Source: an uncultured delta proteobacterium (GTDB lineage: Bacteria > Desulfobacterota > Binatia > JACPRU01). Taken from it: a stretch of DNA of 64,000 nucleotides. Both the position numbers and the translations under genes were made by a program. Within the stretch, counting starts at the first letter, position 1; each line of letters begins with the position of its first letter. The stretch is from the NCBI GenBank assembly GCA_963708955.1, contig CAVPWJ010000182.1:10684-74683 (forward strand), in the 5' to 3' direction. Under the pieces are notes generated by a model, which saw only the letters and a list, made by a program, of their open reading frames with translations, ran no database searches and had not been told where the DNA came from. Below are positions 1-64,000 of the stretch, piece after piece.

Positions 1-13
1 TAGGAGAAGCGTC

Positions 14-936
14 ATGACGGAACGAGTTCGAGAGATCTTGAGCTGGTACGCGAGCGACAACCCCGGCACGCGCGCGAACCTCGCGCGCATGCTGAACCAC
101 GGCAAGCTCGGCGGCACGGGCAAAATGGTGATCCTGCCCGTCGATCAGGGCTTCGAGCACGGCCCGGGGCGGAGCTTCGCGCCGAACCCACCGGGCTACG
201 ACCCGAACTACCACTTCCAGCTCGCCATCGACGCCGGCTGCAACGCCTACGCGGCGCCGCTCGGCTTCCTCGAGGGCGGCGTCGGCCAGTTCCTCGGCGA
301 GGTGCCGCTGATCTTGAAGCTCAATAGCCACGACGTGCTCTGCGACGAGAAGGATCCGTGTTCCTCGGTGACCGGCAGCGTGAAGGAGGCGCTGCGGCTC
401 GGTTGCGCCGCGGTCGGCTTCACGATCTACCCCGGCTCGTCGCACATCCGCGAGATGTACGAGCAGCTGCGCGCGATCACCGAGGAGGCGAAGAGCGTCG
501 GCCTGGCCGTGGTCGTCTGGTCCTACCCGCGCGGATCGAGCCTCAGCAAGGAGGGCGAAACCGCGATCGACGTCGCCGCCTACGCCGCGCACATCGCCGC
601 CGAGCTCGGCGCGCACGTCATCAAGGTGAAGCTGCCCTCGGCGCACGTCGAGCAGGCCGAGGCGAAGAAGGTCTACGAGAAGGAGCGCATCCCGATCGGC
701 ACCATTGCCGAGCGCGTGCGCCACGTCGTGCAGGGCTGTTTCGACGGGCGCCGGATCGTGATCTTCTCCGGCGGTCCGGCCAAGGGCGACGAGGCGATCT
801 TCGAGGAAGTGCGCGGCATCCGCGACGGCGGTGGTTTCGGCTCGATCATGGGCCGCAACTCCTTCCAACGAAAGAAGCCCGAGGCCGTGAAGTTCCTCGA
901 CACGGTGATGAGGATCTACTCCGGGGAGATCCCGTA

Positions 937-937
<1 letters not shown>
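14..937 (+). CDS. fbaB: Class I fructose-bisphosphate aldolase (DhnA/FbaB type)
   Basis: The 307-aa ORF aligns over its length to E. coli FbaB. Shared blocks include ILPVDQGFEHGPG, NPxxYDPNY, LAIDAGCNA, PLILKLN and the Schiff-base Lys region VIKVK. Confidence 0.85.
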
Positions 938-2406
<1,469 letters not shown>

Positions 2407-2516
2407 GCGAGCCGGCCGAGATCTCTACACGCCCGCCGAGCCTCGCCTCCGGCGGGCGAAAGGGTGTAACGTGGACCTCGCTCGTTCTCATCGAGGGAGG
2501 AGCGGGGGAGGCAAGT

Positions 2517-3116
2517 ATGAGCCGAGGTCTCGCAATCACCGCAGTGATCGTTGCCGTCGCCTGGATCGCCGGCGCGGCACCTGATGTCGCGGCGCAGAAG
2601 CTCTACAAGTGGACGGACAAGGATGGGAAGGTCCACTTCTCGAACGTCTCCCCGGGCGGCGAAGGCGCGACCGCCGAGGAGTCGTCGGGCACTTCGCCAC
2701 AAGGCATCGAGGCGCGAAGCCCGGAGTCCGCCGAAGCCGAGGCGCCGCCGGCGCCGGCCGTCGGATCCGCCGCGCAGTCCGAGGTCTCGGACGAACAGTT
2801 CTCGTCGAAGGTGAGCGGTACCCGTATGCGCTTGAAGCGTGAGCTCGCGCAGGCCAAGGAGCAGGCGCGGGCGGCCGACGAGAAGCTCACGGCTCTCAAG
2901 AAGGAGCGCGACCAGCCGGCGCGCATGGGCCTCGAGATCCTGCAGAAGGTCTACGGCCCGGATCAGCACGAGTCGACCGAGGAAGAGGATCTGCGCAAGC
3001 AGAAGGCCACCGCCGAAAAGCGCGCCGAGGACATCCGCAAGCAGTACAGCGACCTGCGCGACGAAGCGGTGAAGCGTTACGGCGGTCAGCCCCCCTGGTG
3101 GCTGTCCATCGAGTGA
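2517..3116 (+). CDS. DUF4124 domain-containing secreted protein (coiled-coil)
   Basis: ATG at 2517 is preceded by the SD GGGAGG...GGGGGAGG. The N-terminus is a hydrophobic signal (AITAVIVAVAWIAGAAPDVAAQ), followed by the DUF4124 signature LYKWTDKDGKVHFSN, then a coiled coil rich in charged residues. The C-terminus is RYGGQPPWW. Confidence 0.7.
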   Translation: MSRGLAITAVIVAVAWIAGAAPDVAAQKLYKWTDKDGKVHFSNVSPGGEGATAEESSGTSPQGIEARSPESAEAEAPPAPAVGSAAQSEVSDEQFSSKVSGTRMRLKRELAQAKEQARAADEKLTALKKERDQPARMGLEILQKVYGPDQHESTEEEDLRKQKATAEKRAEDIRKQYSDLRDEAVKRYGGQPPWWLSIE

Positions 3117-3123
3117 TGTTTCC

Positions 3124-3147
3124 ATCTCTCCCCTGGTAGGGAGAGAT
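3124..3147. terminator. Hairpin (9-bp stem ATCTCTCCC / GGGAGAGAT, 6-nt loop) 8 nt downstream of the DUF4124 gene stop
   Basis: A perfect inverted repeat is read directly. There is no U-tract, so intrinsic-terminator function is uncertain. Confidence 0.3.
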
Positions 3148-3266
3148 CGGGCGCGAAGCGCGCACTGGGGGAGCCGGCGCGACCGCCGCGGAGCCCCCCT
3201 CGCCCTTCGGGTGGTCTCTCCCCCGTCGGGGAAAGACGCGGAGCGGCGCTTTGGAGCCTCCACCTG

Positions 3267-3290
3267 TCTAAGTACCCGCGGGTACTTAGA
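3267..3290. repeat. Perfect 24-bp palindrome TCTAAGTACCCGCGGGTACTTAGA between convergent genes, overlapping the stop codon of the 2-hydroxyacid dehydrogenase
   Basis: Both halves are exact reverse complements. The TAA stop of the minus-strand gene (3286-3288) lies in the right arm. Confidence 0.6.
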
Positions 3291-4182
3291 CGAGCCGGAA
3301 AGGCACGTCGCGCCCGTCGAGCAGCGCGCTCACCGCCTCGATGATGCCTTCGGCGATCTGGGCGCCGAGCGCGGGATGCCACCCTGCCGCGTGCGGGGTG
3401 ACGAGCACTCGGGGGTCGACGTAGCGCGACAGCTCCGCCGGCTCGGCGGGAAACACGTCGAGGCCGAGCCCGGCGAGATGCCCATCGTGCACCGCCGCGA
3501 GCGCGGCGTCGACGTCGACGAGCGCGCCGCGCGCGGTGTTGACCAGCACGGCTCCGCGGCGCATGGCGCGGATCTCGCGCCGCCCGATCAGGCCGCGGTT
3601 GTCGGGCGTCAGCTCGCAGTGGAGCGTGACGACGTCGCTCTCCTCGAGGATCGTCTCGAGCGAAGCGCTGCCCGTGAGCAGCGGGTCGCAGCGGAGAACG
3701 TGCGCCCGCAGCGATTCCAGGACCTCGACCATGCGCTTGCCGATGACGCCGACGCCGACGACGCCGACCGTGCCGAGCAACGTCGCGCCGTACCCCGCGA
3801 GGCGCGGTCGCTCCCAGCGGCCGGCGCCCGCCGCCTCCTGAAAGCGGCCGAGCCGGCGCGTGAGCGACAGCATCATTCCGAGGGCGGTCTCGACCACGGC
3901 GTCGCGCCGCGCGAGCGGTAGCCGGGCGGCGGGGATGCCCGCCTGGCGCAGGGCGGCGAGGTCGAGCTGATCGAATCCCGACGTCGTGGTCAGCACCAGC
4001 CGGCAGCGCCGTAGACGACGGACTACTTCGGCGTCGACCCGTACGGTGCTCGGCACGACCAGCACGTCGGATTCTTCGAGCGGAGCCGCCTCGCCGGCCA
4101 GGGCGATGGCCTCGACCGCCGCGGGCAGACCGGGGACTTCCGGCGTCTCGTACTCCGACCAACCCCAGCGCACGAGCTTCAT
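3286..4182 (-). CDS. D-isomer specific 2-hydroxyacid dehydrogenase family protein (NAD-binding)
   Basis: ATG at 4182 gives MKLVRWGW... The NAD-binding motif GVVGVGVIGKR is present, as are the catalytic R/E/H context (VNTARGALVD, HLAGLGLDVFPAEP) and the C-terminal LVTPHAAGW. Only the 298-aa 3' portion of the 871-aa track ORF is real. Confidence 0.8.
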   Translation of the reverse strand: MKLVRWGWSEYETPEVPGLPAAVEAIALAGEAAPLEESDVLVVPSTVRVDAEVVRRLRRCRLVLTTTSGFDQLDLAALRQAGIPAARLPLARRDAVVETALGMMLSLTRRLGRFQEAAGAGRWERPRLAGYGATLLGTVGVVGVGVIGKRMVEVLESLRAHVLRCDPLLTGSASLETILEESDVVTLHCELTPDNRGLIGRREIRAMRRGAVLVNTARGALVDVDAALAAVHDGHLAGLGLDVFPAEPAELSRYVDPRVLVTPHAAGWHPALGAQIAEGIIEAVSALLDGRDVPFRLV

Positions 4183-4260
4183 GGCGAGGCTTATAACCGC
4201 TTTCGTCGCGGCGCGCAGACCTCCTGCCCCGGCCGCGTCTCGCCTGCTAAAGTCGGCGGC

Positions 4261-5394
4261 GTGGTGCTCGAGGTGAAAGAGCGGCTTTCCGACGTGCCGG
4301 CCGAAGCGTGGAACGCGCTGGTCGGCGACGGCTCGGTGTTTCTCGAGTGGGAGTGGCTCGCCTCGCTCGAGGAGGCGGGCTGCGTCGGCGCGCGCACCGG
4401 CTGGCTGCCGCGGCACTTGACGCTCTGGGAAAGCGGCGACCTGGTCGGCGCGTGCCCGCTCTACGTGAAGGGCCACAGCCTCGGCGAGTTCGTGTTCGAC
4501 CATGGCTGGGCCGAAGCGGCAGAGAGCGCGGGCATCGCTTACTATCCGAAGCTGCTGGTCGGCGTACCGTTCACGCCGGCCGCCGGCGCGCGCTTCCTCG
4601 CGCGCAGCGGCGGCGAGCGGCCGGCGGTGATCCGCGCGCTCGGCGAGGGCCTGGTCGAGATCTGCCGCCGAAACGACTTCTCCTCCGTGCACGTGAACTT
4701 CTGCCTGGACGACGAGGTCGCCGGGCTCGGCGCGATCGGCTTCGAGCGGCGCACCGGTTACCAGTACCAGTGGGAGAACCCGGGTTGGCGGAGCTTCGAG
4801 GATTACCTCGCGGCGCTCAAGAGCAAGCGCCGGACGCAGGTTCGGCGCGAGCGGCGCGCGCTTGCGGAGCAAGGCATCGCGATCGAGGTGCTCGCCGGCG
4901 AGGACATTCCCAACGCCCTCTTCGCGGTCATGTTTCGTCTCTACGAGACGACGATCGACAAGCTCTACTGGGGCCGGCAGTACCTGAACCGCGACCTCTT
5001 CGACCTGCTGCGCGCGCGCTGGAAGCGGCGCCTGTGCTTCGTCGTCGCGCGGCGGGGCGGCGAGATCGTCGCCGGCACGTTCAACGTGCGCAAGGGCGAC
5101 GTCCTCTACGGCCGCTACTGGGGCGCATTCGAGGAGATCCGCTTCCTGCACTTCAACGTCTGCTACTACGCGGCGATCGAGTACTGCCTCGAGCAAGGGC
5201 TCCGGCGGTTCGAGCCCGGCGCCGGCGGCGAGTTCAAGCACCTGCGCGGCTTCGAGGCGACGCCGACCGAGAGCATGCACTACCTCGCCGACCCGCGCCT
5301 GGCGCGCGCCGTCGCCGAGTACCTCTCGCGCGAGCGCCGCGCCGTCGAGCAGCACATCGCCGTCATGGACGAGCGCAGCGCGCTGCGTCGCTGA
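4261..5394 (+). CDS. GNAT-like N-acyltransferase of the BioF2-like/COG3146 (DUF482/PF04339) family
   Basis: The 377-aa ORF shows good GC3 codon bias. Conserved blocks EWEWLASLEE, GWLPRHL, YGRYWGA and EPGAGGEFK are typical of this family. Confidence 0.6.
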   Translation: MVLEVKERLSDVPAEAWNALVGDGSVFLEWEWLASLEEAGCVGARTGWLPRHLTLWESGDLVGACPLYVKGHSLGEFVFDHGWAEAAESAGIAYYPKLLVGVPFTPAAGARFLARSGGERPAVIRALGEGLVEICRRNDFSSVHVNFCLDDEVAGLGAIGFERRTGYQYQWENPGWRSFEDYLAALKSKRRTQVRRERRALAEQGIAIEVLAGEDIPNALFAVMFRLYETTIDKLYWGRQYLNRDLFDLLRARWKRRLCFVVARRGGEIVAGTFNVRKGDVLYGRYWGAFEEIRFLHFNVCYYAAIEYCLEQGLRRFEPGAGGEFKHLRGFEATPTESMHYLADPRLARAVAEYLSRERRAVEQHIAVMDERSALRR

Positions 5395-5439
5395 CCCGTG
5401 ACGATGCACCGCCGGTCGTAGTAGAGTCCGCCGCGGGAG

Positions 5440-5844
5440 GTGGTGCGCATGAGAGAGGTCGGCGTGAGACTCGAAGGAAAGGTCGCGATCGTCACCTGCC
5501 TGCTTGCCGCTCTCGCGGTACTCACCTCGGCCTGCGCGCGGAACGTCGTCCTGCCGCAATCGCAATCGACGACCACGCAGGTGGATCTCTCGCGCAAGAA
5601 CTACCGCGTCATCCGTTCCAACGCCGTCGGGGCGAGCCATGGCTTCAGTCTGCTCGGCCTCGTGCCGATCGTGTCGCCGACGTATTCGGGCGCGATGTCC
5701 AAGCTCTACGAGGCCGCTGGCATCGGGGAGGGGACGGCCCAGGCGCTGGTCAACGTGAGCCAGGAAGCGTCGACGGTCTACTTCGTGGTGTTTTCGGTGC
5801 CGACCCTGACGGTCCGGGCAGACGTGATCGAGTTCACCGAGTAG
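5440..5844 (+). CDS. Putative small lipoprotein
   Basis: The N-terminal signal peptide ends in the lipobox-like LTSAC. The mature part is about 110 aa and the ORF is coding-like. The family is not recognised. Confidence 0.5.
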   Translation: MVRMREVGVRLEGKVAIVTCLLAALAVLTSACARNVVLPQSQSTTTQVDLSRKNYRVIRSNAVGASHGFSLLGLVPIVSPTYSGAMSKLYEAAGIGEGTAQALVNVSQEASTVYFVVFSVPTLTVRADVIEFTE

Positions 5845-6046
5845 GACCGCGCGGATCGCGAAGATCTTTCCCGGGCGCGCGGGGTGGGTGTGCCGCGCCA
5901 CCTCCGCGGGTATCAGAAAAGGGAATTCCAGAAAGGCGCGGTGTCGAATATCATCGAGACGAGGAACGTCTCAACAGCAACAGCGACGGTCTGGACGCGT
6001 GCCATCGAGGGCGCGGCCGGTGGGGGGGGTATCCGAGGTGCGCCAA

Positions 6047-7603
6047 ATGAAGCCGAAGACGAAGTCATGGATCGCCTTGACCGGAGCCTCCGTGGTGATG
6101 GCCGGAGCGATCGTCGCCTCCGCCGCCGACTGGTTCCCGTGGGGTAAGCCGAAGAGCGAGGAGAGGCTCGCGCCCCCGCCGACGGCGCCCGCGGCGCAGG
6201 CCCCGGCGCCGTCGAGTTACACGATGACGCTGCCCTCGTTCGCCGACATCGCGGCCCGGGCAGAGCCGGCGGTCGTCAACATCTCGACCACGCAGACCGT
6301 CAAGAACGAAGGCTTCGGCGGCTTCGGGCAGATGCCCGGCCCGGGTGGTCGCGGCGGTCCCGGCGGCCCCGGGGGGCCTTTTGGCGGAGGCGATCCGTTC
6401 GAGGAATTCTTCCGCCGCTTCATGCCGCAAATGCCGAAGAGCTTCAGAGCGCGAAGCCTCGGCTCGGGCTTCATCATCGACTCCGACGGCACGATTGCCA
6501 CCAACAACCACGTCGTAGAACACGCCGACGAGATCCTCGTGAAGCTCTCCTCGGGAGAGCACCGCTACAAGGCCAAGGTGATCGGCGCCGATCCGAAGAC
6601 CGATCTGGCGGTCATCAAGATCGAGCCCGAGGGCGCGTCGATTCCCAAGCTCAAGCTCGGTAATTCCGACAGTTTGCGCGTCGGCGACTGGGTCGTCGCC
6701 ATCGGCAATCCGTTCGGTCTCGAGCAGACCGTGACGGCTGGCATCGTCAGCGCCAAGGGCCGCTCGATCGGCCAGGGTCCCTACGACGATTTCATCCAGA
6801 CCGATGCCTCGATCAATCCCGGCAATTCCGGCGGGCCGCTGCTCGACATTCACGGCGAGGTCGTCGGCATCAACAGCGCGATCTTCAGCGAGAGCGGCGG
6901 CAACATGGGCATCGGCTTTGCGATTCCGTCGAACCTCGCGAAGTCGATCGTCGAGCAGTTGAAGACCAAGGGTAAGGTCGTGCGCGGCTGGCTCGGCGTG
7001 ATGATCCAGGACGTGACCGAAGACCTCGCCAAGTCCTTCAAGCTCCCCGAGCCACAGGGCGCGCTGGTGTCGGGCCTGAAGGAGGACGGCCCGGGCGCCA
7101 AGGGTGGCCTCGAGCGAGGTGACATCATCCTCGAGTACGACGGCCAGAAGGTGAAGTCCTCGCACGAGCTGCCGGCGATGGTCGCGGCGACGCCGATCGG
7201 CAAGAGCGTCGACGTCAAGGTGCTGCGCGAGGGCAAGGAGAAGGCGCTGAAGTTGAAGATCGCCGAGATGCCGAAGGGCGAGGGCGAAGGCGGTGGCGCC
7301 GAAGGTGGCGGCGCGCCATCCGACGAGCAGCTCGGATTGATGGTTGCACCGGTCGGGCCCGAGGTGGCGCGCGCGCTCGGTATCGAGCCCGGCTCCGGCG
7401 TGCTGGTGAGAGCGGTCAAGTCCGGAAGCGTGGCCGAAGATGCGGGCCTGCGGCCGGGAGACGTGATCCTCGAGGTCAACCGCAAAGCGGTGAAATCCGT
7501 CGAAGCGTTCAAGGAGGCGGTCGGCAAGAGCAACGCCGGCGAGAGCTCGTTGTTCCTGGTGCGTCGCGGAGACGCGACTCTGTTCCTCGCGCTGAAGCGC
7601 TGA
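6047..7603 (+). CDS. htrA: Do/DegP-family periplasmic serine endoprotease with two PDZ domains
   Basis: The catalytic triad context is present: HVV (His), D in TDLAVIKI and GNSGGPL (Ser). Two PDZ-like regions follow (GVMIQDVT...; VLVRAVKSGSVAEDAGLRPGDVILEVN). The N-terminal signal anchor is MKPKTKSWIALTGASVV. Confidence 0.9.
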   Translation: MKPKTKSWIALTGASVVMAGAIVASAADWFPWGKPKSEERLAPPPTAPAAQAPAPSSYTMTLPSFADIAARAEPAVVNISTTQTVKNEGFGGFGQMPGPGGRGGPGGPGGPFGGGDPFEEFFRRFMPQMPKSFRARSLGSGFIIDSDGTIATNNHVVEHADEILVKLSSGEHRYKAKVIGADPKTDLAVIKIEPEGASIPKLKLGNSDSLRVGDWVVAIGNPFGLEQTVTAGIVSAKGRSIGQGPYDDFIQTDASINPGNSGGPLLDIHGEVVGINSAIFSESGGNMGIGFAIPSNLAKSIVEQLKTKGKVVRGWLGVMIQDVTEDLAKSFKLPEPQGALVSGLKEDGPGAKGGLERGDIILEYDGQKVKSSHELPAMVAATPIGKSVDVKVLREGKEKALKLKIAEMPKGEGEGGGAEGGGAPSDEQLGLMVAPVGPEVARALGIEPGSGVLVRAVKSGSVAEDAGLRPGDVILEVNRKAVKSVEAFKEAVGKSNAGESSLFLVRRGDATLFLALKR

Positions 7604-7735
7604 GGGCTCCGCCCGGGTCCGTGCTCGACGGTCTTGCAAGTCGGGCACGGACCTCCCCACCCTCGTGCCCCGGCGAGGCCCGATTCCCGCAGCGCCTCGG
7701 TCAGCGCGGCGAGTCGCTCGCGTCGAACGGCGCGG

Positions 7736-9145
7736 TCACCGCGCCGTCGGTCGGTTCTTCGACACGCTGGCCTTCGCCGGGGCGAAGTCCAGGCCGATCT
7801 CCGGATTCTTCACTTGACCGCCGCAGGCGCGCGCGAGTCCCGGCATGACTTCCTCCGCGAAGTGTTGCATCTGCGCCTCGACTTCCTCGCCCCGGAAGCC
7901 GGCGCACTCGAACCAGGCGTTGAACATGAAGTCGTCGTAGCCGCACTGCTCCTTGATCTTGAGGACCGCCTCGCCGATCTCGGCCGGCGTGCCGAACAGC
8001 GCCACGCCCTTCTTCAGCAGCATCGCGGTGTCGACCTTCATGTCGATCGCGTACAGCGGCTCGTGGGCCTCGGCGAGCGAGGCGGCAAAGCCGAACGGCC
8101 CGTAGTAGTCCCACTGCAGCTCGAGCGCGGCTTTGAAGCGTGCGAGCTCCTTCTCGCGGCTGGCGCCGGGCGGCACCAGGTGGATGTTGCGGGAGGTGAC
8201 CACGCCGCGGCGCTTCTCGACGTCCCAGCCGAACTTGAAGCGGCCGCGATTCAGCCGATCCGGCCAGCCGGCCTTCTCGGCCACCTCGTAGTACGTCTCG
8301 ATGTTCTTGCGCAGCCGCGAGTTCGGCTCGACGATGAAGTAGCCGTTGACGCCCCGCTCGGCCGCCCATTGGATCGAGCGCCCGGTGGTGAGCGGCTCCC
8401 AGATCTGAGGATAGGGCCGCTGCAGCGGCTGCGGAAACACCTGCAGCTCCTTCAGCGTGGTCGCGCTTTGCATCACCGGGTTCGGCCCGCCGTAGGGATC
8501 GGGGCCGCCGATCTTCAGCACCTCGTCGAGCTTGCGTCCCGCCTTGCCGGACGCGAAGTAGGCGATCGTCTGCTGGTGGTTCCAGCGCGTGAACACTGGC
8601 GGGATCGTGAAAAACTGGCCGTGGTGCGAGAAGGAGGGCTCGGTCCAGCACTTCAGGATGATCTCGTAGGCCTCCTGGTAGAACGCGCGGTTTCGCTCCT
8701 GATCCTGGATGGTGGCGAACGGCCAGCCGAACACCTCGGCCTCGCGCGGCTGATAGCCGCGGCCCATGCCGAACTCGAGTCTCCCGCCGGACAGTACGTC
8801 GAGCATCGCCGCCTGCTCGGCGATGCGTACCGGATGCCACCAGGTGACGATGTTCGCGGCCTGGCCGAGGCGGATGCGCTTGGTGTGCGCCGCGACCGCG
8901 GTCTCGGCGAGCAGCGGGTTGGGGCTGAACTCCGCGCCTTCCGGCTGGAAGTGGTGCTCGGTCATGAAGAAGTAGTTGTAGCCGAGGCGATCGGCGAGGA
9001 TGCCCTGGCGCACCTGGTTCACCAGCACGCGCTGGTTCGACTCGTGGACCTCGGCGAGCGTGCCGTCGTTGACGACGATCCCGCTCTCGGTCCGGAAGCA
9101 GGGAAGATCGCTTGCCCCGTTGTGGAAAACGCCGATCTCGATCAT
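7736..9145 (-). CDS. LLM-class (luciferase-like) flavin-dependent oxidoreductase
   Basis: ATG at 9145 has an AGGAG SD. The N-terminus MIEIGVFHNG... is followed by the MTEHHF motif typical of LLM monooxygenases/F420- or FMN-dependent oxidoreductases. Confidence 0.8.
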   Translation of the reverse strand: MIEIGVFHNGASDLPCFRTESGIVVNDGTLAEVHESNQRVLVNQVRQGILADRLGYNYFFMTEHHFQPEGAEFSPNPLLAETAVAAHTKRIRLGQAANIVTWWHPVRIAEQAAMLDVLSGGRLEFGMGRGYQPREAEVFGWPFATIQDQERNRAFYQEAYEIILKCWTEPSFSHHGQFFTIPPVFTRWNHQQTIAYFASGKAGRKLDEVLKIGGPDPYGGPNPVMQSATTLKELQVFPQPLQRPYPQIWEPLTTGRSIQWAAERGVNGYFIVEPNSRLRKNIETYYEVAEKAGWPDRLNRGRFKFGWDVEKRRGVVTSRNIHLVPPGASREKELARFKAALELQWDYYGPFGFAASLAEAHEPLYAIDMKVDTAMLLKKGVALFGTPAEIGEAVLKIKEQCGYDDFMFNAWFECAGFRGEEVEAQMQHFAEEVMPGLARACGGQVKNPEIGLDFAPAKASVSKNRPTAR

Positions 9146-9274
9146 GACTCCTCCGTAGGCTGTGCGGGGATTACCGCCAAACTGCGGTTCGATTTGCAAG
9201 CCATCTTTCGAGAGCGGAGTTGCGTCTTCGAGCCGCGAACGGTGGCTGCGTCACGACGTCCGGAGCGGGCGGAA

Positions 9275-9745
9275 TCAGCCGCCGGATCGCAGCGCCTCGA
9301 GTACCTTTGCCGGATGCTGCTCCGCGCTCGGCACCCGCGCCCAATGCTTTTTCACGGTGCCGTCGGGGCCGATCCACACAGTCGAGCGGATCACGCCGAC
9401 GGTTTTCTTGCCGTACATCATCTTCTCGCCGTAGGCCCCATACCTCTCCATCACCTTGCGACCGGGATCGGAGAGCAGCGGGAACGGGAGCTTGTACTTG
9501 CTGGCGAACTTGCGGTGCGAGTCGGGGTCGTCCGCCGAGATGCCGAGCAGCACGGCATTGGCCTTTTTCAGCTCCTTCCAGCCGTCGCGGAAGCCGCAGG
9601 CCTCCTTCGTGCAGCCGGGGGTATCGTCCTTCGGATAGAAGTAGACGATCACGTTTCTGCCGGCGAAGTCGGCGAGCGAGACCTTCTTGCCGTCGGCGTC
9701 GGCGAGCGTGAACGCGGGAGCCGGTTTTCCTTCTCGAACGGGCAT
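9275..9745 (-). CDS. bcp: Peroxiredoxin Bcp (thiol peroxidase, thioredoxin-dependent)
   Basis: ATG at 9745 has an AGGAGG SD. The 156-aa product carries FYPKDDTPGCTKEAC, which holds the peroxidatic Cys. Confidence 0.85.
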   Translation of the reverse strand: MPVREGKPAPAFTLADADGKKVSLADFAGRNVIVYFYPKDDTPGCTKEACGFRDGWKELKKANAVLLGISADDPDSHRKFASKYKLPFPLLSDPGRKVMERYGAYGEKMMYGKKTVGVIRSTVWIGPDGTVKKHWARVPSAEQHPAKVLEALRSGG

Positions 9746-9910
9746 CGACGAACCTCCTCTTTCCTTCGACCGTCGCAAAGCTCGATAATTGCCTATCATG
9801 CTTGGGGCGCGCTGGGTCGACAAGCGCCGCGTCGTTGCCAGAAGGCGGGCGGCGGGGTAAGGGACGCGCCGAAGCGGGAAGCCTCGCCAGCCGCCGAGCC
9901 CCGGCCTCCG

Positions 9911-10357
9911 ATGGATCCGCGCCCATCCGACATCGAATCGCCCGACTCCTCCGCGGCGCACCTCGCGATGCAGGAGGTTCTGCGCGCGCCCGACACGCTG
10001 GCCACGGCGCTGCAAGACGCGGCGGCGGCCGGCGGCTCGAAGTGGAGGCTCGCGCGCTTCGTCGCCCGCGCGATCCACTTTTTCGCGCATTGCCAGGTGG
10101 CTTGGAACGCCGCCGTGGCGCGGGCGCTCGAGCAGACGGTTCGCGCCGTCGATGCGCGCGACCGTTGGGTCGAGCGCGTGGTCGCGCGGCTGCGCGCGGC
10201 CGAGGAGCGGGTCCGGCAGCTCGAGACCGAGATCCGTGCCGCTCGCGAGGCGGAGGAGGACGCGCGCCGCAAGATCGCGTTGCTCGGCCTGCGCCTGCGG
10301 GATCTCGACGAGCGCCAGCAGGAGATGGCCCGCCGCCTCGGCGGCGAGGGGCGCTGA
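9911..10357 (+). CDS. Hypothetical coiled-coil protein upstream of the glycosyltransferase
   Basis: ATG 9911 opens a 148-aa ORF ending 5 nt before the GT4 start. The C-terminal half is heptad-like (RLRAAEERVRQLETEIRAAREAEEDARRKIALLGLRLRDLDERQQEM). It overlaps long spurious ORFs, so the call is low confidence. Confidence 0.3.
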   Translation: MDPRPSDIESPDSSAAHLAMQEVLRAPDTLATALQDAAAAGGSKWRLARFVARAIHFFAHCQVAWNAAVARALEQTVRAVDARDRWVERVVARLRAAEERVRQLETEIRAAREAEEDARRKIALLGLRLRDLDERQQEMARRLGGEGR

Positions 10358-10362
10358 TCGCC

Positions 10363-11409
10363 GTGCGCGTGGCGATCGCGACCGCGCAGGTTCCGTTCGT
10401 CCGCGGCGGAGCCGAGCTGCTGGCGACGAACTTGCGCGACGCGCTGATCGCCGCCGGCCACGCCGCCGACGTGGTCGCGCTGCCGTTCAAGTGGTATCCG
10501 GCGGCGGAGATTCCCAAGCACGTGCTGATGGCGCGGCTCGTCGACCTCGGAGAGTCCGACGGCCGGCCGATCGACCGCGTGATCGCCCTCAAGTTTCCCG
10601 CTTACTGCGTGCGCCATCCCTGCAAGGTACTGTGGCTGCTCCACCAGCACCGGCCGGCGTACGAGCTGTGGGGGACCGAGGACTGCGACCTGATCCGATT
10701 TCCCGACGGCCGGCTGGTGCGGGACTTCGTGCGCGACGTCGACCACAAGTTCGTCGCCGAAGCGCGCGCCGTGTACGGCATCTCGCGCGAGGTGGTCGAA
10801 CGTCTGACGGGCTTCGTCAACGTCGACGCCGATCCGCTCTATCCGCCGCCGGATCGCGCCGAGACGTTCCGCTCCGGTGAGTTCGGCGACTACGTCTTCT
10901 TCCCGAGCCGGATCACGCCGTACAAGCGCCAGCTCCTGCTGATCGACGCGATGGCGAAGGTGCGATCGCCGGTCCGCTGCCTCCTCGCCGGCGCCGCCAC
11001 CGAGCCCGACATCGCCTTTCAGGTCGAGCACCGCATCGACGTCCACGGCTTACGCGATCGCGTGCGGCTGCTCGGACCCGTCGGTCACGAAGAAAAGGTG
11101 CGCTACTACGCCGAGGCACTGGCGGTGTTCTTCGGCCCGCTGCGCGAGGACTACGGGTTCGTCACCCTCGAGGCCATGCTCTCGCGTAAGCCCGTGGTCA
11201 CCTGTACCGACAGCGGAGGCCCGCTCGAGTTCGTCGAGAACGGCGTCAACGGTTTCGTGGTGGAGCCCGATCCGCAGGCGATCGCCGAGCGGCTCGACGA
11301 GCTCTACTGGAACCGCACGCGCGCGAGAGATCTCGGCGAATCGGGATACGCCGGCTACCAGGCAAAGGAGATTTCCTGGGAACGGACGCTCGAGCGGCTG
11401 CTGCGATGA
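10363..11409 (+). CDS. Glycosyltransferase family 4 (GT-B, Glycos_transf_1 C-terminal domain)
   Basis: GTG start at 10363. The C-terminal domain carries the GT4 EX7E-type region GFVTLEAMLSRKPVVTCTDSGGPLEFVENGVNGFVV. The N-terminal domain is Rossmann-like (VAIATAQVPFVRGGAE). Confidence 0.8.
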   Translation: MRVAIATAQVPFVRGGAELLATNLRDALIAAGHAADVVALPFKWYPAAEIPKHVLMARLVDLGESDGRPIDRVIALKFPAYCVRHPCKVLWLLHQHRPAYELWGTEDCDLIRFPDGRLVRDFVRDVDHKFVAEARAVYGISREVVERLTGFVNVDADPLYPPPDRAETFRSGEFGDYVFFPSRITPYKRQLLLIDAMAKVRSPVRCLLAGAATEPDIAFQVEHRIDVHGLRDRVRLLGPVGHEEKVRYYAEALAVFFGPLREDYGFVTLEAMLSRKPVVTCTDSGGPLEFVENGVNGFVVEPDPQAIAERLDELYWNRTRARDLGESGYAGYQAKEISWERTLERLLR

Positions 11410-12047
11410 GGATCGCCTATTTCGGGCCGCTGCTCCCGCGCCGCGGAGCGGCCGTGGAATACGCCGAGCGGCTGCTGCCGCGGCTGGCGCGCGGCGCCGA
11501 GGTTGCGGTACTGGTCGACGGCAGCGCTCCGGCGAGCCCGGCGATCGCCGAGCGTTGCCGCGTGCACGATCTCCGCGAGGTGCACTATCGGAATCTCCTC
11601 TGGACGTTCGATCTGGCCGTCTATTCGTTGGCGCAGGGAGGAGAGCACGAGTACCTCTACGAGGCCCTGTGCGAGTGGCCGGGAGTCGTCGTGGCCCACG
11701 GCGACCTCGATCCGCCGTTCTCCCTTCACCCCCGTCTTCGCCGCGCGGTGCTGGAGCGCTCGTTGGCGGTGGTGGCCGACTCGCAGGAGGCCGCCCGGCG
11801 GCTGCGCGCCGGCGGTGGATCCGCGTCCGTGTTCGTCGTCGAGCCGCCGACCGGCGAGGGTGACGAACCGGCGCGGCGGCTGCTCGAAATCTTTGCCGAG
11901 GCGCTGCCGCGACGCGAGCTCTGGCTCGCTTCGCTGCTCGAAACGGCGTGCGCGGAGATGCCGGGCTTCCTGCCCGCGGAGCGGTCGGCGCCGTGGCGCG
12001 CGGAGATCGACGAGCTCATCGAGCTGGCGGCCGGGCCGACCGCGTAG
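11406..12047 (+). CDS. GT4 N-terminal-domain-only protein (truncated glycosyltransferase or non-catalytic partner)
   Basis: The start ATG overlaps the upstream GT4 stop (ATGA). MRIAYFGPLLPRRGAAVEYAERL...VAVLVDG resembles a Glyco_trans_4 N-domain. No C-terminal catalytic domain follows before the 164-bp non-coding gap. Confidence 0.5.
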   Translation: MRIAYFGPLLPRRGAAVEYAERLLPRLARGAEVAVLVDGSAPASPAIAERCRVHDLREVHYRNLLWTFDLAVYSLAQGGEHEYLYEALCEWPGVVVAHGDLDPPFSLHPRLRRAVLERSLAVVADSQEAARRLRAGGGSASVFVVEPPTGEGDEPARRLLEIFAEALPRRELWLASLLETACAEMPGFLPAERSAPWRAEIDELIELAAGPTA

Positions 12048-12211
12048 ATCACCGCGCCGAATTCCGCCGTCACGGCGGCGAGCCGGCAGCGGGCGTGCCT
12101 CGCGAAGCTGCAAGAGCAGGAGCCACGTGGGCGAGGGCGGGTTTAGGTCCGCGCCTTTTTCAGGCAAACTGGCCGCCGGTTCAACACCTTTCGCGACGAA
12201 AGCAGGTGCCC

Positions 12212-13579
12212 ATGTCGGCTTCGAGTGACCGCATACGGCTTTTCGCCAGCCCGCGAGCAACCGTCGGAGTGATTGGCCTCGGTTACGTCGGCCTGCCGCT
12301 CGGCTTGGCCATGGCGGAAGCCGGCAAGCGGGTGGTCGGTCTCGACGTCGATGCCGTCAAGATCGACAAGCTGGAGCGCGGCAAGAGCTACATCCGTCAC
12401 ATTCCGAGCGAGCGCGTCGCCGGCTTGCTCGGTCGGGTGCGATCAAGCGACGAGATCCCGCGTGCGGACGCGGGCAAGCTCTTCCCGTCGAGCGACTTCT
12501 CCGCGCTCGTGCATTGCGACGCGATTCTCATCTGCGTGCCGACCCCGCTCACCGAGGGCCGCGAGCCGGATTTGAGCTACGTGCGGGACACGGCGGAGAC
12601 GATCGCCCAGCACCTGCGGCCGGGGCAGCTCGTGGTGCTCGAGAGCACCACCTACCCTGGAACCACGGACGAGGTGGTGCGCCCCGTGCTCGAGCGCGGC
12701 GGGCTGGTCGCCGGACGCGACTTCTTCCTGGCGTTCTCTCCCGAGCGCGAAGATCCCGGCAACCCGCGCTTCAACACCCGCACGATTCCCAAAGTGGTCG
12801 GCGGCGTCACGCCGGAGTGCGGCGAGCTCGCCACGGCGCTCTACGCGAGCTTTCTCGACCGGGTGGTGACCGTGTCGAGCGCGCGGGTGGCGGAATCGGC
12901 CAAGCTGCTCGAGAACATCTACCGCTCGATCAACATCGCGCTCGTCAACGAGCTGAAGATGCTGTTCGAGCGCATGGGCATCGACGTGTGGGAGGTGATC
13001 GAGGCCGCGGCGACCAAGCCGTTCGGCTTCACGCCGTTCTACCCCGGGCCCGGCCTCGGCGGGCACTGCATCCCGATCGATCCATTCTACCTGACCTGGA
13101 AGGCTCGGCACTACGACTTCTCGACGCGGTTCATCGAGCTTGCCGGTGAGATCAACACCCACATGCCGTACTGGGTGGTGGAGCGGGTGGCCGAGGCGCT
13201 CAACCAGCGGGGCAAAGCGCTACGTGGCGCGGTCGTGCTGGTGCTCGGCGTTGCCTACAAGAAGGACGTCGACGACCTGCGCGAGTCGCCTTCGCTCAAG
13301 GTGATCGAGATCCTCGAGTCGCGCGGCGCGGAGGTGAGCTACAACGACCCCTACGTGCCGTCGCTGCGGGCCAAGCGCCTGCGCCATTACGACACGTTCG
13401 ATCTGGACTCGGTGCCGCTCGACGAGCGGCGGCTCGCCGAGGCGGACTGCGTGCTCGTCGCCACGGATCACAGCGACTACGACTACGACTGGATCGTTCG
13501 TCACGCCGCTCTGGTCGTCGACTCGCGCAACGCCACGCGCCACGTGGCCGACGGCCGCCACAAGATCGTCAAGGCGTGA
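12212..13579 (+). CDS. Nucleotide-sugar dehydrogenase (UDP-N-acetyl-D-mannosamine/glucosamine dehydrogenase family, WecC/UgdH-like)
   Basis: The N-terminal NAD fold is VGVIGLGYVGLPLGLAMA. The catalytic Cys is in GPGLGGHCIPIDP. The UDP-binding C-terminal domain carries VLGVAYKKDVDDLRESPS. Confidence 0.85.
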   Translation: MSASSDRIRLFASPRATVGVIGLGYVGLPLGLAMAEAGKRVVGLDVDAVKIDKLERGKSYIRHIPSERVAGLLGRVRSSDEIPRADAGKLFPSSDFSALVHCDAILICVPTPLTEGREPDLSYVRDTAETIAQHLRPGQLVVLESTTYPGTTDEVVRPVLERGGLVAGRDFFLAFSPEREDPGNPRFNTRTIPKVVGGVTPECGELATALYASFLDRVVTVSSARVAESAKLLENIYRSINIALVNELKMLFERMGIDVWEVIEAAATKPFGFTPFYPGPGLGGHCIPIDPFYLTWKARHYDFSTRFIELAGEINTHMPYWVVERVAEALNQRGKALRGAVVLVLGVAYKKDVDDLRESPSLKVIEILESRGAEVSYNDPYVPSLRAKRLRHYDTFDLDSVPLDERRLAEADCVLVATDHSDYDYDWIVRHAALVVDSRNATRHVADGRHKIVKA

Positions 13580-13688
13580 ACGGCGAGTGACGTCCGGCAC
13601 TTCGCCGCACGCGGTGGCGCAAGCGCCGCCGCGGCATCATCTTTCGGCCATCCGGCCGGAGGGAGAGGCGACGGGCGCGGGGAGCGGT

Positions 13689-14633
13689 CTACTGCCCCTC
13701 GGTTTCGAGGAAGCGCTCGGCGTCGATCGCCGCCATGCAGCCGGTGCCTGCCGCGGTCACCGCTTGTCGATACGAAGGATCCTGAGCGTCGCCGCAGGCG
13801 AAGACACCGCGCACGCTGGTGTCGGTGGTCTTGCCGTGGGTGACGATGTAGCCGCGCTCGTCCATCTCGAGCTGGCCGCGGAAGATCTGCGTGTTCGGCT
13901 CGTGGCCGATGGCGATAAACACGCCGTCACAGCGGAGCTCCCGCCGAGTGCCGTCGCGGGTGTCGAGCAGCGTCACGCCGGTCACGCCGCCTTGCTTCGG
14001 GTCGCCGTGCACTTCGGCGACGGTGGCGTTCCACACGAACTCGATCTTCGGGTTCCGGCGCGCCCGATCCTGCATGATCTTCGAGGCGCGGAGCTGATCC
14101 CGGCGGTGGATGATCGTCACTTTGGTGGCGAACTTGGTGAGGAAGCTCGCTTCCTCCACCGCCGTGTCGCCGCCGCCGACGACGAGCACCTCTTTGCTCT
14201 TGAAGAAGAAGCCGTCGCAGGTGGCGCAGGCGGAGACGCCGTAACCCATCAGCCGCTTCTCCGATTCGATGCCCAGCAGCTTCGCGGCGGCTCCCGTGGA
14301 GACGATCAGCGTCGCGGCGCGCAGCACGCGGTCGCCGAGCATGATTTGGAACGGGCGCGTGGAGAGATCCACGCGGGTGACGTCGCCGGACTCGAAGCGG
14401 GTTCCGAACCGCTCTGCCTGTTTGCGGAAGAGGTCCATCATCTCCGGCCCGAGCAGTCCGTCGGGGAACCCCGGGTAGTTCTCCACCTCGGTGGTGATGG
14501 TCAGTTGCCCGCCCGGCTGCGACCCCGAGACCACCAGCGGCCGCAGGTTGGCGCGCGCCGTGTACAAAGCGGCGGTCAGGCCGGCCGGTCCCGAGCCGAG
14601 AACGATCACTTTTTCGTGGTCCGTCTGCGCCAT
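13689..14633 (-). CDS. trxB: Thioredoxin-disulfide reductase
   Basis: ATG at 14633 has an AGGAG SD. FAD motif: [14 protein letters not shown]. Redox-active motif: [13 protein letters not shown] motif: [12 protein letters not shown]. The product is 314 aa. Confidence 0.9.
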
Positions 14634-14667
14634 CGCATCTCCTTTGAGCAACGATTCTGTATAAAGT

Positions 14668-15216
14668 ATGTTTTGCCCAATGCAAGGTAGACGGCCGCCG
14701 GGCGCGGCGCTCACCCACCTCGACCGTCGCGGTCGGGCGCGCATGGTGGACGTCGGCGAGAAAGCCGTCACCGCGCGCGAGGCGGTGGCGCGAGGCGAGG
14801 TGAAAATGCGGCCGGAGACGCTGCGCGCGATCGTCGCGGGACGGACGAAGAAGGGCGACGTGTTGGCGGTGGCGCGGGTGGCGGGAATCCTCGCCGCCAA
14901 GCGCACGCATGAGCTGATCCCGCTCTGCCACCCGCTGCCGATCAGCGCGATCACCGTCGAGCTCGAGCCGAATCCCGCGCGTTCGACGATCGATGTCGAG
15001 GGCCGAGTGTGCGTCGAGGGCAAGACTGGCGTGGAGATGGAGGCGCTGACGGCCGTGTCCGTCGCCTGTCTGACGATCTACGACATGGCAAAGGCGATCG
15101 ACCGCGGCATGACGATCGGCCGCATCCGCCTGGTGCGCAAGAGCGGCGGCAAGAGCGGACTCTGGGAGCGCCGCGACCGGACCGCGAGCGGCCGGCGGAA
15201 TCTACCACGACGGTAG
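14668..15216 (+). CDS. moaC: Cyclic pyranopterin monophosphate synthase accessory protein MoaC
   Basis: [18 protein letters not shown]...[26 protein letters not shown]...[23 protein letters not shown] aligns along E. coli MoaC. The alternative start at 14680 is equally possible. Confidence 0.85.
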
Positions 15217-15245
15217 CAGCGCGGACGGCGTCTCGCGACCGCCGC

Positions 15246-16175
15246 TCAACTGGGCGGCAGGAATGAGAACGGCCAAGTGACGACGACGGTGCCGGACGGC
15301 TCGGGAGGATAGCGCCAGCCGAGGATCTGATGGAGAATCGCCTGCTCGAGCTGTGGATTCTGGATCTGGCTCGAGACCAGGGTGACGTCGCCGACGCTAC
15401 CGCTCGAGGAAATCTGGTAGCGCACCACCATCAGGCCGCGCAGCGTGGGGGTGACGCGCAAGTGGTCGTCGTAAGCCCAGCGAAAGCCCACGAGGTAGCG
15501 CTGCGTCCATTCCCAAATCGCTGCGTAGCTGCGACTGGTGCCGCCGGCGCCGGCCCCCGAGACCGAAAAGCCGCCGCGCCCGATGCCGCCGCCCGCACCG
15601 GCCCCGCCGCCGCCGGGCCCCGGCAGCAAGACCGAGCCGGCGCTGCCGGTGACCGCCGGCCCGCCGGCCACGGCCGCATTGGAACGCGCCGTCCCCGACA
15701 TGCCGGTCGGCGCTTCGCTCTCGCTCGGCGCGTTGCGCGGCTGCACGCTCGACTCGACGCCTTCGAACGCTTGAGTGGTCGGTGCCAGACCGGTCTTGCC
15801 AAGCGCAGCAGCAAGCCGCCTCGGCTCCTCCACGGGACGCTCGACCGGGGCCGCTGGTTTGGGTGCGGGGCGGCGGGGTTGAGCGACTTTCACCTTGGGA
15901 GTGGGAGGCGCCGTCGGCGCTTCGGCCGCCTGCGCTTCTTCGGGCGCTGAGCCCACCGGCCCGGGCGCGACGCTCGGCTCGCCGGGCGGAGGCGAGGATG
16001 GCCCCCTTGGTCCCTCGAAGATCGCGACCTCAATCGGCGGCTCCGGGCGCTCGCGCTGCGCCAATAGGAACGCCACCACGCCGAAAGTCAGGTGAAGGAG
16101 GAGCGAGAGCGAGAGCGAGAGCGCTTGGCGGGACGTCGCCCGGTCGCCGCCCAGCATCCAGGTGGCAACGGACAC
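15246..16175 (-). CDS. tonB: Energy transducer TonB (Pro-rich linker, C-terminal TonB domain)
   Basis: N-terminal TM anchor (LLHLTFGVVAFLLA), a Pro/Ala-rich spacer, then a C-terminal TonB-like fold. It lies immediately downstream of exbB-exbD. The start may be the internal Met at 16157. Confidence 0.75.
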   Translation of the reverse strand: MSVATWMLGGDRATSRQALSLSLSLLLHLTFGVVAFLLAQRERPEPPIEVAIFEGPRGPSSPPPGEPSVAPGPVGSAPEEAQAAEAPTAPPTPKVKVAQPRRPAPKPAAPVERPVEEPRRLAAALGKTGLAPTTQAFEGVESSVQPRNAPSESEAPTGMSGTARSNAAVAGGPAVTGSAGSVLLPGPGGGGAGAGGGIGRGGFSVSGAGAGGTSRSYAAIWEWTQRYLVGFRWAYDDHLRVTPTLRGLMVVRYQISSSGSVGDVTLVSSQIQNPQLEQAILHQILGWRYPPEPSGTVVVTWPFSFLPPS

Positions 16176-16182
16176 TCGTCGC

Positions 16183-16596
16183 TCAGCCTTTGCGCACCGT
16201 CTCGACGGAGATCGCGAACTTCTTCACGCCCCCGGAGCGAACGAGATCGAGGAGGTGAATCACCTCGCCGTAGGGAACCTTCTTGTCCGCGCTGACGAGC
16301 ACTTGCACGTCGGCGTTGGCGGCCACTTCCTTCTGCACGAGCTGTAGCACGCTCGATTCCTCGACGCGCTTGTCGTTCAGGTAGATGGCGCCGCCGGAAT
16401 CGACGAGGAGGTGGAGGCTGCGCGGCGGCGGCTCGTCGGCCTTCGAGACTTGCGGCAGGTCGACCTTGACCGCTGGCGCCACGATGAAGCTCGCCGTCAC
16501 CATGAAGATGATGAGCAACACGAGTGTGACGTCGACCAGCGGCGTGACGTTGATGCCGGTGATCGAGTCGTCGTCTTCGTGCGATGAGCCTGCCAC
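16183..16596 (-). CDS. exbD: Biopolymer transport protein ExbD/TolR
   Basis: GINVTPLVDVTLVLLIIFMV signal-anchor; 137 aa, the typical size. Confidence 0.85.
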   Translation of the reverse strand: MAGSSHEDDDSITGINVTPLVDVTLVLLIIFMVTASFIVAPAVKVDLPQVSKADEPPPRSLHLLVDSGGAIYLNDKRVEESSVLQLVQKEVAANADVQVLVSADKKVPYGEVIHLLDLVRSGGVKKFAISVETVRKG

Positions 16597-17312
16597 TACG
16601 CGTTCTCCCGGAGCACGCGGACCCTCGTCTCCACTTTCGCGCCGGCCTTCAGGTGCGCGAGGATGATGCGCTCGATGGTCTCGGCGTTGGCCGCGAACTC
16701 CTTCACCTTTTTCGTGAAGTAGTTGTAAGCGATGACCGCGGGGATCGCCACCAGCAGGCCCATCGCCGTCGCCACCAGCGCCTCGGAGATGCCGGTCATC
16801 ACCGTGGTCGCGCCGGCCGCATTGCTGCCCGCCTGGCCGAGATCGTGGAACGCCTTGATGATGCCGAGCACGGTGCCGAACAGGCCGAAGAACGGCGCGT
16901 TGTTGCCCATGGTGCCGAGGATCATCAGGTACTTCTCGAAGCGCAGGCGCTCGGCGATCTTGCGGCTCGCCATCATCTCCTCGACGACCTGCTCTCCCCC
17001 GTTGAAGTGAGCGAGCGCGATCTTGGCGATGCGCGCCTCCGCGCCCTTCGTCATGTCAGCGAGCGCGGTCGCGCCGCTGACGTCGTCGCGCCCGAGCCGC
17101 TCGGTGAACGCCTCGATGAAGCGCTCGACCGGCGTGCGGTTGCGGAAGAAATAGATGAGGCGCTCGATCATCACCGTGACCGAGAGGACGCTGGCGAAGA
17201 TCAGGACCCACAGAACCCAGTCGCCGCCGATCAGCGTGAAGCCCTTGAGGGCTTCGGCGATCGTCGCTCCCTGGGCGGCGATCGCCGGGGTCGTCACTGC
17301 CGTTGGTTCCAT
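16596..17312 (-). CDS. exbB: MotA/TolQ/ExbB proton-channel protein
   Basis: Three-TM architecture with the conserved GTVLGII.AF motif. Its stop overlaps the exbD start. Confidence 0.85.
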   Translation of the reverse strand: MEPTAVTTPAIAAQGATIAEALKGFTLIGGDWVLWVLIFASVLSVTVMIERLIYFFRNRTPVERFIEAFTERLGRDDVSGATALADMTKGAEARIAKIALAHFNGGEQVVEEMMASRKIAERLRFEKYLMILGTMGNNAPFFGLFGTVLGIIKAFHDLGQAGSNAAGATTVMTGISEALVATAMGLLVAIPAVIAYNYFTKKVKEFAANAETIERIILAHLKAGAKVETRVRVLRENA

Positions 17313-17447
17313 CGCTTGTTCTGTCTCCTTCCGACTCTACTGCCCCCGCTCGATTTAGATCGCAACCTCGCGTAACCCATTTGGTCGTGGGAGGCCAGGG
17401 AGACTTCCGCAAAGCCGCAGGCGCGCGCGGGGCGATCAGGCTCGTCG

Positions 17448-17464
17448 CGCGCGCAGATTTTTCT
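17448..17464. repeat. Left copy of the 17-bp target-site duplication CGCGCGCAGATTTTTCT flanking the IS
   Basis: An identical 17-mer is found at 18885..18901, immediately outside the two IS ends. Confidence 0.8.
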
Positions 17465-18884
17465 GTCGTGGGTCAGTGAAAGTGTCCGGTTAACGGGTCA
17501 GTGAAAATGTCCGCCTCCTGGAAGAAGAAGGAGGATGGACAAGATGAGCGAGCGGCAGTGGAAGCGGCTGGACGCGGTTGAGCGGCTTGAGCGTGGAGCG
17601 CTGACGTTCGGGGAGCTGGCGCGTTTGATGGGATTGTCGGAGCGCCAGGTGCGGCGCGTGCGGCGGCGGGTAGCGGAGAGTGGTCGAGCTGGGGTGGTAC
17701 ACGGGAATACGGGGCGTGCGCCCGTGCACCGAATCGCCGACGAGGTGCGCAAGCGGATCGTGGAGCTGCGGTCAGGGAAGTACGAGGGCTTCAACGATCA
17801 GCACTTCACGGAGAAGTTGGGGGAGTTGGAGAAGATCTCGGTGTCGCGGGTGACGGTGCGGCGGGTGTTGCGAGCGGCGGGCATCGGCTCGACGCGGCGG
17901 CGCCGAGCTCGTAAGCACCGGCGGCGACGAGACCGCAAGGCGCAAGCGGGGCTGATGGCGCTGTGGGACGGGAGCCGCCACGACTGGCTCGAGGGGCGCG
18001 GGCCGATGCTGTGTCTGATGGCAGCGGTGGATGATGCGACGTCGGATCTGCTGCCGGGTGCGCACTTCGTCGAGCAGGAGTGCGCGGCGGGGTACCTGCG
18101 GGTGCTGAAGGCGATGGCCGAGGAGAAGGGGCTGCCGTGGAGCGTGTACATGGACCGCCACGGGAGCCTGAAGCGCAACGATGAGCACTGGACGCTGGAA
18201 GAGGAGCTTCGGGGAGAGCAGGACCCGACGCAGGTGGGCCGGGCGCTGAAGGCGCTGGAGATTGAGGTGATCTACGCCCTCTCACCGCAGGCCAAGGGGA
18301 GAGTCGAGCGGCTGTGGGACACGCTGCAGGATCGGCTGGTATCGGAGCTGCGCCTTGCAGGGGCGCGCACGTCCGAGGAAGCCAACGCGGTGCTCGAGCG
18401 GTACCGGCCGGACCACAGCCGCCGCTTCGGGGTCAGCGCGGAGAACCCCGAACCTGCCTGGCGCCGCGTTCGGGGCGCCACGGACCTCGCCCGCGTCTGC
18501 AGCTTCCACTACGAGGCGACAGTGCTGAACGACAACACGGTGCAGCTGGGCGGGACGGTCGTGATCGACATCCCGCCCGGACCTCGCAAGGGGAGTTACG
18601 CCAAGAAGCGCGTCGAGGTGCGTCAGCTCCTCGACGGCAGCTGGCGGGTGTACCTGGGCGACGCCTTGATCGCGACCGCGGCGACGACCACGACCGGCGA
18701 GCTGCGGGCCCTCAGGCGGAGGCGACGGCGCCCGCCGAGCGCGGCCGCGGCGGGGAAAACTCCAGTCGCCCTACGGGCTCCTTCCGTTTCCCCCGCCGCC
18801 GTGATGTCACCGTGAGGTCTAGACGCCTCGATGCGGACAGAATCACTGATCCGTTAGCTCGGACAGAATCACTGACCGTCGACA
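17465..18884 (+). mobile_element. Complete ISNCY-family insertion sequence (1,420 bp) with imperfect ~25-bp terminal inverted repeats and tandem sub-terminal repeats
   Basis: The left end GTCGTGGGTCAGTGAAAGTGTCCGG matches the reverse complement of the right end (GTCGACGGTCAGTGATTCTGTCCGG). Two tandem copies of GGGTCAGTGAAA[AG]TGTCCG sit at the left end (17470-17513) and two of CGGACAGAATCACTGA at the right end (18834-18877). A single transposase ORF lies inside and 17-bp direct repeats lie outside. Confidence 0.85.
17535..18815 (+). CDS. ISNCY-family transposase
   Basis: The N-terminal HTH block MSERQWKRLDAVERLERGALTFGELARLMGLSERQVRRVRRR...GNTGRAP...KYEGFNDQHFTEKL is characteristic of ISNCY/IS1202-group transposases. 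The product is 426 aa. Confidence 0.85.
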   Translation: MDKMSERQWKRLDAVERLERGALTFGELARLMGLSERQVRRVRRRVAESGRAGVVHGNTGRAPVHRIADEVRKRIVELRSGKYEGFNDQHFTEKLGELEKISVSRVTVRRVLRAAGIGSTRRRRARKHRRRRDRKAQAGLMALWDGSRHDWLEGRGPMLCLMAAVDDATSDLLPGAHFVEQECAAGYLRVLKAMAEEKGLPWSVYMDRHGSLKRNDEHWTLEEELRGEQDPTQVGRALKALEIEVIYALSPQAKGRVERLWDTLQDRLVSELRLAGARTSEEANAVLERYRPDHSRRFGVSAENPEPAWRRVRGATDLARVCSFHYEATVLNDNTVQLGGTVVIDIPPGPRKGSYAKKRVEVRQLLDGSWRVYLGDALIATAATTTTGELRALRRRRRRPPSAAAAGKTPVALRAPSVSPAAVMSP

Positions 18885-18901
18885 CGCGCGCAGATTTTTC
18901 T
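18885..18901. repeat. Right copy of the 17-bp target-site duplication
   Basis: Identical to 17448..17464. Confidence 0.8.
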
Positions 18902-18961
18902 TGACCGCGGCCCGCCGTCGCCGGGAGACTGGTATCGCCACCCCCGGTGACCGCGAGCTCC

Positions 18962-19645
18962 ATGTCGCGGCGAATCGATCAATGGCCGGTTTCCGAGCGT
19001 CCGCGCGAGCGACTGCTCGACGTCGGCGTGCGCGCCCTGTCCGACGCGGAGCTGTTGGCGTTGGTGCTGCGCACGAGCACGCTGCGCGGCTCGACCGCGC
19101 TCGATCAGGCGCGCGCCCTGCTCGCCGACTTCGCCGGGCTCCGCGGGCTCTCTCGCGCGGCGCCGGCCGAGCTGGTCGGTCGCCGCGGGTTCGGCGTGGC
19201 CAACGCCGCGGCGGTCGCCGCCGCGCTTGAGCTCGGCCGGCGGGCCGCCTGCGAGCGCGTTGACCGGGGCGGCGTCTTCCAGACCAGTGCCGACGTTTAC
19301 CGGCATCTGCGCGGGCGGCTCGCGCCGCTGCGCCAGGAGGTCTTCTGCGTGCTGCTGCTCGACGCCAAGCACCGGCGGCTGCGCGACGTTCAGGTGTCGG
19401 AAGGGTCGCTCACGGCGTCGATCGTTCACCCGCGCGAGGTGTTCGCGCCGGCCGTGCGCGACTCGGCGGCCGCGGTCATCCTCGTCCACAATCACCCGAG
19501 CGGCGACCCCGCTCCGAGCGCGGAGGACGTCAGCCTAACACGGCGGCTGCGCGAAGCGGGCGACATCGTCGGCATCCGCGTTCTCGATCACGTGATCGTC
19601 GGCGCGGAGGCGCACTTCAGCTTCGTCGACGCCGGCTACTGGTGA
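18962..19645 (+). CDS. radC: RadC-family JAB/MPN-domain protein (UPF0758)
   Basis: The HhH-like N-terminal domain is LSDAELLALVLRTS. The C-terminal JAMM motif is ILVHNHPSGDPAPSAEDVSLTRRL. Confidence 0.8.
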   Translation: MSRRIDQWPVSERPRERLLDVGVRALSDAELLALVLRTSTLRGSTALDQARALLADFAGLRGLSRAAPAELVGRRGFGVANAAAVAAALELGRRAACERVDRGGVFQTSADVYRHLRGRLAPLRQEVFCVLLLDAKHRRLRDVQVSEGSLTASIVHPREVFAPAVRDSAAAVILVHNHPSGDPAPSAEDVSLTRRLREAGDIVGIRVLDHVIVGAEAHFSFVDAGYW

Positions 19646-19653
19646 TCACCGCT

Positions 19654-20085
19654 TCAGAAGGGGATGTCTTCTTCCTCACCCGGTGACGGCGACGGTGACG
19701 GCGTGGGCTCGGCCTCGGCCTGCGTGTCGCGCGGCTGCGCGGTGCGACCTCCGCCACCTCCGCCGCCGAGGAACTGCACGCGCTGTGCGTGGACTTCGGT
19801 GATGTACTTCTTGTTGCCGTCCTTGTCGTCGTACTGCCGCGTGCGGATCGAGCCATCGATGTAGACCTGGCGGCCCTTCTGGAGATATTGCCCGCAGCTC
19901 TCCGCCTGCTTTCCCCAGACGACGACGTTGTGCCATTCGGTGCGCTCCTGGCGCGTGCCCTCCGAGTCGTTCCACACTTCGGAGGTCGCCACCGAGAATC
20001 GCGCCACCGCCTTGCCGCCCGCGGTGAAGCGTACTTCGGGATCGCGGCCGAGATTGCCGATTAGGATGACTTTGTTGACGGACAT
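19654..20085 (-). CDS. ssb: Single-stranded DNA-binding protein
   Basis: ATG at 20085 has a GAGGAG SD. The N-terminus MSVNKVILIGNLGRDPEVRF is the OB-fold start. A Gly-rich linker follows and the acidic tail ends in DIPF. Confidence 0.9.
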   Translation of the reverse strand: MSVNKVILIGNLGRDPEVRFTAGGKAVARFSVATSEVWNDSEGTRQERTEWHNVVVWGKQAESCGQYLQKGRQVYIDGSIRTRQYDDKDGNKKYITEVHAQRVQFLGGGGGGGRTAQPRDTQAEAEPTPSPSPSPGEEEDIPF

Positions 20086-20222
20086 CGTGGAGGCTCCTCT
20101 CGCCACGAGAGCTATCCGCCCGGGGCTCGGGCTGTCAACGACGGCTTCCTCGCCGCGAAACGCTTCGTTGCATCCCGGCCTCGCCGCGCGGCGCGTTGAC
20201 TGGCTCGCGAGCCCCACCCTAT

Positions 20223-20990
20223 ATGGGCAGCGTGGGGTTCCCGCTCCGGCCGATCCACGTCGTGCGCCTGCTCTGCGTGGGGCTCGGCATGATCGTCGCG
20301 GCGGCGGTGGTGGTGGTGGTCTGTCTCTTCGAGCAAGACGGCAAGCGCGGCTATCGCCTGGCGCAGTGGTGGATGGCGTTCAGCCTGTGGGTGTCGGGCG
20401 TGCGCGTGAGGGTGCAGGGCTTGGAACATCTCGACCCCGCGCGCCAGTACGTCTTCATGTCGAACCATCGCTCGGCCGCCGACATCGCGGCAATCGGCTG
20501 GGCGCTGTGGCCGTACCAGATCCGCTTCGTCGCCAAGCAGGAGCTGACCAAGGTCCCGTTCTTCGGCTGGGGCCTGCGCGCGCTCAAGAACATCATCATC
20601 GACCGCTCGAATCACATGCAGGCCATGCGCAGCTATGCGGCGGCGGGCGCGCGCATTCGCCGCGGCATCTCGGTGGTGGTGTTTCCGGAAGGCACCCGGG
20701 GGGTTGGTGAGGATCTCTTGCCGTTCAAGAAGGGCGGCTTCGTCCTCGCCATCGAAACCAAGACGCCGATCGCGCCGATCGCCGTCGTCGGAACCGCGCG
20801 CGTGATGGCCAAGGGCAGCTTGCGGGTGGAGAGCGGCGAGGTCGAGGTGCGGATCGGCTCGCCGATCGAGACCGCCGACGTGGCGCTCCGGGACAAGGAC
20901 CGGCTCCTGCGCCGCGTTCGCGAGTCGATCGGCGCATTGATGCGCAGCGCGCCGCGCGGCGCGCTGCCGCAGGACGTGCGGCAGCCGTGA
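20223..20990 (+). CDS. plsC: 1-acyl-sn-glycerol-3-phosphate acyltransferase (LPLAT family)
   Basis: The HX4D motif is NHRSAADI. The FPEGTR motif follows and the N-terminus has a TM helix. The alternative start is at 20196. Confidence 0.75.
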   Translation: MGSVGFPLRPIHVVRLLCVGLGMIVAAAVVVVVCLFEQDGKRGYRLAQWWMAFSLWVSGVRVRVQGLEHLDPARQYVFMSNHRSAADIAAIGWALWPYQIRFVAKQELTKVPFFGWGLRALKNIIIDRSNHMQAMRSYAAAGARIRRGISVVVFPEGTRGVGEDLLPFKKGGFVLAIETKTPIAPIAVVGTARVMAKGSLRVESGEVEVRIGSPIETADVALRDKDRLLRRVRESIGALMRSAPRGALPQDVRQP

Positions 20991-21004
20991 CCTCCGCTTC
21001 CTCG

Positions 21005-22687
21005 ATGGCGCGGGGGCGGATCCGCGTGGTTCCGCTCGGCGGCCTCGGCGAGATCGGGTTGAATCTCATGGTGCTCGAGCTCTACGGCGCCGGTTCGGAT
21101 GCCGTCGAGGCCGCGGTGGCGATCGACTGCGGCGTGATGTTCCCGGGCATGGACACGCCGGGCATCGACTTGATGATCCCGGACCTCGGCTATCTACGCG
21201 GTCTCGGCGAGCGGTTGGTGGGCATGTTGATGACCCACGGACACGAGGATCACATCGGCGCGCTGCCCTTTCTGCTGCGCGAGTGCAACGTGCCGATCTA
21301 CGCCTCGGCGTTCACCCGCGCGCTCATCGAGGCGAAGCTCGCCGAGCACCGGCTGCTCGACTCCGCGCGGCTCACCACGTTCGCGCCGCGCGAGCGCTGG
21401 TCGCTCGGGCCGTTCGAGATCGAGGCGCTGCACATGACGCACTCGATCGTCGACGCGGTCGGCTTCGTGATTCGCACGCCGGTCGGCACGGTGCTGCACA
21501 CCGGAGACTTCAAGATCGACCACACGCCGATCGACGGTCGGGTCTCCGATCTGCCACGCATCGCCGAGGTCGGCGCCGAGGGCGTGCTGCTCTTGTTCTC
21601 GGACTCGACGAACGTCCATCGCGCCGGCACGACTCCTTCGGAGCGGGTCGTCGGGATCGGTCTCGACCGCGTCTTCCAGAGCACCTCGGGCAAGATCCTG
21701 GCCGCGACGTTCGCTTCCCACGTCCACCGCGTGCAGCAGTTCGTCGATCTGTCGGTGAAGTACGGGCGCAAGCTGGCGGTGGCCGGGCGCAGCCTCACGC
21801 AGAACCTCAAGATCGCCCGCGAGCTCGGCAAGCTCTCCGTGCCGGACGGCACGCTGATCGACCTCGACGAAGTCGCCGATCTTCCCTCGCAGCAGGTGAC
21901 GCTGCTCGCCACCGGCAGCCAGGGAGAGCCGCGCTCGGTGCTCTCGCGCATCGCCACCGACGATCATCCCCAGCTCCGCGCCGCGCCGGGCGACACCGTG
22001 GTGCTCTCCGCGCGCGTGATCCCGGGGAACGAGCGGCCGATCACCACGCTGGTGAATCACCTCTGTCGGCGTGGCGCCGACGTCTACTGGGAGGGGCGTG
22101 CCGACATCCACACGTCGGGACACGCCAGTCAGGAGGAGCTGCGGCTGATGCTGCGGCTCACGCAGCCCCGTTACTTCGTGCCGGTGCACGGCGAGTATCG
22201 TCACCTCGTCCGGCACGTACAGCTCGCCGTCGAGACCGGCATCGACCGCGAGCGGTGTTTTCTGCTCGAGAACGGCGGGACGCTGGTCATCGACGCCGAC
22301 GGCGCCAAGATCGGCGACCGCGTGGAGGCCGGGCGCGTGTTCGTCGACGGCAAGGGGGTGGGCGACGTCGAGGAGGTCGTGCTGCGCGACCGCCGCCACC
22401 TCTCGGAGGACGGTCTGGTGCTCGCCATTCTCGGCATCCATCCGACCAGCGGCGAGGTCGTCGCTGGGCCCGAGCTGATGTCCCGCGGCTTCCTGCTCGA
22501 GGGCGCGCAGCAGGCGATTCTGCAAGACGCCCGCAGTGCGATTCTCGCCGCGCTCGAGACCCTCAGCCTGGAGTCTCGCGGCGATCCGGTCGAGGTCCAA
22601 GAGTCGGTCCGCCGCACGCTCAAGCGCTTCTTCGCCAAGCGGCTCGACCGCCGGCCGATGATCTTGCCGTTCATCATGGAGATGTGA
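21005..22687 (+). CDS. rnj: Ribonuclease J (MBL/beta-CASP)
   Basis: IRVVPLGGLGEIG, HGHEDHIGALP, beta-CASP motifs and the C-terminal domain are present. The product is 560 aa. Confidence 0.9.
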   Translation: MARGRIRVVPLGGLGEIGLNLMVLELYGAGSDAVEAAVAIDCGVMFPGMDTPGIDLMIPDLGYLRGLGERLVGMLMTHGHEDHIGALPFLLRECNVPIYASAFTRALIEAKLAEHRLLDSARLTTFAPRERWSLGPFEIEALHMTHSIVDAVGFVIRTPVGTVLHTGDFKIDHTPIDGRVSDLPRIAEVGAEGVLLLFSDSTNVHRAGTTPSERVVGIGLDRVFQSTSGKILAATFASHVHRVQQFVDLSVKYGRKLAVAGRSLTQNLKIARELGKLSVPDGTLIDLDEVADLPSQQVTLLATGSQGEPRSVLSRIATDDHPQLRAAPGDTVVLSARVIPGNERPITTLVNHLCRRGADVYWEGRADIHTSGHASQEELRLMLRLTQPRYFVPVHGEYRHLVRHVQLAVETGIDRERCFLLENGGTLVIDADGAKIGDRVEAGRVFVDGKGVGDVEEVVLRDRRHLSEDGLVLAILGIHPTSGEVVAGPELMSRGFLLEGAQQAILQDARSAILAALETLSLESRGDPVEVQESVRRTLKRFFAKRLDRRPMILPFIMEM

Positions 22688-22820
22688 CGAGCGAGCGCAT
22701 TTCGTCGGCAGCCGCCGGCTCGGCTCTCGCTGGCCCTTCGCGCGCGCCTCGCCGCCGAGGCCGCTTCTGTTGCTCGCTGCCAAAGAATGGCATACTTTTG
22801 CCATAAGAATCGCCAGACGA

Positions 22821-23012
22821 ATGCCCCGCCCGCCCAATCAGGTTCCGACGGTGACGATCACGATCTCGACGACTCCACAGGTCCATCGCTCGCTGGTGCG
22901 GCTGCTGTCGACCGGCCTCTACGGAAAGAACGTGGCCGAGGCGGCGGAGCGCCTGATCGCGCAGAGCGTCGAGCGCAAGGCCGTGGAAGGCGTGCTGCCG
23001 GCGCGCCGCTAG
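22821..23012 (+). CDS. Small hypothetical protein immediately upstream of ftsK
   Basis: A 63-aa ORF (or 80 aa from 22770) with coding-like codon use ends 4 nt before the ftsK start. No family is recognised. Confidence 0.25.
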   Translation: MPRPPNQVPTVTITISTTPQVHRSLVRLLSTGLYGKNVAEAAERLIAQSVERKAVEGVLPARR

Positions 23013-23016
23013 GACG

Positions 23017-25293
23017 ATGGCTCGAGAGCGTCCGAAGCCGTCCCCGGCGTCCTCGATCCCCGAATGGTGGGCGCGCGAGGCGGCGGCACTGCTCACCTGC
23101 GGGCTGTCGCTCTTCCTGTTCGTCAGCCTGTGGTCGAGCCGCCTGACGGGGCAGGTCGGCAGCCACATCGCCGGGCCGCTGCGCGAGTTCTTCGGGCTCA
23201 CCGCCTACGTGGTTCCGGTGGCTGGCCTGGCCGGAGCGGTGAACGCGATGCGAGGCAGGCCGGTGTGGTCCACCGTTCGCTGGGCGGCCGGCTTCGGGCT
23301 GATGGCCTCGGCGGCGATCCTCTTCGAGCTGCCTGGGGGGGGGGATTCGTGCCCGAGCTACGCGCGGCCGGCGCCGCCGCACACGCTCGGTGGCATCGCT
23401 GGTCAATTTCTCGCCGCGGTGCTGTGCGAGAACTTCGGCGTGGTCGGCAGCTACTGCTTCCTGGTGCCGATCTTCCTGCTGATGGTGCTGGCGACAACGT
23501 CGACGTCGATCCTCGAGGGCGTCGAGCACTTCGCGAAGCTGGCGAGATCCGCCGGAGAGACCGTGACCGGCTGGTTCGAGCGCTGGAAGCGGGAGAGCCC
23601 GCCGGAAGTCGCGCGCGCGCCACGGACGATCGTCACCAAGCCGAACGTGCGCAAGCAGCCCGCAACGGCCGATCCGCCGCCGCCGATCCTGGTCACCGAG
23701 CCGCCGCGGCGGTCGGCGGAGAGGTCGAAGAAGAAGCCGTCGCAGGAGACGTTCTCGTTCGGCGGTAATTTCAACCTGCCGTCGTCGACGTTCCTCGATC
23801 CGCCGGTGCACTCGGGGGAGCGCGTCGACGAGCAGTCGTTGATCGCCAGCTCGCGGATCCTCGAATCGAAGCTCGCCGACTTCGGGGTGCAGGGCAAGGT
23901 GACCGCGGTGCGGCCGGGTCCGGTGATCAACACCTTCGAATTCGAGCCGGCTCCTGGCGTCAAGGTGAACCGCATCGTCACGCTGGCCGACGACCTGTCG
24001 ATGGCGCTGCGGGCGATGAGCGTACGCATCCTCGCGCCGATCCCCGGCAAGTCGGTGGTCGGCATCGAGCTGTCCAATCCGCGCCGCGAGAAGGTGTTCC
24101 TGCGCGAGATCCTCGAGAGCGACGAGTTCCAGACCTCGGCGTCCAAGCTGACGCTCGCGCTCGGCAAGGACTCGGTCGGCAAGCCCGTGGTCGCCGATCT
24201 GGCGCGCATGCCGCACCTGCTGGTGGCCGGCGCCACCGGCACCGGCAAGTCGGTGTCGCTGAACGCGATGATCATGTCGATCCTCTTCAAGGCCACGCCC
24301 GAGGACGTGCGCTTTTTGATGATCGATCCCAAGATGCTCGAGCTGTCGCTCTACGAGAACATCCCGCATCTGCTCACCCGCGTGGTGACCGATCCGCGCG
24401 AGGCCTCCGCGGCGCTCAGCCGCGCGGTGATCGAGATGGACAGCCGCTACAAGCTTCTGCGCGACAAGGGCGTGCGCAACATCGACAGCTACAACCGCGT
24501 TCTGGAGCGCGAGGCCGAAGAAAAGACCGCTGGAATCATCGAGCTCAAGAATGCCGAGCCGATCGAGCCCGCCGAGGGTTTCAAAGGCTTGGAGAATGGG
24601 CCCGTCACCGAGAAGCTGGTGCATCGGCGGCTGCCCTACATCGTGATCGTGATCGACGAGCTGGCCGACCTGATGCTGACCTCGGGACGCGAGGTGGAGG
24701 AGCAGATCACACGCTTGGCGCAGAAGGCGCGCGCCGCGGGCATCCATTTGATGCTCGCCACGCAGCGGCCGTCGGTCGACGTCATCACCGGCCTCATCAA
24801 GGCGAACGTTCCGGCGCGCATTTCCTTCCAGGTGACCTCGCGCATCGACTCGCGAACGATCCTCGATTCGATCGGCGCCGAACGGCTGCTCGGCGACGGC
24901 GACATGCTGTTCATGCCGCCGTCGACCCCGCGCCTCACGCGCATCCACGGCGCGTTCGTCTCCGAGCCGGAGATCCGCAAGGTCGTCGGCTACGTGAAGG
25001 ACCAGTCGCGGCCGGTCTACGACCAGGACTTCACGCGGGCGATCGACGAGGCGCACGAGGAGAAGACCGAGAACGCGGAGGACGAGAGCCTCGCCGACGA
25101 CATGTACGATCAGGCCGTGCAGCTCGTGGCGGAGAGCCAGCAGGCGTCGATCTCCTGGCTGCAGCGCCGGCTGCGCGTCGGTTACAATCGCGCGGCGCGC
25201 ATGATCGAGCGCATGGAGAAGGAAGGCCTGGTGAGCCCCCCGGACGGCGTGCGGCCACGCGAGGTGCGCATGCGCCGGAGCGAGACGCTGTGA
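23017..25293 (+). CDS. ftsK: DNA translocase FtsK
   Basis: N-terminal TM helices, a Pro-rich linker, the motor domain with Walker A GATGTGKS and Walker B VIVIDELADLM, and the C-terminal gamma winged-helix (SISWLQRRLRVGYNRAARMIERME). Confidence 0.9.
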   Translation: MARERPKPSPASSIPEWWAREAAALLTCGLSLFLFVSLWSSRLTGQVGSHIAGPLREFFGLTAYVVPVAGLAGAVNAMRGRPVWSTVRWAAGFGLMASAAILFELPGGGDSCPSYARPAPPHTLGGIAGQFLAAVLCENFGVVGSYCFLVPIFLLMVLATTSTSILEGVEHFAKLARSAGETVTGWFERWKRESPPEVARAPRTIVTKPNVRKQPATADPPPPILVTEPPRRSAERSKKKPSQETFSFGGNFNLPSSTFLDPPVHSGERVDEQSLIASSRILESKLADFGVQGKVTAVRPGPVINTFEFEPAPGVKVNRIVTLADDLSMALRAMSVRILAPIPGKSVVGIELSNPRREKVFLREILESDEFQTSASKLTLALGKDSVGKPVVADLARMPHLLVAGATGTGKSVSLNAMIMSILFKATPEDVRFLMIDPKMLELSLYENIPHLLTRVVTDPREASAALSRAVIEMDSRYKLLRDKGVRNIDSYNRVLEREAEEKTAGIIELKNAEPIEPAEGFKGLENGPVTEKLVHRRLPYIVIVIDELADLMLTSGREVEEQITRLAQKARAAGIHLMLATQRPSVDVITGLIKANVPARISFQVTSRIDSRTILDSIGAERLLGDGDMLFMPPSTPRLTRIHGAFVSEPEIRKVVGYVKDQSRPVYDQDFTRAIDEAHEEKTENAEDESLADDMYDQAVQLVAESQQASISWLQRRLRVGYNRAARMIERMEKEGLVSPPDGVRPREVRMRRSETL

Positions 25294-25991
25294 CGCGACG
25301 AGCGTGGGCCGCCGCGCTCGCGCTCGCCGTCTGCCTGCCGGGGGGCAGCGCGCGCGCGGACGGGGCGCCGAAGAGGCCGAAGCCGGCGCCGTCGCGCGTC
25401 CTCTCCGACGTCGAAGCGATCGTTCGCAAGCTCCAAGAGCGCTACGACGCGACCACGGATTTCACCGCCGACTTCACCCAGACCGTGGCGGTGCCGACGC
25501 TCGGTAAGACACTGAAATCGACCGGCCAGGTGTTCTTCAAGCGCCCCGGACGAATGCGCTGGGAGTTCGTCGAGCCCGACCAGCAGACGATCGTCGCCGA
25601 TGGACAGACGCTCTGGGTGTATCAGCCGGAGCACCATCAAGTGTTGAAGGCGCCGTTCCGCGCCGCCTTCCAGTCGGCTACCCCGCTCTCCTTCCTGTTC
25701 GGCGTGGGCGAGCTGGAGAGCGATTTCAACCCGTCGCTGCTGCCGCAGGGCGAGCCCGGCATCCATCACCTGAAGCTCGTGCCGAAGCAGGACAAGGAGA
25801 TCGGCGTGTTGGTGCTCGACGTCGACGCCAAGAGCTACGACATCGTCGCCGCGGAAGTCACCGATCCGCTGGGCAACGTCACGCGCCTTACCTTCGCCAA
25901 CCTGAAGCACGGCGTGGGCCTCGCCGACTCACGCTTCACCTTCGAGACGCCGCGCGGAACCGACGTTGTCGAGGCGCCGGGAAATCCATAA
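25290..25991 (+). CDS. lolA: Outer-membrane lipoprotein carrier protein LolA
   Basis: The signal peptide is followed by the LolA-fold blocks FTADFTQ, GKFWF/GRMRWEF and LWVYQP. The start overlaps the ftsK stop. Confidence 0.8.
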   Translation: MTRRAWAAALALAVCLPGGSARADGAPKRPKPAPSRVLSDVEAIVRKLQERYDATTDFTADFTQTVAVPTLGKTLKSTGQVFFKRPGRMRWEFVEPDQQTIVADGQTLWVYQPEHHQVLKAPFRAAFQSATPLSFLFGVGELESDFNPSLLPQGEPGIHHLKLVPKQDKEIGVLVLDVDAKSYDIVAAEVTDPLGNVTRLTFANLKHGVGLADSRFTFETPRGTDVVEAPGNP

Positions 25992-26002
25992 GCTTCCGCC
26001 CA

Positions 26003-26491
26003 ATGCCATCGTTCGACGTCGTCTCGCAGCTCGACCTCCAGGAGGTCGACAACGCGCTCAACCAGGCGCGCAAGGAAGTCGCGCAGCGCTACGACTTCAA
26101 GGACACCGCCACCGTCATCGACTGGGACAAGAAGGAGAAGATCACCGTCGACTCGGCGGACGAGTTCAAGGTGAAGGCGGTCGACGACGTGCTGCGCGAG
26201 AAGCTCGCCAAGCGGCAGGTGTCGCTGAAGGCGGTCGACTTCGGCAAGGTCGAGCCCGGGCACGCGGGCCGCGCCAAGCAGGAAATCAAGCTGAAGCAGG
26301 GCATCGACGCCGACCGATCACGCGAGATCGTCAAGCTCGTCAAGGACAGGAAGCTCAAGGTGCAGGCACAGATCATGGGCGACCAAGTGCGCGTGTCCGG
26401 CAAGAAGCGCGACGACCTGCAGGCGGCGATCACCGCGATCCGCGCGCGGGACTTCGACCTGCCGCTGCAGTTCATCAATTTCCGCGAGTAG
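26003..26491 (+). CDS. yajQ: YajQ-family cyclic-di-GMP-binding protein (UPF0234)
   Basis: The N-terminus MPSFDVVSQLDLQEVDNALNQARKEVAQRYDFK is conserved across YajQ proteins. The product is 162 aa. Confidence 0.85.
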   Translation: MPSFDVVSQLDLQEVDNALNQARKEVAQRYDFKDTATVIDWDKKEKITVDSADEFKVKAVDDVLREKLAKRQVSLKAVDFGKVEPGHAGRAKQEIKLKQGIDADRSREIVKLVKDRKLKVQAQIMGDQVRVSGKKRDDLQAAITAIRARDFDLPLQFINFRE

Positions 26492-26659
26492 CGGGGCGGG
26501 CATGCGGCGCACGATCTCGTCGAGCACACCAAGCACGGACGCTTCGATCTGCTCGTGCTCGGCCACAAGGGCCATTCCGGCGTTTGGGAGATGTTCCTCG
26601 GTACGACCGCCGACAAGATCGTGCGTCACGCCACATGCTCGGTGATGGTGGTGAAATGA
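26492..26659 (+). pseudogene. Universal stress protein (UspA) C-terminal remnant of about 50 codons, with no start codon and in frame with the yajQ stop
   Basis: The frame-2 translation ...HDLVEHTKHGRFDLLVLGHKGHSGVWEMFLGTTADKIVRHATCSVMVVK* matches the C-terminal third of Usp domains, including G-x2-G-x9-G-S and VxxxAxCPVLVV. There is no room for the N-terminal 90 aa, and the MFS start ATG overlaps its stop (ATGA). Confidence 0.5.
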
Positions 26660-27957
26660 GGGCGCGCCCCGGCGCGCCCCCGCCGCACCGAAGCCCCGGG
26701 GCGAAGACGGACGAAGCGGCGGCGGCTCGTGCGCCGGCGCCGGCCTGGCTCAATCGAGCCGTCTGGGGCATGGTGGCGACCAGCTTCCTGTCGGACCTGG
26801 GACACGAAGCGCAGAGCACGCTCCTGCCATCGTTCATGAGCGCTCTCGGTCTTCCACCCGCCGCGCTCGGCGCCGTGGAAGGCGTGGCCGACGCCGCCTC
26901 GAGCTTCATCAAGCTTGGTGCCGGCTGGCTCTCGGACCGGATCGGCTCCCGGAAGTGGTTCGTGGTCGGCGGCTATCTCGCGACCGGCCTCGCCTCCGGA
27001 GTGATCGCGATCGCCCAGGGCCTTCCATTGGTGCTCGGCGGGAAGCTCTTCGGCTGGCTCGGCAGAGGCGTTCGCGGGCCGCTGCGGGACGCGATGCTGA
27101 CCGACTCGATTCCCGAGAATGCGCGCGGCCGTGCCTTCGGCTTTCACCGCTTCGGCGACACTCTCGGTGCCGTGCTCGGGCCGCTCGCCGCCGTGCTCCT
27201 GCTTTCCACAGTCGGCGGCTCCGACCCGCTTCAGGCAACGCGCGTGCTCATCGCATGGAGCCTCGTACCGGGTGTGCTCGCCGCTTTAGTGTTCGCGGCA
27301 TTCGTCGGCGAGCGTCGGGCCGCGCCGCGGCCGCCGCGCTCGCTCGGGCTGGCGCTGGGCGGCATGCCTGCGCTCTTTCGGCGCTACCTCGTCGGCGTCG
27401 GGCTGTTCGGAGCGGGCGACTACGCGCACACGCTGCTGATTCTCGCTGCCACCGAGCTGCTCGCTCCGCAATGGGGATCGCTCCGCGCGGCGGCGATCGG
27501 GGGCAGCCTCTACGTGCTGCACAACGTCGTCTACGCGGCCGCCGCCTACCCGGCCGGCCTGCTCGCCGACCGATTCGGATACCGCCGGATCCTGGCGTGC
27601 GGATATGCGCTCTCGGTCGCCGTGCCGCTCACGTTGATCGCTTGCTTCGTCGCGTCGTCGGCGAGCCTCGCGGCGCTGGTTGTCGCGTTCTCGCTGGCGG
27701 GCTTGGTCAACGGCGTGCAGGACACGCTCGAGGGCGCCGCCACCGCGGAGCTGGTGCCGGAGCACGATCGCGGCCTCGGTTTCGGCCTGCTCGGCGCGGT
27801 CAATGGAGTCGGCGATTTCTCGTCGAGCCTCGTGGTCGGCACGCTGTGGACCGCCCACCCGGCTCTCGGCTTCGGCTACGCGGCCGTGTGCATGGCCGGC
27901 GGCGCGGCGATCACCGCCCTCGGTGCGTCGCAGCCCGTCCGGAGCACGCCTCCGTGA
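26656..27957 (+). CDS. MFS transporter
   Basis: About 12 predicted TM segments with MFS signature loops (GWLSDRIGSRK, LADRFGYRR). The start is tentative and an internal Met at about 26770 is possible. Confidence 0.75.
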   Translation: MRARPGAPPPHRSPGAKTDEAAAARAPAPAWLNRAVWGMVATSFLSDLGHEAQSTLLPSFMSALGLPPAALGAVEGVADAASSFIKLGAGWLSDRIGSRKWFVVGGYLATGLASGVIAIAQGLPLVLGGKLFGWLGRGVRGPLRDAMLTDSIPENARGRAFGFHRFGDTLGAVLGPLAAVLLLSTVGGSDPLQATRVLIAWSLVPGVLAALVFAAFVGERRAAPRPPRSLGLALGGMPALFRRYLVGVGLFGAGDYAHTLLILAATELLAPQWGSLRAAAIGGSLYVLHNVVYAAAAYPAGLLADRFGYRRILACGYALSVAVPLTLIACFVASSASLAALVVAFSLAGLVNGVQDTLEGAATAELVPEHDRGLGFGLLGAVNGVGDFSSSLVVGTLWTAHPALGFGYAAVCMAGGAAITALGASQPVRSTPP

Positions 27958-27979
27958 AGCCGGTCGCCGCGGAGCCGCC

Positions 27980-28348
27980 TCAGATCGCGCGCCCGATCGC
28001 GAGGCCGGCGAACGAAGCCACCAGCCCCACGAACGGTCCGCCGAGGAAGTAGAGGAAGGCGAGCAGGAAGTTCCCTTGCTCGAGGAGCCTCACCGACTCG
28101 TAGGTGTATGTCGAGAACGTCGTGTAGCCGCCGCAAAAGCCGACGGCGAGGAACAGGCGCCAATTCGGTGAGAAGGTGCGCAGGGCGAGATAGGAGGTGA
28201 TGAAGCCGAGCAACAAGCTGCCGGTCACGTTGATGAGCAGCGTGCCGTACGGGAACGTCGTGCCGAGGCGCTCTGCCACGAAGCCGCCGACCCAGTAGCG
28301 CGCGTTCGATCCGATGAGCCCGCCGAGTCCCACATAGAAGTAGTCCAT
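27980..28348 (-). CDS. crcB: Fluoride ion channel CrcB/FluC
   Basis: The 122-aa four-TM protein carries the conserved GGYTTFSTY and LGTFPYGTL motifs. Confidence 0.9.
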   Translation of the reverse strand: MDYFYVGLGGLIGSNARYWVGGFVAERLGTTFPYGTLLINVTGSLLLGFITSYLALRTFSPNWRLFLAVGFCGGYTTFSTYTYESVRLLEQGNFLLAFLYFLGGPFVGLVASFAGLAIGRAI

Positions 28349-28351
28349 CGC

Positions 28352-29668
28352 TCAACGGCTTCCCTTCATCGCCTCGTCGGCGCTGCGCAGGAATCCGCCA
28401 AGCAGCTCCATCCGCCCGACGATGCCGACCAGCCGGCCATCTCGATCCACCACCGGGAAGCGCTTCACGTGACGCTCGGCGGAGACCGCCAGCGCATCGG
28501 CAAACGGCGTGTTCTCCTGCACCGTCACCGCCGGGGACGTCATGATGTCGGCGGCACGGCTGCCGCGGATACGCGCGAGGTGCCGGCGCGCTTCGCCGCC
28601 GATCGACTCGATCGGGATCTTGCTACGGAAGACCTCGACGACGCTCGAGCGAGCTTCGGGGTCGAGGCGCTGGACGAGGTCGCTATCGGTGATGACGCCG
28701 AGCGGGCGCCGGTCCGCGTCGACGACGACCACCCGCTTCGCTTCCGAGCCGACGACGAGGTCGATGACCTCATCGAGCGCGGTGTCGGCAGCGGTGGTTG
28801 GCACGTTGCGCGCCATGACGTCGCCGATCGTGTGCGGGGTCGCGCCCGGCGGCAGGCCGTGCGGCTCGAGCCGATGCTCGGGGAGGTGGACGGAGGCCAT
28901 CGTCTTCAGCACGTCGATGCGGCCGAGCACGCCGGCCAGCCGTCCGTCCTCGCCGACCACCGGCAGGCGCTTGAGTCCGCGCTCCACCATGCGGTGAGCC
29001 GCCTCGGCGAGCGGCGCGCTCGCGACGATCGTCACGGCGGGCACCTTCATCACCTCGCCGACCTTTCGCTGGCTGCTGCGCAGCCGCGCGAGCATCTGCT
29101 CGACGACCGCTCCGCCGACGGCGCGCGGGATCGACAGCGTGAGGCTCACGTCGCCGGCATCGAGGAGATCGGTGTCGCCGACCGTCCCGAGCACGCGCCG
29201 GTCGGCGTCGATGACCGGCAGCGCCGTATAGTCCTTGTCGATGAGGATCTCGATCACCCGCGACACCAGCGTGTCCGGCGTGACCGTCTCGACCTTCTCG
29301 GTCATCACGTCTCGGACCGCGAGCTCGGGAAGCCCCTGGCGCAGGATCGGCGTGTACTTGAGGACGCCGATCTCCTCGACGGTCATCAGTCCCGAGCCGA
29401 TCATCTCCTTCAGCTTCGGCAGATAGCGCGCGATGCGGTCGGCGCGATCGACCACGGTAATGACCAGCGGCAGATCGCTCGACAGGCGAAGGATCGCCGC
29501 GGTCTTGATCCGGCTCGATGCTCCGAAGCCGGCGATGCCGCGCACCACGGTCGCGCCGGCGCAGCCCTCGGCCTTCAGATATTCAAGCACCGCCGCATAC
29601 ACCGACTGGTGGTGCCAGGTGTCCGACTCGCCGACGTAGATCATCAACCGCTTAGTCTCAGGGATCAT
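28352..29668 (-). CDS. DUF190 domain fused to four CBS domains (fluoride-responsive operon protein)
   Basis: The N-terminal 100 aa (MIYVGESDTWHHQSVYAAVLEYLKAEGCAGATVVRGIAGFG) is DUF190, a fold commonly encoded next to crcB. Four CBS repeats follow (VRDVMT..., VGEVMK..., IGDVMA..., AADIMT...). The start is taken at 29668 with SD GGGGAAAGGG. The upstream ATG at 29695 lies inside the riboswitch terminator. Confidence 0.8.
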   Translation of the reverse strand: MIPETKRLMIYVGESDTWHHQSVYAAVLEYLKAEGCAGATVVRGIAGFGASSRIKTAAILRLSSDLPLVITVVDRADRIARYLPKLKEMIGSGLMTVEEIGVLKYTPILRQGLPELAVRDVMTEKVETVTPDTLVSRVIEILIDKDYTALPVIDADRRVLGTVGDTDLLDAGDVSLTLSIPRAVGGAVVEQMLARLRSSQRKVGEVMKVPAVTIVASAPLAEAAHRMVERGLKRLPVVGEDGRLAGVLGRIDVLKTMASVHLPEHRLEPHGLPPGATPHTIGDVMARNVPTTAADTALDEVIDLVVGSEAKRVVVVDADRRPLGVITDSDLVQRLDPEARSSVVEVFRSKIPIESIGGEARRHLARIRGSRAADIMTSPAVTVQENTPFADALAVSAERHVKRFPVVDRDGRLVGIVGRMELLGGFLRSADEAMKGSR

Positions 29669-29689
29669 GGCCACGCCCTTTCCCCGCAA

Positions 29690-29780
29690 AAACACGAAAC
29701 CCCCACCAGCCTTCTGGTAGGGGCCATCAGTCCAAGCTGCCGGGACGGTTCAATGAGTGAACCCCATCACCCGCGGGACC
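29690..29780 (-). promoter_or_regulatory. Fluoride riboswitch (crcB RNA motif) with an overlapping intrinsic-terminator expression platform
   Basis: The minus-strand RNA GGGUGAUGGGGUUCACUCAUUGAACCGUCCCGGCAGCUUGGACUGAUGGCCCCUACCAG reproduces P1 (GGGUGA/UCACUC), the loop GAUGGnGUUC, the P3 stem and the 3' UGAUGGCCCCUACCAG element, whose CCCC can pair with the loop GGGG as a pseudoknot. This matches the B. cereus and T. petrophila crcB aptamers. Downstream, CUACCAG-AAGG-CUGGUGG forms a 7-bp hairpin followed by GGGUUUCGUGUUUUUG, a terminator that shares the aptamer 3' strand. This is a classic fluoride ON-switch. Confidence 0.8.
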
Positions 29781-29878
29781 AAGTAGCGTGAAACGTGCTC
29801 GGGCTCAAGCAACCCTGCAACCCATCCACTCGCCCGGAAACCCAGCCCCGACTATACTGCCATCGTGAGGACTGACGC

Positions 29879-30697
29879 ATGACGAAGCCCGAGACCCTGC
29901 GGGCTCTCTTCCGGGCGCTCACCGACGAGATCACGTCGGAGGCCGAGGCGTTTGCCGAACGCGTGGCGCGCGAGCAATTCTACGTCGCCTGCGTCGGTCA
30001 GCACAAGCGAGGCAAGTCGACGCTCTTGAACGCGCTGGTCGGCGGGAAGGTCCTGCCGATGGGCGTGGTGCCGGTGACGACAGTCCCGACGGTCGTTCGC
30101 TACGGCCAGCGCCGCTCCGCGCTGCGAGCGGTGGAGAAGGCCGCCGCCGGCTACCTCGAGCGGCTCCTCGTCACCAACGCCTCGCGCATCGCCGGCGACT
30201 TCAACGAGCGGATCCTCGAGAGTCAGCGCCAGCTCGAGTCCGAGGTGCGCTCGTCGATCCGCAGCGCTCGGTTGTCCGCCACCCGCGCTCTCGATCGCGC
30301 CCGGTCGAAGCGCGCCTCCGCCGAGTGGAAGGGCTCGCGCCCGCGCCCCGCGGTGCTGGCTAGAGAGCGACGCCCCGCCTCGCTCGGCATTCGTTCACGG
30401 AATGCGCGCCGGCGCACTCGCACGACCGTTGGCGGACGAGATGTCGCCGCCCGTCTCGCCGGTGCTGCGATTGAAGACGCCGCGAGGGCCTATCGCTGGC
30501 TCCTCGATCCGGGCTACGGGCCGCGACGAATCGTCGTCGCCGGAGACTCGGCAGGCGGCGGCCTCACACTGCCCACCTTGCTCGACCTGAGGGAGGCGGG
30601 CGACCCCGAGCTGTTCCACGTCTGGCATGCCTACGCTCCCATGCTCGACGAAGGGCAGAAGGCGGTGGACGACATCGGTGCCTACAGGGTGTCCTGA
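29879..30697 (+). pseudogene. Mosaic gene remnant: dynamin-like GTPase N-terminal fragment fused in frame to an esterase/lipase (HSL-family) core fragment
   Basis: Residues 30-75 carry a P-loop, [16 protein letters not shown], and a [12 protein letters not shown] block like bacterial dynamin-like proteins, but the G2/G3 (DxxG)/G4 motifs are absent. Residues 190-250 ([42 protein letters not shown]) match the region around the nucleophile elbow GDSAGG of hormone-sensitive-lipase-family esterases, but the HGGG box and the catalytic Asp/His are absent. Confidence 0.45.
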
Positions 30698-30847
30698 GGG
30701 CCTGGCCGGAGGGTCGCGTTCGGCGGGCAGCGCGGCGGCGCGGCTCGCGGACCTGCTGGCCGGAGCTGCCGGCCGAGCTGCTGGGCAAGGCGCCTCGAGA
30801 CTGACCGGAGCCGCCGACAGGCGAACACGACGTCCGCGATCGACTGC

Positions 30848-33800
30848 TCACGATCCGATCGTCGGGGCGCTACGATCGACTTCTCGTCCCCGCCAGATCG
30901 AGTAGATCGCCGGATAGACGAGCAACTCCATGAAAAACGACGTGAAGATGCCGCCGACCATTGGCGCGGTGATGCGCTTCATCACGTCGGCGCCGGTGCC
31001 CTGCGACCAGAGGATGGGCAGCAGCCCGAGGAACATCACCCCGACGGTCATCACCTTGGGGCGAAGGCGCTTGACCGCGCCCTCGATGATCGCCTCGCGC
31101 AGCTCCTCCGCCGAGCGCAGGCGTCCCTGACGGCGGCGCTCGGCGTACGCGAGGTCGAGGTAGAGCAGCATGAACACGCCGGTTTCCGCGTCGACGCCGA
31201 GCAGCGCGATTATCCCCACCCATACGGCGACGCTCATGTTGTAGTCGAGCAGCCACAGCAACCAGATCGCGCCGACCGCCGAGAACGGCACGGCGAGCAG
31301 GATGATCATCGTCTTGGTGATCGAGGCGGTGTTCACGTAGAGCAGGATGAAGACGATCAGCAGCGTGAACGGCACGACGATCGCGAGGCGGGCGCTGGCG
31401 CGCTGCAGGTACTGGAACTGTCCTGCCCACTCGAGGTGTATGCCCGGCGGCAGCTTCACCCGCTCGTCGACCGCTTGCTTGGCCTCCGCGACGTAGCCGC
31501 CGAGGTCGCGGCCGGCAACGTCCACGAACACGTATCCGGCGATCTGACCGTTCTCGTCGTGGATCGACGGCGGCGCGGTCGACACCGAAATGTCCGAGAC
31601 CTCGGCGAGCGGGATCTGCGCCCCGTCGGGCGCCGAGACCAGCACGCGGCCGAGGCTTTGGAGGTCGCTGCGCTCGTCGCGCACGTAGCGCACGTTGATC
31701 GAGTAGCGCTCGCGCCCCTCGACGGTCTGCGACACGCTCGTGCCGCCGATCGCCGATTCGATCACATCCTGGACGTCGCCGACGGTCAGGCCGTAGCGCG
31801 CGACCGCGTCGCGCTTGACGTCGAAGTTCAGGTAGTAGCCGCCGGTGGTGCGCTCGGCAAACGCGCTGCGGGTGCCGGGCACGACCGCGAGCGCCTGCTC
31901 GATTTCCTTCGAGACGCGCCCGATCTCCTCGAGATCGGCGCCGAACACCTTGACGCCGAGCACGCTGCGGATGCCGGTGGCGAGCATTTCCGTGCGGGTC
32001 TGGATCGGCATCCACCAGATATTCGGCATGCCGGGGAAGCGGATCGTACGGTCGAGCTCGTCGAGCAGCTTGTCCCACGTCATGCCCGGCCGCCACTGGT
32101 CTTTGGGCTTCAGCGTGATCACGGTCTCGAACATGTTGAGCGGGGCCGGATCGGTCGGCGTCTCGGCGCGGCCGGACTTGCCGAACACGGTGGCGACCTC
32201 GGGGAACTGTTTGATCATCCGGTCCTGGGTCTGGATCGCCGCGCGCGCCTGGGCGACCGACATGCCGGGTAGCGCGGTCGGCATGTAGAGGATCGTGCCC
32301 TCGTTCAGCGGCGGCATGAACTCCGAGCCGAGCCGGAAATAGATCGGCACCGTGACCGCGACGACGGCGAAGGCCGTGGCGATCGTCGTCCAGCGAAAGC
32401 GTAGCACGAGCTCGATCACGGGCTGGTAGAGCCGCATCAGCGGCCGGCTGATCGGGTGCGTTTCCTCGCCGTGAATCGTGCCGACGAGCAGCGCGTTGGT
32501 GACGCGGCAGAGCCAGCGCGGCCGGAACGAATACGGATCGACGCGGGTGAAGATCAGCCGCACGGCCGGATCGAACGTGATCGCCAGCACCGCGGCGATC
32601 ACCATGGAGAAGTTCTTGGTGAAGGCGAGGGGCTTGAAGAGGCGCCCCTCCTGGGCCTCGAGCGCGAAGATCGGCAGGAATGACACGGCGATCACCAAGA
32701 GCGAGAAGAAGCTCGGGCCGCCGACCTCCTTCACGGCGCTCACCACCACGTCGCGAAAGTGTCCGGGTCGCCCCGCCGCCTGCCAGTGCTCGAGCTTCTT
32801 GTGGGTCTGCTCGACGACCACGATCGCGGCGTCGACCATGGCGCCGATCGCCACCGCGATGCCACCGAGCGACATGATACTCGCGGTGATACCCATCGCC
32901 GCCATCGGTATGAACGAGAGCGTGACGGCGACGGGGATCGTCAGGATCGGAATGATCGCGCTCGGCACGTGCCAGAGGAAGACGAGGATCACCCCGCTGA
33001 CGATCAGCAGCTCCTCGACGAGCGTGTGCTTCAGCGTGTCGATCGCGCGGTGGATCAGCGTCGAGCGGTCGTAGGTAGCCACCACCTCGACCCCCGCCGG
33101 CAGCGACTTCTTGACCTCGTCGAGCTTGCGCTTGACGCCGTCGATCACGCGCAGCGCATTCTCGCCGTGGCGCATGACCACCACGGCGCCGACCACCTCG
33201 CCGTCGCCGTCGAGCTCAACGAGCCCGCGGCGAAGATCGGGCCCGAGGCGAACGCGGCCGACGTCGCGGACGAGGATCGGCGTGCCGTTGCCGTTGGTGC
33301 CGACGACGATCTGCTCGACGTCGGCGACCGAGCGGACGTAGCCGCGGCCGCGCACCATGTATTCGGTACCGTTGAATTCCACGAGCCGCCCGCCGACCTC
33401 GTTGTTCGAGCGTCGAATCGCCTCCATTACTTGATGGAACGGCAGGCGGTAGGCGAGCAGCGTGGCCGGCCGGATCTCCACTTGGTACTGCTTGACGAAG
33501 CCGCCGACGGACGCGACCTCCGCAACCCCCGGCACCGCCGAGAGCCAGTAGCGCAGATACCAGTCCTGAAACGAACGCAGCTCGGCCAGCGTGTGCGTGC
33601 CGCTCTTGTCGACGAGAGCGTATTCGTAGACCCAGCCGACGCCCGTCGCGTCGGGCCCAAGCCGCGGGCTCACGCCTTGCGGCAATCTCCCGGTGATGCC
33701 CTGCATGTACTCGAGGACGCGGCTTCGCGCCCAATAGAGGTCGGTGCCGTCCTGGAAGACGACGTTCACGAACGAGTAACCGAACATCGACTCGCCGCGC

Positions 33801-34045
33801 ACGTACTTGACTTTCGGAGCGGCGATCATCGTGCTGATGATCGGATAGGTGATCTGGTCCTCGACGATGTCGGGACTTCGGCCCGGCCAGTCGGTGAACA
33901 CGATCACCTGCACGTCCGAGAGGTCCGGCATCGCGTCGAGCGGGCTCTGCCGCAGCGACCAGACGCCGGTTGCCGTGGCGAAGAGGACGAGCAACACGAC
34001 GAGGAAGCGGTTGCGCGCGCTGTATTCGATGATGCGATCGATCAT
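30848..34045 (-). CDS. cusA: Heavy-metal efflux RND transporter, CusA/CzcA family
   Basis: ATG at 34045 gives MIDRIIEYSARNRFLVVLL... The 1,065-aa product has 12 TMs and two large periplasmic loops. The level of identity is HME-RND type (e.g. ASIMSLGGIAVAIGAMVDAAIVVVE). Confidence 0.9.
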   Translation of the reverse strand: MIDRIIEYSARNRFLVVLLVLFATATGVWSLRQSPLDAMPDLSDVQVIVFTDWPGRSPDIVEDQITYPIISTMIAAPKVKYVRGESMFGYSFVNVVFQDGTDLYWARSRVLEYMQGITGRLPQGVSPRLGPDATGVGWVYEYALVDKSGTHTLAELRSFQDWYLRYWLSAVPGVAEVASVGGFVKQYQVEIRPATLLAYRLPFHQVMEAIRRSNNEVGGRLVEFNGTEYMVRGRGYVRSVADVEQIVVGTNGNGTPILVRDVGRVRLGPDLRRGLVELDGDGEVVGAVVVMRHGENALRVIDGVKRKLDEVKKSLPAGVEVVATYDRSTLIHRAIDTLKHTLVEELLIVSGVILVFLWHVPSAIIPILTIPVAVTLSFIPMAAMGITASIMSLGGIAVAIGAMVDAAIVVVEQTHKKLEHWQAAGRPGHFRDVVVSAVKEVGGPSFFSLLVIAVSFLPIFALEAQEGRLFKPLAFTKNFSMVIAAVLAITFDPAVRLIFTRVDPYSFRPRWLCRVTNALLVGTIHGEETHPISRPLMRLYQPVIELVLRFRWTTIATAFAVVAVTVPIYFRLGSEFMPPLNEGTILYMPTALPGMSVAQARAAIQTQDRMIKQFPEVATVFGKSGRAETPTDPAPLNMFETVITLKPKDQWRPGMTWDKLLDELDRTIRFPGMPNIWWMPIQTRTEMLATGIRSVLGVKVFGADLEEIGRVSKEIEQALAVVPGTRSAFAERTTGGYYLNFDVKRDAVARYGLTVGDVQDVIESAIGGTSVSQTVEGRERYSINVRYVRDERSDLQSLGRVLVSAPDGAQIPLAEVSDISVSTAPPSIHDENGQIAGYVFVDVAGRDLGGYVAEAKQAVDERVKLPPGIHLEWAGQFQYLQRASARLAIVVPFTLLIVFILLYVNTASITKTMIILLAVPFSAVGAIWLLWLLDYNMSVAVWVGIIALLGVDAETGVFMLLYLDLAYAERRRQGRLRSAEELREAIIEGAVKRLRPKVMTVGVMFLGLLPILWSQGTGADVMKRITAPMVGGIFTSFFMELLVYPAIYSIWRGREVDRSAPTIGS

Positions 34046-34150
34046 CCTGCCCTCTGGAAATCCGCCCCCGCGCGAGCAGGGCAGGGACTGCCTCGGCGCC
34101 GGGCCCCGCACGACCGAGCCGGTGGCGGGGAGTAGCCATTTACGGCGGCG

Positions 34151-35695
34151 CTACCCACCGACGCGCACCGTGAACCGCTCGCGCAACGGAGGCTTCCCCG
34201 GCCGATCGATCTGGGTCACCACGCTCCACGGGCCGCCCATCGTGAACTTCGCCATGCCCTCGTAAACGCCGTCGCCCACCGCCTTCGCTGCGGCGCTCTC
34301 GATCGTCATGCCCGGCATGTCCATCGTGTAGTTGAAGGTCACCTTCGCCTCCGGGACCGGTGCGCCGCGCGCGTCGCGCACGCGCACGCGAATTGCGGAT
34401 TCGCCGACCCGCGCGGTGTCCGCGGCGGGGAAGACGGCGACCAAGAGGTCGCCGACCCGCTTCTCCTGGACGGCAGCGCCCGCCGGGGTTGGAGCGGAAG
34501 CCGCCGCACCGTTGCTCGGGGGTACCGGCGCCGCGCCGCCCATCGACATCGGCCGGGCGCTCTCCATCTTCCAGTCGCCCATGCCGATCGCGCCCATCAT
34601 TCCCATCATGCTGTCCGCGCCCTGGATCTGGCTCTCGGAGTCGACGAGGAAGTTCGCGCTGGTCGCCACGCGCTCGCCGGGAGAGAGCCCCTGCTTGATC
34701 TCGACCCAGTCGTCGACGCGATCGCCGAGCACGACGTCGCGCGGCTCGAGCCGTCCGTCGCCGCTGCCGACGAACACGAGCTGGCGGCGGCCCGAGTCGA
34801 GCACGGCGCTCTTCGGCACCACCAGGCGCTCGCCGAGCGGCACGCGCAGCTCGACGCTGCCGTACATCTCGGGGCGGAGAAGACGGTCGGCGTTCTCGAG
34901 CTCGAAGCGCACTTTGACCGTGTGGGTCTTGGCATCGAGCGTCGGGTAGAGGTAGGCGACCTTGGCGTGGAAGGTGCGGTCGGGCACGTACGACAGCCGG
35001 ATCTCCGCGGGCTGGCCGACCTTCACGGACGGCAGCTCGTACTCGTAGACGTCACCGTAGACCCAGATCGTCGACAGATCGGCGAGCCGGTAGAGCGTCA
35101 TCCCCGCCTGCACGCTCTGGCCGGCGACCACCATCTTCTCGACCACGACCCCGGAAGCGGGCGCGCGGATGATTCGACGAAGCCTCGGCTTGCCGGACGC
35201 CTCGATCTCGCGGATCTCGGAGTCCCTGAGATCCCAGAGGCGAAGCCGCTCGCGGCTTGCCCGTAACAGCGACGCCGCCGATTCCGCGGCGCTCGGCACC
35301 CGGCTCTGGCCGATCGCCTGCTCGGTTTGCAACGCGAGCAGATACTCCTGCTCGGCGCTCACCAGGTCCGGGCTGTAGATCGAGAACAGCGGCTCGCCCT
35401 TGCGGACCGTCTTTCCCGTGTAGTCGGCGTACAGATCCTCCACGTAGCCGCTCACCTTGAGTGTCACCGCGGTGACCTTCCGCTCGTCGTAGTCGAAGCG
35501 CCCGACCGTGCGAATCACTTTCTCGAGCGGGCGCCGCTGCGCGGTGCCGTAGGTGACGCCGATGGCCTGGCGCTGCTTCGCGTCGAGCTGGATCGTCGCC
35601 CGCGAGGCGTCTCCCTCCGGCTCGACGGCGGCCGCGCCGGCAGCGAGCAGCGCCAGAGCGACGGTGAAGCCGAGCTTCCGAGGCCGATTCTTCAT
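34151..35695 (-). CDS. cusB: Efflux RND periplasmic adaptor (CusB/CzcB type) with a Met-rich segment and a C-terminal FixH/YtkA-like metal-binding domain
   Basis: Signal peptide, membrane-fusion-protein core, then MMGMMGAIGMGDWKMESARPMSMGG, and a C-terminal beta-rich domain of about 90 aa (KVTFNYTMDMPGMTIESAAAKAVGDGVYEGMAKFTMGGPWSV). Confidence 0.85.
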   Translation of the reverse strand: MKNRPRKLGFTVALALLAAGAAAVEPEGDASRATIQLDAKQRQAIGVTYGTAQRRPLEKVIRTVGRFDYDERKVTAVTLKVSGYVEDLYADYTGKTVRKGEPLFSIYSPDLVSAEQEYLLALQTEQAIGQSRVPSAAESAASLLRASRERLRLWDLRDSEIREIEASGKPRLRRIIRAPASGVVVEKMVVAGQSVQAGMTLYRLADLSTIWVYGDVYEYELPSVKVGQPAEIRLSYVPDRTFHAKVAYLYPTLDAKTHTVKVRFELENADRLLRPEMYGSVELRVPLGERLVVPKSAVLDSGRRQLVFVGSGDGRLEPRDVVLGDRVDDWVEIKQGLSPGERVATSANFLVDSESQIQGADSMMGMMGAIGMGDWKMESARPMSMGGAAPVPPSNGAAASAPTPAGAAVQEKRVGDLLVAVFPAADTARVGESAIRVRVRDARGAPVPEAKVTFNYTMDMPGMTIESAAAKAVGDGVYEGMAKFTMGGPWSVVTQIDRPGKPPLRERFTVRVGG

Positions 35696-36990
35696 CGTGC
35701 TTCACCTCTCTCGATGGGCGCGCCGACGGCCCGCTCCAGGTCGGCGAACGCTCTCTGGAAGCCGGCCTCCGCCTCGACGTGTTCGAGGTGCACCGACTCG
35801 ACCGCTCGCAGGCTGTCGATCAGCGAAAGGAAATCGACCTTGCCGGTCTGGTAGCCGATCTCGCTCGCGCCGAGCGCCTGCTCGGCTTGCGGGACGTGCG
35901 TGGTGACGAGGAGGTCGCGCTGCAGCAACGCCGTGCGGGCGCGCAGGAACGCCTGCCGCACTTCGCGAGCGACCCGGTCTTCGATCCGCCGGCGCTCCGC
36001 CTCGGCCGCGGCGAGCCCGGCTTTCGCCTCGTCGACCTCCGCATCGTACTTGTACTTGTAGGCGAACGGCAGCGACACCGCGGCCATCGCTCCGAAGCCG
36101 TCCGAGTCCCGGAAGTTGACGAAGCGGGAGACCGACAGCTCGAAGTCGGGAAGATAGTCGAGACGGGCGATCGCCAGTTTCGCCCGCTCGCGCTTGACCG
36201 CCGCGGCCTGCGCCGCCAGTTCCGGGCGGGCGCCGAGAGCGCGCCGGATCAGGTCGTCGTCGCCGTCGTCGAGCCGGGGTGGGGGAGGGTTCTCGGGAAC
36301 GCCGAGCGGCGCGCTCGGCGAGCGGCCAAGCAACGCGTTCAGCTCGGCCTGAGCGTCGTCGATCGCCAGCGTCCCGGTGGTCACGCGATTGACGAGCCGC
36401 GTGAGCTCGACCTGCGAGCGCAGCACGTCGGGCTGCGACACCTGGCCGACCGCGTACTTCTGCTCGGCGATCTTCGCCAACCGCTCGACGAGACCTTTGT
36501 CGCGCGAATAGACGAGCAAGCTCTGATGCGCCTGCCAGAGCCCGTAGTAGGCGCGTTTCACCAATACGACGAGCTCGAGCTCGGTGGCGTCGGCTTCGGC
36601 GCCGGCCATGTCGGCTTCGCGCTCGGCGACACGCCCGGCCAAGGATCGTTTTCCCGGAAACGGGATCTTCTGCGAGAGCGTGAAGATGTTGTTGGCGGCG
36701 CGATCGACGCGCAACGACTCGGGAGCGTTCCAGGCTTCGTAGCGCAACGTTGGATCGTCGTACGCCGAGGCCCGCGCGGGAGCGAAGCGGGCCGCGCGGG
36801 ATCGCTCGCGGGCGGCTTTTAGCTCGGGATTCGCATCGCGCGCCTGGGCGACGACGTCGGAGAGCCGCAGGGGCGGCGGAGCCGAGTCGGCGCCGCTCAC
36901 CGGGCGAGCGACGAGCGGCGCCACGAGCAGCAGCAGCTCGGCCAGGCGCCGCAGCGCGAAGAACGTTCGATCAGTCTTGCAAGCACGCAC
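35692..36990 (-). CDS. cusC: TolC-family outer-membrane efflux protein (CusC/CzcC type)
   Basis: GTG at 36990 has the SD GGGAGAG 4 nt upstream. The product is MRACKTDRTFFALRRLAELLLLVAPLVARPVSGA (signal peptide) followed by two TolC repeat halves. Confidence 0.8.
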   Translation of the reverse strand: MRACKTDRTFFALRRLAELLLLVAPLVARPVSGADSAPPPLRLSDVVAQARDANPELKAARERSRAARFAPARASAYDDPTLRYEAWNAPESLRVDRAANNIFTLSQKIPFPGKRSLAGRVAEREADMAGAEADATELELVVLVKRAYYGLWQAHQSLLVYSRDKGLVERLAKIAEQKYAVGQVSQPDVLRSQVELTRLVNRVTTGTLAIDDAQAELNALLGRSPSAPLGVPENPPPPRLDDGDDDLIRRALGARPELAAQAAAVKRERAKLAIARLDYLPDFELSVSRFVNFRDSDGFGAMAAVSLPFAYKYKYDAEVDEAKAGLAAAEAERRRIEDRVAREVRQAFLRARTALLQRDLLVTTHVPQAEQALGASEIGYQTGKVDFLSLIDSLRAVESVHLEHVEAEAGFQRAFADLERAVGAPIERGEAR

Positions 36991-37120
36991 GGTTCTCTCC
37001 CTTCGACACGGGCATATGCCGGCGCGAATCGCCGGCGCCCCCGGGCGCAGGCGCTCGACGAGCGGCGCCGCCCCGGCGAATGCTTCGCACCCCGCGGGGT
37101 GCGAAGCGCCAGGAGAGATT

Positions 37121-37483
37121 CTAGAGTCGAAGCGCGCGGGTGAGCAGAAAGACGGGTGGCGGGGCGCTTTCGCGGGCCACCATCGCCAAGTCGACGTCGG
37201 CGGCCGCCGAGGAAGCGTCGAGCGCGCTCGGCGCCTCGACGACGAGCACCGTCGGTGGTGCATTCTCTCGCGGCGCCGCGGAGAGCGTCGGGTTCTGGGG
37301 ACTCGTTCTCGGGCCGCAACAAGACATATCGCAGGCCACGCCGAGATCGGCGCAGTCGTGCGCGCAGCACGCGGCGGCGCGGAGCTCGCGGTCGAGGCGC
37401 CGTGGCGAGGCTACCGCGGCATCCACGACGATCGACGCCAGCAGCAGTAAGAGCGCCCCGAGGGGTCGACGAAACCGGGCCAC
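37121..37483 (-). CDS. Hypothetical secreted Cys-rich mini-protein upstream of cusCBA
   Basis: GTG start. The signal peptide VARFRRPLGALLLLLASIVVDAAVA is followed by a mature part of about 95 aa with six Cys in CCAHDCADLGVACDMSCCGP. GC3 is high. It lies 130 nt upstream of cusC on the same strand. Confidence 0.35.
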   Translation of the reverse strand: MARFRRPLGALLLLLASIVVDAAVASPRRLDRELRAAACCAHDCADLGVACDMSCCGPRTSPQNPTLSAAPRENAPPTVLVVEAPSALDASSAAADVDLAMVARESAPPPVFLLTRALRL

Positions 37484-37893
37484 GATCGCTCGATCGTAGC
37501 CATGCGGCGCGGCCGACGCAACACTCGGCGGGGGGGCCGGGGCCCGCCCGCGGCATCCAAGTCGATCGAGTGCAGGCGTAATCGTGGATGATCCCAGTCG
37601 CGATCCCCCCGGCGAACGACATCACTCCCGAGCCGCTCCATCTCCGGCGGCGCGGGCTCGTCCGCAATGCCGTGCTGTTCGCGGCGACGAGCGCCCACGC
37701 CGCGCGCGTTGACCACCGCCACCTCTTCCGATACTGCGCCCTTCGTGAGCGCAAGGGCCGGAGCCGCGACCGAGCTCGGATATCCGTCGCGGGCGGCATC
37801 GGTCGCCGGTCTGCCGACGCCGCTCGGGGATGCGCCGCCAGCGCTCGAGATCCAACTCGGCGACACCGCCACCGTGCGCTTGCGCACCCGTCG

Positions 37894-40239
37894 ATGAGCC
37901 CGCTTGCCCTAATCCTCGCAGCGCCCTTTGTGGCGGCTCTCGTCAGCGTCCTCTTCGGCCGCGCGCTCGGTCGCTGGTCCGGCCTCCTGATGATCGCCGC
38001 CGCCGCGATTTCGTTCGGCGGGTTGCTCGCTCTCGCCGGAGCGCCGAATGTCGTGCTGCTCGATCACGACTGGATACCCTCGCTCGGCGTGAGCTTCCGT
38101 CTGCGGGCCGACGCCTTCGGAACGTTCTTTGCCCTGCTCATCTCGGGCATCGGCGCCCTCGTCGGCGTCTATTCCCTGCGCTACATTCCGAAGGATCTCG
38201 CAAAGCCGCGCCTCGCCCGCTACTACGGCGCGCTCTCGGCCTTCATGGGCGCGATGCTCGGCATCGCCCTCGCCGATGACCTGATCCTTCTTTTCGTCTT
38301 CTGGGAGATCACGAGCATCACCTCGTTCCTGCTGATCGGGTTCTGGTACGAGGAGGAAATTCCGCGGCAGGGCGCGCTCACGGCCCTCCTCGTGACGGCG
38401 ATGGGAGGCCTCTCGATGATGGCGGGCTTCGTGCTCGTCGGCCTCGCAACGGGGACGTTCGCCGTGAGCGAGATCGTGGCGAGCGAGGCGCGGCTAGCGG
38501 CGCTCGCCGCTTCGCCGGCATTCGTGCCGGCCATGCTCCTCGTTCTGGTCGGTGCCTTCACGAAGTCCGCGCAGGTCCCGTTCCACTTCTGGCTGCCCGG
38601 CGCGATGGTCGCGCCGACGCCGGTCTCGACCTACCTGCACGCGGCCACGATGGTGAAGGCCGGCCTCTTCCTCCTCGGCCGCATGACGCCGCTGTTCGCG
38701 GCGTCGCTCGCCTGGCCGCTGCTGGTCGCGCCCATCGGCCTCGCGACGTTGTTCGTCGGGGCGTGGCAGTCCTTTCGCGAGAGCGACCTGAAGGCGCTGC
38801 TCGCCTACGCCACGGTCTCGACGCTCGGCCTGGTGACCTTGACGTACGGCCTCCGCGCCCCCGAGCAGGACGCGCTGCAGATCCTCTCCCACGCGACCTA
38901 CAAGGGGACGCTCTTCCTCGTTGCCGGGATCGTCGAGCACGCCACCGGCACGAAAGACCTCCGGCACCTCGGCGGGCTCCGCAAGACGCTGCCGATCACC
39001 TTCGTGCTTTGCGTCGTTGGTGTCCTCTCGCTGGGCGGCATTCCGCCGCTCTTCGGATTTGCCGCGAAGGAGGCGCTCTACGCCACGCTCCTCGAGAGCC
39101 CGATACTGGCGTCGCAGCCGCTCCTCCGCGGGCTCGTCGTCGCTCTGGTCGTCACCGCGAACGCTTTTCTGCTCGCGAGCGGACTCAAGTTCCTCCTCGG
39201 CGCGTTCTTCGGCGCCGAGCCGGCCGAGCGGCACCACGGGCCGCACCCAGCGCACGAGGGGCACGGCGAGAGTGTAATCCTCTGGTTCCCGCCTGCCATC
39301 CTCGTGCTCGGCACCGTGGCTCTCGGGCTTCTCGCCGCGACGGGCGTGACCCAGGCGCTGGTGAGCGGCTTCTCTTCGGATCCCCACGCGCACCTCCACG
39401 TCTCGCTCTTCCCGGCGCATCCGGGACCGCTGCTGCTGTCCCTCGTCACGATCGCGCTCGGTGTCGTCCTCTACCGGCAGCGAGCGCTCGTCGGCGCGCT
39501 GCAGGACGGCTTCGACCGGCTGCCGCCCATGCAGGAAGCGTGGGACGGGCTCGTCGAGCGCGTCACCCGCTTTGCCGAATTCTACAGCTCGCGATGGCAG
39601 AGCGGATCGCTCCGTTGGTACTTCTCCGCGGTGCTCGTCTTCTCGGCGGCGATCGGCCTCTTCGCCCTCGAGAGCGGGGGCCTATCGATCCAGAGCGCGT
39701 CCGTCGGGTTGCAGAACCTCACCTGGTCGGGCCTCGGCCTCGCCGGCCTGATGATCTTCGCGACCATCGCCGTCGTCCGCTCCGATACGCGTCTCGGCGC
39801 CGCGCTCGCGCTGACCTCGAGCGGCTTCCTGGTCGCGCTCATGTACGCGATCTACCGCTCGCCCGACATCCTGCTCACCCAGATCCTGATCGAGACGGTC
39901 TCGACGATCTTCATCTTGCTCGTCCTCTATTTCATGCCGCCCTTTCGGAAGGACGGACTCTCGCCCGCCCAGACCGCGTGGAACGCGGCGGTCGCGGCTT
40001 TCTTCGGCCTCGCCATGTTCGTGTTCGTGATCCTCTGCGCGAGCCCCGGCTTTCGCGAGACGAACAGCATCGCGCGGGACTACCTCACGCGGAGTCTCGC
40101 CGAGGCCGGCGGACGGAACGCCGTGAACGTCATCATCGTCGACTTCCGCGCCATGGACACCCAGGGCGAGATCACCGTGCTCGTGGTCGTCGGTCTCTGC
40201 GTCTACGGACTCCTGCGGGCGCGCCGAACGGAAGCCTGA
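37894..40239 (+). CDS. mrpA: Na+/H+ antiporter subunit A (MrpA/MnhA, with a fused MrpB-like C-terminal domain)
   Basis: The 781-aa NuoL-like membrane subunit has conserved blocks WLPGAMVAPTPVSTYLHAATMVKAG. The C-terminal 150 aa is MnhB-like. Confidence 0.9.
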   Translation: MSPLALILAAPFVAALVSVLFGRALGRWSGLLMIAAAAISFGGLLALAGAPNVVLLDHDWIPSLGVSFRLRADAFGTFFALLISGIGALVGVYSLRYIPKDLAKPRLARYYGALSAFMGAMLGIALADDLILLFVFWEITSITSFLLIGFWYEEEIPRQGALTALLVTAMGGLSMMAGFVLVGLATGTFAVSEIVASEARLAALAASPAFVPAMLLVLVGAFTKSAQVPFHFWLPGAMVAPTPVSTYLHAATMVKAGLFLLGRMTPLFAASLAWPLLVAPIGLATLFVGAWQSFRESDLKALLAYATVSTLGLVTLTYGLRAPEQDALQILSHATYKGTLFLVAGIVEHATGTKDLRHLGGLRKTLPITFVLCVVGVLSLGGIPPLFGFAAKEALYATLLESPILASQPLLRGLVVALVVTANAFLLASGLKFLLGAFFGAEPAERHHGPHPAHEGHGESVILWFPPAILVLGTVALGLLAATGVTQALVSGFSSDPHAHLHVSLFPAHPGPLLLSLVTIALGVVLYRQRALVGALQDGFDRLPPMQEAWDGLVERVTRFAEFYSSRWQSGSLRWYFSAVLVFSAAIGLFALESGGLSIQSASVGLQNLTWSGLGLAGLMIFATIAVVRSDTRLGAALALTSSGFLVALMYAIYRSPDILLTQILIETVSTIFILLVLYFMPPFRKDGLSPAQTAWNAAVAAFFGLAMFVFVILCASPGFRETNSIARDYLTRSLAEAGGRNAVNVIIVDFRAMDTQGEITVLVVVGLCVYGLLRARRTEA

Positions 40240-40652
40240 TGCACGAGTCGCCGATTCTCCGCACGGTCGCGCGCTTCGCGGTGCCGCTCACGGTGTTCGT
40301 CTCGTTCATCATCTTCCTCCAGGGCCACGACCTCCCGGGCGGCGGCTTCATCGCCGGCGTGCTGGCCGCGGCGGCGGGAGCCATGTACCTGCTCGCCTTC
40401 GGCATCGACCGCGCTGCGCGCTTCCCTTGGTGGCGGATGTCGGTTCTCGGCCTCCTCTGCTCGCTCTCGACCGGCACGGTGCCGCTCCTCCGCGGCTCGA
40501 CGTTCATGGACCACACGATCCTCGACTTCCGCCTGCCGCTCCTCGGCCACGTGCACCTGCCGAGCGCTACGTTCTTCGACCTCGGCGTCTACTTCATCGT
40601 GCTCGGGACCCTGATGACGGTGTTCGTCGAGCTCGGGCTGGAGGAGCACTGA
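40239..40652 (+). CDS. mrpB: Na+/H+ antiporter subunit B (MrpB/MnhB)
   Basis: The 137-aa product carries the HDLPGGGFIAGV motif. The ATG overlaps the mrpA stop (ATGA). Confidence 0.8.
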   Translation: MHESPILRTVARFAVPLTVFVSFIIFLQGHDLPGGGFIAGVLAAAAGAMYLLAFGIDRAARFPWWRMSVLGLLCSLSTGTVPLLRGSTFMDHTILDFRLPLLGHVHLPSATFFDLGVYFIVLGTLMTVFVELGLEEH

Positions 40653-40990
40653 TGGAGCTGGTGATGGCGATCGTGGTCGGGGCCATGTTCGCGGGCGGGA
40701 CCTACATGATCCTGCGGCCGAGCCTCATCCGGATCGTCATGGGCTTCGGTCTCTACTCGAACGCCGCAAACCTGCTCCTCATCGCCTGCGGGGGCTACTC
40801 CCCGGACTGGCAGTCGCCCTTTGTCGGCGGCGGCGGGAAGCTCATGGATCCCTTGCCGCCCGACATCATCCTGACCGCGATCGTGATCAGCTTCGCGGTC
40901 GGCGCACTCCTTCTCACGGTCTGCTACCGCGTGTACATGGATCACGGCACGGACGATCCCGAGGAGCTGCCGCCGGACGGCCTAGCGTGA
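40652..40990 (+). CDS. mrpC: Na+/H+ antiporter subunit C (MrpC/MnhC, NuoK-like)
   Basis: The 112-aa three-TM protein has the N-terminus MELVMAIVVGAMFAGGTYMIL. The ATGA overlaps the mrpB stop. Confidence 0.85.
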   Translation: MELVMAIVVGAMFAGGTYMILRPSLIRIVMGFGLYSNAANLLLIACGGYSPDWQSPFVGGGGKLMDPLPPDIILTAIVISFAVGALLLTVCYRVYMDHGTDDPEELPPDGLA

Positions 40991-42534
40991 ACCGCGTCCT
41001 CATACTCCCCGTGCTCGTGCCGTTCCTGACGGCTGTCGCGCTCGCGCTCTTGAACGGCCGCCCGCGCGTGGAGCGCGCGCTGAATCTGGTCTCGTGCCTC
41101 GGCCAGACCGCGTTCGCCTTCTGGCTCCTCTGCCGTGTGGACGAGGGCGGCATCCGGGCCATGGTCGTAGGCGGATGGCAGGCGCCCTGGGGCATCGCGT
41201 TCGTCGCGGACCGCCTGGCCTGCATCATGCTCTGCCTGTCGACGTCGGTCGGGACGGTCGTCCTCGTCTACACGTTTTTCACCGTCGAGCCTCGGCAGGA
41301 GCGCTACTTCTTCCATCCACTCTTCCAGGTCCTGCTGCTCGGCGTGAACTGGTCGTTCATCACCGGCGACCTCTTCAACCTGTTCGTCGCCTACGAGGTC
41401 ATGCTGATCGGGTCGTACGGCGTGATGATGGTCGGCGCCACGAAGCAGCAGGTGCGTCAGACCATGAAGTACATCGCCATCAACGTGATTGGCTCGACGC
41501 TGTTCGTGGTCAGTTGCGGCTTCGTCTACGCCACGCTCGGCACGCTCAACATGGCGGACATCGCCGTGCGTTCTGCGGAGCTCGAGGGCGCCCGCGCCGC
41601 GCTCGTGACCGCGGTCTCGATGTTGCTCATGGTCGTATTCGCGCTCAAGGCCGCGGCCTTCCCGCTCTTCTTTTGGCTGCCGGACTCCTACCCGATCGTC
41701 CCAGCGGGCGTGAACGGATACTTTGCCGGGCTCCTCACCAAGGTGGGTGTCTACTCGCTGCTCCGGGTCTTCGTCCTGTGCTTCCGCCAGCCCGGCGCCG
41801 AGCTGGTCCTCGAGGTGCTCCTCATCCTGTCGGGATTCACCATGCTCCTCGGCGTCCTGGGAGCGATGTGCCAATGGGAAGTCCGGAAGATCCTCTCGTG
41901 GCACATCATCAGCCAGGTAGGCTACATGGTCATGGGCATCGGCCTGGCCGCCGGCGGAGCGGACGTGGCGGAGATGGCGGTCGCGGGGACCATCTTCTAC
42001 GTCGTGCACCACATCATCGTGAAATCGAGCCTGTTCCTGATCGGCGGTATCGCGGGCCGGGTCTGCGGCTCGCTGGATCTCGAGAAGATGGGCGGCGTCC
42101 TCGATGTCGCGCCGGGCGTGGCGGGACTCTTCCTCGTGGCCGCATTCTCCCTCGCCGGCATGCCGCCGTTCAGCGGGTTCCTCGCGAAGCTCGCGCTCGT
42201 GCGCGCCGGCCTCGCCGGCGGCCACGGGATCGTGGTGATGGTCTCGCTCGTGACGAGCCTCTTGACGCTCTACTCGATGAGTAAGATCTGGTCGTACGCG
42301 TTCTGGCGCGCGCCGGCGCGCTCCGCCGCCGCCGACGCCTACCGGGGCATGATGGTGCCGACGGCCGTGCTCGTCGCCTTCACCGTCCTCATGGGAGTCT
42401 GCGCCGAGCCCTTCTTTCGCCTCGCCGGCGACGCCGCGCGCGACCTCGTCGATCCGCGCGCCTACCAGGCGGCGGTGCTCGGGATGGGGCCGCTCTTGAC
42501 GGCGGCGCACCCGCCCGCGGAGACCCGGCCATGA
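40987..42534 (+). CDS. mrpD: Na+/H+ antiporter subunit D (MrpD/MnhD, NuoM/N-like)
   Basis: The 515-aa product carries the conserved proton-pump antiporter blocks (FFWLPDSYP, AAFSLAGMPPFSGF). Confidence 0.9.
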   Translation: MNRVLILPVLVPFLTAVALALLNGRPRVERALNLVSCLGQTAFAFWLLCRVDEGGIRAMVVGGWQAPWGIAFVADRLACIMLCLSTSVGTVVLVYTFFTVEPRQERYFFHPLFQVLLLGVNWSFITGDLFNLFVAYEVMLIGSYGVMMVGATKQQVRQTMKYIAINVIGSTLFVVSCGFVYATLGTLNMADIAVRSAELEGARAALVTAVSMLLMVVFALKAAAFPLFFWLPDSYPIVPAGVNGYFAGLLTKVGVYSLLRVFVLCFRQPGAELVLEVLLILSGFTMLLGVLGAMCQWEVRKILSWHIISQVGYMVMGIGLAAGGADVAEMAVAGTIFYVVHHIIVKSSLFLIGGIAGRVCGSLDLEKMGGVLDVAPGVAGLFLVAAFSLAGMPPFSGFLAKLALVRAGLAGGHGIVVMVSLVTSLLTLYSMSKIWSYAFWRAPARSAAADAYRGMMVPTAVLVAFTVLMGVCAEPFFRLAGDAARDLVDPRAYQAAVLGMGPLLTAAHPPAETRP

Positions 42535-42893
42535 TCCTCCGGCTCTGGTACTTTCTCCGCTACGGCTACATCTTCCTGAGGGCGCTCACACAGTCGACCG
42601 TGGACGTTACCAAGGTCGTCCTCCAGCCCGGCCTGCGCTTCCGGCCTGGCTTCCTCGCCCTCGACATGGACTGCGAGACCGACTTCGAGATCACCTGTCT
42701 GGCGAACTCGATCACGCTCACGCCGGGTACGATCTCGGTGCACGTCGAGCGCGAGGAACGCAAGATCATCATCCACGCCCTCAACGTGGGCGACGACCCC
42801 GACGCCGTGCGCCGCGACGTGAAGGAGACCCTCGAGGCGAACATTCTTAAGTGGACGCGGCCCGGAGGATGGCCGCCGCGGAAGTGCCCGTGA
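42531..42893 (+). CDS. mrpE: Na+/H+ antiporter subunit E (MrpE/MnhE)
   Basis: 120 aa, with the TLTPGTISVHVERE motif typical of MnhE. Confidence 0.7.
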   Translation: MILRLWYFLRYGYIFLRALTQSTVDVTKVVLQPGLRFRPGFLALDMDCETDFEITCLANSITLTPGTISVHVEREERKIIIHALNVGDDPDAVRRDVKETLEANILKWTRPGGWPPRKCP

Positions 42894-43165
42894 GCCCGTT
42901 CCTTTACGCCGTGTCGATCGTCTGCCTGGCGGCGCTCTTCGTCGGCGGAGCGCTCTGTCTCTACCGCGTGCTGATCGGCCCGAGCGCCGCGGATCGCGCG
43001 GTCGCGCTCGACACCTTGACGATGGTCTTCATCGGCATCATTTGCATCCTCTGCATGATTTGGGGCTCCGACCTCTACTTCGACGCCGTCTGGGTGCTGA
43101 CGCTCGTCGGATACCTCGGCTCGGTCGCGATCGCGCGCTACCTCGAGAAGGGGAAGATCTTCTGA
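42851..43165 (+). CDS. mrpF: Na+/H+ antiporter subunit F (MrpF/MnhF)
   Basis: A small three-TM protein that overlaps the mrpE 3' end. The alternative start is ATG 42869. Confidence 0.65.
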   Translation: MDAARRMAAAEVPVSPFLYAVSIVCLAALFVGGALCLYRVLIGPSAADRAVALDTLTMVFIGIICILCMIWGSDLYFDAVWVLTLVGYLGSVAIARYLEKGKIF

Positions 43166-43536
43166 TGCCGAGCTACCCGGAGTTCGTCGTCGCGGTGACG
43201 ATGGTGCTCGGCACGTTCCTCACCGTTGTCGCCTGCGTGGGCCTTCTCCGCTTCCCGGACGTCTTTTGCCGGATGCACGCGGCCGGCAAGGCCGGGACCC
43301 TCGGCGTCTCGCTGCTGATCATCGCGGCGATCGTGGACTTCGCCCCGCACGAGATCTCGGTACCGTTCCGCGGCGCGCTGGCGATCTTCTTCCAGTTCCT
43401 GACCACGCCGGCGGCGACGCATCTCCTGGCGCGGGCGAGCTACGTCTCGGACTACGCGCTGGACGAGCGCACCGCCGTCGACGAGTTGAAGGCCTTCCTG
43501 CCCTCGAGGCCACACGAGAGGTATGGGCACGAATAG
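43165..43536 (+). CDS. mrpG: Na+/H+ antiporter subunit G (MrpG/MnhG)
   Basis: The 123-aa product reads MPSYPEFVVAVTMVLGTFLTVVACVGLLRFPDVFCRMHAAGKAGTLG. The ATG overlaps the mrpF stop. Confidence 0.8.
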   Translation: MPSYPEFVVAVTMVLGTFLTVVACVGLLRFPDVFCRMHAAGKAGTLGVSLLIIAAIVDFAPHEISVPFRGALAIFFQFLTTPAATHLLARASYVSDYALDERTAVDELKAFLPSRPHERYGHE

Positions 43537-43593
43537 GCCATCGAGCAGACACTCGCGGCGGACCGCTGCGAGTGTCGCGATCATCGAGGAACG

Positions 43594-44769
43594 ATGACGG
43601 GCGGCGCGCTCGAATCCGTGCCGGAGGTGCGACCCGAGCCGGTCGGGAATCCCCGTGACCAGGCCGAGCTCGTCGCCTTGGCGCGACGCCAAGGCTTCCT
43701 CGGCCTCGCGGTCGCGGCGGCGGAGGAAGACGCGCAGGCGCGGGCGATCACCCTGGAGCGGCTGCGCCGCGGCTCGTTCTCGGGCCTCGCCTGGTTCGAC
43801 GAGGCGCGCGTGCTGCGTGCCACCGACCCGCGCCGCACGCTTCCCGGTGCGCGATCGGTCGTGCTGCTCGCGGCTTCGTACCGTACCGCGGCGCCGGCGC
43901 TGCGGCCTGGCCGGCTGCGCGGTCGGATCGCTCGCTACGCCTGGGGCCGAGACTACCACCGCGTGCTCGAGAGCCGCGCCCGTCCGCTGCTCGGCTGGAT
44001 CGCCGAGCACGTTCCGGGATCGCGGAGCCGCCTGATGGTCGACCATGGTCCGCTCGCCGAGCGTGCCTACGCGCGTGCGGCCGGGCTCGGCTGGCAGGGC
44101 AAGAACACCATGCTGCTCACGCGGGGCGTGGGCTCGTACACGTTCCTCGCGGCGATCCTCACCACCGCGTGCTTCGAGCCCGATCCGCCGGCGCCACAGA
44201 GCTGCGGCGCCTGCAGTCGCTGCCTGCCGGCCTGTCCGACGGGGGCGCTCGGCGCCGAGTACGAGCTGGTGAACGACCTCTGCATCGCGTACCACACGAT
44301 CGAGAATCGCGGCCCGATTCCGCGGAATTTGCGCTCGCGGATCGGCGACTGGGTGTTCGGCTGCGATCTCTGCCAGGAGGCCTGCCCGGTGAACGAGCCC
44401 GCGCGCGGCGAAGGCCTCCCGGAGTTCGCCGCTGCCGACGCGGACGCCGCCTTTCCCGACCTCGTCGAGCTGCTCGCGGTCGGTGAGGCGGAGTTCCGCG
44501 CCCGCTTCGCGGGCCGGCCGATCCTGCGCGCGAAGTACGCGGGATTCTTGCGCAACGTTTGTGTGGCGCTCGGCAACGTCGGCGGCCCGAGCGCGGTCGG
44601 GCCGCTCGCCCGCGCGCTCGACCATGACGAGCCGCTGGTGCGCGGGCATGCCGCGTGGGCGCTCGGCCGGCTCGGCGCAATCGCCGCGCTGAGTGTCCGG
44701 CGCGCGCGAGAGGCGGATCCGTGGGTGCGGCAGGAGATCGACCAAGCGCTGGAGGAGGCTGGTGGCTGA
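43594..44769 (+). CDS. queG: Epoxyqueuosine reductase QueG
   Basis: Ferredoxin-type clusters CGACSRCLPACPTGAL and CDLCQEACPVN, the cobalamin-binding region and C-terminal HEAT-like repeats (EPLVRGHAAWALGRLG) are present. Confidence 0.85.
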   Translation: MTGGALESVPEVRPEPVGNPRDQAELVALARRQGFLGLAVAAAEEDAQARAITLERLRRGSFSGLAWFDEARVLRATDPRRTLPGARSVVLLAASYRTAAPALRPGRLRGRIARYAWGRDYHRVLESRARPLLGWIAEHVPGSRSRLMVDHGPLAERAYARAAGLGWQGKNTMLLTRGVGSYTFLAAILTTACFEPDPPAPQSCGACSRCLPACPTGALGAEYELVNDLCIAYHTIENRGPIPRNLRSRIGDWVFGCDLCQEACPVNEPARGEGLPEFAAADADAAFPDLVELLAVGEAEFRARFAGRPILRAKYAGFLRNVCVALGNVGGPSAVGPLARALDHDEPLVRGHAAWALGRLGAIAALSVRRAREADPWVRQEIDQALEEAGG

Positions 44770-45520
44770 GCGGCGGTTTGCGGCGGTGGTGCTCGATCTC
44801 TTCGACACGCTGGTGCGCTGGAGCCCGCAGCGCCTGCCCGAGATGGAGATCGGCGGGAGGCGAGTGCACACCACGATTCCGTGGCTGATCCCGGCGCTCG
44901 AGAGCGGCCTGGGCGACGGGTTTCGCGTCGAGGCGTTCGTGGAAGCGTACGGGAAGGTCCTCTCCGAGGTCGACGCCGAGCGCCGCGCTGCCGCGATCGA
45001 GATCACCTGTACGGAGCGCTTCCGCCGCACGCTCGAGCGGCTGCGGCCGGCGGCGGCGAGCATCGCCGCGCTGGCGGAGGAGTTGACGCGCACGCACATG
45101 GCGGCGGTGCGCTCGGTGACGGCGGCGCCGCCGGGATACGCGGCCGTGGTGTCGCGGCTCGCCCGACTCTATCGCCTCGGATTGCTCTCCAACTTCGACG
45201 ATGCGCGCACCGGACGAGAGATCCTCGCCGACACCGGCGTTTCGAACCATTTCGAGATCGTGATGATCTCGGCCGAGGTTCGGCTGCGAAAGCCCCATCC
45301 GGAAATCTTCGCGAGCTTGCTCCGCCGCCTCGATCTCGAGCCCGCCGACGTCCTGTTCGTCGGCGACACGCCGCGCGAGGACGTGGCCGGCGCCCGGGCG
45401 GCGGGCATTCCGGTGGCTTGGTTGTCGGACAACAAGGGAGAGTTTCCCCCCGACGTGGAGCCGCCCGACTTCACGATCGGCAACCTGACCGAGCTTCCCG
45501 CGCTGCTCGGCGTCGAGTGA
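44762..45520 (+). CDS. HAD-family hydrolase
   Basis: GTG start overlapping the queG stop. Motif I is VVLDLFDTL, motif II is SNFD, and motif IV is FVGDTPREDV. Confidence 0.75.
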   Translation: MAERRFAAVVLDLFDTLVRWSPQRLPEMEIGGRRVHTTIPWLIPALESGLGDGFRVEAFVEAYGKVLSEVDAERRAAAIEITCTERFRRTLERLRPAAASIAALAEELTRTHMAAVRSVTAAPPGYAAVVSRLARLYRLGLLSNFDDARTGREILADTGVSNHFEIVMISAEVRLRKPHPEIFASLLRRLDLEPADVLFVGDTPREDVAGARAAGIPVAWLSDNKGEFPPDVEPPDFTIGNLTELPALLGVE

Positions 45521-45685
45521 GCGCCCCCGGGCAGACCGACACGCGCTCGTCGTCGGCGCGGGTGTCGCCGGGCTCTGCGCTGGGCCGCTCAGCGCGGCCT
45601 CGCAGCCGCAACCAAACGACGGTTGCCCGCCGAGTCCTCGGATCTCGGATTTTCGTGTGAAACGCCGAAATTCTGCCGTGCTGGA

Positions 45686-46627
45686 TCAGAGCGAGCGCAG
45701 GAACCCGATCAGCGCCGCAGTCACTTCCGCGGGCCGTTCCTGCTGGGTCCAGTGGCCGCAGCCGGAAATCAACCGGAGGTCCCGGAGGTTGGGAACCGCC
45801 GGACGCATCGCGTCCGGCGGGATCATCGCCAGCACGGCGTCGCGCTCGCCGGCGATGAACAGCGCCGGTTGCTCGATCCGGCGGCCGGCGAGCTCCGCGG
45901 TGAGCTCCCAGTTGCGGTCGAGATTGCGGTACCAGTTGAGGCCGCCGCGAAACCCCGTGCGGCGAAACTCGCCCGTATAGTAGTCGAGATCCTCCTCGGT
46001 GAGCCAGCTCGGCAGGGTCTTCGGATCGGGCAGGCCGTCGAGGAATCTCGCAGTCGCCGGCTTCTGCCAGAAATCGAGCGGCTCGGTGACGTTGCCGGAA
46101 GCCGTATAGAGAAAGCGCCGCAGCGTCGAGCGTACGTCGGTTTCGAGCTCGTGCTCCGCCACGCCTGGCTCCTGGAAGTAGACGATGTAGAAGAATCGGT
46201 CTGCGGCCAACCGGCGCATGAGATCGAGCGGGCGAGCCGGCGCGCGGCCGACGTAGGGTACGGAGAGTGCGGCGACGGCGCGGAAGCGCTCGGGGCGGAG
46301 CAGCGCGCAGTGCCAGGCGACCGACGCGCCCCAGTCGTGACCGATGACGACGGCGCGCTCTTCGCCGAGCGCGTCGAGGATGCCAACGGCGTCGTCGACC
46401 AAGTGCAGGATGTCGTAGCTTTCGATCGCTGCCGGCGTGTCGCTGCCGCCGTAGCCGCGCTGGTCGGGGGCGACGACGCGAAACCCTGCCGCCGCCAGCG
46501 CGGGAATCTGGTGACGCCACGAGTACCAGGACTCCGGAAACCCGTGGAGCAGCAGCACGAGCGGCCCCGCGCCGGCTTCGGCGGTGCGTAGTCGAATGCC
46601 GTTCGACGTCACCAGGCGTAGTTTCAT
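45686..46627 (-). CDS. Alpha/beta hydrolase (epoxide-hydrolase/haloalkane-dehalogenase-like)
   Basis: HGFPESWYSWRHQ, the nucleophile elbow GHDWGA and the C-terminal GCGHWTQQE (catalytic His) are present. The product is 313 aa. Confidence 0.85.
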   Translation of the reverse strand: MKLRLVTSNGIRLRTAEAGAGPLVLLLHGFPESWYSWRHQIPALAAAGFRVVAPDQRGYGGSDTPAAIESYDILHLVDDAVGILDALGEERAVVIGHDWGASVAWHCALLRPERFRAVAALSVPYVGRAPARPLDLMRRLAADRFFYIVYFQEPGVAEHELETDVRSTLRRFLYTASGNVTEPLDFWQKPATARFLDGLPDPKTLPSWLTEEDLDYYTGEFRRTGFRGGLNWYRNLDRNWELTAELAGRRIEQPALFIAGERDAVLAMIPPDAMRPAVPNLRDLRLISGCGHWTQQERPAEVTAALIGFLRSL

Positions 46628-46663
46628 GCAGCGTCTCCCACTGCTATAAGACGCGGTCCCTGT

Positions 46664-48046
46664 ATGTCTCGCAAGGTCCATCTCTCGAGCCTCGGCTGCC
46701 CCAAGAACCAAGTGGACGCCGAGGTGATGCTCGGCAAGCTGGTCGCCGAAGGCTACGAGGTTACGCTCGATCCGTCGCAGGCGGACGTGCTGATCGTCAA
46801 CACCTGCAGCTTCATCCAGCCGGCCAAGGAGGAATCGATCGACACGATCCTCGAGATGGGCCGCCACAAGACCGAGGAGGGGAGGGCCAAGCTGGTGGTC
46901 ACCGGGTGTCTGGCGGAACGCTACGGGAGAGAGTTGGCCACGGAGCTTCCCGAGGTCGACGCGTTCGTCGGCACGGGGGATTTCCTGCGACTGCCCGAGC
47001 TGCTCCGCGACCTCGGTCGTTCGCCGGCCGGTGCTCCGCCTGCCTACGTCGGTGCCCAGCACGTACTGCCGAACGCGAGCGTGCCGCGAATCCTCACGCA
47101 GCAGTCGTTTTCGGCGTATCTGAAGGTCTCCGAAGGCTGTAACCACCGCTGCGCGTTCTGCATCATTCCCAAGATCCGCGGGCGGCACGAGAGCCGGCCG
47201 CTCGACGATCTGGTGGCCGAGGCCGATGGCCTCGCGGCGCAAGGCGTCCGCGAGCTCAACCTCATCGCCCAGGATTTGACCGCCTATGGGCGCGATCTCG
47301 AGCGCCGCTCCGCGCTCGCGGATCTGGTTCGCGCGCTCGCGCGCGTCGAGGGCATCGACTGGATCCGGCTTCTCTATTGTTATCCGAACTACGTGACCGG
47401 CGAGCTGCTCGATGCCGTAGCCGACGAGCCGAAGGTATGCTCGTACGTCGACATGCCGCTGCAGCACGGCTCGGATCGGATGCTGCGGGCCATGCGCCGC
47501 GAGCGCTCGGCCGACTTACTTCGCCGGCTGGTGGAGAGGGTCCGCGCGCGAGTGCCCGAGGTGGTGCTGCGGACGTCGTTCATCGTCGGGTTTCCAGGAG
47601 AGACCGAGGAGGATTTTACGGACCTCTGCCGCTTCGTGAGCGAACTCGAGTTCGATCGCGTCGGCGTGTTCCGTTATTCGCAGGAGGAGAACACCGAGGC
47701 CGGCGCGATGGCCGGGCAGGTCACCGAAGCCGTCAAGGAAGGGCGCTGGCATCGGCTGATGCGGCTCCAGCGGGAGATTTCCAGGCGGAAGAACGCGCGG
47801 TGGGTTGGACGGGTGGTGCCGGTGCTCGCCTGCGGTGAGGACGACGACGGGCGTTCGTACGGCCGGACCGCGGGCCAGGCTCCGGAGATCGACGGCGTGG
47901 TCTTCCTCGAAGGCGGCTTCGCGCCCGGCGAGATGACCGTGGTTCGCATCACCGGATCGAGCGACTACGACTTGCATGGACGTCGGGCGGGCATCGAAAC
48001 CCTCGATACCCTTTCGGGGGTTGACAGCGTAACCCTTGAACCTTAA
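46664..48046 (+). CDS. rimO: Ribosomal protein S12 methylthiotransferase RimO
   Basis: N-terminal MTTase Cys cluster (LGCPKNQVD...NTCSF...TGC), radical-SAM CNHRCAFC, and a C-terminal TRAM domain. Confidence 0.9.
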   Translation: MSRKVHLSSLGCPKNQVDAEVMLGKLVAEGYEVTLDPSQADVLIVNTCSFIQPAKEESIDTILEMGRHKTEEGRAKLVVTGCLAERYGRELATELPEVDAFVGTGDFLRLPELLRDLGRSPAGAPPAYVGAQHVLPNASVPRILTQQSFSAYLKVSEGCNHRCAFCIIPKIRGRHESRPLDDLVAEADGLAAQGVRELNLIAQDLTAYGRDLERRSALADLVRALARVEGIDWIRLLYCYPNYVTGELLDAVADEPKVCSYVDMPLQHGSDRMLRAMRRERSADLLRRLVERVRARVPEVVLRTSFIVGFPGETEEDFTDLCRFVSELEFDRVGVFRYSQEENTEAGAMAGQVTEAVKEGRWHRLMRLQREISRRKNARWVGRVVPVLACGEDDDGRSYGRTAGQAPEIDGVVFLEGGFAPGEMTVVRITGSSDYDLHGRRAGIETLDTLSGVDSVTLEP

Positions 48047-48082
48047 CTCAAGGACCCCAAATCGACAGCAGAGGGTTCGGCA

Positions 48083-48511
48083 TTGACCGTTAGAAAAGCA
48101 TTTTTGAAGCAAGCCAAGGAAACGCTTCTCGACATGAAGGCTCAGGCCCTGCGGGGCCTTCGCGACGGTCTGAAGGAGGATCGCGAAGGGCAGAAGGACG
48201 ATGGGCGTGACACCTACGACGTCGCCAGCGAGGAGCGCGACCGCGAGATCAACTATCTGCTCTCCGACCGCGACCGCTCGAAGCTGGCGTCGATCGATCA
48301 AGCACTCGATCGTATCGAGGAAGGCATCTACGGCATTTGCGAGAGCTGCGAAGGCGAGATCACCCTGGAGCGGCTGAGGGCGATGCCGTTCACCCGCCTG
48401 TGCGTGCAGTGTCAGTCGGAGCGGGAGACTGAAGCGAAGCGCAATCGCCGCGCCGAGGATCTCGGAGCGTTCCGGCGAATCGGATCGGCGGACGTCGAAG
48501 AAGACAGTTAG
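48083..48511 (+). CDS. dksA: DksA/TraR-family C4 zinc-finger transcription factor
   Basis: The Cx2C...Cx2C finger is CESCEGEITLERLRAMPFTRLCVQC, preceded by a coiled-coil region. The start is TTG or an internal Met. Confidence 0.8.
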   Translation: MTVRKAFLKQAKETLLDMKAQALRGLRDGLKEDREGQKDDGRDTYDVASEERDREINYLLSDRDRSKLASIDQALDRIEEGIYGICESCEGEITLERLRAMPFTRLCVQCQSERETEAKRNRRAEDLGAFRRIGSADVEEDS

Positions 48512-48672
48512 CCTACCACGCCTTGCCGTCGTTCGGCTGCCGCATCAGCGGGCGGTAGTGGGGCGTCCGAGATGGACGGCACGTAGGATCATCCAGTCGA
48601 CCGCCGCGACCGCGATCCTCGGGAAGCCTCGTGGCCGGCCGTGACGCGGCGTGCTAACTTGGGATCCTTCCG

Positions 48673-49410
48673 ATGCTCAAGGGCTACGTCTCCGAGATCT
48701 TTTCGTCCTTTCAGGGCGAAGGCTTGTATGCGGGGCGGCGCCACGTGTTTCTGCGCATGGCAGGGTGCAATCTGCGCTGCCGGTACTGCGACACACCCGA
48801 CAGTCTCGAGCGCACCGCCCGCTGCACGATCCACCACGCCGACGGAGGGAAGCGCGAGGTCGCGAGCCCGCTCGCGGCCCCCGATCTCGCGAGCTTGCTC
48901 GCGCCGTTTCTCGCCCTCCCTGGGCTTCACGCGCTGGCCATTACCGGCGGCGAGCCGCTGGTGCAGTCGAGCTTCCTCGCCGACCTGCTCGCCGCGCTCC
49001 GCCCCGCCATGCCCGTACTGCTGGAGACCAACGGTAGCTATCCCGACCGGCTGGCGGCGGTGCTGCCATTCGTCGACATCGTCAGCATGGATGTCAAGCT
49101 GCCGTCGAGCTCGGGCGAGCCGGCGCTGTGGAAGCAACACGCGGAGTTTCTCGGCAAGAGCGTCGAGAAGAGCGTGTACGTGAAGGTTCCGGTCGACGAA
49201 GACACGCTCGACGACGAGCTCGACACGGCGGCGCGGTTGGTTGGCGCGGTGAGCCGCGATGTCGTTCTGTTCTTGCAGCCGATCGTTTCGCTGCAAGCCC
49301 GGATGCAGGTCTCGCCCGGGCGCCTCGATTGCTTCTACGAAATCGCCTGCCGGCACGTTGGCGACGTCCGCGTGCTGCCGCAGGCGCACAAGACGCTCGG
49401 CATCCGATGA
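48673..49410 (+). CDS. queE: 7-carboxy-7-deazaguanine synthase QueE (radical SAM)
   Basis: FSSFQGEGLYAGRRHVFLRMAGCNLRCRYCDT carries the Cx3Cx2C radical-SAM cluster. The product is 245 aa. Confidence 0.85.
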   Translation: MLKGYVSEIFSSFQGEGLYAGRRHVFLRMAGCNLRCRYCDTPDSLERTARCTIHHADGGKREVASPLAAPDLASLLAPFLALPGLHALAITGGEPLVQSSFLADLLAALRPAMPVLLETNGSYPDRLAAVLPFVDIVSMDVKLPSSSGEPALWKQHAEFLGKSVEKSVYVKVPVDEDTLDDELDTAARLVGAVSRDVVLFLQPIVSLQARMQVSPGRLDCFYEIACRHVGDVRVLPQAHKTLGIR

Positions 49411-51041
49411 GCGCCGCCGCCGAGCTGCGCCGCGCAAAGCTCCGGCACCTCCGCGAAGAGACGTTCGACCTGCTCGTCATCGGCGGCGGCATCAACGGTG
49501 CCGGCATCGCCCGCGAAGCGGCGCTGCGCGGAATCCGTACCGCGTTGGTGGACAAGGGCGACTTCGCCAGCGGGACCAGCAGCCGCTCCTCCAAGCTCAT
49601 TCACGGCGGCTTCCGCTATCTCGAGACCCGCGACTTCGGCCTCGTCCTCGCAGCGTCGCGAGAGCGGGACCTGCTGCGGCGCCGCCTCGCGCCCCATCTC
49701 GTTCGGCCGCTGCGCTTCTTCTTTCCGATGTATCGAGGGGGGGCGCTGCGCCCGTGGAAGCTCCGCGCCGGCCTGCTACTCTACGACGTGCTGTCCGCGT
49801 TTCGCAACATCGAGCGGCATCGCAGCGTGCCCGGCGCGCAGGCGGCGGCGATCGAGCCTCGGCTGCGGAGCGAAGGCCTGTGCGGCGGCGCGCTCTACTA
49901 CGATTGCCTGACGGACGACTCGCGGCTCGTGCTCGAGACCGTGCTCTCCGCCGAGGAAGCCGGGGCGACGTGCCTCAACTACGTCTGCGTCGAGGCTCTC
50001 GAGAAGGACGGCGGCCGCCTCGGCGGCGCGCTGCTGCGCGATCTCGACGACGAGGGTGGAAGCTTCCGCGTGTGCGCGCGATCGACCGTCAACGCGGCCG
50101 GCCCGTGGCTCGACCGCATCCGCGCACTCGACGATCCCGCGGCGCCGCCCGTACTGCGTCTCACCAAGGGAGTGCACCTCGTATTACCGAGAGCGCGCGT
50201 CGGCAACCGCAACGCCATCGTGCTGAACGCGGTGCGCGACGGGCGGATCTTGTTCGTCATCCCGTGGGAGGAGCAAACGCTGGTCGGCACGACCGACACC
50301 GACTTCGATGGATCTCCGGACCGCCTGACCGTCGAGCCGCGGGACCTGGCCTATCTGCTCGAGACGCTCGACTTCTACTTTCCCCAGGCGCGCCTCGACG
50401 AGCGCGACGTGGTGGCGAGCTTCGCCGGCCTGCGGCCGCTGGTCGGCGGATCGGTCGGCGAGGCGCCGTCCGAAGTGTCGCGCGAGGAAGCGTTGTTCGA
50501 GAGCGCCTCGGGTCTGATCTCGCTTGGCGGCGGCAAGCTCACCACCTACCGTCGGGTGGCGGTCAAAGTCGTCGACGTGGTGGCCCGGCGGCTGCGCAGG
50601 GAGCACGGGATCGACGTCAAGCGCCATTCCGGAACCGACCGTCGCCCGCTGCCCGGCGCGGTGAGCCCGGTGATCGATGCCTCGAGCGGCGACCTCGCCG
50701 CTCACCTGCGAGCGCGCTATGGCTCGCGGGCCGGCGCCGTGCTGGCGATCGTCGATGCGGAGGCGGCACTCGCCGCGCCGCTGTCCCCCGGATCTCCCGA
50801 TGCCCAGGCCGAAGCGGCGTTCGCTGCCCGCACCGAGTTGGCGGTGCGGATCGAGGACGTGCTGCGGCGGCGCACGGGAGTGGCGTTACGAAATGCCGAT
50901 GGCGGCGTCGGCGCCGCCCAGACCACCGCCGCATTGATGGCGAGCGAGCTCGGGTGGAGCAAGGTCGTGGAAGAACGCCGTGCGCGCGAGTACGTCGAGC
51001 GCCCGGGTTCGGCGGTGGGGGAGCAGAGGAGGTGGGCGTGA
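49407..51041 (+). CDS. glpD: FAD-dependent glycerol-3-phosphate dehydrogenase
   Basis: The FAD fold is DLLVIGGGINGAGIA. Conserved GlpD blocks are KLIHGGFRYLE and RLTKGVHLV. The start overlaps the queE stop. Confidence 0.8.
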   Translation: MSAAAELRRAKLRHLREETFDLLVIGGGINGAGIAREAALRGIRTALVDKGDFASGTSSRSSKLIHGGFRYLETRDFGLVLAASRERDLLRRRLAPHLVRPLRFFFPMYRGGALRPWKLRAGLLLYDVLSAFRNIERHRSVPGAQAAAIEPRLRSEGLCGGALYYDCLTDDSRLVLETVLSAEEAGATCLNYVCVEALEKDGGRLGGALLRDLDDEGGSFRVCARSTVNAAGPWLDRIRALDDPAAPPVLRLTKGVHLVLPRARVGNRNAIVLNAVRDGRILFVIPWEEQTLVGTTDTDFDGSPDRLTVEPRDLAYLLETLDFYFPQARLDERDVVASFAGLRPLVGGSVGEAPSEVSREEALFESASGLISLGGGKLTTYRRVAVKVVDVVARRLRREHGIDVKRHSGTDRRPLPGAVSPVIDASSGDLAAHLRARYGSRAGAVLAIVDAEAALAAPLSPGSPDAQAEAAFAARTELAVRIEDVLRRRTGVALRNADGGVGAAQTTAALMASELGWSKVVEERRAREYVERPGSAVGEQRRWA

Positions 51042-51748
51042 AGAAGAAGCAAACGGGCGTTCCGCGGCGCGAGACGGCGGCGGCTCGTCGCGAACGTGCG
51101 CAGCGCATCGCCGAACGGCTCGCCGAGACCTATCCCGACGCGACCTGCGAGCTCGACTTCTGCTCTCCGTGGCAACTGCTGGTCGCGACCATCCTCTCCG
51201 CGCAGTGCACCGACAAGATGGTGAACCAGGTGACGCCGGCGCTGTTCGAGGAGTTCCCCGACCCGGCGGCGCTGTCGCGGGCGCCGCAGGAACGAGTTGA
51301 GCAGCTCGTGCGCAAGACGGGCTTCTTCAGTCAGAAGTCGAAAGCGATCCGCGCTGCCGCCCGCGCCGTCGTCGAGAGGTTCTCCGGTCGCGTGCCGGAG
51401 ACGATCGACGAGCTCATTTCATTGCAAGGAGTAGGCCGCAAAACGGCAAGCGTGGTGGTCGGGACCGCTTTTGGTCAGCCGGCGGTGTTCGTGGATACCC
51501 ACGTCAATCGGCTGACGAATCGGCTCGGCCTCACGCAAACAAGCAAGCCGGACAAAATTGAACGGGACGTGAAAGGTTTACTTCCTTCGGAACGCTGGAC
51601 GGCGTTCTGCCACCGGCTGATTCATCATGGGCGCAGAGTTTGCTCTGCACGCAAGCCGCAGTGCGGCGGTTGTGCGCTTCTCGATCTCTGTCCGCAGGTC
51701 GGTGTCCGAGCTCGACCGTCCCCCGCCAATTTCGGTGGCCTCCCTTAG
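51038..51748 (+). CDS. nth: Endonuclease III
   Basis: The HhH-GPD region is LQGVGRKTASVV. The C-terminal 4Fe-4S cluster is CSARKPQCGGCALLDLC. GTG start with a GGAGG SD. Confidence 0.85.
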   Translation: MKKKQTGVPRRETAAARRERAQRIAERLAETYPDATCELDFCSPWQLLVATILSAQCTDKMVNQVTPALFEEFPDPAALSRAPQERVEQLVRKTGFFSQKSKAIRAAARAVVERFSGRVPETIDELISLQGVGRKTASVVVGTAFGQPAVFVDTHVNRLTNRLGLTQTSKPDKIERDVKGLLPSERWTAFCHRLIHHGRRVCSARKPQCGGCALLDLCPQVGVRARPSPANFGGLP

Positions 51749-51882
51749 CGAACGGCGTGCCGGACCCCTTGCGGGCCGTGCCCCAGAAAGACGAGCGGCG
51801 AAAAAAACCTTGACATTCAAGAATATACGGCCCTATGCTCCGCGTGCAGCGGGACGGTGGAGAGGCGAGTGGGGAGGTAGCC

Positions 51883-52917
51883 ATGGCCGTCTACACACTG
51901 ATCGATCGTGAAGAGCTTGCAAGAATCGTAGAGGACTACGGGCTCGGCAAGCTGCTGGTCAGCGACGGAGTTGCGAGCGGCTCGATCAACACGCACTATT
52001 TCCTCAACACGGCGAGAGGAAAATACCTCCTCAAGATCGACGAAGTGAAGAGCGAGCTGGAGGTCAAGCGCGAGATCGACCTCCTGCTCTTCCTCCGCAA
52101 GCACGCTTTCCCTTGCCCGCAGCCGCTCAGCGACCGCAAGGGGCGGCAGTACCGGGATCTCGGCGGTAAATGTATCTCTCTCTATCGACATATCGAGGGC
52201 AATACTTTCGATTCGAGCGAGTTCTCCTCGGGACAGCTCGAGGACGTCGGGCGCGAGTTCGCATCGCTCCATCTGATCGGCAAGGGATACAAGAAGGGTA
52301 TCGAGAATCGCTTCAGCTTTGATCGCGTCTTCGAGCTGTACCGCGACATACGCGACAAGCTTCCCGGCTACTTCAAAAAGGTGACGCGCACCCTGGACGA
52401 GGAAGTGGAGTATCTTCACTACTACCTCGAAGGGAAGCTGCCCAAGGGGGTCATCCACGGCGACCTGTTCGGCGACAACCTGCTGTTCAAGGGCGACAAG
52501 GTGGTCGGCGTCCTCGACTTCGAGGCCGCCTGCCGCGGCAAGTTTGTCTACGACATCGCCACGGCCGTGAACGCCTTGTGCTTCGTCGAGGGCAAGTACC
52601 ATCTCCCTCGCTTCGAGGCGCTGATCGCCGGCTACGAGTCGCTGCGAACGCTGTCGCTCGCTGAGTGGGACGCGTTTCCGAACGAGCTGCGCTTCTCGGC
52701 GCTGCGCTTCACGATCACCCGCCTGAAGGACTTCTTCCTGCGGCCGCTCGACGAGCGCTTGCGGGCCAGCAAGGACTTCCAGGAGTTCTACGACCGCCTG
52801 CGCATCCTGCGCCGTGAGGAAGACGGCGGCATGGAAGGCCTGCTGATGGCGATGGCCACCGGCTACGACTATCGCAAGTATCAAAAGGTCAAGGCCGTCG
52901 AGAAGAAGGGTAAGTAG
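51883..52917 (+). CDS. thrB: Homoserine kinase type II (ThrB2, aminoglycoside-phosphotransferase fold)
   Basis: The N-terminus [43 protein letters not shown] and the catalytic [12 protein letters not shown] are as in Pseudomonas-type homoserine kinases. Confidence 0.8.
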
Positions 52918-52973
52918 CCCCTCGCCCGGGCCCCGTGCTGACTCCGCCCGAATTCCGAGCTATAGGTCAACGA

Positions 52974-53588
52974 ATGAAGGCCGTGCGGAACCGCAAAGGG
53001 CGCCTCCGTCTCGCGCGCGCATCGACGCTGCCGAAGATCGAGCCGCAGGTGCGGTCGATCCTCGAGAGGCTCGGCGAGGATCCCGCGCGCGAGGGCCTGA
53101 CGAAGACGCCGATGCGGGTGGCGCGCGCTCTCGGGTATCTGACGAGCGGCTATCACCAGGATCCCAAGGCGATCATCAACGGAGCGCTGTTCGTCGAGGA
53201 CTACTCCGAGATGATCCTTTGCCGCGACATCGATTTCTTCTCGCTCTGCGAACATCACCTGCTACCGTTCTTCGGCCGCGCGCAGGTCGCCTACATTCCG
53301 AAGCGCCACATCATCGGCCTCTCGAAGCTCGCTCGGCTGGTGGAGGTCTTCGCCCGCCGGCTACAGGTACAGGAGCGGATGACCACGCAAATCGCCAGCA
53401 CGCTGATGGAAGAGCTCGACGCGCTCGGGGTCGGCGTGGTGCTCAAGGCCGAGCACCTGTGCATGCGCATGCGCGGGGTCGAGAAGCAGAATTCGCTGGT
53501 GGTGACGAGCGCGATGCTCGGCACGTTTCGCACGCATCAAGCGACGCGCCAGGAATTCATGACTTTGCTGCAAGACGGGAAGGGGTAG
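52974..53588 (+). CDS. folE: GTP cyclohydrolase I
   Basis: [22 protein letters not shown] and the other FolE blocks are present. The alternative start is at 52935. Confidence 0.85.
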
Positions 53589-53650
53589 CGGGGGGCGGGT
53601 GCGGATGGATCTGCTTCGCAGTTCATCCCCCCGGACGGAGTTTCCCCGCT

Positions 53651-54307
53651 CTACCGCTTGCGGACGAGGGTGAGGCCGTCGGCGATCGGGACCAGGGCGA
53701 GATCGACGCGGTCGTCGCTGGCGATGTGCTCGTTCAGCGCGCGGATGATCTGCGTCGTCTCCGACTGATCCGTGGGGTCGGCGACGCCGCCGCCCCACAG
53801 GACGTTGTCGATGCCGATCAGCCCGCCGGGGCGCAGCCGCCGCAGGATCTCTTCGTAGTAGCTCTGGTAGGACGACTTGTCGGCGTCGATGAAGGCGAAA
53901 TCGAAGTGCTCGTTCAGCGGCAACGACCGTAGGGTGTCGAGTGCCGGCGCGATGCGCAGATCGATCTTGCGATCCACGCCGGCCTCCCGGAAGTAACGGC
54001 GGGCGACGGCGATCCATTCCTCACTGACGTCGCAGCAGAGCAGGCGCCCGTCGTCGGGAAGGCCGCGGGCGATGGAGATCGCGCTGTAGCCGGTGAAGGT
54101 TCCGACCTCGACGGCACGACGCGCGCCGATCGAGCGGACGAGCAGGGTGAGCAGCGCACCCTGGTCCGGCGCGATCTGCATGGCCGCGATCGATCCAAGC
54201 GCCGCCGTCTCCTCCGCGAGGCGGCGCAAGACGTCGTCTTGCCGCGCACCGTGCTCGACGACATAGCGGTACAGCGCTGGCGTCATCCGCAGGAACTTGT
54301 CGGGCAT
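53651..54307 (-). CDS. Class I SAM-dependent O-methyltransferase (caffeoyl-CoA OMT/YrrM-like)
   Basis: The SAM motif is VEVGTFTGYSA. The acidic FDFAFIDADK is typical of family 3 OMTs. Confidence 0.8.
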   Translation of the reverse strand: MPDKFLRMTPALYRYVVEHGARQDDVLRRLAEETAALGSIAAMQIAPDQGALLTLLVRSIGARRAVEVGTFTGYSAISIARGLPDDGRLLCCDVSEEWIAVARRYFREAGVDRKIDLRIAPALDTLRSLPLNEHFDFAFIDADKSSYQSYYEEILRRLRPGGLIGIDNVLWGGGVADPTDQSETTQIIRALNEHIASDDRVDLALVPIADGLTLVRKR

Positions 54308-54344
54308 CGTCGATCTCCGAACGCGAGCGGCCGACGCGCGGCCG

Positions 54345-55115
54345 TCAGTGCGACGTCTCGTCCTTTTTCATGCCTTGGATGTAGCTCGAGAGCTCGGCGT
54401 TGCTCTCGACGGCCTTGAGGAGCTGAGCCTGGAAGGTGGCGGCGGCGGATTCGAGCGGCGCCATGTCGATCGGCAGATCGATCCACTCGCGAAGCTTCAG
54501 CAACAGCGCTAGGGCGCCGCGCGGGTTCGGCGTTCCGGCGATGTAGTGGGGAATGGCCGCCCACAGGCTGAACAGCGGTAGCCCCTTGCGGTATACGCCG
54601 TCGGCGAGCGCGCTGGCGATCCCGGTCGGGCCCTGATAGGCGGTTGCGGATACCTTCAGACGATCGAGCAGCGCCGGATCGGAGGCGAAGCCGGTGAGCG
54701 GCACCGGATCGGTGTACATGACCTCGGAGAGGAACGCGCCGAGCAGAGCCACCTGTTCCACTTTCAGCTCTTCCATGAGACGAACGACGTTCCCGCAGAA
54801 CGTCTTCCAGCGCAGGTGCGGCTCGGGCCCGACCGCGAAGATCAGGTTGTGCGCCGCCGAGAACTCGCACCCCGGCCATTGCAGGTGCCGGATCTGCTGA
54901 TCGCCCAGCCGCACCAGCGGACGCTGCACCGTGAAGTCGAAAAATTCCTCTCCGTCGATGGACGCGAACTTCTGCGCCTCGAGACGAGCCGCGACGTACT
55001 GGACGGCGGCGGTCGCGGCCGATCCCGCATCGCTCCACCCCGAGAATGCCATCACCAGCGTGGGGTGTTCGATCTCGGGACGAAAGTGGATGGTCAGGGA
55101 GTCTGCCGCAGCCAT
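54345..55115 (-). CDS. PAC2-family protein
   Basis: The N-terminus TLVMAFSGWSDAGSAATAAVQYV is typical of PF09754 proteins. The product is 256 aa. Confidence 0.7.
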   Translation of the reverse strand: MAAADSLTIHFRPEIEHPTLVMAFSGWSDAGSAATAAVQYVAARLEAQKFASIDGEEFFDFTVQRPLVRLGDQQIRHLQWPGCEFSAAHNLIFAVGPEPHLRWKTFCGNVVRLMEELKVEQVALLGAFLSEVMYTDPVPLTGFASDPALLDRLKVSATAYQGPTGIASALADGVYRKGLPLFSLWAAIPHYIAGTPNPRGALALLLKLREWIDLPIDMAPLESAAATFQAQLLKAVESNAELSSYIQGMKKDETSH

Positions 55116-55122
55116 TGTAACC

Positions 55123-55347
55123 TCAGCCTTCCGATGCGCCAGTCTTCGTCGCCGCGAAACCGAGTTGCTCGTGCCAGTCGAGGTGGACCTCGATGTCGTC
55201 GACGTCGATGGTGCACAACCGGTCGCGCGCGAGCGCGGCGCCGATCTGGCCGTCGCCCCACCCGCGCCGGGCGGCTGCCGCGCGCAGCGTGGCTTCGAAC
55301 GCGGGCCAGTCGAACAGCAGGCGAAATCGCGGGCATCTCATCATCAC
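55123..55347 (-). CDS. Small hypothetical protein upstream of the PAC2 gene
   Basis: A 74-aa ORF with strong GC3 bias ends 8 nt before the PAC2 start. No family is recognised. Confidence 0.35.
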   Translation of the reverse strand: MMMRCPRFRLLFDWPAFEATLRAAAARRGWGDGQIGAALARDRLCTIDVDDIEVHLDWHEQLGFAATKTGASEG

Positions 55348-55447
55348 CTCCGCGTGGCCGCGCAGCGGTCACCGAAACGCCGTCGGCCTATCGAGGCATC
55401 GAATCTCATGTCTTCGTGCGGGAGTAAGTAGATTGTGCCGTGGTCGA

Positions 55448-56446
55448 TCATCGGACCGGCGTGGCGCGCCACACTACTCGATCGTCTTTCTCGACCTTCT
55501 CGGCGCGGCCGTCTCGCCGCATGTGCTCGAGATGCGCAAGCGTCTCGAACGTGGCGGGGAACTGCTGCTGGTACGGGCTCTGTGGCGTCAGGTCGAAGGC
55601 CTCGATCGCGATCTCGTAAGCGGTGCGCGGCCGGCCGCGGGCGAGATCGAGCATCACCTGCATGCGATATTCGTGGAACTCGAGGAGCTGAGTGACGCGC
55701 TTACGGTGGTCGTGGTAGACGGCGCCGTGAGCCGAAAGAACGGTCTCGACGTCGAGATCTCCGATCTTACGCAGCGACGCGAGGAAGTCGCCGAGCGGGT
55801 TTCCCGCGGGGTCGGAGGAGATGCCGACGTGCGGCGTGATCTTCGGCAGCAAATGATCGCCGACCACCACCACCTTTTCGCGGCGGAAGTACATCACGCA
55901 GTGACCCGGGGTGTGCCCCGGCGTCCATACCACCTCCATCGTGCGCTCGCCGACGGAGATGCGGTCTTGATCGGCCAGCGGACGATCCGGCTTCGCCGGC
56001 GCGTACATGTCCTTCCAGAACTCGCCGGGGCTCGGCAGGTTCGCGAAGTCTTCGATCGGGATGCCGTTTCGCTCGAAGAAGCGAAACGTCTCCGCGCTGC
56101 GCGGCTGCGGCAGGTACGTGGCGACGAGATCGACCTCGAGGGGGTGGAGAAAGACCTCGGCGTGGCAGAGCTCGCGGTAGGGGTGCGAGGTGCCGAAGTG
56201 ATCGGGATGGTGATGCGTGCAGACGATCTTGCCGATCTGCTCCGGCCGGCACCCGACCTGGTCGAGCGCGGCGCGGAAAGCGGCGCGGCTCTCCGGCGTG
56301 CTCATGCCCGTGTCGATCAGCGCCCATTCCGATCCGCCGTCGATCAGATAGACGTTGACGATCGTCGGCTTCATCGGCAACGGTAGGTGGATCAGGTGGA
56401 ATCCGTGAGCGACTTCTCGGACCTTGACGTCGGTTGGCTCGGACAT
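55448..56446 (-). CDS. MBL-fold metallo-hydrolase
   Basis: HHHPDHFG (the HxHxDH motif), a later His in TPGHTPGH, and the C-terminal Asp/His ligands. The product is 332 aa. Confidence 0.85.
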   Translation of the reverse strand: MSEPTDVKVREVAHGFHLIHLPLPMKPTIVNVYLIDGGSEWALIDTGMSTPESRAAFRAALDQVGCRPEQIGKIVCTHHHPDHFGTSHPYRELCHAEVFLHPLEVDLVATYLPQPRSAETFRFFERNGIPIEDFANLPSPGEFWKDMYAPAKPDRPLADQDRISVGERTMEVVWTPGHTPGHCVMYFRREKVVVVGDHLLPKITPHVGISSDPAGNPLGDFLASLRKIGDLDVETVLSAHGAVYHDHRKRVTQLLEFHEYRMQVMLDLARGRPRTAYEIAIEAFDLTPQSPYQQQFPATFETLAHLEHMRRDGRAEKVEKDDRVVWRATPVR

Positions 56447-56449
56447 CGG

Positions 56450-56662
56450 CTATTCGTGAGTCTGGTCCTGGATCACGAACGTCACCTCGACGCGGACCCG
56501 CCAGCGGATCACCGCATCGTTCTCGACCAAAGCGACGGCTTCGAGCACCTTCGCTTGGCGGATCTGCTTCACGGTGAGCGCGGCGCGCTTGATGGCGAGG
56601 TTGACCGCATCCTCGATGCCGATCGCCGAAGTGCCGATGAGGTCGATGGTCTTCTCCACCAT
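56450..56662 (-). CDS. Dodecin-family flavin-binding protein
   Basis: ATG at 56662 has an AGGAGA SD. The 70-aa product MVEKTIDLIGTSAIGIEDAVNLAIKRA...RWRVRVEVTFVI matches the dodecin fold consensus. Its stop is 4 nt from the MBL hydrolase start. Confidence 0.8.
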   Translation of the reverse strand: MVEKTIDLIGTSAIGIEDAVNLAIKRAALTVKQIRQAKVLEAVALVENDAVIRWRVRVEVTFVIQDQTHE

Positions 56663-56711
56663 GGCGGGGCTCTCCTTACCGCGTCGCGGTGAATGCCGCG
56701 AGACGAGACTA

Positions 56712-57428
56712 GTGGCTAGAACCCGCGAATTCAACACGAGCCTCTCACTCGTGCTGCTCGGCGCGCTCGTGAGCGCCCGCGTGGGAGCGGACGAGATCCG
56801 CAAGTGGCGCGACGCCGACGGCAACCTGCACTACAGCATCACCGGTTCGGCCGGCGCCGGCGTGCGTGGCGGTAAAGTTGGGGTGATGAGCGGGCGGGAG
56901 CCGACGGCCGACGAGAAGTTTTCGATCGAGGCGAGCCTGCGGCGGCGCGAGATCGAGCGCAAGCTGACCGCTGCCGGACGCGAGCTGGTGGAGACCCGCC
57001 AGCAGCTCGACCGGGCGGAGGAGAAGCACTTCGAGGCCTGGGTGCCGGCGGTGACGCGCGACCCGCGCTCCGCTCAGGCCTCGCTCGACGCGCAGCGCGA
57101 CGCGCTGCTCGCCGCCGCGCAGTTCGATCACGAGAAGGGCGAGACGCTGCGCCGCTTGCGCCGCCAAGAGCGCCAGCAGTTGAAGCAGTTCGCCGAGCTG
57201 TGGACGAGCTTCGCTGCGCTCGGCGCGGAGGTTCGCGCGCGCTACGGCACGCAGCCGCCGTGGTGGCGGGAGCGGCTCGATTGCGGCGCTTGCCCGAGCG
57301 CCGCGGAGGTCGACAAGGCACGGCACCCCGAGCGACCGACGCCGTCCACCGGAGAGCCGAGCGCGAAGACGACGACTCCCGGCCCTGGCGAAGAAGGCGA
57401 CGACGAGGACTGGGAGGAGGAGCAGTGA
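56712..57428 (+). CDS. DUF4124 domain-containing secreted protein (paralogue of 2517..3116)
   Basis: GTG start. The signal peptide SLSLVLLGALVSARVGA is followed by the DUF4124 signature IRKWRDADGNLHYSI and a coiled coil. The C-terminal RYGTQPPWW is followed by CGAC and an acidic tail. Confidence 0.65.
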   Translation: MARTREFNTSLSLVLLGALVSARVGADEIRKWRDADGNLHYSITGSAGAGVRGGKVGVMSGREPTADEKFSIEASLRRREIERKLTAAGRELVETRQQLDRAEEKHFEAWVPAVTRDPRSAQASLDAQRDALLAAAQFDHEKGETLRRLRRQERQQLKQFAELWTSFAALGAEVRARYGTQPPWWRERLDCGACPSAAEVDKARHPERPTPSTGEPSAKTTTPGPGEEGDDEDWEEEQ

Positions 57429-57447
57429 GAGGGGCGGCCGCCGGCGT

Positions 57448-58506
57448 TCAGGCGTAGTGCGACCGACGCTTCAGCGCGATCGAGCGCTCGAGCTGGAACA
57501 CCTCGGCGCGCTCCCAGCTCTCGCCTTTCTTCACCGGTTTGAAGCCGCGCAGCGTGGTCTCGACGATGCCGAGGTCGGCCCGGCCGGGAAAGTCGCGCTG
57601 GCCGCGAATCTCGGTTGACGCGAACAGCGTATCGCCCGCGAACACCGGGCCGCTGTGACGCCCCGTCGTGTACTCTACGTCGCCGAGCGAGTTCTCGCCC
57701 ACGTCCGGCGAAGACAAGCCGAGGAACACGTCGAAGGCGATGCCGCCGTAGACGACGAGCTGGCCGCCGAGGTAGCGCCCGGGGCTCTGGTCGATCAAGA
57801 ACTGGTTGCAGTGGATCTGCGAAGTGTTGTCGAGCTGCGCGGTGAGCGCGATGTGCTCGGTGGTGATCGTGCGCCCCCGCGAGTGCTCGATCGTGTCGCC
57901 GACCGCCAGATCCTCGAAGTAACCGTCCGGCGAGGAGAGGTGGGCGAGGGATCGGTAGTCGCGCTTCTCGTCGTAGGACGGCAGCTCGAGCGAGCAATCG
58001 ACGTGGGGCGACGGGATCGCCGCGTCATCGACCTTTGCCGCCGGGTCGCTCTTCCACACCTGGACCTTGCGCTCGAACGTGATCACCAGTGCGCCGTCTT
58101 GATTCCGGCCGCTCGAGCGGACGTGCACGATGCCGCGGTCGGGATCCTTCGACGAGGGCTTGACGCCGAGGACCGTAGTCTCGACTTCGATGGTGTCGCC
58201 GACGACGACCGGCGCGCCGAAGCGCATGCCGATGTACTCCAGGTTCGCGCGCGCGTTCTCGGAGACGTCTTCCACGGTCTGGCTGAAGGCGACGTTCATC
58301 ACCAGCCCCGGCGGCACCACCAGATCGCGAAACCCGTAGGCCCGCGCGTAGCGCCGATTCTTCGACAGCGGGTTGGTGGTCATGGCGAACTCGCTGAAGG
58401 CGTTGAACAGGCCCTCCGTCACGGTCTTGCCGCGGCGGTGTCGGAAGGTTTGTCCGACGAGAAAGTCATCGAGGAAGTTGCCGGTCTTCTTGCGGATGAT
58501 CGCCAT
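57448..58506 (-). CDS. MaoC-like (R)-hydratase with two hot-dog domains (mesaconyl-CoA hydratase-like)
   Basis: The 352-aa product has two MaoC dehydratase halves. It lies 90 nt downstream of the giant coiled-coil gene on the same strand. Confidence 0.8.
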   Translation of the reverse strand: MAIIRKKTGNFLDDFLVGQTFRHRRGKTVTEGLFNAFSEFAMTTNPLSKNRRYARAYGFRDLVVPPGLVMNVAFSQTVEDVSENARANLEYIGMRFGAPVVVGDTIEVETTVLGVKPSSKDPDRGIVHVRSSGRNQDGALVITFERKVQVWKSDPAAKVDDAAIPSPHVDCSLELPSYDEKRDYRSLAHLSSPDGYFEDLAVGDTIEHSRGRTITTEHIALTAQLDNTSQIHCNQFLIDQSPGRYLGGQLVVYGGIAFDVFLGLSSPDVGENSLGDVEYTTGRHSGPVFAGDTLFASTEIRGQRDFPGRADLGIVETTLRGFKPVKKGESWERAEVFQLERSIALKRRSHYA

Positions 58507-58595
58507 CGGCGGATGAACCTCCGGAGCGTGAGAATCGGGCGTTTATGCTCGCCCGGGAGTGGCCTGTCAATTTTGCCCGGGAGGCGCCGTCGGGC

Positions 58596-61500
58596 TCACG
58601 CCTTTTCGGGCGGGACGAGCCGTCGGACCACCGGAGCGAAATCGAGCGGCGTCTCTTCCGCAAGCGCCGTCAGGCGCTTCAAGAAGAATGCCGCGCTCGG
58701 GCTCTGCGCCCCCGGCGGCAGCACCAGCAGCACCGGCAGCGCTTCGAGGCGGTTCGAGCGACGCGCCTTGACGACGAGCCCGGCGCCTTCGCCGCCGAGG
58801 CGAGAGAAATCGAACACGATTAGGTCCGGCTTGACGATATCGAGGATCTCGGTGCCCTGTTTCAAGTCGCCGGCGCTCGAGACGGAGCAGCCTTTGGCCG
58901 TCGCCCAGCCGTTCAGCTTGAGCACGCTGTCGAGCTCTTCGCCGATGATCGTCACCCGCTTGCCTTGGCCGAGCAATGACGACAGCGCTTGCGCGAAGTC
59001 GTTCTCCTCGACCGGCCGGATCAGGCATTCGACGTTGGGAAAGACGATTCCCTTGGCGCTGCCCGGCTTGTTCGCGTAGAGCATCAGCCGCGAGGCAGCG
59101 AGCGGCTCCTCGGTGCGGCTACGCAGCAACCCCTCGAGCCCGCCCCTGGCGGCGAGCAGGTTGACGGCCGTGTACGCGGGCGGCTCGCTGAGCGCGGTGC
59201 CGTTGTCCAGCGCGCATGCCTCGAACGCGGCGCCGCTGCAGGTCTGCGTGAACGCGTTGAGCGCCTGACCGGGATCGTCGAGCACGATCACCGTGCGGCT
59301 GGTCGGCCCTGTGGAGACGACGCGAGTTGCCACCGGCTTCGCCGTAGGCACGCTGGCCAACTGGGCCGCCGGCCGCTTGGCAGCGGCCGGCGCTGCGGAC
59401 AGCCGAGAAGCCGCTCGCAGCGCCTGGATCTCCCGGTCGCGCTCCTCGAGGTTCCCCTGCAGCTTTTCAGCGAGCGCCCGCCACCGCCCGCCCTCCGCTT
59501 CCAGGCCGCGCAGGTTGTTCTCGAGGCCGGCGATTCGCTGCCGGCCCGCCTCGAGCTCGCTGGCTAGTCGTTCGCCGTCGGCCTGGCCGCGCCGCACGGC
59601 GGCTTCGAGCGCCGCCGCCTGGGCGGCGGTCTCGCGCGTGCTTTCGCCGACCTGGCGGCGCTCGTTCTCGAGCGATCCGATCGCTTCGCGCAGGCGCGCG
59701 CGGCTGTCCTCGGCCGCCTTGAGCTCCGCGGCCAGGCGCTCGGCGCGCGTCGAAGCCTCGGCGGCGCGCAGATCGAGCTCGTAAATCTGCCGGTCCTTCT
59801 CGTCCTGCGTGGACGTGGCCTGCCGGCGCAGCGCCTCGATCTCCTGCGCCGAGGACCGCGCGGCCGCTTCGAGCCGCTGTGTCTGCTGCGCCGCTTCCTC
59901 GCTCGCCGCCTCGCGCTCGCCGAGGCTGCGCTGCAACGACTCGAGACGAACCGACAGCTCGTTTATCTCGGCGGAGCGCCGACCGAGCTCGGCGGCCATT
60001 GCTTGCGTCGTCTCCTGGGCGGCCGCGTTCTCCACGGCGAGCAGCGCGGCCTGTTGGCTGGCGTCGACCGTCGCGGCCTCCGATGCGGCGAGCTTGCGCT
60101 CCACTCCTTCGAGTCGGCGGACGATCTCTCGGGTGTTCTCCCGCTCGGCATCCGATTCCGTGCGCGACCGAGCCGCCGCCGCGCGCTCGGATTCAAGGGC
60201 CGCCTCGAGGCGGGTCACCGCCTCTTCGGCCGAGCCGCGGGCGCTCTCGGATTTCGCCAGCGTCGCCCGCAAGACCGCGACGACGTCGACTTCGCTGGCC
60301 TTCTCGGCGAGGTGGGCGCTCGCTCCCTGCAGCGACTGCTCCATCTCCTGGAGGCGAGCCGCCAGATCCTTGCGCTCGGCTTCTTGCTCGCGGCGGCCGC
60401 GCTCGGCTTCCTGAGCCTCGGCCCGAGCGCCGTCGAGCGCCGCCTGCAGCTCGCCCTCGCGCTGGGCTCGCCGGGCAAGCTCGGCGGTGATTTCACTGCC
60501 GCGGGACTGCGCGCTCTCGAGCGCGCCGCGTAGCGCGGCGAGCTCGCGCTCGAGCGACTGCGCGCGACCCGCGGTCTCGCCGTGCCGGTCGAGCGCAGCG
60601 GCAAGCTCGGCGCGCAGCCGAGCGTCGGCTGCGCGCGAGCTCTCCGCCTCCGCGCGCAAGTGCTCGAGCTCGGCGGCTTGTGCCTCGGCGGCTGCTCGCA
60701 GCCCGAGCATCTCCTCGGCGTGACGCTCGCGCTCGCTGCGCAGCGTTTCGCCGTCGCGCAGCAGGTTCCCCGTGGTGTCCTGGAGAGTGGCCACGCGGGC
60801 GAGCAGCGCGTCGCGCTCGCGGGTGAGGGCGTGGGACGCCTCCACGGCCTGGTCGAGGCGCGGGCGGAGATCGTTCAGCTCGGAGCCGAGCTTCCGCTCG
60901 TTCTCCTCGCGCGCGGCCTCGCGGGCGCGCAGCTCGCTTTCGTTCTTGGCGCGTGCCTCGAGCTCCGGCCGCAGATGCTCGAGCTCGGCGGCCAGCGTCT
61001 TGCGGCTGGAATCGGCCGCCGCCGCCCGCCGTTCGAGGTCCGCGCTTTGCCCACGCAGCCGTTCGATCTCGGTCGCCGAAGCCTGCCGCAGCGCCTCGAT
61101 CTCCGCGGCGAGGCGCTGCGCCTCGCCGCGCGACCGCTCGGCCTCGGCGTGGGCCATCTGCCGCTCGCTCTGGATCCGCTCGGCCTCGGCGCGCAACGCG
61201 GCGGCGTCGTGGATCACGCTGGCCATGGTCACCTCGGCGACCCGGCGGCGCTCGCTTTCGAGCGCGAGCTCCGAGCGGTACTGCTCGGTCTCACGCTCGA
61301 TCTCGCGCAGTACCTCCACGCGCCCGGCGAGCCCGGCGGCAAACTGATCCCGCTCGCGTTCCGCCCCCTCCGCGCGTTGTCGCAGCGACTCGATTTGGCC
61401 ACGCAACTCGGCCAGCGTGATCTCCGAGCTCTCCCGGAGCTGCGCGATCGAGTCCTCGGCCGTCTGGTACCGGGTCGCGGTCTTCTGGAGAGACGTGGTC

Positions 61501-62702
61501 AGTTGTTCGCGCTCGGCGCGCAGCTCGGCGATCTGATCCTCGCGGGCGCGCAAGCTCTGGCGCAGCGTTTCGGCTTGTTGCTCGGCGACCGACAGCCGAG
61601 CCGTCAGGTCGGCCCGGTCGGCTTCGGCGCCGTGCGCGTGGCTGGCGGTCTCGCCGAGCTGGCGCTCGATCGTCGCCAGCCGCTGCTCCAGCTCCGCGTG
61701 CGCGCGGTCCCGGCGATCGATCTCGCCGAGCGAGCGCTGGCCGCTCTCCACCGCCGACGCCAACTCCTCGCGCATGCGCGCTATCGCCAGCGCGAGCTTG
61801 CGGCCGCGCTCGGCTTCGGTGGCGCTCTGGTCGCGCAGCAGATCGCACTCGGACCGCGCGTTGCGCAGCGAGATCTCGTGGAGCGCCGCCTCGGACTTGT
61901 AGCGGTCGCGCTCGCGCGATACCTCGCCGAGCCGCCGCTCGAGCTCGGCCGACGTCGCGCTGCCCCCCACCGGGCGGCGCGACGATTCGACCAGCGATTC
62001 GAGCTCGCTGATCCGCGCGGTGAGCATGGCCCGGTCGCGGACCGCGTCTTCCCGCGGGGCCGAGATCGGCTGGGTCAGCACGTGGGGGGCCCGGGCTGGA
62101 GCACGAGACGGGGGGCGGATCGCCGTGCCGAGCAGCTTGCCGATTTCGCGCAGCGCCACCACGTCAGTCTCGTGGATGGCCCGCTTGCCGCTGCCGACCA
62201 GCAGCAGCGCCCCGGTCACCAGCCCGGCGGCGAACAGAGGCAGGACCGCCGCATTGGTGAGGACACCTTGGTCCGCGCCCTGGAGGAGCGGCGGGACGAA
62301 TGGGTTGTCACGCGGATGGTCGATGATGTACACGCGCCGCTGCAGCACGGCGTGGAGGGGCATGTCCCAGACGCCGCTCACCCCGCGGCGAACCAGGCGG
62401 ATGGCGTCGATCGCTGGCTGGGCGAGTCCCTCGTGGGCGAGCAGCGAGAGGCTCTGCGACTCCGAGTCGTAGCGTAGCAGCGCCCCGTGACGCAGGTGCA
62501 CCGCCTCGAGCGTCGCGGAAAGTGCCGCCGGTGCGGTGGCTTCGTCGAGCGTCGCCGCCGTCAGCGTCCGTAGATTATCGAGGGTCGCATTTGCCACCCC
62601 AGATGTTGCTTCTCGCGAGGAGGCGGCAGGTGGCGACGATGACATGACGGACCGACGTAGCGGGTATTCTTCGGCAGTGTGCCTCTCGATTTCCCGGAGC
62701 AC
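58596..62702 (-). CDS. Giant (about 1,350-aa) protein with an N-terminal GAF-like domain, about 850 aa of continuous coiled coil, and two C-terminal receiver-like domains
   Basis: Residues 40-200 are GAF-like (HEGLAQPAIDAIRLVRRGVSGVWDMPLHAVLQRRVYIID...). Residues 230-1090 are E/R/A/L-rich heptad repeats. The C-terminus has two CheY-like folds: the first, TVIVLDD...AVNLLA, has Asn at the phospho-acceptor position; the second, VTIIGEE...PDLIVFDF, retains Asp. The start is GTG 62702 or ATG 62645. Confidence 0.75.
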   Translation of the reverse strand: MLREIERHTAEEYPLRRSVMSSSPPAASSREATSGVANATLDNLRTLTAATLDEATAPAALSATLEAVHLRHGALLRYDSESQSLSLLAHEGLAQPAIDAIRLVRRGVSGVWDMPLHAVLQRRVYIIDHPRDNPFVPPLLQGADQGVLTNAAVLPLFAAGLVTGALLLVGSGKRAIHETDVVALREIGKLLGTAIRPPSRAPARAPHVLTQPISAPREDAVRDRAMLTARISELESLVESSRRPVGGSATSAELERRLGEVSRERDRYKSEAALHEISLRNARSECDLLRDQSATEAERGRKLALAIARMREELASAVESGQRSLGEIDRRDRAHAELEQRLATIERQLGETASHAHGAEADRADLTARLSVAEQQAETLRQSLRAREDQIAELRAEREQLTTSLQKTATRYQTAEDSIAQLRESSEITLAELRGQIESLRQRAEGAERERDQFAAGLAGRVEVLREIERETEQYRSELALESERRRVAEVTMASVIHDAAALRAEAERIQSERQMAHAEAERSRGEAQRLAAEIEALRQASATEIERLRGQSADLERRAAAADSSRKTLAAELEHLRPELEARAKNESELRAREAAREENERKLGSELNDLRPRLDQAVEASHALTRERDALLARVATLQDTTGNLLRDGETLRSERERHAEEMLGLRAAAEAQAAELEHLRAEAESSRAADARLRAELAAALDRHGETAGRAQSLERELAALRGALESAQSRGSEITAELARRAQREGELQAALDGARAEAQEAERGRREQEAERKDLAARLQEMEQSLQGASAHLAEKASEVDVVAVLRATLAKSESARGSAEEAVTRLEAALESERAAAARSRTESDAERENTREIVRRLEGVERKLAASEAATVDASQQAALLAVENAAAQETTQAMAAELGRRSAEINELSVRLESLQRSLGEREAASEEAAQQTQRLEAAARSSAQEIEALRRQATSTQDEKDRQIYELDLRAAEASTRAERLAAELKAAEDSRARLREAIGSLENERRQVGESTRETAAQAAALEAAVRRGQADGERLASELEAGRQRIAGLENNLRGLEAEGGRWRALAEKLQGNLEERDREIQALRAASRLSAAPAAAKRPAAQLASVPTAKPVATRVVSTGPTSRTVIVLDDPGQALNAFTQTCSGAAFEACALDNGTALSEPPAYTAVNLLAARGGLEGLLRSRTEEPLAASRLMLYANKPGSAKGIVFPNVECLIRPVEENDFAQALSSLLGQGKRVTIIGEELDSVLKLNGWATAKGCSVSSAGDLKQGTEILDIVKPDLIVFDFSRLGGEGAGLVVKARRSNRLEALPVLLVLPPGAQSPSAAFFLKRLTALAEETPLDFAPVVRRLVPPEKA

Positions 62703-62879
62703 AAGCGAATCCGTGGCGCGGTCAACCCGTGAGCGTCGGGGATTGCCGACGGCTCCAGCTCATATCGCGTTCGCGGATCGAGATCCTCGGCGACGAGCTT
62801 GCGCATTGCCCGGCGCTCCTCATGTAAAAAGTAGTTTTCGCGATCGGATCGTTCTACTTCGGACCACGTAGAGCCCGAG

Positions 62880-62899
62880 TTTGAACCACGTGGTTCAAA
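62880..62899. promoter_or_regulatory. Perfect 20-bp palindrome TTTGAACCACGTGGTTCAAA (candidate operator)
   Basis: The halves are exact reverse complements with a central CACGTG. It lies about 180 nt upstream of the giant coiled-coil gene start and about 350 nt from the nnrS start. An AT-rich tract (GTAAAAAGTAGTTTT, 62826-62840) lies 40 nt away. Confidence 0.45.
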
Positions 62900-62911
62900 G
62901 TCTGCGGCTGC

Positions 62912-63250
62912 TCAACGCCGTGCGTCGAGTGTCCGAAGGCCCTCTTCACGAGCCGCCGTCAGCAGCCGGTCATCGCAGGCGATCACCTGAACCTCCTCAC
63001 CGAGCTGCTCCTGTAGGCGCATCGCGGAGGCGAGGTGGATCGCATCGAAGCCGCGTAGCGGATGGCGCCGCGCCAAATCGCGGACGATGAGCAGTAGCGG
63101 GTCGGCGAGATCGACGCCGAGGTAGGCGCGCCAGTCGGTGTCTAGGGCGCGCGACGCCCCGCGGTAAGCGGCCGTGGCACATTGAAGGGCGGCGGAGTAC
63201 ACAAGCCGCAGCGGTTCGGCTCGTACTCCGGGAAGGCCACCTCGCGCCAT
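62912..63250 (-). pseudogene. PIN-domain (VapC-like) C-terminal half, probably N-terminally truncated
   Basis: ...LDTDWRAYLGVDLADPLLLIVRDLARRHPLRGFDAIHLASAMRLQEQLGEEVQVIACDDRLLTAAREEGLRTLD matches the C-terminal half of VapC toxins, with the catalytic D in ACDD. The N-terminal strand carrying the first conserved Asp is missing. The only in-frame Met start would overlap the divergent nnrS ATG by 2 nt. Confidence 0.4.
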
Positions 63251-64000
63251 GAGCAACGTCACGATCGAGATCGAAGCTTCGTTTCGTGACGCCGGCCCCG
63301 GCGGCCCCTGGCGCCGTGAGCCTTTCCGCATCTTCTTCCCGCTCGGCGTCGTGCTCGCCTGGGTGGGAATCGGGCACTGGCTTCTCTATGCGATCGGTCT
63401 GACCGCCAGCTACTCGTGCCAGCGCCACGGACTGGTGCAGACGCAGGCATTCCTAATGGCGTTCGCGGTCGGCTTCCTGCTGACCGCGCTGCCCCGCCGC
63501 ACGCAGGCCCCCCCGCCCTCGATCACCGAGATGGCCGCCGCGGCGACTGCGCTCATCTTGACCGCGGCGCTCGACGCGGCCGGAAACCGGGTGGCCGCTC
63601 AGGTAGCGTACGCCGCGCTCTTCGCGTTGCTGCTTCGGTTCGCGTTGCTGCGCTTTCTCGGCCGCGCGGCGGGCAGACGCCCGCCCGCGGCGTTCGTGTT
63701 GATCCCGATCGGAGCGATGCACGGTCTCGCCGGCGCGGCACTGATCGCCTGGTCGCCGACGCTACAAGGCCGGGCGTTGATGCTGCAGCTCGGTCCCTTG
63801 CTCGTTCAGCAGGGAGTCTTCCTGTGCTTCACGGTGGGCGTGGGGAGCCTGATCCTTCCGCTGATGGGCGGTACTCCTCCCCCTCCGGACCTCGGCGCCG
63901 CGCCGCGCGAGCGTGTCAAGGCGATCGGCTACGCCGCCGCGGGGCTCGCATTCCTCGCGACCTTCGTCTTCGAGGCCGCGGGATGGATCCGCGGCGGGCC
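63249..64000 (+). CDS. nnrS: NnrS-family membrane protein (partial; runs off the window end)
   Basis: Own translation from ATG 63249 gives MSNVTIEIEASFRDAGPGGPWRREPFRIFFPLGVVLAWVGIGHWLLYAI...HGLVQTQAFLMAFAVGFLLTALPRR... This shows the conserved PFRxFF N-terminus and multiple TM helices of NnrS proteins. It is not in the supplied ORF track because no stop occurs before the window end. Confidence 0.6.
   Translation, partial: MSNVTIEIEASFRDAGPGGPWRREPFRIFFPLGVVLAWVGIGHWLLYAIGLTASYSCQRHGLVQTQAFLMAFAVGFLLTALPRRTQAPPPSITEMAAAATALILTAALDAAGNRVAAQVAYAALFALLLRFALLRFLGRAAGRRPPAAFVLIPIGAMHGLAGAALIAWSPTLQGRALMLQLGPLLVQQGVFLCFTVGVGSLILPLMGGTPPPPDLGAAPRERVKAIGYAAAGLAFLATFVFEAAGWIRGG

What the first reader, a model, noticed from the sequence alone, without database searches (positions are those of the whole stretch)
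27980..29780. Fluoride riboswitch controlling a DUF190-4xCBS fusion gene and crcB
The minus-strand leader reproduces every conserved element of the crcB motif: the P1 stem, the GAUGGnGUUC loop, P3, and the 3' UGAUGGCCCCUACCAG with pseudoknot potential. The aptamer 3' strand doubles as the 5' arm of a 7-bp hairpin followed by a U-tract, a textbook transcriptional ON switch. The first gene is not crcB itself but a fusion of DUF190 to four CBS domains. DUF190 is a small domain usually found as a stand-alone gene next to crcB; its fusion to a CBS tetrad suggests a ligand-gated regulator of fluoride tolerance that appears uncharacterised. The true start codon (29668) is fixed by the riboswitch geometry: the track's upstream ATG at 29695 lies in the terminator U-tract.
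Basis: partly seen in the sequence, partly recalled or inferred. Interest (0 to 1): 0.55.

Follow-up and report, generated by a model that had tools for sequence, protein, structure and literature searches.

The report
Fluoride riboswitch operon: DUF190-CBS fusion, crcB
A genuine fluoride-sensing RNA switch sits in front of a two-gene operon for a fluoride export channel and an uncharacterised, PII-like sensor protein; the switch is ordinary, while the partner protein belongs to a widespread family that nobody has studied.

Summary
Rfam's fluoride riboswitch model (RF01734) matches window 29711-29780 (-) over its full length at 40.0 bits (threshold 34, E 1.3e-7). It is the only Rfam hit in the window.

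All six nucleotides of the aptamer's 3' pseudoknot strand lie in the 5' arm of an 11-12 bp hairpin (-21 kcal/mol). A U-rich tract follows, which gives the classic transcriptional ON design.

The operon behind it is a 438-aa DUF190 + 4xCBS protein (ATG 29668), then crcB 3 nt later.

In 71 related aptamers, P1, P3 and the pseudoknot covary (94% of cells paired, 9 pairs with double changes, 0/500 shuffles).

The fusion is not rare:
- 638 clusters at 90% identity.
- 337 places in species-representative genomes (Binatia, Methylomirabilota, Acidobacteriota, Chloroflexota).
- crcB lies directly downstream in 48 of 58 loci.
- A fluoride riboswitch lies directly upstream in 31 of 59.

I found no functional study of DUF190.

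Verdict: a new member of a known riboswitch and operon type. The protein's role is inferred, probably nucleotide-sensing regulation of fluoride or ion export. Interest is moderate to low.

The parts
29711..29780 (-). Fluoride riboswitch aptamer (crcB motif)
   Evidence: RF01734 at 40.0 bits against GA 34, E 1.3e-7, full model. Own CM R1 gives 49.5 bits.
29768..29771 (-). P1 5' strand (GGUG)
   Evidence: Pairs with 29756-29759 (CACU; closing G-U). P1 covaries UA/CG in the related aptamers.
29760..29765 (-). Pseudoknot 5' strand (GGGGUU) in the P1 loop
   Evidence: Pairs with 29720-29725. This helix is 99.5% paired in 67 distinct aptamers, and 3 pairs have double changes.
29756..29759 (-). P1 3' strand (CACU)
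29743..29746 (-). P3 5' strand (GUCC)
   Evidence: Pairs with 29730-29733 (GGAC). All 4 P3 pairs show double changes in the family.
29730..29733 (-). P3 3' strand (GGAC)
29720..29725 (-). Pseudoknot 3' strand (GGCCCC), shared with the terminator 5' arm
   Evidence: One A-to-G change relative to the consensus (GAUGGC rather than GAUGAC) gives a U-G wobble.
29698..29725 (-). Terminator hairpin: 5' arm 29714-29725, loop AAGG 29710-29713, 3' arm 29698-29709
   Evidence: Terminator scan finds 12 pairs, 7 of them G-C. RNAfold gives -21.1 kcal/mol. Present in the MFE and centroid folds.
29688..29697 (-). U-rich tract (UCGUGUUUUU). It contains the GTG at 29693-29695 that an ORF caller can mistake for the start.
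29676..29680 (-). Likely Shine-Dalgarno (AAGGG), 7 nt before the ATG
   Evidence: Read from the sequence. Inference.
28352..29668 (-). DUF190-4xCBS fusion gene, 438 aa, start ATG 29668, stop TGA 28352-28354
   Evidence: Pfam PF02641 and PF00571 x4. Identical 438-aa protein P0001 in public data. Homologue N-termini agree.
29366..29653 (-). DUF190 (PII-like) domain, residues 6-101
   Evidence: PF02641 at E 1.5e-35. PDB relatives are 2DCL PH1503 (1e-24) and 1O51 TM0021 (1e-11), both 'hypothetical'. The AF2 model shows a beta-alpha-beta-beta-alpha-beta order with a low-confidence loop at 44-64.
28373..29326 (-). Tetra-CBS module, residues about 115-432 (CBS1 ~117-170, CBS2 ~203-257, CBS3 ~283-335, CBS4 ~370-424)
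   Evidence: PF00571, four stretches. Foldseek matches MJ1225, SSO3205 and AMPK gamma.
27980..28348 (-). crcB (Fluc fluoride channel), 122 aa, starting 3 nt after the fusion's stop codon
   Evidence: PF02537 at E 1.4e-28. TIGR00494 at 103.3 bits against a cut-off of 80.45.

Best explanation
This is a fluoride-inducible two-gene operon on the minus strand, controlled by a transcriptional ON riboswitch.

Without fluoride, the 3' strand of the aptamer (GGCCCCUACCAG, 29725-29714) pairs with 29709-29698. That forms a stable intrinsic terminator, and RNA polymerase stops in the U-rich tract (29697-29688), before the ATG at 29668.

With fluoride, the Mg-fluoride complex locks the pseudoknot between GGGGUU (29765-29760) and GGCCCC (29725-29720). 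The terminator then lacks its 5' arm. Transcription runs on into the DUF190-4xCBS gene and the tightly linked crcB.

CrcB (Fluc) exports fluoride.

The role of the fusion protein is inferred. I take it to be a cytoplasmic regulatory partner. Its PII-like DUF190 domain would contact a target, as GlnK contacts AmtB. Its AMPK-gamma-like tetra-CBS module would sense adenine nucleotides or a similar ligand. Together they would tune fluoride or ion export, or the fluoride stress response, to the cell's energy state.

Shown here: the aptamer, the shared strand, the gene content, and the conserved synteny. Inferred: fluoride response, termination, ligand and target.
For: RNA:
- RF01734 hit above threshold.
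- Terminator overlaps all six pseudoknot nucleotides and dominates the ligand-free fold.
- In 67 distinct related aptamers, 94.3% of cells are paired against 86.3% in shuffles. Nine pairs have changes on both sides (98 cells). 0 of 500 shuffles reach this, and slid controls give 37-62%.
- A gapless scan finds a terminator sharing the pseudoknot strand in at least 41 of 73 related leaders. The strand varies in a compensated way (CCCCUAC/GUAGGGG, CUCCUGC/GCGGGAG, CUCCUGAC/AUCAGGAG).

Operon:
- The two genes are 3 nt apart.
- In 63 fusion loci, crcB lies directly downstream in 48 of 58 with room, plus 2 with crcB directly upstream.
- A riboswitch lies within 320 nt upstream in 31 of 59, plus 2 where it sits ahead of an intervening Na+/H+ exchanger gene.
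- The gap from fusion stop to crcB start is mostly -4 to +31 nt.

Protein:
- DUF190 is homologous to PH1503 and TM0021.
- It has a weak P-II Pfam match.
- The tetra-CBS module matches MJ1225, SSO3205 (AMP-bound) and AMPK gamma by fold.
- The closest relatives of this CBS module (35-41% identity) are fused to Usp or to SulP-STAS anion transporters.
- One Usp-CBS4 gene lies immediately upstream of a fluoride riboswitch plus Na+/H+ exchanger.
- uspA is fluoride-induced 120-fold in a riboswitch operon (PMC5533749).
- A genome paper calls DUF190 a GlnK-like 'possible modulator of transport' (PMC3543383).
- flJ of fluorinase gene clusters in actinomycetes encodes a DUF190 protein (PMC9173684).
Against: - Nothing here measures fluoride binding or termination.
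- The window's aptamer scores near the bottom of its group (40 bits; other fusion-gene leaders score 40-60). It has a G-U closing pair in P1 and a U-G wobble in the pseudoknot.
- The U-tract is interrupted by CGUG.
- No sigma-70-like promoter was found upstream.
- About half of the fusion genes elsewhere have no riboswitch directly upstream. The protein is therefore not strictly tied to riboswitch control.
- For the protein's role there is only guilt by association and fold resemblance.
- The AF2 model is mediocre (pLDDT 69, pTM 0.49) and says nothing about partners or ligands.
- Fluc channels have no known regulator (my own knowledge).
Confidence: 0.8

Rival explanations
1. The riboswitch and crcB are as described, but the DUF190-CBS protein does not act on the channel. 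It is a general stress or energy sensor, or a nucleotide or Mg-fluoride-nucleotide binding buffer. It would be co-induced with other fluoride-regulon members and act on metabolism, for example on fluoride-sensitive phosphoryl-transfer enzymes.
For: - 8 of 58 fusion loci with room have no crcB on either side, though several of these are followed by a riboswitch plus a Na+/H+ exchanger or hyc-like gene (L004, L054, L063).
- The same CBS module is fused to Usp, a general stress protein.
- The nearest structural relatives of the tetra-CBS module include AMPK gamma and ribosome-binding CBS proteins.
Against: - Adjacency to crcB is by far the most consistent feature, both for the fusion (50 of 58 loci) and for stand-alone DUF190 (14 of 14).
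- The intergenic distances are very short.
Confidence: 0.3
2. Control is not, or not only, by intrinsic termination. The switch would act on translation initiation or through Rho, with the hairpin serving mainly as the alternative fold.
For: - The U-tract is interrupted (UUUCGUGUUUUU) in a G+C-rich genome.
- The minimum-energy fold pairs the leader just 5' of the aptamer (29790-29773) with the Shine-Dalgarno region (29686-29669).
- Related riboswitches in front of Na+/H+ exchanger genes have no terminator and sit right against the ribosome-binding site.
Against: - The hairpin plus T-run architecture is conserved in most orthologous leaders with compensated changes.
- The long-range pairing has no support beyond one fold, whose z-score is only -1.67.
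Confidence: 0.12
3. The aptamer is a decaying, no longer functional copy, and the operon is expressed constitutively.
For: - The score is only 6 bits above the gathering threshold.
- Two positions are weakened to wobble pairs.
- Many related fusion genes lack a riboswitch, and L002 shows what looks like a riboswitch remnant.
Against: - Every helix and every near-invariant nucleotide of the model is present.
- Both changes keep pairing.
- The terminator is intact and strong.
Confidence: 0.06

Closest known systems
Bacillus cereus crcB fluoride riboswitch (transcriptional ON switch; RF01734)
   Same: - Same aptamer family, with P1, P3 and a pseudoknot between the P1 loop and the 3' tail.
- The 3' pseudoknot strand is shared with an intrinsic terminator, so ligand binding gives read-through.
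- It controls a crcB-containing operon.
   Different: - The first gene is DUF190-4xCBS rather than crcB.
- Two pairs are weakened to wobbles.
- The U-tract is interrupted.
- Nothing has been tested experimentally here.
Stand-alone DUF190 / UPF0166 proteins (PH1503, PDB 2DCL; TM0021, PDB 1O51) encoded next to crcB
   Same: - Homologous domain (E 1e-24 and 1e-11).
- Same conserved G-x-x-GATV-x-RG-x-x-GFG region.
- Same genomic partner, crcB.
   Different: - The stand-alone genes follow crcB (14 of 14 loci), whereas the fusion precedes it.
- The fusion carries a 330-residue tetra-CBS module.
- Both are functionally uncharacterised.
GlnK/PII with the AmtB ammonium channel
   Same: A small PII-fold protein is encoded next to, and co-expressed with, a channel. 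It is a nucleotide-sensing signal protein with a flexible T-loop-like segment (low-confidence residues 44-64 in the model).
   Different: - Only a weak sequence link to P-II (E 0.0094, below Pfam's threshold).
- No evidence of trimer formation, of a ligand, or of channel plugging.
- The partner is an anion channel.
AMPK gamma subunit and archaeal tetra-CBS proteins (MJ1225, SSO3205)
   Same: Four tandem CBS domains forming two Bateman modules. Foldseek gives probability 1.0 and target-normalised TM 0.55-0.77.
   Different: - Sequence identity is only 14-23%.
- Ligand binding is untested.
- This family has conserved insertions (for example GEARRHL at residues about 355-363) that were predicted with low confidence.
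Usp-4xCBS and SulP-STAS-4xCBS proteins
   Same: They share the specific tetra-CBS module (35-41% identity over about 310 residues). One Usp-CBS4 gene lies directly upstream of a fluoride riboswitch plus Na+/H+ exchanger.
   Different: The N-terminal partner domain differs. Only one context was examined.

Membership tests
Fluoride riboswitch (Rfam RF01734, crcB motif) | Covariance-model score at or above the curated gathering score | tested here: met
   40.0 bits against 34, E 1.3e-7, model positions 1-64 of 64.
Fluoride riboswitch (Rfam RF01734, crcB motif) | P1 and P3 helices supported by covariation | tested here: met
   P3 has 4 of 4 pairs with double changes and is 95.9% paired. P1 shows a UA/CG swap; it is only 85% paired because 20 rows are shifted by one base in the alignment.
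Fluoride riboswitch (Rfam RF01734, crcB motif) | Pseudoknot between the P1 loop (GGnGUU) and the 3' tail | tested here: met
   Six pairs, 99.5% paired, 3 of them with double changes (GGGG/CCCC, GGAG/CUCC, GGCG/CGCC, GAGG/CCUC). The window has GGGGUU/GGCCCC with one U-G wobble.
Fluoride riboswitch (Rfam RF01734, crcB motif) | Located 5' of fluoride-related genes on the same strand | tested here: met
   The aptamer ends 43 nt before the ATG of the operon that contains crcB.
Fluoride riboswitch (Rfam RF01734, crcB motif) | Binds fluoride (with Mg2+) and changes gene expression | not testable with these tools
   Needs in-line probing, transcription assays or a reporter.
Intrinsic (Rho-independent) terminator | G+C-rich hairpin immediately followed by a U-run | tested here: met
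   12-pair stem with 7 G-C pairs, tail TCGTGTTTTT, -21.1 kcal/mol. The U-run is interrupted. Across the whole region the scan finds 1 site, and shuffles give 0.9, so the count alone is not significant. The overlap with the aptamer and the conservation are what count.
CrcB / Fluc fluoride channel | Match to the family models above curated cut-offs | tested here: met
   PF02537 at 99.6 bits against 32.9. TIGR00494 at 103.3 bits against 80.45.
CrcB / Fluc fluoride channel | Conserved TM3 motif (TTFSTF, the 'Phe box') | tested here: inconclusive
   The window has TTFSTY. Among neighbouring crcB genes of fusion loci there are 33 TTFSTF, 3 TTFSTY and 2 TTFSSY. The effect of Tyr at this position is unknown here.
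CrcB / Fluc fluoride channel | Fluoride export activity | not testable with these tools
   -
DUF190 (PF02641, UPF0166, COG1993) | Match to the Pfam model above its gathering score | tested here: met
   121.7 bits against 23.4, covering 96 of 97 profile positions.
PII superfamily (GlnB/GlnK-like signal proteins) | Sequence membership in Pfam P-II | tested here: not met
   16.7 bits against a cut-off of 25, E 0.0094. This shows resemblance, not membership.
PII superfamily (GlnB/GlnK-like signal proteins) | Trimer with nucleotide sites at the subunit interfaces and a T-loop that contacts targets | not testable with these tools
   Only a monomer model is available. Residues 44-64 have low confidence although they are highly conserved.
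Tetra-CBS (two Bateman modules), AMPK-gamma-like | Four CBS domains in tandem | tested here: met
   PF00571 with 4 stretches, 165.8 bits.
Tetra-CBS (two Bateman modules), AMPK-gamma-like | Fold similarity to solved tetra-CBS proteins | tested here: met
   9znf_4, MJ1225 (3lfz, 3kh5), 3ddj and AMPK gamma chains, E 1e-21 to 1e-13, target-normalised TM 0.55-0.77. The model is only of moderate quality.
Tetra-CBS (two Bateman modules), AMPK-gamma-like | Binds adenosine-containing ligands | not testable with these tools
   G-h-h-x-D-x-D motifs are conserved in CBS1 and CBS3 (G161, D165, D167; G324, D330). This is suggestive only.

The most novel reading that the evidence does not exclude
The DUF190-4xCBS protein is a dedicated, nucleotide-sensing gatekeeper of the Fluc (CrcB) fluoride channel, a GlnK/AmtB-like pair for an anion channel. 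Alternatively it is a protein-level sensor of Mg-fluoride-nucleotide complexes. Either would be the first known protein regulator of Fluc, which to my knowledge is regarded as constitutively open. It would also assign a function to the whole DUF190 family, including flJ of fluorinase clusters.
Probability: 0.2. Interest if true: 0.7.

Novelty: new member of a known kind. Interest (0 to 1): 0.35.

Why it matters
The riboswitch adds nothing new in kind.

The value lies in the protein. DUF190 is one of the most faithful genomic companions of the fluoride channel, yet I found no functional study of it.

This fusion family attaches DUF190 to a recognisable ligand-sensing module. The closest relatives of that module are fused to Usp, a member of the fluoride regulon, and to anion transporters.

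That gives a concrete, testable hypothesis for what DUF190 does, and for whether Fluc channels or the fluoride response are regulated at the protein level. This is relevant to fluoride tolerance in organofluorine degradation and biosynthesis.

The annotation point is practical. The correct start is ATG 29668, not the GTG inside the terminator.

Tried and rejected
- The original fluoride riboswitch paper (Baker et al. 2012) could not be read by PMC id or PubMed id. Its gene-association list is therefore cited only through PMC11139923 and PMC5533749.
- Literature searches for DUF190 with fluoride, COG1993, UPF0166, 'PII-like' with crcB, and 'fluoride riboswitch' with 'CBS domain' gave no functional study.
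- The promoter scan found no sigma-70-like site in 27700-30100, so the promoter remains unassigned.
- The MAFFT alignment, and then the CM alignment, kept a one-base register shift in P1 for 20 aptamers with a 9-nt loop (TTCCACC). I accepted the resulting undercount rather than edit the alignment.
- The weakest CM hits (L059, L024:1298, L066, L069) were discarded as likely chance.
- The AF2 model (pLDDT 69, pTM 0.49) was too weak for inter-domain or ligand-site conclusions.
- P0184, a stand-alone tetra-CBS relative, sits in an unrelated context and gave no lead.
- I considered that the fusion might be an assembly or frameshift artefact. I rejected this because hundreds of independent homologues share the architecture and length.
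- I considered a second crcB or DUF190 elsewhere in the window. None was found by iterative HMM search of all ORFs.
Full report

A scan of the whole 64-kb window against all 4227 Rfam families returns exactly one match. It is RF01734 (Fluoride), 29711-29780 on the minus strand, at 40.0 bits against a gathering score of 34. The E-value is 1.3e-7 and the model is covered end to end.

Read from the sequence:
- P1 is GGUG (29771-29768) with CACU (29759-29756).
- The P1 loop carries AUGGGGUU.
- P3 is GUCC (29746-29743) with GGAC (29733-29730).
- The 3' tail is CUGAUGGCCCCUAC.

Two positions differ from the consensus, and both keep pairing: a G-U closing pair in P1, and GAUGGC instead of GAUGAC.

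The terminator scan finds one site. Its stem spans 29725..29698 with 12 pairs (7 G-C), the loop is AAGG, and the tail is TCGTGTTTTT. RNAfold gives -21.1 kcal/mol for it. It is the core of both the minimum-energy and the centroid folds of the leader.

The 'ATG at 29695' is in fact GTG.

**2. The genes**

From ATG 29668 the ORF encodes 438 residues. DUF190 (PF02641) covers residues 6-101 (E 1.5e-35) and there are four CBS stretches (E 2.5e-49).

The start is supported in three ways:
- An AAGGG lies 7 nt upstream.
- The N-termini of 21 homologues agree.
- An identical 438-aa protein is present in public data (P0001). Its contig shows the same gene order.

Three nucleotides after the stop codon, crcB begins (27980-28348, 122 aa). 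It matches PF02537 at E 1.4e-28 and the TIGR00494 equivalog at 103 bits against a cut-off of 80.

The operon is bounded by a divergent ORF at 29879 and a convergent MFS gene. No second crcB or DUF190 is in the window.

**3. Related loci**

The fusion protein has 638 cluster representatives at E <= 1e-10 among the candidates scored. All of the top 120 have PF02641 plus PF00571 and are 426-461 aa long.

A library clustered at 50% identity holds 206 representatives at E <= 1e-30. Full-length relatives go down to about 25% identity.

A scan of one genome per species found 337 encoding places. I kept 78 loci. They come from:
- Binatia and Binataceae, including many MAGs labelled 'delta proteobacterium'.
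- Methylomirabilota.
- Acidobacteriota.
- Chloroflexota.

I mapped DUF190, CBS and CrcB by iterative HMM search. Riboswitches came from Rfam at gathering threshold and from a family-specific covariance model.

Among the 63 fusion loci:
- crcB lies directly downstream in 48 of 58 with enough DNA. Two Chloroflexota loci have it directly upstream.
- A fluoride riboswitch lies within 320 nt upstream in 31 of 59. In the two closest relatives with one (L003, L048) the riboswitch precedes a Na+/H+ exchanger gene that precedes the fusion.
- The gap from fusion stop to crcB start is mostly -4 to +31 nt.

Stand-alone DUF190 genes (L066-L079) all follow crcB directly, 14 of 14.

**4. Covariation and expression platform**

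On 71 aptamers (67 distinct) I tested P1, P3 and a six-pair pseudoknot:
- 94.3% of cells form standard pairs, against 86.3% in shuffles.
- Nine pairs have changes on both sides (98 cells).
- 0 of 500 shuffles reach any of the five measures.
- Sliding the partners by 1-3 columns drops pairing to 37-62%.

The pseudoknot covaries cleanly: GGGG/CCCC, GGAG/CUCC, GGCG/CGCC and GAGG/CCUC.

The alignment was fitted to P1 and P3, so those counts lean towards the structure. The pseudoknot was not in the model, so its counts are independent of the fit.

In the window, all six 3' pseudoknot nucleotides (29725-29720) lie inside the terminator's 5' arm (29725-29714). A gapless scan finds the same overlap plus a T-run in at least 41 of 73 leaders. 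Several more have bulges or longer loops. The shared strand changes in a compensated way.

This is the architecture described for the B. cereus crcB switch (PMC8752731).

**5. What the fusion protein may do**

I found no functional study of DUF190. The solved relatives, PH1503 (2DCL) and TM0021 (1O51), are 'hypothetical'.

Scattered remarks exist in the literature:
- flJ of fluorinase gene clusters in actinomycetes encodes a DUF190 protein (PMC9173684).

The AF2 model is moderate (pLDDT 69, pTM 0.49). The highly conserved RGIxGFG...I segment (residues 44-64) is predicted with low confidence, as a flexible loop would be.

By fold, the tetra-CBS part resembles several proteins:
- MJ1225.
- The AMP-bound SSO3205.
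- AMPK gamma.
- Archaeal ribosome-associated CBS proteins.

The representative search gave a new lead. The closest relatives of this particular CBS module (35-41% identity over about 310 residues) are fused to Usp or to SulP-STAS anion transporters.

One Usp-CBS4 gene lies immediately upstream of a fluoride riboswitch (RF01734, 41.5 bits) plus a Na+/H+ exchanger gene. uspA is induced 120-fold by fluoride in a riboswitch-controlled operon in E. cloacae (PMC5533749).

One metagenomic contig shows crcB, then a 76-aa DUF190 ORF, then a 346-aa CBS4 ORF. This is a split or frameshifted version.

Together this favours a regulatory, ligand-sensing accessory of fluoride or ion export. I put the channel-regulator reading ahead of a general stress-sensor reading because adjacency to crcB is the dominant signal. 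Neither reading has been tested.

**6. Context of the regulon**

The related loci are dense with fluoride riboswitches, up to four in 7 kb. These sit in front of genes for:
- Na+/H+ exchangers.
- Inorganic pyrophosphatase.
- A hyc-like NADHdh-family membrane subunit.
- A YkoP-domain protein.
- A 108-aa protein with no Pfam match.

Exchangers, pyrophosphatase and formate hydrogenlyase are known common members of the fluoride regulon (PMC11139923). The same review notes that only about 15% of Flucs are riboswitch-controlled. That fits the roughly half of fusion loci without a riboswitch directly upstream.

**7. Verdict**

The riboswitch is a new member of a well-known class with a textbook mechanism.

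The fusion protein belongs to a large family that databases already annotate by domain but whose function nobody has tested. Interest is moderate to low for the RNA. It is somewhat higher for the protein hypothesis, which is concrete and testable but unproven.

Noticed in passing
L009, L010/L060, L020, L026, L027, L055 (whole loci): Related Binataceae loci carry four fluoride riboswitches within about 7 kb, on both strands. They precede pyrophosphatase, a 108-aa unknown, the DUF190-CBS/crcB pair and a hyc-like NADHdh subunit or a Na+/H+ exchanger. These look like dense 'fluoride islands'.
   Followed up: partly
L024:2834-2985 and the same spacer in L008, L009, L013, L019, L020, L026, L027, L032, L050, L055, L057, L061, L065: In leaders with a ~150-nt spacer, a second conserved hairpin plus T-run (GGGCUCURCC-GAAA-GGUACAGGGUCC-UUUUUU) follows the riboswitch terminator. 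RNAalifold pairs the first terminator's 3' arm (GGUAGGGG) with the second hairpin's 5' arm. This suggests a relay in which one aptamer controls two tandem terminators. It is not present in the window.
   Followed up: partly
L027:1286-1356(-), L055:1278-1346(-), L009:1303-1372(-), L020:1909-1979(-), L026:1281-1349(-): A conserved 108-111 aa protein with no Pfam match (MEYLELVTTALRLINAVRREIGEPPLE...) sits behind its own fluoride riboswitch. It is an unannotated candidate member of the fluoride regulon.
   Followed up: partly
P0188, P0189, P0202, P0239, P0248 (Usp + 4xCBS); P0200, P0258 (SulP-STAS + 4xCBS); L080:1242-4130: The closest relatives of this tetra-CBS module are fused to Usp or to SulP anion transporters. 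The Usp-CBS4 gene in L080 is followed by a fluoride riboswitch (2740-2817, 41.5 bits) and a Na+/H+ exchanger gene.
   Followed up: partly
P0247, P0270, P0272: Tandem DUF190-DUF190 proteins (241-265 aa) exist. This is another architecture of the domain.
   Followed up: no
window 29879-30697 (+): The divergent 272-aa ORF combines an N-terminal Dynamin_N/GTPase fragment with a C-terminal Abhydrolase_3 fragment. It looks like two gene remnants joined, by a frameshift, a pseudogene or an assembly join. The same ORF is called on an independent Logan contig (L001).
   Followed up: no
window 27980-28348 (-), CrcB residues about 75-80: The window's CrcB has TTFSTY where most neighbours have TTFSTF, so the second Phe of the 'Phe box' is Tyr. 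This is seen in 3 of 47 crcB genes next to fusion genes.
   Followed up: partly
window 29773-29790 with 29669-29686 (-): The minimum-energy fold pairs the leader just 5' of the aptamer with the Shine-Dalgarno region. This might add translational control or might be chance in G+C-rich sequence (z-score -1.67).
   Followed up: no
L002:2726-2760: The closest relative's upstream region contains GUGAUGAAGUCCGCCGGAAACCGCG, which looks like a decayed fluoride aptamer fragment. An ORF that I judged Usp-like from its C-terminal sequence (not checked against Pfam) ends just before the fusion gene.
   Followed up: no
metagenome contig of P0193 (no DNA available): The contig shows crcB (128 aa), then DUF190 (76 aa), then tetra-CBS (346 aa) as separate calls. 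This is either a natural split form or a frameshifted fusion.
   Followed up: no

Follow-up and report, generated by a model that had tools for sequence, protein, structure and literature searches.

The small open reading frame that precedes cusC in the window (the whole 64,000-nucleotide stretch of DNA analysed here) probably encodes a leader of the CutF/SilD kind, acting in cis to make translation of cusCBA responsive to copper or silver. We put the probability of this reading at roughly 55%; from the sequence features and RNA folds described below we infer export of the protein, its binding of metal, pausing of the ribosome and the direction of the regulation. Two functions had been offered by a sequence-only reading of the same DNA: that of a thiol-based metal sensor is in line with our results, whereas that of an alternative periplasmic chaperone replacing CusF agrees with them poorly. 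The features discussed are listed in Table 1.

Table 1. Features of the mini-gene, of the spacer that follows it and of the downstream operon
Feature	Position	Strand	Remarks
-35-like hexamer TTGCGT	37516..37521	minus	candidate promoter element; TTG in at least 90% of 13 loci aligned on the start codon
-10-like hexamer TACGAT	37493..37498	minus	candidate promoter element; ends 9 nt before GTG; TA...T conserved in 13 loci
Mini-gene for putative Cys-rich leader protein, CutF/SilD-like architecture, export predicted	37121..37483	minus	GTG start at 37483, TAG stop at 37123-37121; 120 codons plus TAG; relatives found, dN/dS below 1
Signal peptide, residues 1-25 (predicted)	37409..37483	minus	n-region RFRR, core LGALLLLLASIVV, AVA then SP
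Cysteine cluster, residues 39-56	37316..37369	minus	CC-x3-C-x10-CC; invariant columns in alignments A2 and A3
Linker, residues 57-107	37163..37315	minus	Ala/Pro/Ser-rich; length conserved, sequence not
C-terminal peptide PPPVFLLTRALRL, residues 108-120	37124..37162	minus	best-conserved part of the family; ends at the stop codon
Anti-Shine-Dalgarno element UCUCUCCU	37111..37118	minus	begins 3 nt after TAG; pairs with 36994-37001
Perfect 26-nt palindrome GCTTCGCACCCCG/CGGGGTGCGAAGC	37082..37107	minus	first internal hairpin of the spacer
cusC Shine-Dalgarno region GGGAGAGA	36994..37001	minus	sequestered by the anti-SD element in the predicted fold
cusC-like outer membrane factor	35692..36990	minus	GTG start at 36990, placed by SD and signal peptide; Pfam OEP E = 3e-44
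cusB-like adaptor	34151..35695	minus	Pfam HlyD_D23 8.7e-79, YtkA 2.4e-12
cusA, Cu(I)/Ag(I)-type RND pump	30848..34045/34111	minus	similarity to E. coli CusA

The ORF of 120 codons was found upstream of cusC and on the same strand, as previously described. The stretch it occupies has a G+C content of 68%, and its other frames are open as well, in several overlapping ORFs 100-300 codons long; an open frame by itself is no evidence for a gene. A G+C-driven artefact had in fact been feared for this long intergenic region, which does measure about 900 bp, from the cusC start to the divergent mrpA start (37894). In favour of such an artefact are the overlapping ORFs of similar length, the lack of any match when the single ORF was used in a word-indexed protein search, and the codon-position composition. 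GC3 of the ORF, which had been called as rich as that of real genes, is high (0.81) but intermediate, below the 0.86-0.92 of the neighbouring genes, and its GC2 (0.59) lies above theirs (0.43-0.48). Against it, 55 distinct sequences from several phyla, sharing 28-57% identity, keep the frame, the length (110-139 aa, after over-extended N-termini were set aside), the cysteine positions and the C-terminal motif. Substitutions among family members are biased towards synonymous ones (dN/dS 0.24-0.75), and both the promoter and the RNA helix described below are placed relative to the start and stop codons of this ORF. By tblastn and by HMM, related genomes were found to carry the ORF in frame ahead of cusC, and so were metagenome contigs. 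Because it is conserved across relatives the ORF is more than a chance frame; on these data it is a real, conserved gene, and the artefact, to which we leave a negligible probability, is already refuted.

Relatives were collected by HMMER, tblastn and HMM searches, alignment A4 being used to scan metagenomes. The exhaustive HMMER search of 1.84 billion proteins yielded 26 cluster representatives of 110-181 aa, matched end to end. Most of the 55 distinct relatives come from uncultured Binatia, others from Nitrospirota and Acidobacteriota, and nearly all of them lie directly upstream of an outer-membrane factor/CusB/CusA operon. This arrangement of OEP, MFP and RND genes was seen in the window and in loci L001, L002, L005, L006, L010 and L014, as well as in L081, L082, L084, L085, L100, L104 and others, L082 having in addition a divergent Cu P-type ATPase. 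The family gene does not adjoin an RND pump in L102 and L088-L094, an observation that speaks against the cis-leader reading. The earlier remark that the family could not be recognised was borne out: the mini-protein is unannotated, nothing relevant was found in Pfam and NCBIfam with 13 family members, and no relative was found by a PDB profile search with the family. The window's own protein was absent from the protein collections searched. Genes of the family are labelled 'hypothetical protein' or carry no label, and no family model matches them.

The downstream genes were identified as a cus operon, in agreement with the first description. The pump scores 1088 bits against E. coli CusA versus 526 bits against ZneA, and keeps methionines aligned with CusA M573, M623 and M672; because this triad is conserved, we take the pump to be a genuine Cu(I)/Ag(I) CusA. 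A Pfam scan revealed no CusF gene within the operon, as had been stated. The Met-rich segment attributed to the cusB-like product is present; its C-terminal domain, said to be FixH-like, matched Pfam YtkA. No two-component or MerR gene that could serve as a dedicated metal regulator was seen among the window neighbours scanned. The spacer between the mini-gene stop and cusC measures 130 nt, and cusB and cusA follow. Since the anti-SD/SD helix of this spacer needs both genes on one RNA, and since a conserved promoter directly precedes the ORF, we take the mini-gene to be the first cistron of the operon, as the sequence-only reading had proposed.

That promoter was revealed by the alignment of loci on the start codon alone; a scan with the sigma-70 consensus found none, because only 3 of the 6 bases of the -35-like hexamer match TTGACA. 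The two hexamers are 17 nt apart, and their conservation leads us to infer that they form the promoter of the mini-gene. As the -10-like element ends 9 nt before GTG, an mRNA leader of 2-4 nt is suggested, i.e. a near-leaderless transcript, which would account for the lack of a Shine-Dalgarno sequence in front of the mini-gene.

The N-terminal translation up to the cleavage site is MARFRRPLGALLLLLASIVVDAAVA, followed by SP. By inspection it is a Sec-type signal, with a core of 13 hydrophobic residues and a signal-peptidase-I type site (AVA/SP), and AF2 models residues 7-25 as a helix. The pattern A-x-A then (A/S)-P is conserved in family alignments, A2 and A3 among them, so that the Sec signal peptide first proposed for this protein stands as a prediction. 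Residues 39-56 hold six cysteines (CCAHDCADLGVACDMSCC), as had been noticed; in alignments A2 and A3 no change is seen at C39, C40, C44, C55 or C56, but C51 is confined to one subclade. The family pattern is CC-x3-C-x10-12-CC, with 10-12 residues between the CxxxC and the second CC in the 55 members. The CxxxC itself, C40-AHD-C44, is invariant and resembles the copper motif of CutF. The first part of the cluster falls within a helix modelled by AF2 at residues 27-47 (pLDDT about 70). Outside this helix the mature protein is predicted to be disordered, pLDDT being below 50 at residues 61-110, in a model of low overall confidence (mean pLDDT 54).

Distance across the linker is kept within narrow limits. 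From the last cysteine to the C-terminus we counted 64.1 +/- 1.2 residues (range 62-68, 55 distinct members), which makes 65 residues when counted from the first cysteine of the second CC. Such a fixed ruler from cysteines to C-terminus, across a linker that is not conserved in sequence and is predicted to be disordered, argues for the cis-leader reading. At the far end, the consensus is P-[IVL]-F-L-L-T-R-[ST]-L-R-[LI] then stop, or, in a stricter form, P-[IV]-F-L-L-T-R-S-L-R-L. Many different synonymous codons specify the conserved residues (CGA, CGC, CGG, CGT, AGG or AGA for the arginine at -2), and selection therefore acts on the peptide. The window protein has a PPP at residues 108-110, at a distance of 11 codons from the stop. 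Its last proline, P110, does not vary in alignments A1 and A3 and occurs in nearly all family members; PP is found in 10 of 34 family representatives, PPP in 4, and neither in the remaining 24. Two further enrichments were detected at mini-genes, neither of them corrected for shared ancestry: that of the TAG stop (17/24 versus 19/73, p = 1.6e-4) and that of the rare CGA codon at -2 (9/24 versus 9.6%, p = 2.5e-4).

This anatomy has to be weighed against the proposal that the protein is a stable periplasmic metal-binding chaperone or buffer. It would replace CusF, its thiolates binding Cu(I)/Ag(I) and passing the metal to CusB or CusA while its C-terminal peptide docks, and the anti-SD helix would set stoichiometry alone. 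In E. coli the cusCFBA operon has, between cusC and cusB, the gene for CusF, a chaperone for Cu(I)/Ag(I) in the periplasm that folds as a beta-barrel and uses Met, His and Trp as ligands. The mini-protein, of predicted periplasmic location, is likewise small and encoded in a cus operon, but its AF2 model is mostly disordered, and no Pfam match to CusF (PF11604) was obtained, nor any PDB relative by profile, to CusF or to a solved metallochaperone. A signal peptide with five invariant cysteines, the missing CusF gene and the unusual CusB with its Met-rich and YtkA-like extensions all speak for a chaperone. Related subfamilies carry lipoboxes (lipoprotein-type variants), which suggests membrane retention, and a stable metal-binding protein of the periplasm would be compatible with the invariant cysteines and with such relatives too. 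The ruler could even operate inside the pump complex, as a fixed-length tether ending in a docking peptide. We nevertheless consider a chaperone unlikely. Some 60% of the mature chain, predicted to be disordered, shows no sequence conservation, the linker being conserved in length alone, and exposed cysteine pairs normally form disulfides in the oxidising periplasm. The best-conserved part is the last 11 residues, and the C-terminal motif always ends at the stop, within 3 nt of the sequence that sequesters the SD, which is present even where the downstream gene is no pump component. Finally, the anatomy is that of the CutF/SilD/CusD class, and CutF is undetectable in cells, degraded after export and inactive in trans (PMC9973294).

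Turning to the spacer RNA, its minimum-free-energy fold closes with the anti-SD/SD helix (z = -3.1). The arrangement recurs in 21 non-redundant loci, in which the anti-SD co-varies with the SD. Duplex energies were computed for two 21-nt stretches, one following the stop and one preceding the next start. Pairs from the same locus gave -18.1 kcal/mol versus -14.1 kcal/mol for mismatched loci (permutation p < 5e-5), -10.5 kcal/mol for shuffles and -11.1 kcal/mol at 22 other gene junctions of the same contigs. The helix is kept where the next gene encodes a 90-aa secreted protein instead of cusC. With RNAalifold on 9 loci, a 5-bp anti-SD/SD helix was the sole helix retained; no two-sided compensatory change was counted, the arms shifting register in the MAFFT alignment, and co-variation is shown here by the within-locus versus between-locus duplex energies, not by RNAalifold. 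We concluded that this pairing is kept across loci, co-varies and marks the mini-gene junction specifically.

A helix that sequesters the SD past a stop codon also fits plain translational coupling, in which the terminating ribosome opens the cusC SD constitutively, with neither metal sensing nor pausing, and the protein has some other periplasmic role, for instance as a redox or disulfide-rich peptide. Placed just past the stop, the helix would suffice without arrest, and polyproline is missing from most members. Coupling of this kind leaves unexplained the conservation of the last 11 residues at the peptide level, the distance from cysteines to C-terminus, held to +/- 1 residue in the window family and in SilD-like proteins alike, and the TAG and CGA enrichments (again, uncorrected for shared ancestry). 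For these reasons we regard it as improbable.

In the preferred reading, the cis-acting leader would work as follows. The operon mRNA would start at, or a few nucleotides from, the GTG, as judged from the conserved promoter, and the signal peptide would target the nascent mini-protein to SecYEG. In the free mRNA, the 8 nt beginning 3 nt past the stop would pair with the cusC SD and block initiation. With the ribosome on the last codons, the cysteine cluster would stand about 65 residues behind the peptidyl-transferase centre; because some 65 residues suffice to span exit tunnel and translocon, the cluster would lie at, or just past, the periplasmic mouth of SecY. A ribosome positioned on the last codons or on the stop would cover and melt the helix, exposing the SD. 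By analogy with CutF, Cu(I) or Ag(I) on the exported thiols, instead of disulfide formation or folding, would lower the pulling force on the chain. The C-terminal peptide would then prolong the pause, and more CusCBA would be made at high periplasmic metal. Stalling at the PPP of the window protein was also considered as the way to open the SD, and was rejected on geometry: the PPP lies 33 nt before the ORF end, which puts the anti-SD out of reach.

The closest described precedent comes from the cutFOG operon of Rhodobacter capsulatus, whose CutF protein is exported and senses copper as a nascent chain (Ozturk et al., mBio 2023, PMC9973294). Besides a Sec signal and a CxxxC motif, CutF has a stalling motif at its C-terminus, and a stem-loop shields the downstream SD; it acts in cis alone, and its translation and export are required (PMC9973294; bioRxiv 10.1101/2025.02.05.636593). 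The study describes 29 CutF-like clusters and counts SilD, CusD and CzcI as CutF-like; next to CutF-like genes, those for the OEP of an RND system occur most often, and the published filter requires PP (PMC9973294). Compared with the rules for CutF-like proteins, the mini-protein has 120 residues (limit, fewer than 150), an N-terminal Sec signal of the signal peptidase I type by inspection, and C40-AHD-C44 as a putatively metal-binding Cys/His motif of the CxxxC kind in its mature part. It shares with CutF a conserved C-terminal motif, the window protein having its PPP within the last 15 residues, and a position at the head of a copper-detoxification operon. The stem-loop shielding the next SD has its counterpart in the pairing of 37111-37118 with 36994-37001. 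It differs in the next gene, a multicopper oxidase for CutF and an RND outer-membrane factor here, in its cysteine motif (CC-x3-C-x10-12-CC, with five invariant cysteines), and in the distance between cysteine motif and C-terminal motif, about 52 residues versus 45 in CutF. Stalling of CutF depends on PP, and the scarcity of PP in our family therefore counts against the cis-leader reading: in the 24 of 34 representatives devoid of it, the conserved element is FLLTRSLRL-stop. To judge from its members, most of which lack the polyproline stalling motif, the family would be new within the CutF/SilD class. A further difference is that Pfam DUF2946 (PF11162) gave no match at E <= 1 with the window protein and the other members scanned. 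The model is narrow, as SilD is also unmatched, CzcI falls below the cut-off (E = 0.026), and a precomputed PF11162 match exists for 2 of 80 SilD-like proteins.

SilD and CusD of Cupriavidus metallidurans are small ORFs heading silDCBA and cusDCBAF (PMC9973294), and like the window mini-gene they open the operon of a Cu/Ag RND pump, ahead of its outer-membrane factor gene. They share with it a signal peptide, a cysteine motif and about 65 residues from motif to C-terminus, exactly 65 in 57 of 79 SilD-like proteins. SilD, taken from pMOL30 (L107:20023-20418), ends in PPP-x-P-h-x-h-L-x-x-x-h-R-h-stop, as does the window protein (PPPRPLAILHCCFRI and PPPVFLLTRALRL, respectively), and the silD-silC spacer of pMOL30 folds stop codon to SD (z = -3.9). 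They differ in the cysteines, LCxAHC(Q/H) plus AYAC and a C-terminal HCC versus CCx3C...CC, and in proline content, PP being present in 76 of 80 SilD-like proteins, which come from Burkholderiales. Direct hhalign comparison of the window family (A2) with SilD-like proteins (A6) was not significant (probability 14.7%, P = 0.0018), nor was a direct comparison with SilD itself. The lipoprotein-type variants (A7) aligned with A2 at 94.8% and with A6 at 93.1% (127 columns, full length), values that signal peptides and Cys-richness may inflate. On these profile comparisons, the window family is linked to SilD only via the lipoprotein-type subfamily.

Other upstream ORFs resemble the mini-gene less. 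CzcI of C. metallidurans (czcNICBA), proposed as a metal-sensing regulator, is likewise a small Cys/His protein that is exported and whose gene immediately precedes czcC; its motifs are His-rich and CxxC, it lacks a conserved motif at the C-terminal end next to the stop, and no similarity between it and the window family was found. The secretion-monitoring arrest peptides SecM, VemP and MifM have in common with the mini-protein an N-terminal export signal, a variable linker, a conserved peptide at the C-terminus and, further downstream, an SD locked in a stem; in the arrest peptides a paused ribosome opens this stem. They have no cysteine cluster, their arrest sequences are unrelated, and they monitor Sec/YidC activity, controlling secA, secDF or yidC2. 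In place of the protein-localisation gene found downstream of SecM, VemP, MifM and ApdA, the gene that follows here is cusC or that of the 90-aa secreted protein. To our knowledge, the C-terminal motif of the mini-protein resembles no arrest sequence of SecM, VemP, MifM, ApdA and others. CruR of Bordetella pertussis (PMC9426467, as summarised in PMC9973294) is also a small Cys-containing upstream ORF with post-transcriptional copper dependence of the next gene; it represses a TonB-dependent transporter by Rho-dependent termination, independently of its signal sequence and with a 162-nt spacer. In the window, by contrast, the element lies ahead of efflux-pump genes, and a helix sequesters the SD.

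If the cis-leader reading is true, metal sensing by a nascent exported chain would extend from one alphaproteobacterial multicopper-oxidase operon to Cu/Ag RND pumps, the carriers being Binatia, an uncultured phylum of soil, and related genes occurring in Nitrospirota and Acidobacteriota. Polyproline would be dispensable, the features kept being the cysteine cluster, the ruler of about 65 residues, the C-terminal peptide and the anti-SD past the stop. These would provide testable sequence rules for finding leaders, most of the window family being missed by the published PP filter, and the leader would be a compact natural part for metal-responsive translational control. As the family is unlabelled and matched by no family model, metal-resistance operons in metagenomes are currently read without a likely control element. 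A more specific proposal, possible but rather doubtful, is that P-[IV]-F-L-L-T-R-S-L-R-[LI]-stop constitutes a new module for translational pausing or termination arrest that is independent of proline. The signal it would respond to is the metal or redox status of cysteines clustered some 65 residues back in the chain, beyond the translocon on its periplasmic face; a whole Cu/Ag RND pump would thereby be translated in direct response to metal, the mRNA being leaderless and no regulatory protein being needed. Were this so, a 65-residue ruler common to SilD and CusD would point to a general trans-membrane mechanism rather than to a polyproline/EF-P effect specific to CutF.

Two palindromes were examined separately. 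The first covers the start codon (37478-37501, GGCTACGATCG..CGATCGTGGCC) and coincides in part with the -10 element; as an operator or translation-blocking hairpin it was rejected, its fold being no better than shuffles (z = -1.6) and the palindrome being absent from the closest relative, L104. The second is the 26-nt palindrome of the spacer. As a terminator splitting the ORF from cusC it was discarded, having no U-tract and lying inside the larger stop-to-SD structure; a terminator scan found none between mini-gene and cusC, and Rfam gave no family at E <= 5 on 36900-37950, which therefore contains no known riboswitch or leader. The core hairpin of the 26-nt palindrome, GCACC...GGTGC, recurs in L104, L001, L002 and L005, where the lower stems differ.

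The 120-codon mini-gene lies exactly where the sequence-only reading had placed it, upstream of cusC on the same strand, with six Cys in residues 39-56 of its product; genes for an OEP protein, a CusB-type adaptor and CusA were found downstream (see table). At 68% G+C, several longer ORFs in other frames overlap the mini-gene, and ORF size alone is no evidence. Its codon usage, previously described as GC3-rich and gene-like, is only intermediate (GC3 0.81, GC2 0.59). Both points would suit a GC-driven artefact, a worry already raised in the sequence-only reading. A word-indexed protein search found no match to the product, and an exhaustive HMMER search of 1.84 billion representatives gave 26 proteins of 110-181 aa matching end to end, the top one with 57% identity. 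CusC served to gather genomic loci, most of them in soil and groundwater MAGs of Binatia, and the C-terminal motif to gather loci from metagenomes. An HMM of the relatives (the window family) detected an in-frame ORF at E < 1e-15 in 32 loci, besides some weaker variants, which answers both the call for conservation upstream of cusC and the artefact worry. Pairwise dN/dS ranged from 0.24 to 0.75. Every conserved residue of the C-terminal motif is written with several synonymous codons (six for the Arg at -2), and selection therefore acts on the peptide, not on the RNA. Against the end-to-end relatives, the dN/dS values and this codon variety, an artefact is hardly credible. We conclude that the mini-gene is a real, conserved first cistron of the cus operon. 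The family could not be placed at first, and indeed no scanned member matched Pfam, NCBIfam or PDB sequences; where named, its proteins are labelled 'hypothetical protein'. Two leader-gene copies are damaged: L007:5246-5632 ends ...FLLTRCQRRREH, with a frameshift-like change just before the usual stop and loss of the anti-SD register, and L075:5184-5771 contains a stretch of N. Assembly error, not pseudogene formation, is the probable cause in both.

The predicted signal peptide of the window family would be cleaved between A-x-A and (A/S)-P; in the window protein, MARFRRPLGALLLLLASIVVDAAVA is followed by SP. Thirteen residues further on come an invariant CC-x3-C, 10-12 residues and an invariant CC. 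AF2 places the first part of this cluster in a helix (residues 27-47, pLDDT ~70). The linker that follows is Ala/Pro/Ser-rich, with no sequence conservation and pLDDT <50. Its length is nevertheless fixed, with 64.1 +/- 1.2 residues (range 62-68, 55 distinct sequences) between the second CC and the C-terminus. The most conserved block is P-[IVL]-F-L-L-T-R-[ST]-L-R-[LI], always directly followed by the stop codon.

Coordinates of the features discussed (window positions unless a locus, L, is named)
Feature	Position	Strand	Remarks
-35-like TTGCGT	37516-37521	-	cross-locus alignment, 13 loci
-10-like TACGAT	37493-37498	-	cross-locus alignment, 13 loci
Mini-gene	37121-37483	-	GTG at 37483, TAG at 37123-37121
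Anti-SD UCUCUCCU	37111-37118	-	8 nt, begins 3 nt after stop codon
Palindromic hairpin GCTTCGCACCCCG/CGGGGTGCGAAGC	37082-37107		perfect, 26 nt
cusC SD GGGAGAGA	36994-37001	-	pairs with anti-SD
cusC (outer-membrane factor)	start GTG 36990	-	Pfam OEP; SD GGGAGAG before start
CusB-type adaptor	downstream of mini-gene	-	Met-rich segment and YtkA-like C-terminal domain
CusB C-terminal third	34151-34700		Met-rich stretch GADSMMGMMGAIGMGDWKMESARPMSMGG, then YtkA-like Ig domain
CusA	downstream of mini-gene	-	RND pump of operon
mrpA-frame G+C signal	37560-37893	+	third-position G+C 0.80-0.88
mrpA	ATG at 37894	+	likely MrpA start MSPLALIL...
~90-aa secreted family	L004:1968-2243, L102:~2080-2349, L083:4679-4957, L086, L091, L101, L009
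Lipoprotein-type members	L008:5332-5727, L012:284-724, L013:5204-5728, L026:4276-4683, L029, L068, L028

The window CusA aligned to E. coli CusA with 1088 bits and to ZneA with 526 bits, and it keeps the Met residues aligned to M573, M623 and M672 of CusA, which marks it, as judged by sequence, as a Cu(I)/Ag(I) pump. CusB has the Met-rich extension noted previously and, after it, a YtkA-like C-terminal domain. With no cusF in the operon, this part may serve instead to capture metal in the periplasm. The N-terminal HMBD domain present in the adaptors of two other loci (L081 and L082) is absent from the window CusB. The scanned window neighbours include no dedicated metal regulator, which is consistent, if weakly, with post-transcriptional control. 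On the other strand, third-position G+C in the mrpA frame is already high for ~300 nt ahead of the likely MrpA start. The translation of this stretch is Arg-rich and not obviously protein-like; an upstream ORF, an extended MrpA N-terminus or chance may account for the signal.

Aligned on the start codon, 13 loci (the window, L104, L092, L084, L006, L100, L096, L085, L086, L091, L005, L083 and L081) share two elements, TTG... and TA...T, set 17 nt apart, the second of which stops 8-10 nt short of the leader-gene start; none has an SD before that start. With a putative promoter so close, the operon mRNA probably has little or no leader, its transcription start being deduced from the alignment, and this would explain the missing SD.

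Downstream of the stop codon, the anti-SD, a spacer element, pairs with the SD of the next gene, and in the window the resulting helix closes the 130-nt spacer in its minimum-free-energy fold (z = -3.1). The anti-SD is present in nearly all loci and co-varies with the SD (GTCTCCC/GGGAGAC, GGTCTCCCT/AGGGAGACC, GACTTCTCTTCC/GGGAGAGAAGTC, CTCCTCTTG/CGAGAGGAG and CCCGTTC/GAACGGG). Duplex energies were computed for the first 21 nt past the stop with the last 21 nt ahead of the following start codon; their mean was -18.1 kcal/mol within the same locus (21 non-redundant loci), compared to -14.1 with arms from different loci (permutation p < 5e-5), -10.5 with shuffled arms and -11.1 for 22 other same-strand gene junctions of the same contigs. 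The anti-SD/SD helix is also the sole one retained by RNAalifold over nine spacers. As it is present even where the next gene encodes a 90-aa secreted protein rather than CusC, it goes with the leader gene and not with cusC. The palindromic hairpin in the window spacer might serve mRNA stabilisation, slower refolding or as a protein site; its core, GCACC..GGTGC, recurs with different lower stems in L104, L001, L002 and L005. At the end of the gene (window 37121-37129 and equivalent positions, 24 loci), the stop is TAG in 17/24 compared to 19/73 (26%) background genes (p = 1.6e-4), and the rare CGA is the Arg codon at -2 in 9/24 compared to 9.6% (p = 2.5e-4), both ignoring shared ancestry. This bias may reflect a slow-termination context or RNA pairing constraints.

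The leader protein thus combines a signal peptide and a Cys motif with a spacer of fixed length and a conserved C-terminal peptide at the stop codon, behind which the next SD is locked in a stem that a ribosome at the ORF end would melt. Secretion-monitoring arrest peptides have this design, and so, more specifically, does CutF of Rhodobacter capsulatus. CutF is exported cotranslationally and senses periplasmic Cu with its CxxxC motif. Cu makes the ribosome stall for longer at a C-terminal PPP, and the stalled ribosome opens the stem-loop shielding the cutO SD; the protein acts in cis alone and, once exported, is degraded (PMC9973294; bioRxiv 10.1101/2025.02.05.636593). 'CutF-like' proteins were defined as <150 aa, with a signal peptide, PP in the last 15 residues and a same-strand neighbour, most commonly an RND outer-membrane factor; they include SilD, CusD, CopL, CruR and CzcI (PMC9973294). 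The window protein has every one of these features. No window-family member scanned matched Pfam DUF2946, which SilD also fails to match and CzcI reaches only under the cut-off.

Stalling at the window PPP as the means of opening the SD was rejected, since this PPP lies 33 nt before the ORF end, too far upstream to reach the anti-SD. Pausing, if any, would then take place on the last codons or at termination, which would implicate the FLLTRSLRL-stop peptide rather than polyproline. We favour, at slightly better than even odds (about 0.55), a cis-acting exported thiol-based Cu/Ag sensor gating cusCBA translation through the anti-SD/SD helix, where a ribosome at the end of the leader ORF would melt the stem and free the SD of the next gene. 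One of the two functions first suggested, the thiol-based sensor, is thus retained on the strength of the CutF-like design; the other, a stable periplasmic chaperone or accessory protein, seems unlikely. We also give little credence to constitutive coupling with an unrelated protein function. The sensing principle is already published; new here is an unannotated family, from an uncultured phylum, most of whose members lack the polyproline element.

SilD, taken from pMOL30, has a C-terminus, PPPRPLAILHCCFRI, like that of the window protein, PPPVFLLTRALRL, in position pattern, and the silD-silC spacer likewise folds from stop codon to SD. In pMOL30 of Cupriavidus metallidurans (L107:19951-20022), one long stem runs from the silD stop to the silC SD region (z = -3.9). 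Among eighty SilD-like proteins, 65 residues separate the Cys motif (CxxHC) from the C-terminus in 57/79, which equals the window-family spacing if the count begins at the first Cys of the second CC; the window family reveals an unusually precise 65-residue ruler, common to SilD. PP was found in 10/34 window-family representatives, compared to 76/80 SilD-like proteins. Direct profile comparison of the two groups was weak (14.7%). They are bridged by a lipoprotein-type subfamily, whose genes precede cusC in further Binatia and in Acidobacteriota, and which scored 94.8% with the window family and 93.1%, over full length, with SilD-like proteins. It has a lipobox (LAC or GLGC), DCC-x3-C-x-H...CCQ, and a C-terminus PP..[FL]Y.L[HY]C.LLI (e.g. 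PP..Y.LHCALLI) or EIYKLTSAFLI. Given these mixed scores, we regard the window family as a branch, much diverged, of SilD/CusD-type CutF-like proteins, with a probable though unproven homology. L026 has two genes, for a 134-aa secreted protein and for a YHS-domain protein, between the lipoprotein-type gene and cusC.

In some loci, with cusC next in line or with no pump at all, the leader gene is immediately followed by a gene of a second unannotated secreted family, of ~90 aa (motif TKGGPQQ.L.L.R.R....E.L..G..VDPQ.ID, no match in Pfam), whose SD is sequestered likewise by the leader's anti-SD. Where the leader gene is not beside an RND pump, its upstream neighbour encodes a 469-aa protein (L102:172-1581) with, by inspection, an adenylate/guanylate-cyclase-like region and a C-terminal YHS/TRASH-like metal-binding motif (DPVCGMEL...), a predicted further metal-linked context of the leader family.

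Follow-up and report, generated by a model that had tools for sequence, protein, structure and literature searches.

What function could a protein serve that carries a GAF fold at one end, two receiver-like folds at the other, and 880 residues of coiled coil between them? We addressed this question for a giant open reading frame in the window, the 64,000-nucleotide stretch of DNA from an uncultured delta proteobacterium of the Binatia that was analysed here. The maximal ORF lies on the minus strand (58596..62702), encodes 1368 aa from a GTG start, and ends with the stop codon at 58596-58598. Such a frame might be spurious, an artefact of the base composition of GC-rich DNA, because long open frames arise easily at such composition, as a 631-aa antisense ORF overlapping the rod demonstrates. 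This reading is refuted and has practically no probability left. None of the 14 full-length homologues found in Binatia-type MAGs (44–100% identity) has a break in the ORF, and dN/dS stays below 0.6 everywhere, between 0.1 and 0.56 across all segments of the gene. GC3 (0.87) exceeds GC1 (0.77), as expected of a true frame, whereas GC1 exceeds GC3 in the antisense ORF, and significant domain matches were obtained at both the N- and C-terminus of the protein. The 1,368-aa frame called in the initial annotation, which had been made from the sequence alone, is therefore intact and survives the frameshift check. The giant gene is real, conserved, and under purifying selection, with its two ends (dN/dS 0.1–0.25) more conserved than the rod (0.3–0.55). 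Translation probably starts at the ATG at codon 20 (62643-62645), giving a protein of 1349 aa, because the homologues begin at the aligned Met; one gene caller chose the GTG at codon 36 instead (1333 aa).

At the N-terminal end, residues 55-195 (62118..62540, minus strand) match Pfam GAF_2 (PF13185) with 35.7 bits (E = 1.2e-8), above the gathering cut-off of 28.6 bits. The AF2 model of this region (pLDDT 85.8) has the six-stranded antiparallel sheet with flanking helices typical of the GAF fold, and the best Foldseek matches were the GAF domains 5w10 (E = 6e-8), 3ci6, and 3o5y, among 177 matches at E ≤ 1e-3. Profile, model, and structural search thus confirm the GAF domain that had been recognised earlier. 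It bears a family signature, GL...W[DE][IM]PL...I...NPFVP...P, the columns of which are invariant even when distant members are included; the conserved W112, P115, L116, and NPFVP could be pocket or interface residues. The sole strongly hydrophobic stretch of the giant protein falls within the GAF beta-sheet. Linker 1 (aa 196-220; 62043..62117, minus strand) follows, with 24% Pro, poor conservation (mean column conservation 0.46), and pLDDT below 50 at model residues 169-178, corresponding to aa 207-216.

The rod spans aa 221-1100 (59403..62042, minus strand), of which 63% are A/E/R/L, with three prolines (244, 579, and 614) in 880 residues. Heptad periodicity extends over aa 211-1108 (about 890 residues) and is divided by five register shifts into six constant-register blocks, each 50 to 270 residues long. 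All six blocks exceeded the 95th percentile of shuffled sequences in a home-made heptad test that is poorly specific at this level, as 58–61% of globular domains pass it too, and for which only long constant-register runs carry weight. The long runs of a/d hydrophobic periodicity without a change of register and the scarcity of helix breakers are those of a coiled coil. An uninterrupted heptad repeat of about 850 residues had been described initially; the heptad rod stands, but "uninterrupted" was slightly overstated in view of the five register shifts and the prolines. If continuous, the rod would be about 130 nm long. The register does not change between aa 543 and 812, a stretch that includes the midpoint of the rod (near aa 660), and hence no hairpin apex is obvious. 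In 13 of the 14 close homologues, the rod aligns almost without gaps. Within the rod, alignment conservation peaks in an island at aa 461-504 (RVEVLREIERETEQYRSELALESERRRVAEVTMASVIHDAAALR; 61191..61322, minus strand), where I468, E469, E471, T472, E482, E484, R485-R487, A489, E490, T492, V496, D499, A500, and L503 are invariant, making this island a candidate partner-binding or assembly site. Beyond the rod, the Ala/Pro-rich linker 2 (aa 1101-1135; 59298..59402, minus strand) varies in length and is poorly conserved (0.44), with the alignment indels concentrated there. Because both junction linkers are proline-rich and poorly conserved, rigid allosteric transmission along the rod is argued against.

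The rod shares its composition and heptads with the arms of SMC, MukB, and JetC proteins, which accounts for weak HMM matches to NCBIfam SMC_prok_B (E = 8e-23) and PADLOC JetC (E = 2.4e-9), and JGI labels several homologues 'chromosome segregation ATPase'. These matches might imply a chromosome-organising or defence ATPase, but they are confined to the rod and far below the family cut-offs (80 versus 567 bits for TIGR02168), the two ends of the protein have GAF and receiver folds, and there are no kleisin or JetABD neighbours. Such an ATPase is refuted in practice and very improbable; the protein has no ABC ATPase head, Walker A motif, or hinge, and we rejected SMC/MukB/JetC membership on these grounds.

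The C-terminal end comprises two domains in tandem, REC1 (aa 1136-1245; 58968..59297, minus strand), delineated by profile matches and AF2, and REC2 (aa 1246-1368; 58599..58967, minus strand), delineated by profile matches, AF2, and Foldseek. Two CheY-type domains had been proposed here, and the AF2 model, Foldseek, and the family profile bear this proposal out, although the Pfam threshold is not reached: Response_reg (PF00072) gave no match to the full-length protein at E ≤ 1, and the C-terminal fragment alone scored 13.6 bits, below the gathering cut-off of 30.2 bits. Nine of 13 homologues matched Response_reg, with a best E of 9.4e-4. When the family profile was compared with the PDB, each half separately matched receivers at E of about 2e-4: REC1 the 3c3m and RpaA receivers (E = 2-3e-4), and REC2 the 3n53 receiver (E = 1.8e-4), with Asp1298 aligned to its acceptor Asp. 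AF2 predicted two alpha/beta domains (pLDDT 78.9), and the pTM of 0.80 indicates a packed two-domain unit in the model, of which the best Foldseek match was the PleD tandem receiver (E = 1.2e-4, probability 1.0). Profile matches, AF2, and Foldseek agree on the (beta-alpha)5 flavodoxin-like fold, with REC1 modelled without alpha2 and alpha4, the alpha3 region of REC2 at low confidence, and the stretch after beta3 of REC2 (aa 1304-1317) at pLDDT below 50.

[quoted passage not shown] Neither REC1 nor REC2 has the complete set of DD, D, T, and K. REC1 has the acidic pair D1142/D1143, Asn1181 (codon 59160-59162) at the acceptor site, Tyr1209 at the Thr site, and Arg1229 at the Lys site, followed by Pro1230. 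REC2 has the acidic pair E1255/E1256, Asp1298 (codon 58809-58811) in 'DLIVFDF' at the acceptor site, Leu1328-Pro1329 where Thr and Thr+1 would be, and no Lys closing beta5, with Lys1342 sitting in the predicted helix alpha4; the T and K positions in both domains were read off the AF2 secondary structure and the sequence register rather than a coordinate superposition. The initial annotation had correctly read the Asn and the Asp at the two acceptor sites, and neither varies among the 14 close homologues. By the published definition, REC1 is, from its residues, a pseudo-receiver of the ALR subclass, and REC2, as mapped on the model, is a pseudo-receiver too because the Thr and Lys of the quintet are missing.

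The scaffold suggested earlier was phospho-regulated. In such a scaffold, an orphan histidine kinase would phosphorylate Asp1298 of REC2 and thereby switch assembly, localisation, or partner binding, and REC1 would be the adaptor, much as in PleD. All 14 close-clade sequences do keep Asp1298, E1255, and an acidic residue at position 1256, Asp1298 aligns with the acceptor of a solved receiver (3n53), and the tandem layout resembles PleD. A related Binatia member (L013) even has a more canonical loop, 'VVDLDLPQRDG', and response-regulator genes lie close to three homologues (L007, L015, and L006), but no kinase is conserved nearby. REC2 has Leu at the Thr site, Pro at T+1, and no Lys past beta5, and neither Ser nor Thr occupies the Thr position in any of the 176 modules of the wider family; at the REC2 acceptor site, 90 of these modules have Asp, 77 have His, and 9 have some other residue. 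The low Response_reg score and the poorly modelled segment after beta3 also argue against a phosphorylatable receiver. Because both receiver-like domains are pseudo-receivers, phospho-regulation is doubtful, and we consider it unlikely.

Asn occupies the REC1 acceptor site in every one of 166 family members, and the top-conserved residues of the family are noncatalytic, namely Asn-Leu in REC1 and the motif D1279-x-K1281-Q1282 (DxKQ) in REC2, which is nearly invariant family-wide. In the window's own clade, the retention of Asp1298 and the acidic pair may permit non-canonical phosphorylation or metal binding by REC2. The giant protein belongs to a sizeable unnamed family of uncultured soil and sediment bacteria; all members derive from uncultured organisms. 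Searches of Pfam, NCBIfam, PADLOC, and the literature gave no description of it, which upholds the earlier impression that this was not a described family. Most of the long proteins with the C-terminal module also have the N-terminal signature GAF (E 1e-40 to 1e-60), and the two occur together in 86 complete proteins, separated by a spacer of 171 to 2115 aa (median 757) that consists of 67% A/E/R/L/Q. The coupled ends, the variable spacer, and the poorly conserved linkers speak for a tether or scaffold rather than for a signal wire.

The coupling of the ends might also mean that the end modules bind each other, either by an antiparallel fold-back within the molecule that would set the GAF domain beside the pseudo-receivers and let a ligand gate the C-terminal module, or head-to-tail in trans, giving filaments or a lattice. 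The persistence of both modules in the 86 proteins whatever the rod length, the stronger conservation of the ends than of the rod, and flexible linkers that would permit docking are in line with this idea. However, the rod has no register break at its midpoint, its shifts are not mirror-symmetric about the midpoint, and co-occurrence is equally expected from two independent heads on one scaffold. We regard mutual binding of the ends as rather improbable.

Instead, we tentatively favour, at somewhat less than even probability, a cytoplasmic structural and signalling scaffold or tether that works independently of phosphorylation, with GAF and pseudo-receiver heads on a rod. The rod would be a parallel homodimeric coiled coil of about 130 nm, the parallel orientation being the one we infer for the dimer, with a pair of GAF domains at one end and the compact tandem pseudo-receiver module at the other, each attached via flexible Pro/Ala-rich linkers. 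It would act as a spacer or self-assembling element, its length fixed within a lineage and free between lineages, and the two end modules would be the functional heads. The GAF head might bind a small ligand or a partner, and the pseudo-receiver pair might be a docking or dimerisation module that does not depend on phosphorylation. The giant protein has no enzymatic or DNA-binding domain. We infer the tethering function, and likewise the ligand, the partners, and the cytoplasmic location, from this architecture.

A double-hotdog MaoC/mesaconyl-CoA-hydratase-like gene (57448..58506, minus strand; MC_hydratase/MaoC match) lies 89 nt downstream, and the initial annotation was correct about this position and strand. 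A functional link did not hold up: the hydratase adjoins the giant gene in the close clade (L004 and L006 have genes inserted between the two) and is not present beside distant family members. No terminator was found in the gap between the two genes, and the hydratase carries its own GGAGG ribosome-binding site. The hydratase is only a neighbour and stands outside the system, its adjacency being a gene order conserved in a single lineage. Across subfamilies there is no conserved operon partner, nor is any motility, polarity, or kinase partner conserved near the family genes. On the other side, a perfect 20-bp palindrome (TTTGAACCACGTGGTTCAAA; 62880-62899) precedes the GTG by 178 nt and the ATG by 235 nt, and lies 12 nt past the stop of the upstream ORF. 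It is unique, and none is expected by chance; this earlier observation was real, but the palindrome is not conserved and did not recur at any other homologous locus retrieved. Having no loop and no T-run, it resembles an operator rather than a terminator.

Among known systems, crescentin, FilP/Scy, and DivIVA resemble the giant protein: their long alpha-helical heptad rods likewise show stutter-like shifts in register, and they carry no enzymatic domain. They lack its GAF and receiver-fold ends, and we detected no relationship to them in sequence; by analogy, self-assembly of the giant protein is plausible, as is the polar-landmark or cytoskeletal role suggested initially. PleD (REC-REC'-GGDEF) provides the best structural match for the C-terminus. 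Compared with PleD and ShkA, the order is reversed, with the domain lacking the acceptor Asp standing first, the full catalytic quintet is found in neither domain, there is no GGDEF or kinase output, and the module is attached to about 880 aa of coiled coil. REC1 resembles the ALR domains in lacking the acceptor Asp, but REC1 and REC2 score under the PF00072 threshold, and their own invariants, Asn-Leu at the REC1 acceptor and DxKQ in REC2, are outside the common substitutions listed in PMC12632262.

FrzS and AglZ of Myxococcus xanthus likewise combine a long coiled coil with a receiver fold that has lost catalytic residues. The giant protein does not have their family architecture: as noted earlier, the domain order is opposite, with a GAF domain, absent from FrzS and AglZ, followed by the coiled coil and then two tandem pseudo-receivers at the C-terminus. 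The similarity of the FrzS receiver to the family profile is not significant (E = 0.16–0.31), and its hosts are Binatia-type MAGs, where no Frz, Mgl, or motility genes were seen near the gene. The FrzS pseudo-receiver is a docking domain that docks SgmX, and the FrzS coiled coil suffices for polar localisation (PMC9811614, PMC1974792). We propose a docking role for the pseudo-receivers of the giant protein because the same logic has been shown for that of FrzS. Despite the differences in domain order and hosts, FrzS and AglZ offer the best analogy for how the giant protein may work.

The giant gene occupies 58596..62702 on the minus strand as a GTG-started frame of 1368 open codons, with a GC3 of 0.87 against a GC1 of 0.77. 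An antisense ORF of 631 aa (60582-62477, plus strand), which lies wholly within the rod-coding DNA, has a GC1 (0.90) higher than its GC3 (0.79). The minus-strand frame is therefore the coding one, and the antisense ORF is a shadow ORF of GC-rich sequence coding for Ala, Arg, and Glu, and not a gene. A search of 5.8 billion proteins identified one identical copy and 13 more full-length homologues with 44–77% identity, all of them intact with lengths of 1295–1383 aa, so that the frame described in the initial annotation is unbroken in each of 14 full-length relatives. Labelled homologues belong to MAGs named 'Candidatus Binatia bacterium' or 'Deltaproteobacteria bacterium', which makes an uncultured Binatota member the most likely source of the window, and matches in the profile searches were mostly fragments on short contigs. 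Pairwise dN/dS values against four homologues, which are rough because dS is close to saturation, were 0.12–0.44 for the GAF region, 0.32–0.56 for the rod, 0.27–0.48 for the first receiver-like domain (REC1), and 0.11–0.23 for the second (REC2). Together with the GC1/GC3 evidence, these values effectively exclude a spurious ORF, which we rank last in plausibility together with an SMC-like ATPase.

Nearly all homologues start at a Met aligned with codon 20, and, judging from this alignment, the true start is probably the ATG at 62643-62645. An 81-aa ORF in a different frame (62561-62806, minus strand) overlaps the giant ORF at its 5' end. The identical public contig has it annotated as a gene (L001 1793-2038), which is probably an artefact of gene calling, tied to the choice of a downstream GTG (codon 36) as the start of the giant gene. 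The contig CAVQIG010000009.1, which bears a full-length homologue (L011), also carries the signature GAF region a second time, in degraded form (L012 7884-8750). The copy is 60% identical over aa 67-268, with a scrambled stretch within the domain, has neither rod nor C-terminal module, and is followed by an unrelated gene resembling a polysaccharide chain-length determinant. It could be what remains of a paralogue, or else an error of long-read assembly.

The sensory GAF fold previously assigned to the N-terminus is borne out by a Pfam GAF_2 match over aa 55-195 above the gathering score and by an AF2 model of aa 39-235 (pLDDT 85.8), for which solved GAF domains were the best Foldseek matches. 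The first linker, a poorly conserved stretch of 25 residues with 24% proline and low model confidence, leads to the rod (aa 221-1100), where Ala, Glu, Arg, and Leu make up 63% of the residues and only three prolines occur. In a register analysis with a 14-sequence profile, hydrophobic periodicity at the a/d positions exceeded the 95th percentile of shuffles over all of aa 211-1108, a permissive threshold that globular domains pass over 58–61% of their length; the meaningful coiled-coil signal of this heptad test is the long runs of constant register. There are six such blocks (aa 211-260, 253-429, 417-558, 543-812, 806-971, and 963-1108), separated by five stutter-like register shifts. The long heptad coiled coil noted earlier thus stands, though 'uninterrupted' slightly overstates it. 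The rod alignment is nearly gapless across the clade, with one deletion in a single homologue (P0014) as the sole exception, and contains strongly conserved islands, the strongest at aa 461-504. A search for DNA tandem repeats in the rod of the window found none. The second linker (aa 1101-1135), which is Ala/Pro-rich and variable in length, joins the rod to the C-terminal module. We found neither a Walker A motif nor a membrane segment in the giant protein, and the missing Walker A motif, with matches to SMC and JetC models confined to the rod and far below the cut-offs, effectively excludes an SMC-like ATPase or a defence function. A further possibility is that the two ends bind each other, either folded back into a hairpin or joined head to tail into filaments. 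It would be the most interesting outcome; we consider it improbable and place it second among the alternatives, behind phosphorylation of Asp1298. A hairpin apex sought at the rod midpoint found no support, the register being unbroken through aa 543-812.

The C-terminal module stays below the threshold of Pfam Response_reg, which gave no match at E ≤ 1 with the full protein and 13.6 bits with the C-terminal fragment. A receiver fold has other support. With a family profile of the last 244 residues, each half separately matched solved receivers (E ~2e-4), and the AF2 model has two packed alpha/beta domains (pLDDT 78.9, pTM 0.80), REC1 (aa 1136-1245) and REC2 (aa 1246-1368). The catalytic quintet was placed from strand ends and sequence register. 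The acidic pair is D1142 and D1143 in REC1 and E1255 and E1256 in REC2, and the acceptor position holds Asn1181 and Asp1298, respectively, exactly as the initial annotation had read these residues. The Thr/Ser position is taken by Tyr1209 in REC1 and by Leu1328, with Pro1329 at T+1, in REC2. At the Lys position, REC1 has Arg1229 followed by Pro1230, and REC2 has no lysine after beta5, Lys1342 being located in the predicted helix alpha4. Under the published definition (PMC12632262), REC1 and REC2 alike count as pseudo-receivers, with REC1 in the subclass without the acceptor Asp. Across 176 modules, Asn fills the acceptor position of REC1 in each of the 166 cases that aligned, and REC2 has a near-invariant D-x-[KR]-Q motif. 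At the acceptor position of REC2, 90 modules have Asp, 77 have His, and nine have some other residue; none of the 176 has Ser or Thr at the REC2 Thr position. These residue patterns argue that what the module conserves at its core is not phosphorylation chemistry.

The phospho-regulation suggested earlier is thereby weakened, since REC2 lacks both the Thr and the Lys and both domains are pseudo-receivers. Genuine phosphorylation of Asp1298 in the clade of the window is unlikely, although it is the most plausible of the alternatives: this Asp and the acidic pair are invariant within the clade, and a more canonical loop occurs in a Binatia relative. The latter, a member of about 970 aa from a Candidatus Binatia MAG (L013 7608-10886), has a far more canonical post-acceptor loop in REC2, VVDLDLPQRDG, which suggests that the module had a working receiver as its ancestor, with degeneration having gone to differing extents among clades.

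The family extends well beyond the close homologues. Weak matches of the first search (P0015-P0022, 1121–2292 aa) have the same three-part architecture, and a tandem-module profile retrieved at least 130 clusters (50% identity) at E ≤ 1e-30 from 1.84 billion cluster representatives. The top matches are proteins of 640–2540 aa that have the module at their very C-terminal end, and most of the long ones have the N-terminal signature GAF (W[DE][IM]PL...NPFVP, E 1e-40 to 1e-60). In 86 complete proteins, the inter-domain spacer spans 171–2115 residues (median 757), with A/E/R/L/Q accounting for 67%; rod length is kept within a clade and varies twelve-fold across the family. The rod of P0015, an 1860-aa member (L016 8001-13583), consists of tandem repeats of about 100 aa (EIDRLRARLAEAEAGAAHEHRAREELE...), suggesting that rods lengthen through internal duplication. 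The initial annotation had not recognised a described family, and we concur: no model in Pfam, NCBIfam, or PADLOC covers it, the source databases annotate its members in generic terms ('hypothetical protein', 'chromosome segregation ATPase', 'CheY-like'), a cluster look-up returned generic labels with no module cluster functionally named, and full-text literature searches on scaffolds with GAF, coiled-coil, and receiver parts turned up no account of it. Neither the family nor its architecture appears to have been described before, and the same goes for the tandem pseudo-receiver module at the C-terminus, which has invariant residues of its own.

In the window and close homologues, the giant gene is followed by a fixed block of a double-hotdog hydratase, a divergent hypothetical gene, a dodecin, a metallo-beta-lactamase-fold gene, a 72-aa ORF, PAC2, and more, and the upstream side varies. 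This Binatia-clade block (53651-58506 in the window, also in L002, L004, and L007) continues after PAC2 with an O-methyltransferase and GTP cyclohydrolase I, and its divergent hypothetical gene is DUF4124-like. The MaoC/mesaconyl-CoA-hydratase-like gene adjoins the giant gene in the close clade, two more distant members of the clade of the window have extra genes in between, and it is absent beside the distant members P0016, P0019, P0015, and P0073; neighbours in other clades are unrelated. We clustered the neighbours at the 61 loci with a called giant gene among 76 in all (the window, earlier loci, and 62 JGI metagenome loci from a scan with a hand-built degenerate motif), and no neighbour family extended beyond two of the seven subfamilies of the giant gene. 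The hydratase linkage is therefore lineage-level gene order and no evidence of functional coupling, which we rejected. The 89-nt gap between the two genes has no terminator-like site, the hydratase is served by a GGAGG ribosome-binding site of its own, and the two genes may or may not be co-transcribed. In a large distant subfamily (L017; e.g. L045 and L064), three opposite-strand genes repeatedly flank the giant gene, with a PTS-EIIA-like and an SLT lytic-transglycosylase gene upstream and a Mur-ligase-family gene downstream. They may reflect a cell-wall link or, again, lineage-level synteny.

The perfect 20-bp palindrome reported upstream is real and statistically unexpected, but it is missing at every other homologous locus examined. 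We therefore regard it as a local feature, possibly an operator, and rejected a conserved regulatory site. It begins 12 nt past the stop codon of a 139-aa ORF (62912..63331, minus strand), the end of which resembles by eye the C-terminal half of a PIN (VapC) domain. This ORF has no Pfam match at E ≤ 0.01 and may be a degraded toxin gene.

We favour, tentatively and at somewhat less than even chances, a long coiled-coil scaffold or tether in which the two ends do the functional work. The end modules are co-inherited whatever the rod length, rod length is clade-conserved yet twelve-fold variable family-wide, no catalytic or nucleic-acid-binding domain is present, and the receiver active sites are degenerate, all of which favour such a function. 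Rigid allosteric coupling through the rod is unlikely because both junction linkers are flexible and unconserved. The protein might form a parallel dimer about 130 nm long, in which the GAF pair at one end would sense a ligand or bind a partner, and the two pseudo-receivers at the other would provide a phosphorylation-independent docking module. A bolder and rather doubtful idea is that the family represents a novel type of cytoskeletal or 'molecular ruler' element in bacteria, whose strictly co-inherited end modules, the signature GAF and the invariant-Asn tandem pseudo-receiver, would recognise one another or two different cellular landmarks. In that case, ligand binding by the GAF would gate either assembly end to end or the bridging of a distance that the lineage-specific rod length sets, about 25 to 300 nm in the family as a whole.

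As judged from sequence, the family is solid, conserved, and sizeable, with a testable structural hypothesis for the scaffold or tether. It clearly illustrates how natural pseudo-receivers can keep invariant residues of their own, here the acceptor-site Asn of REC1 and the DxKQ of REC2, and the twelve-fold range of rod lengths between fixed end modules is a natural experiment on spacer or ruler function. Binatota is a phylum without cultured members, and the giant protein is among the few candidate handles on its cell organisation; any test would have to be heterologous or in vitro because the hosts are uncultured.

The individual parts, GAF, coiled coil, and pseudo-receiver, are each of a known kind, and the working logic has precedents in FrzS and AglZ, coiled-coil proteins of Myxococcus with an N-terminal receiver. 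In FrzS, the best-studied precedent, the pseudo-receiver no longer autophosphorylates and acts as the docking site of SgmX, and the coiled coil is sufficient for localisation (PMC1974792, PMC9811614). FrzS and the giant protein both combine a degenerate receiver with a long coiled coil. If the proposal holds, the family would give a third domain logic among the few bacterial coiled-coil scaffolds that dock via degenerate receiver domains.
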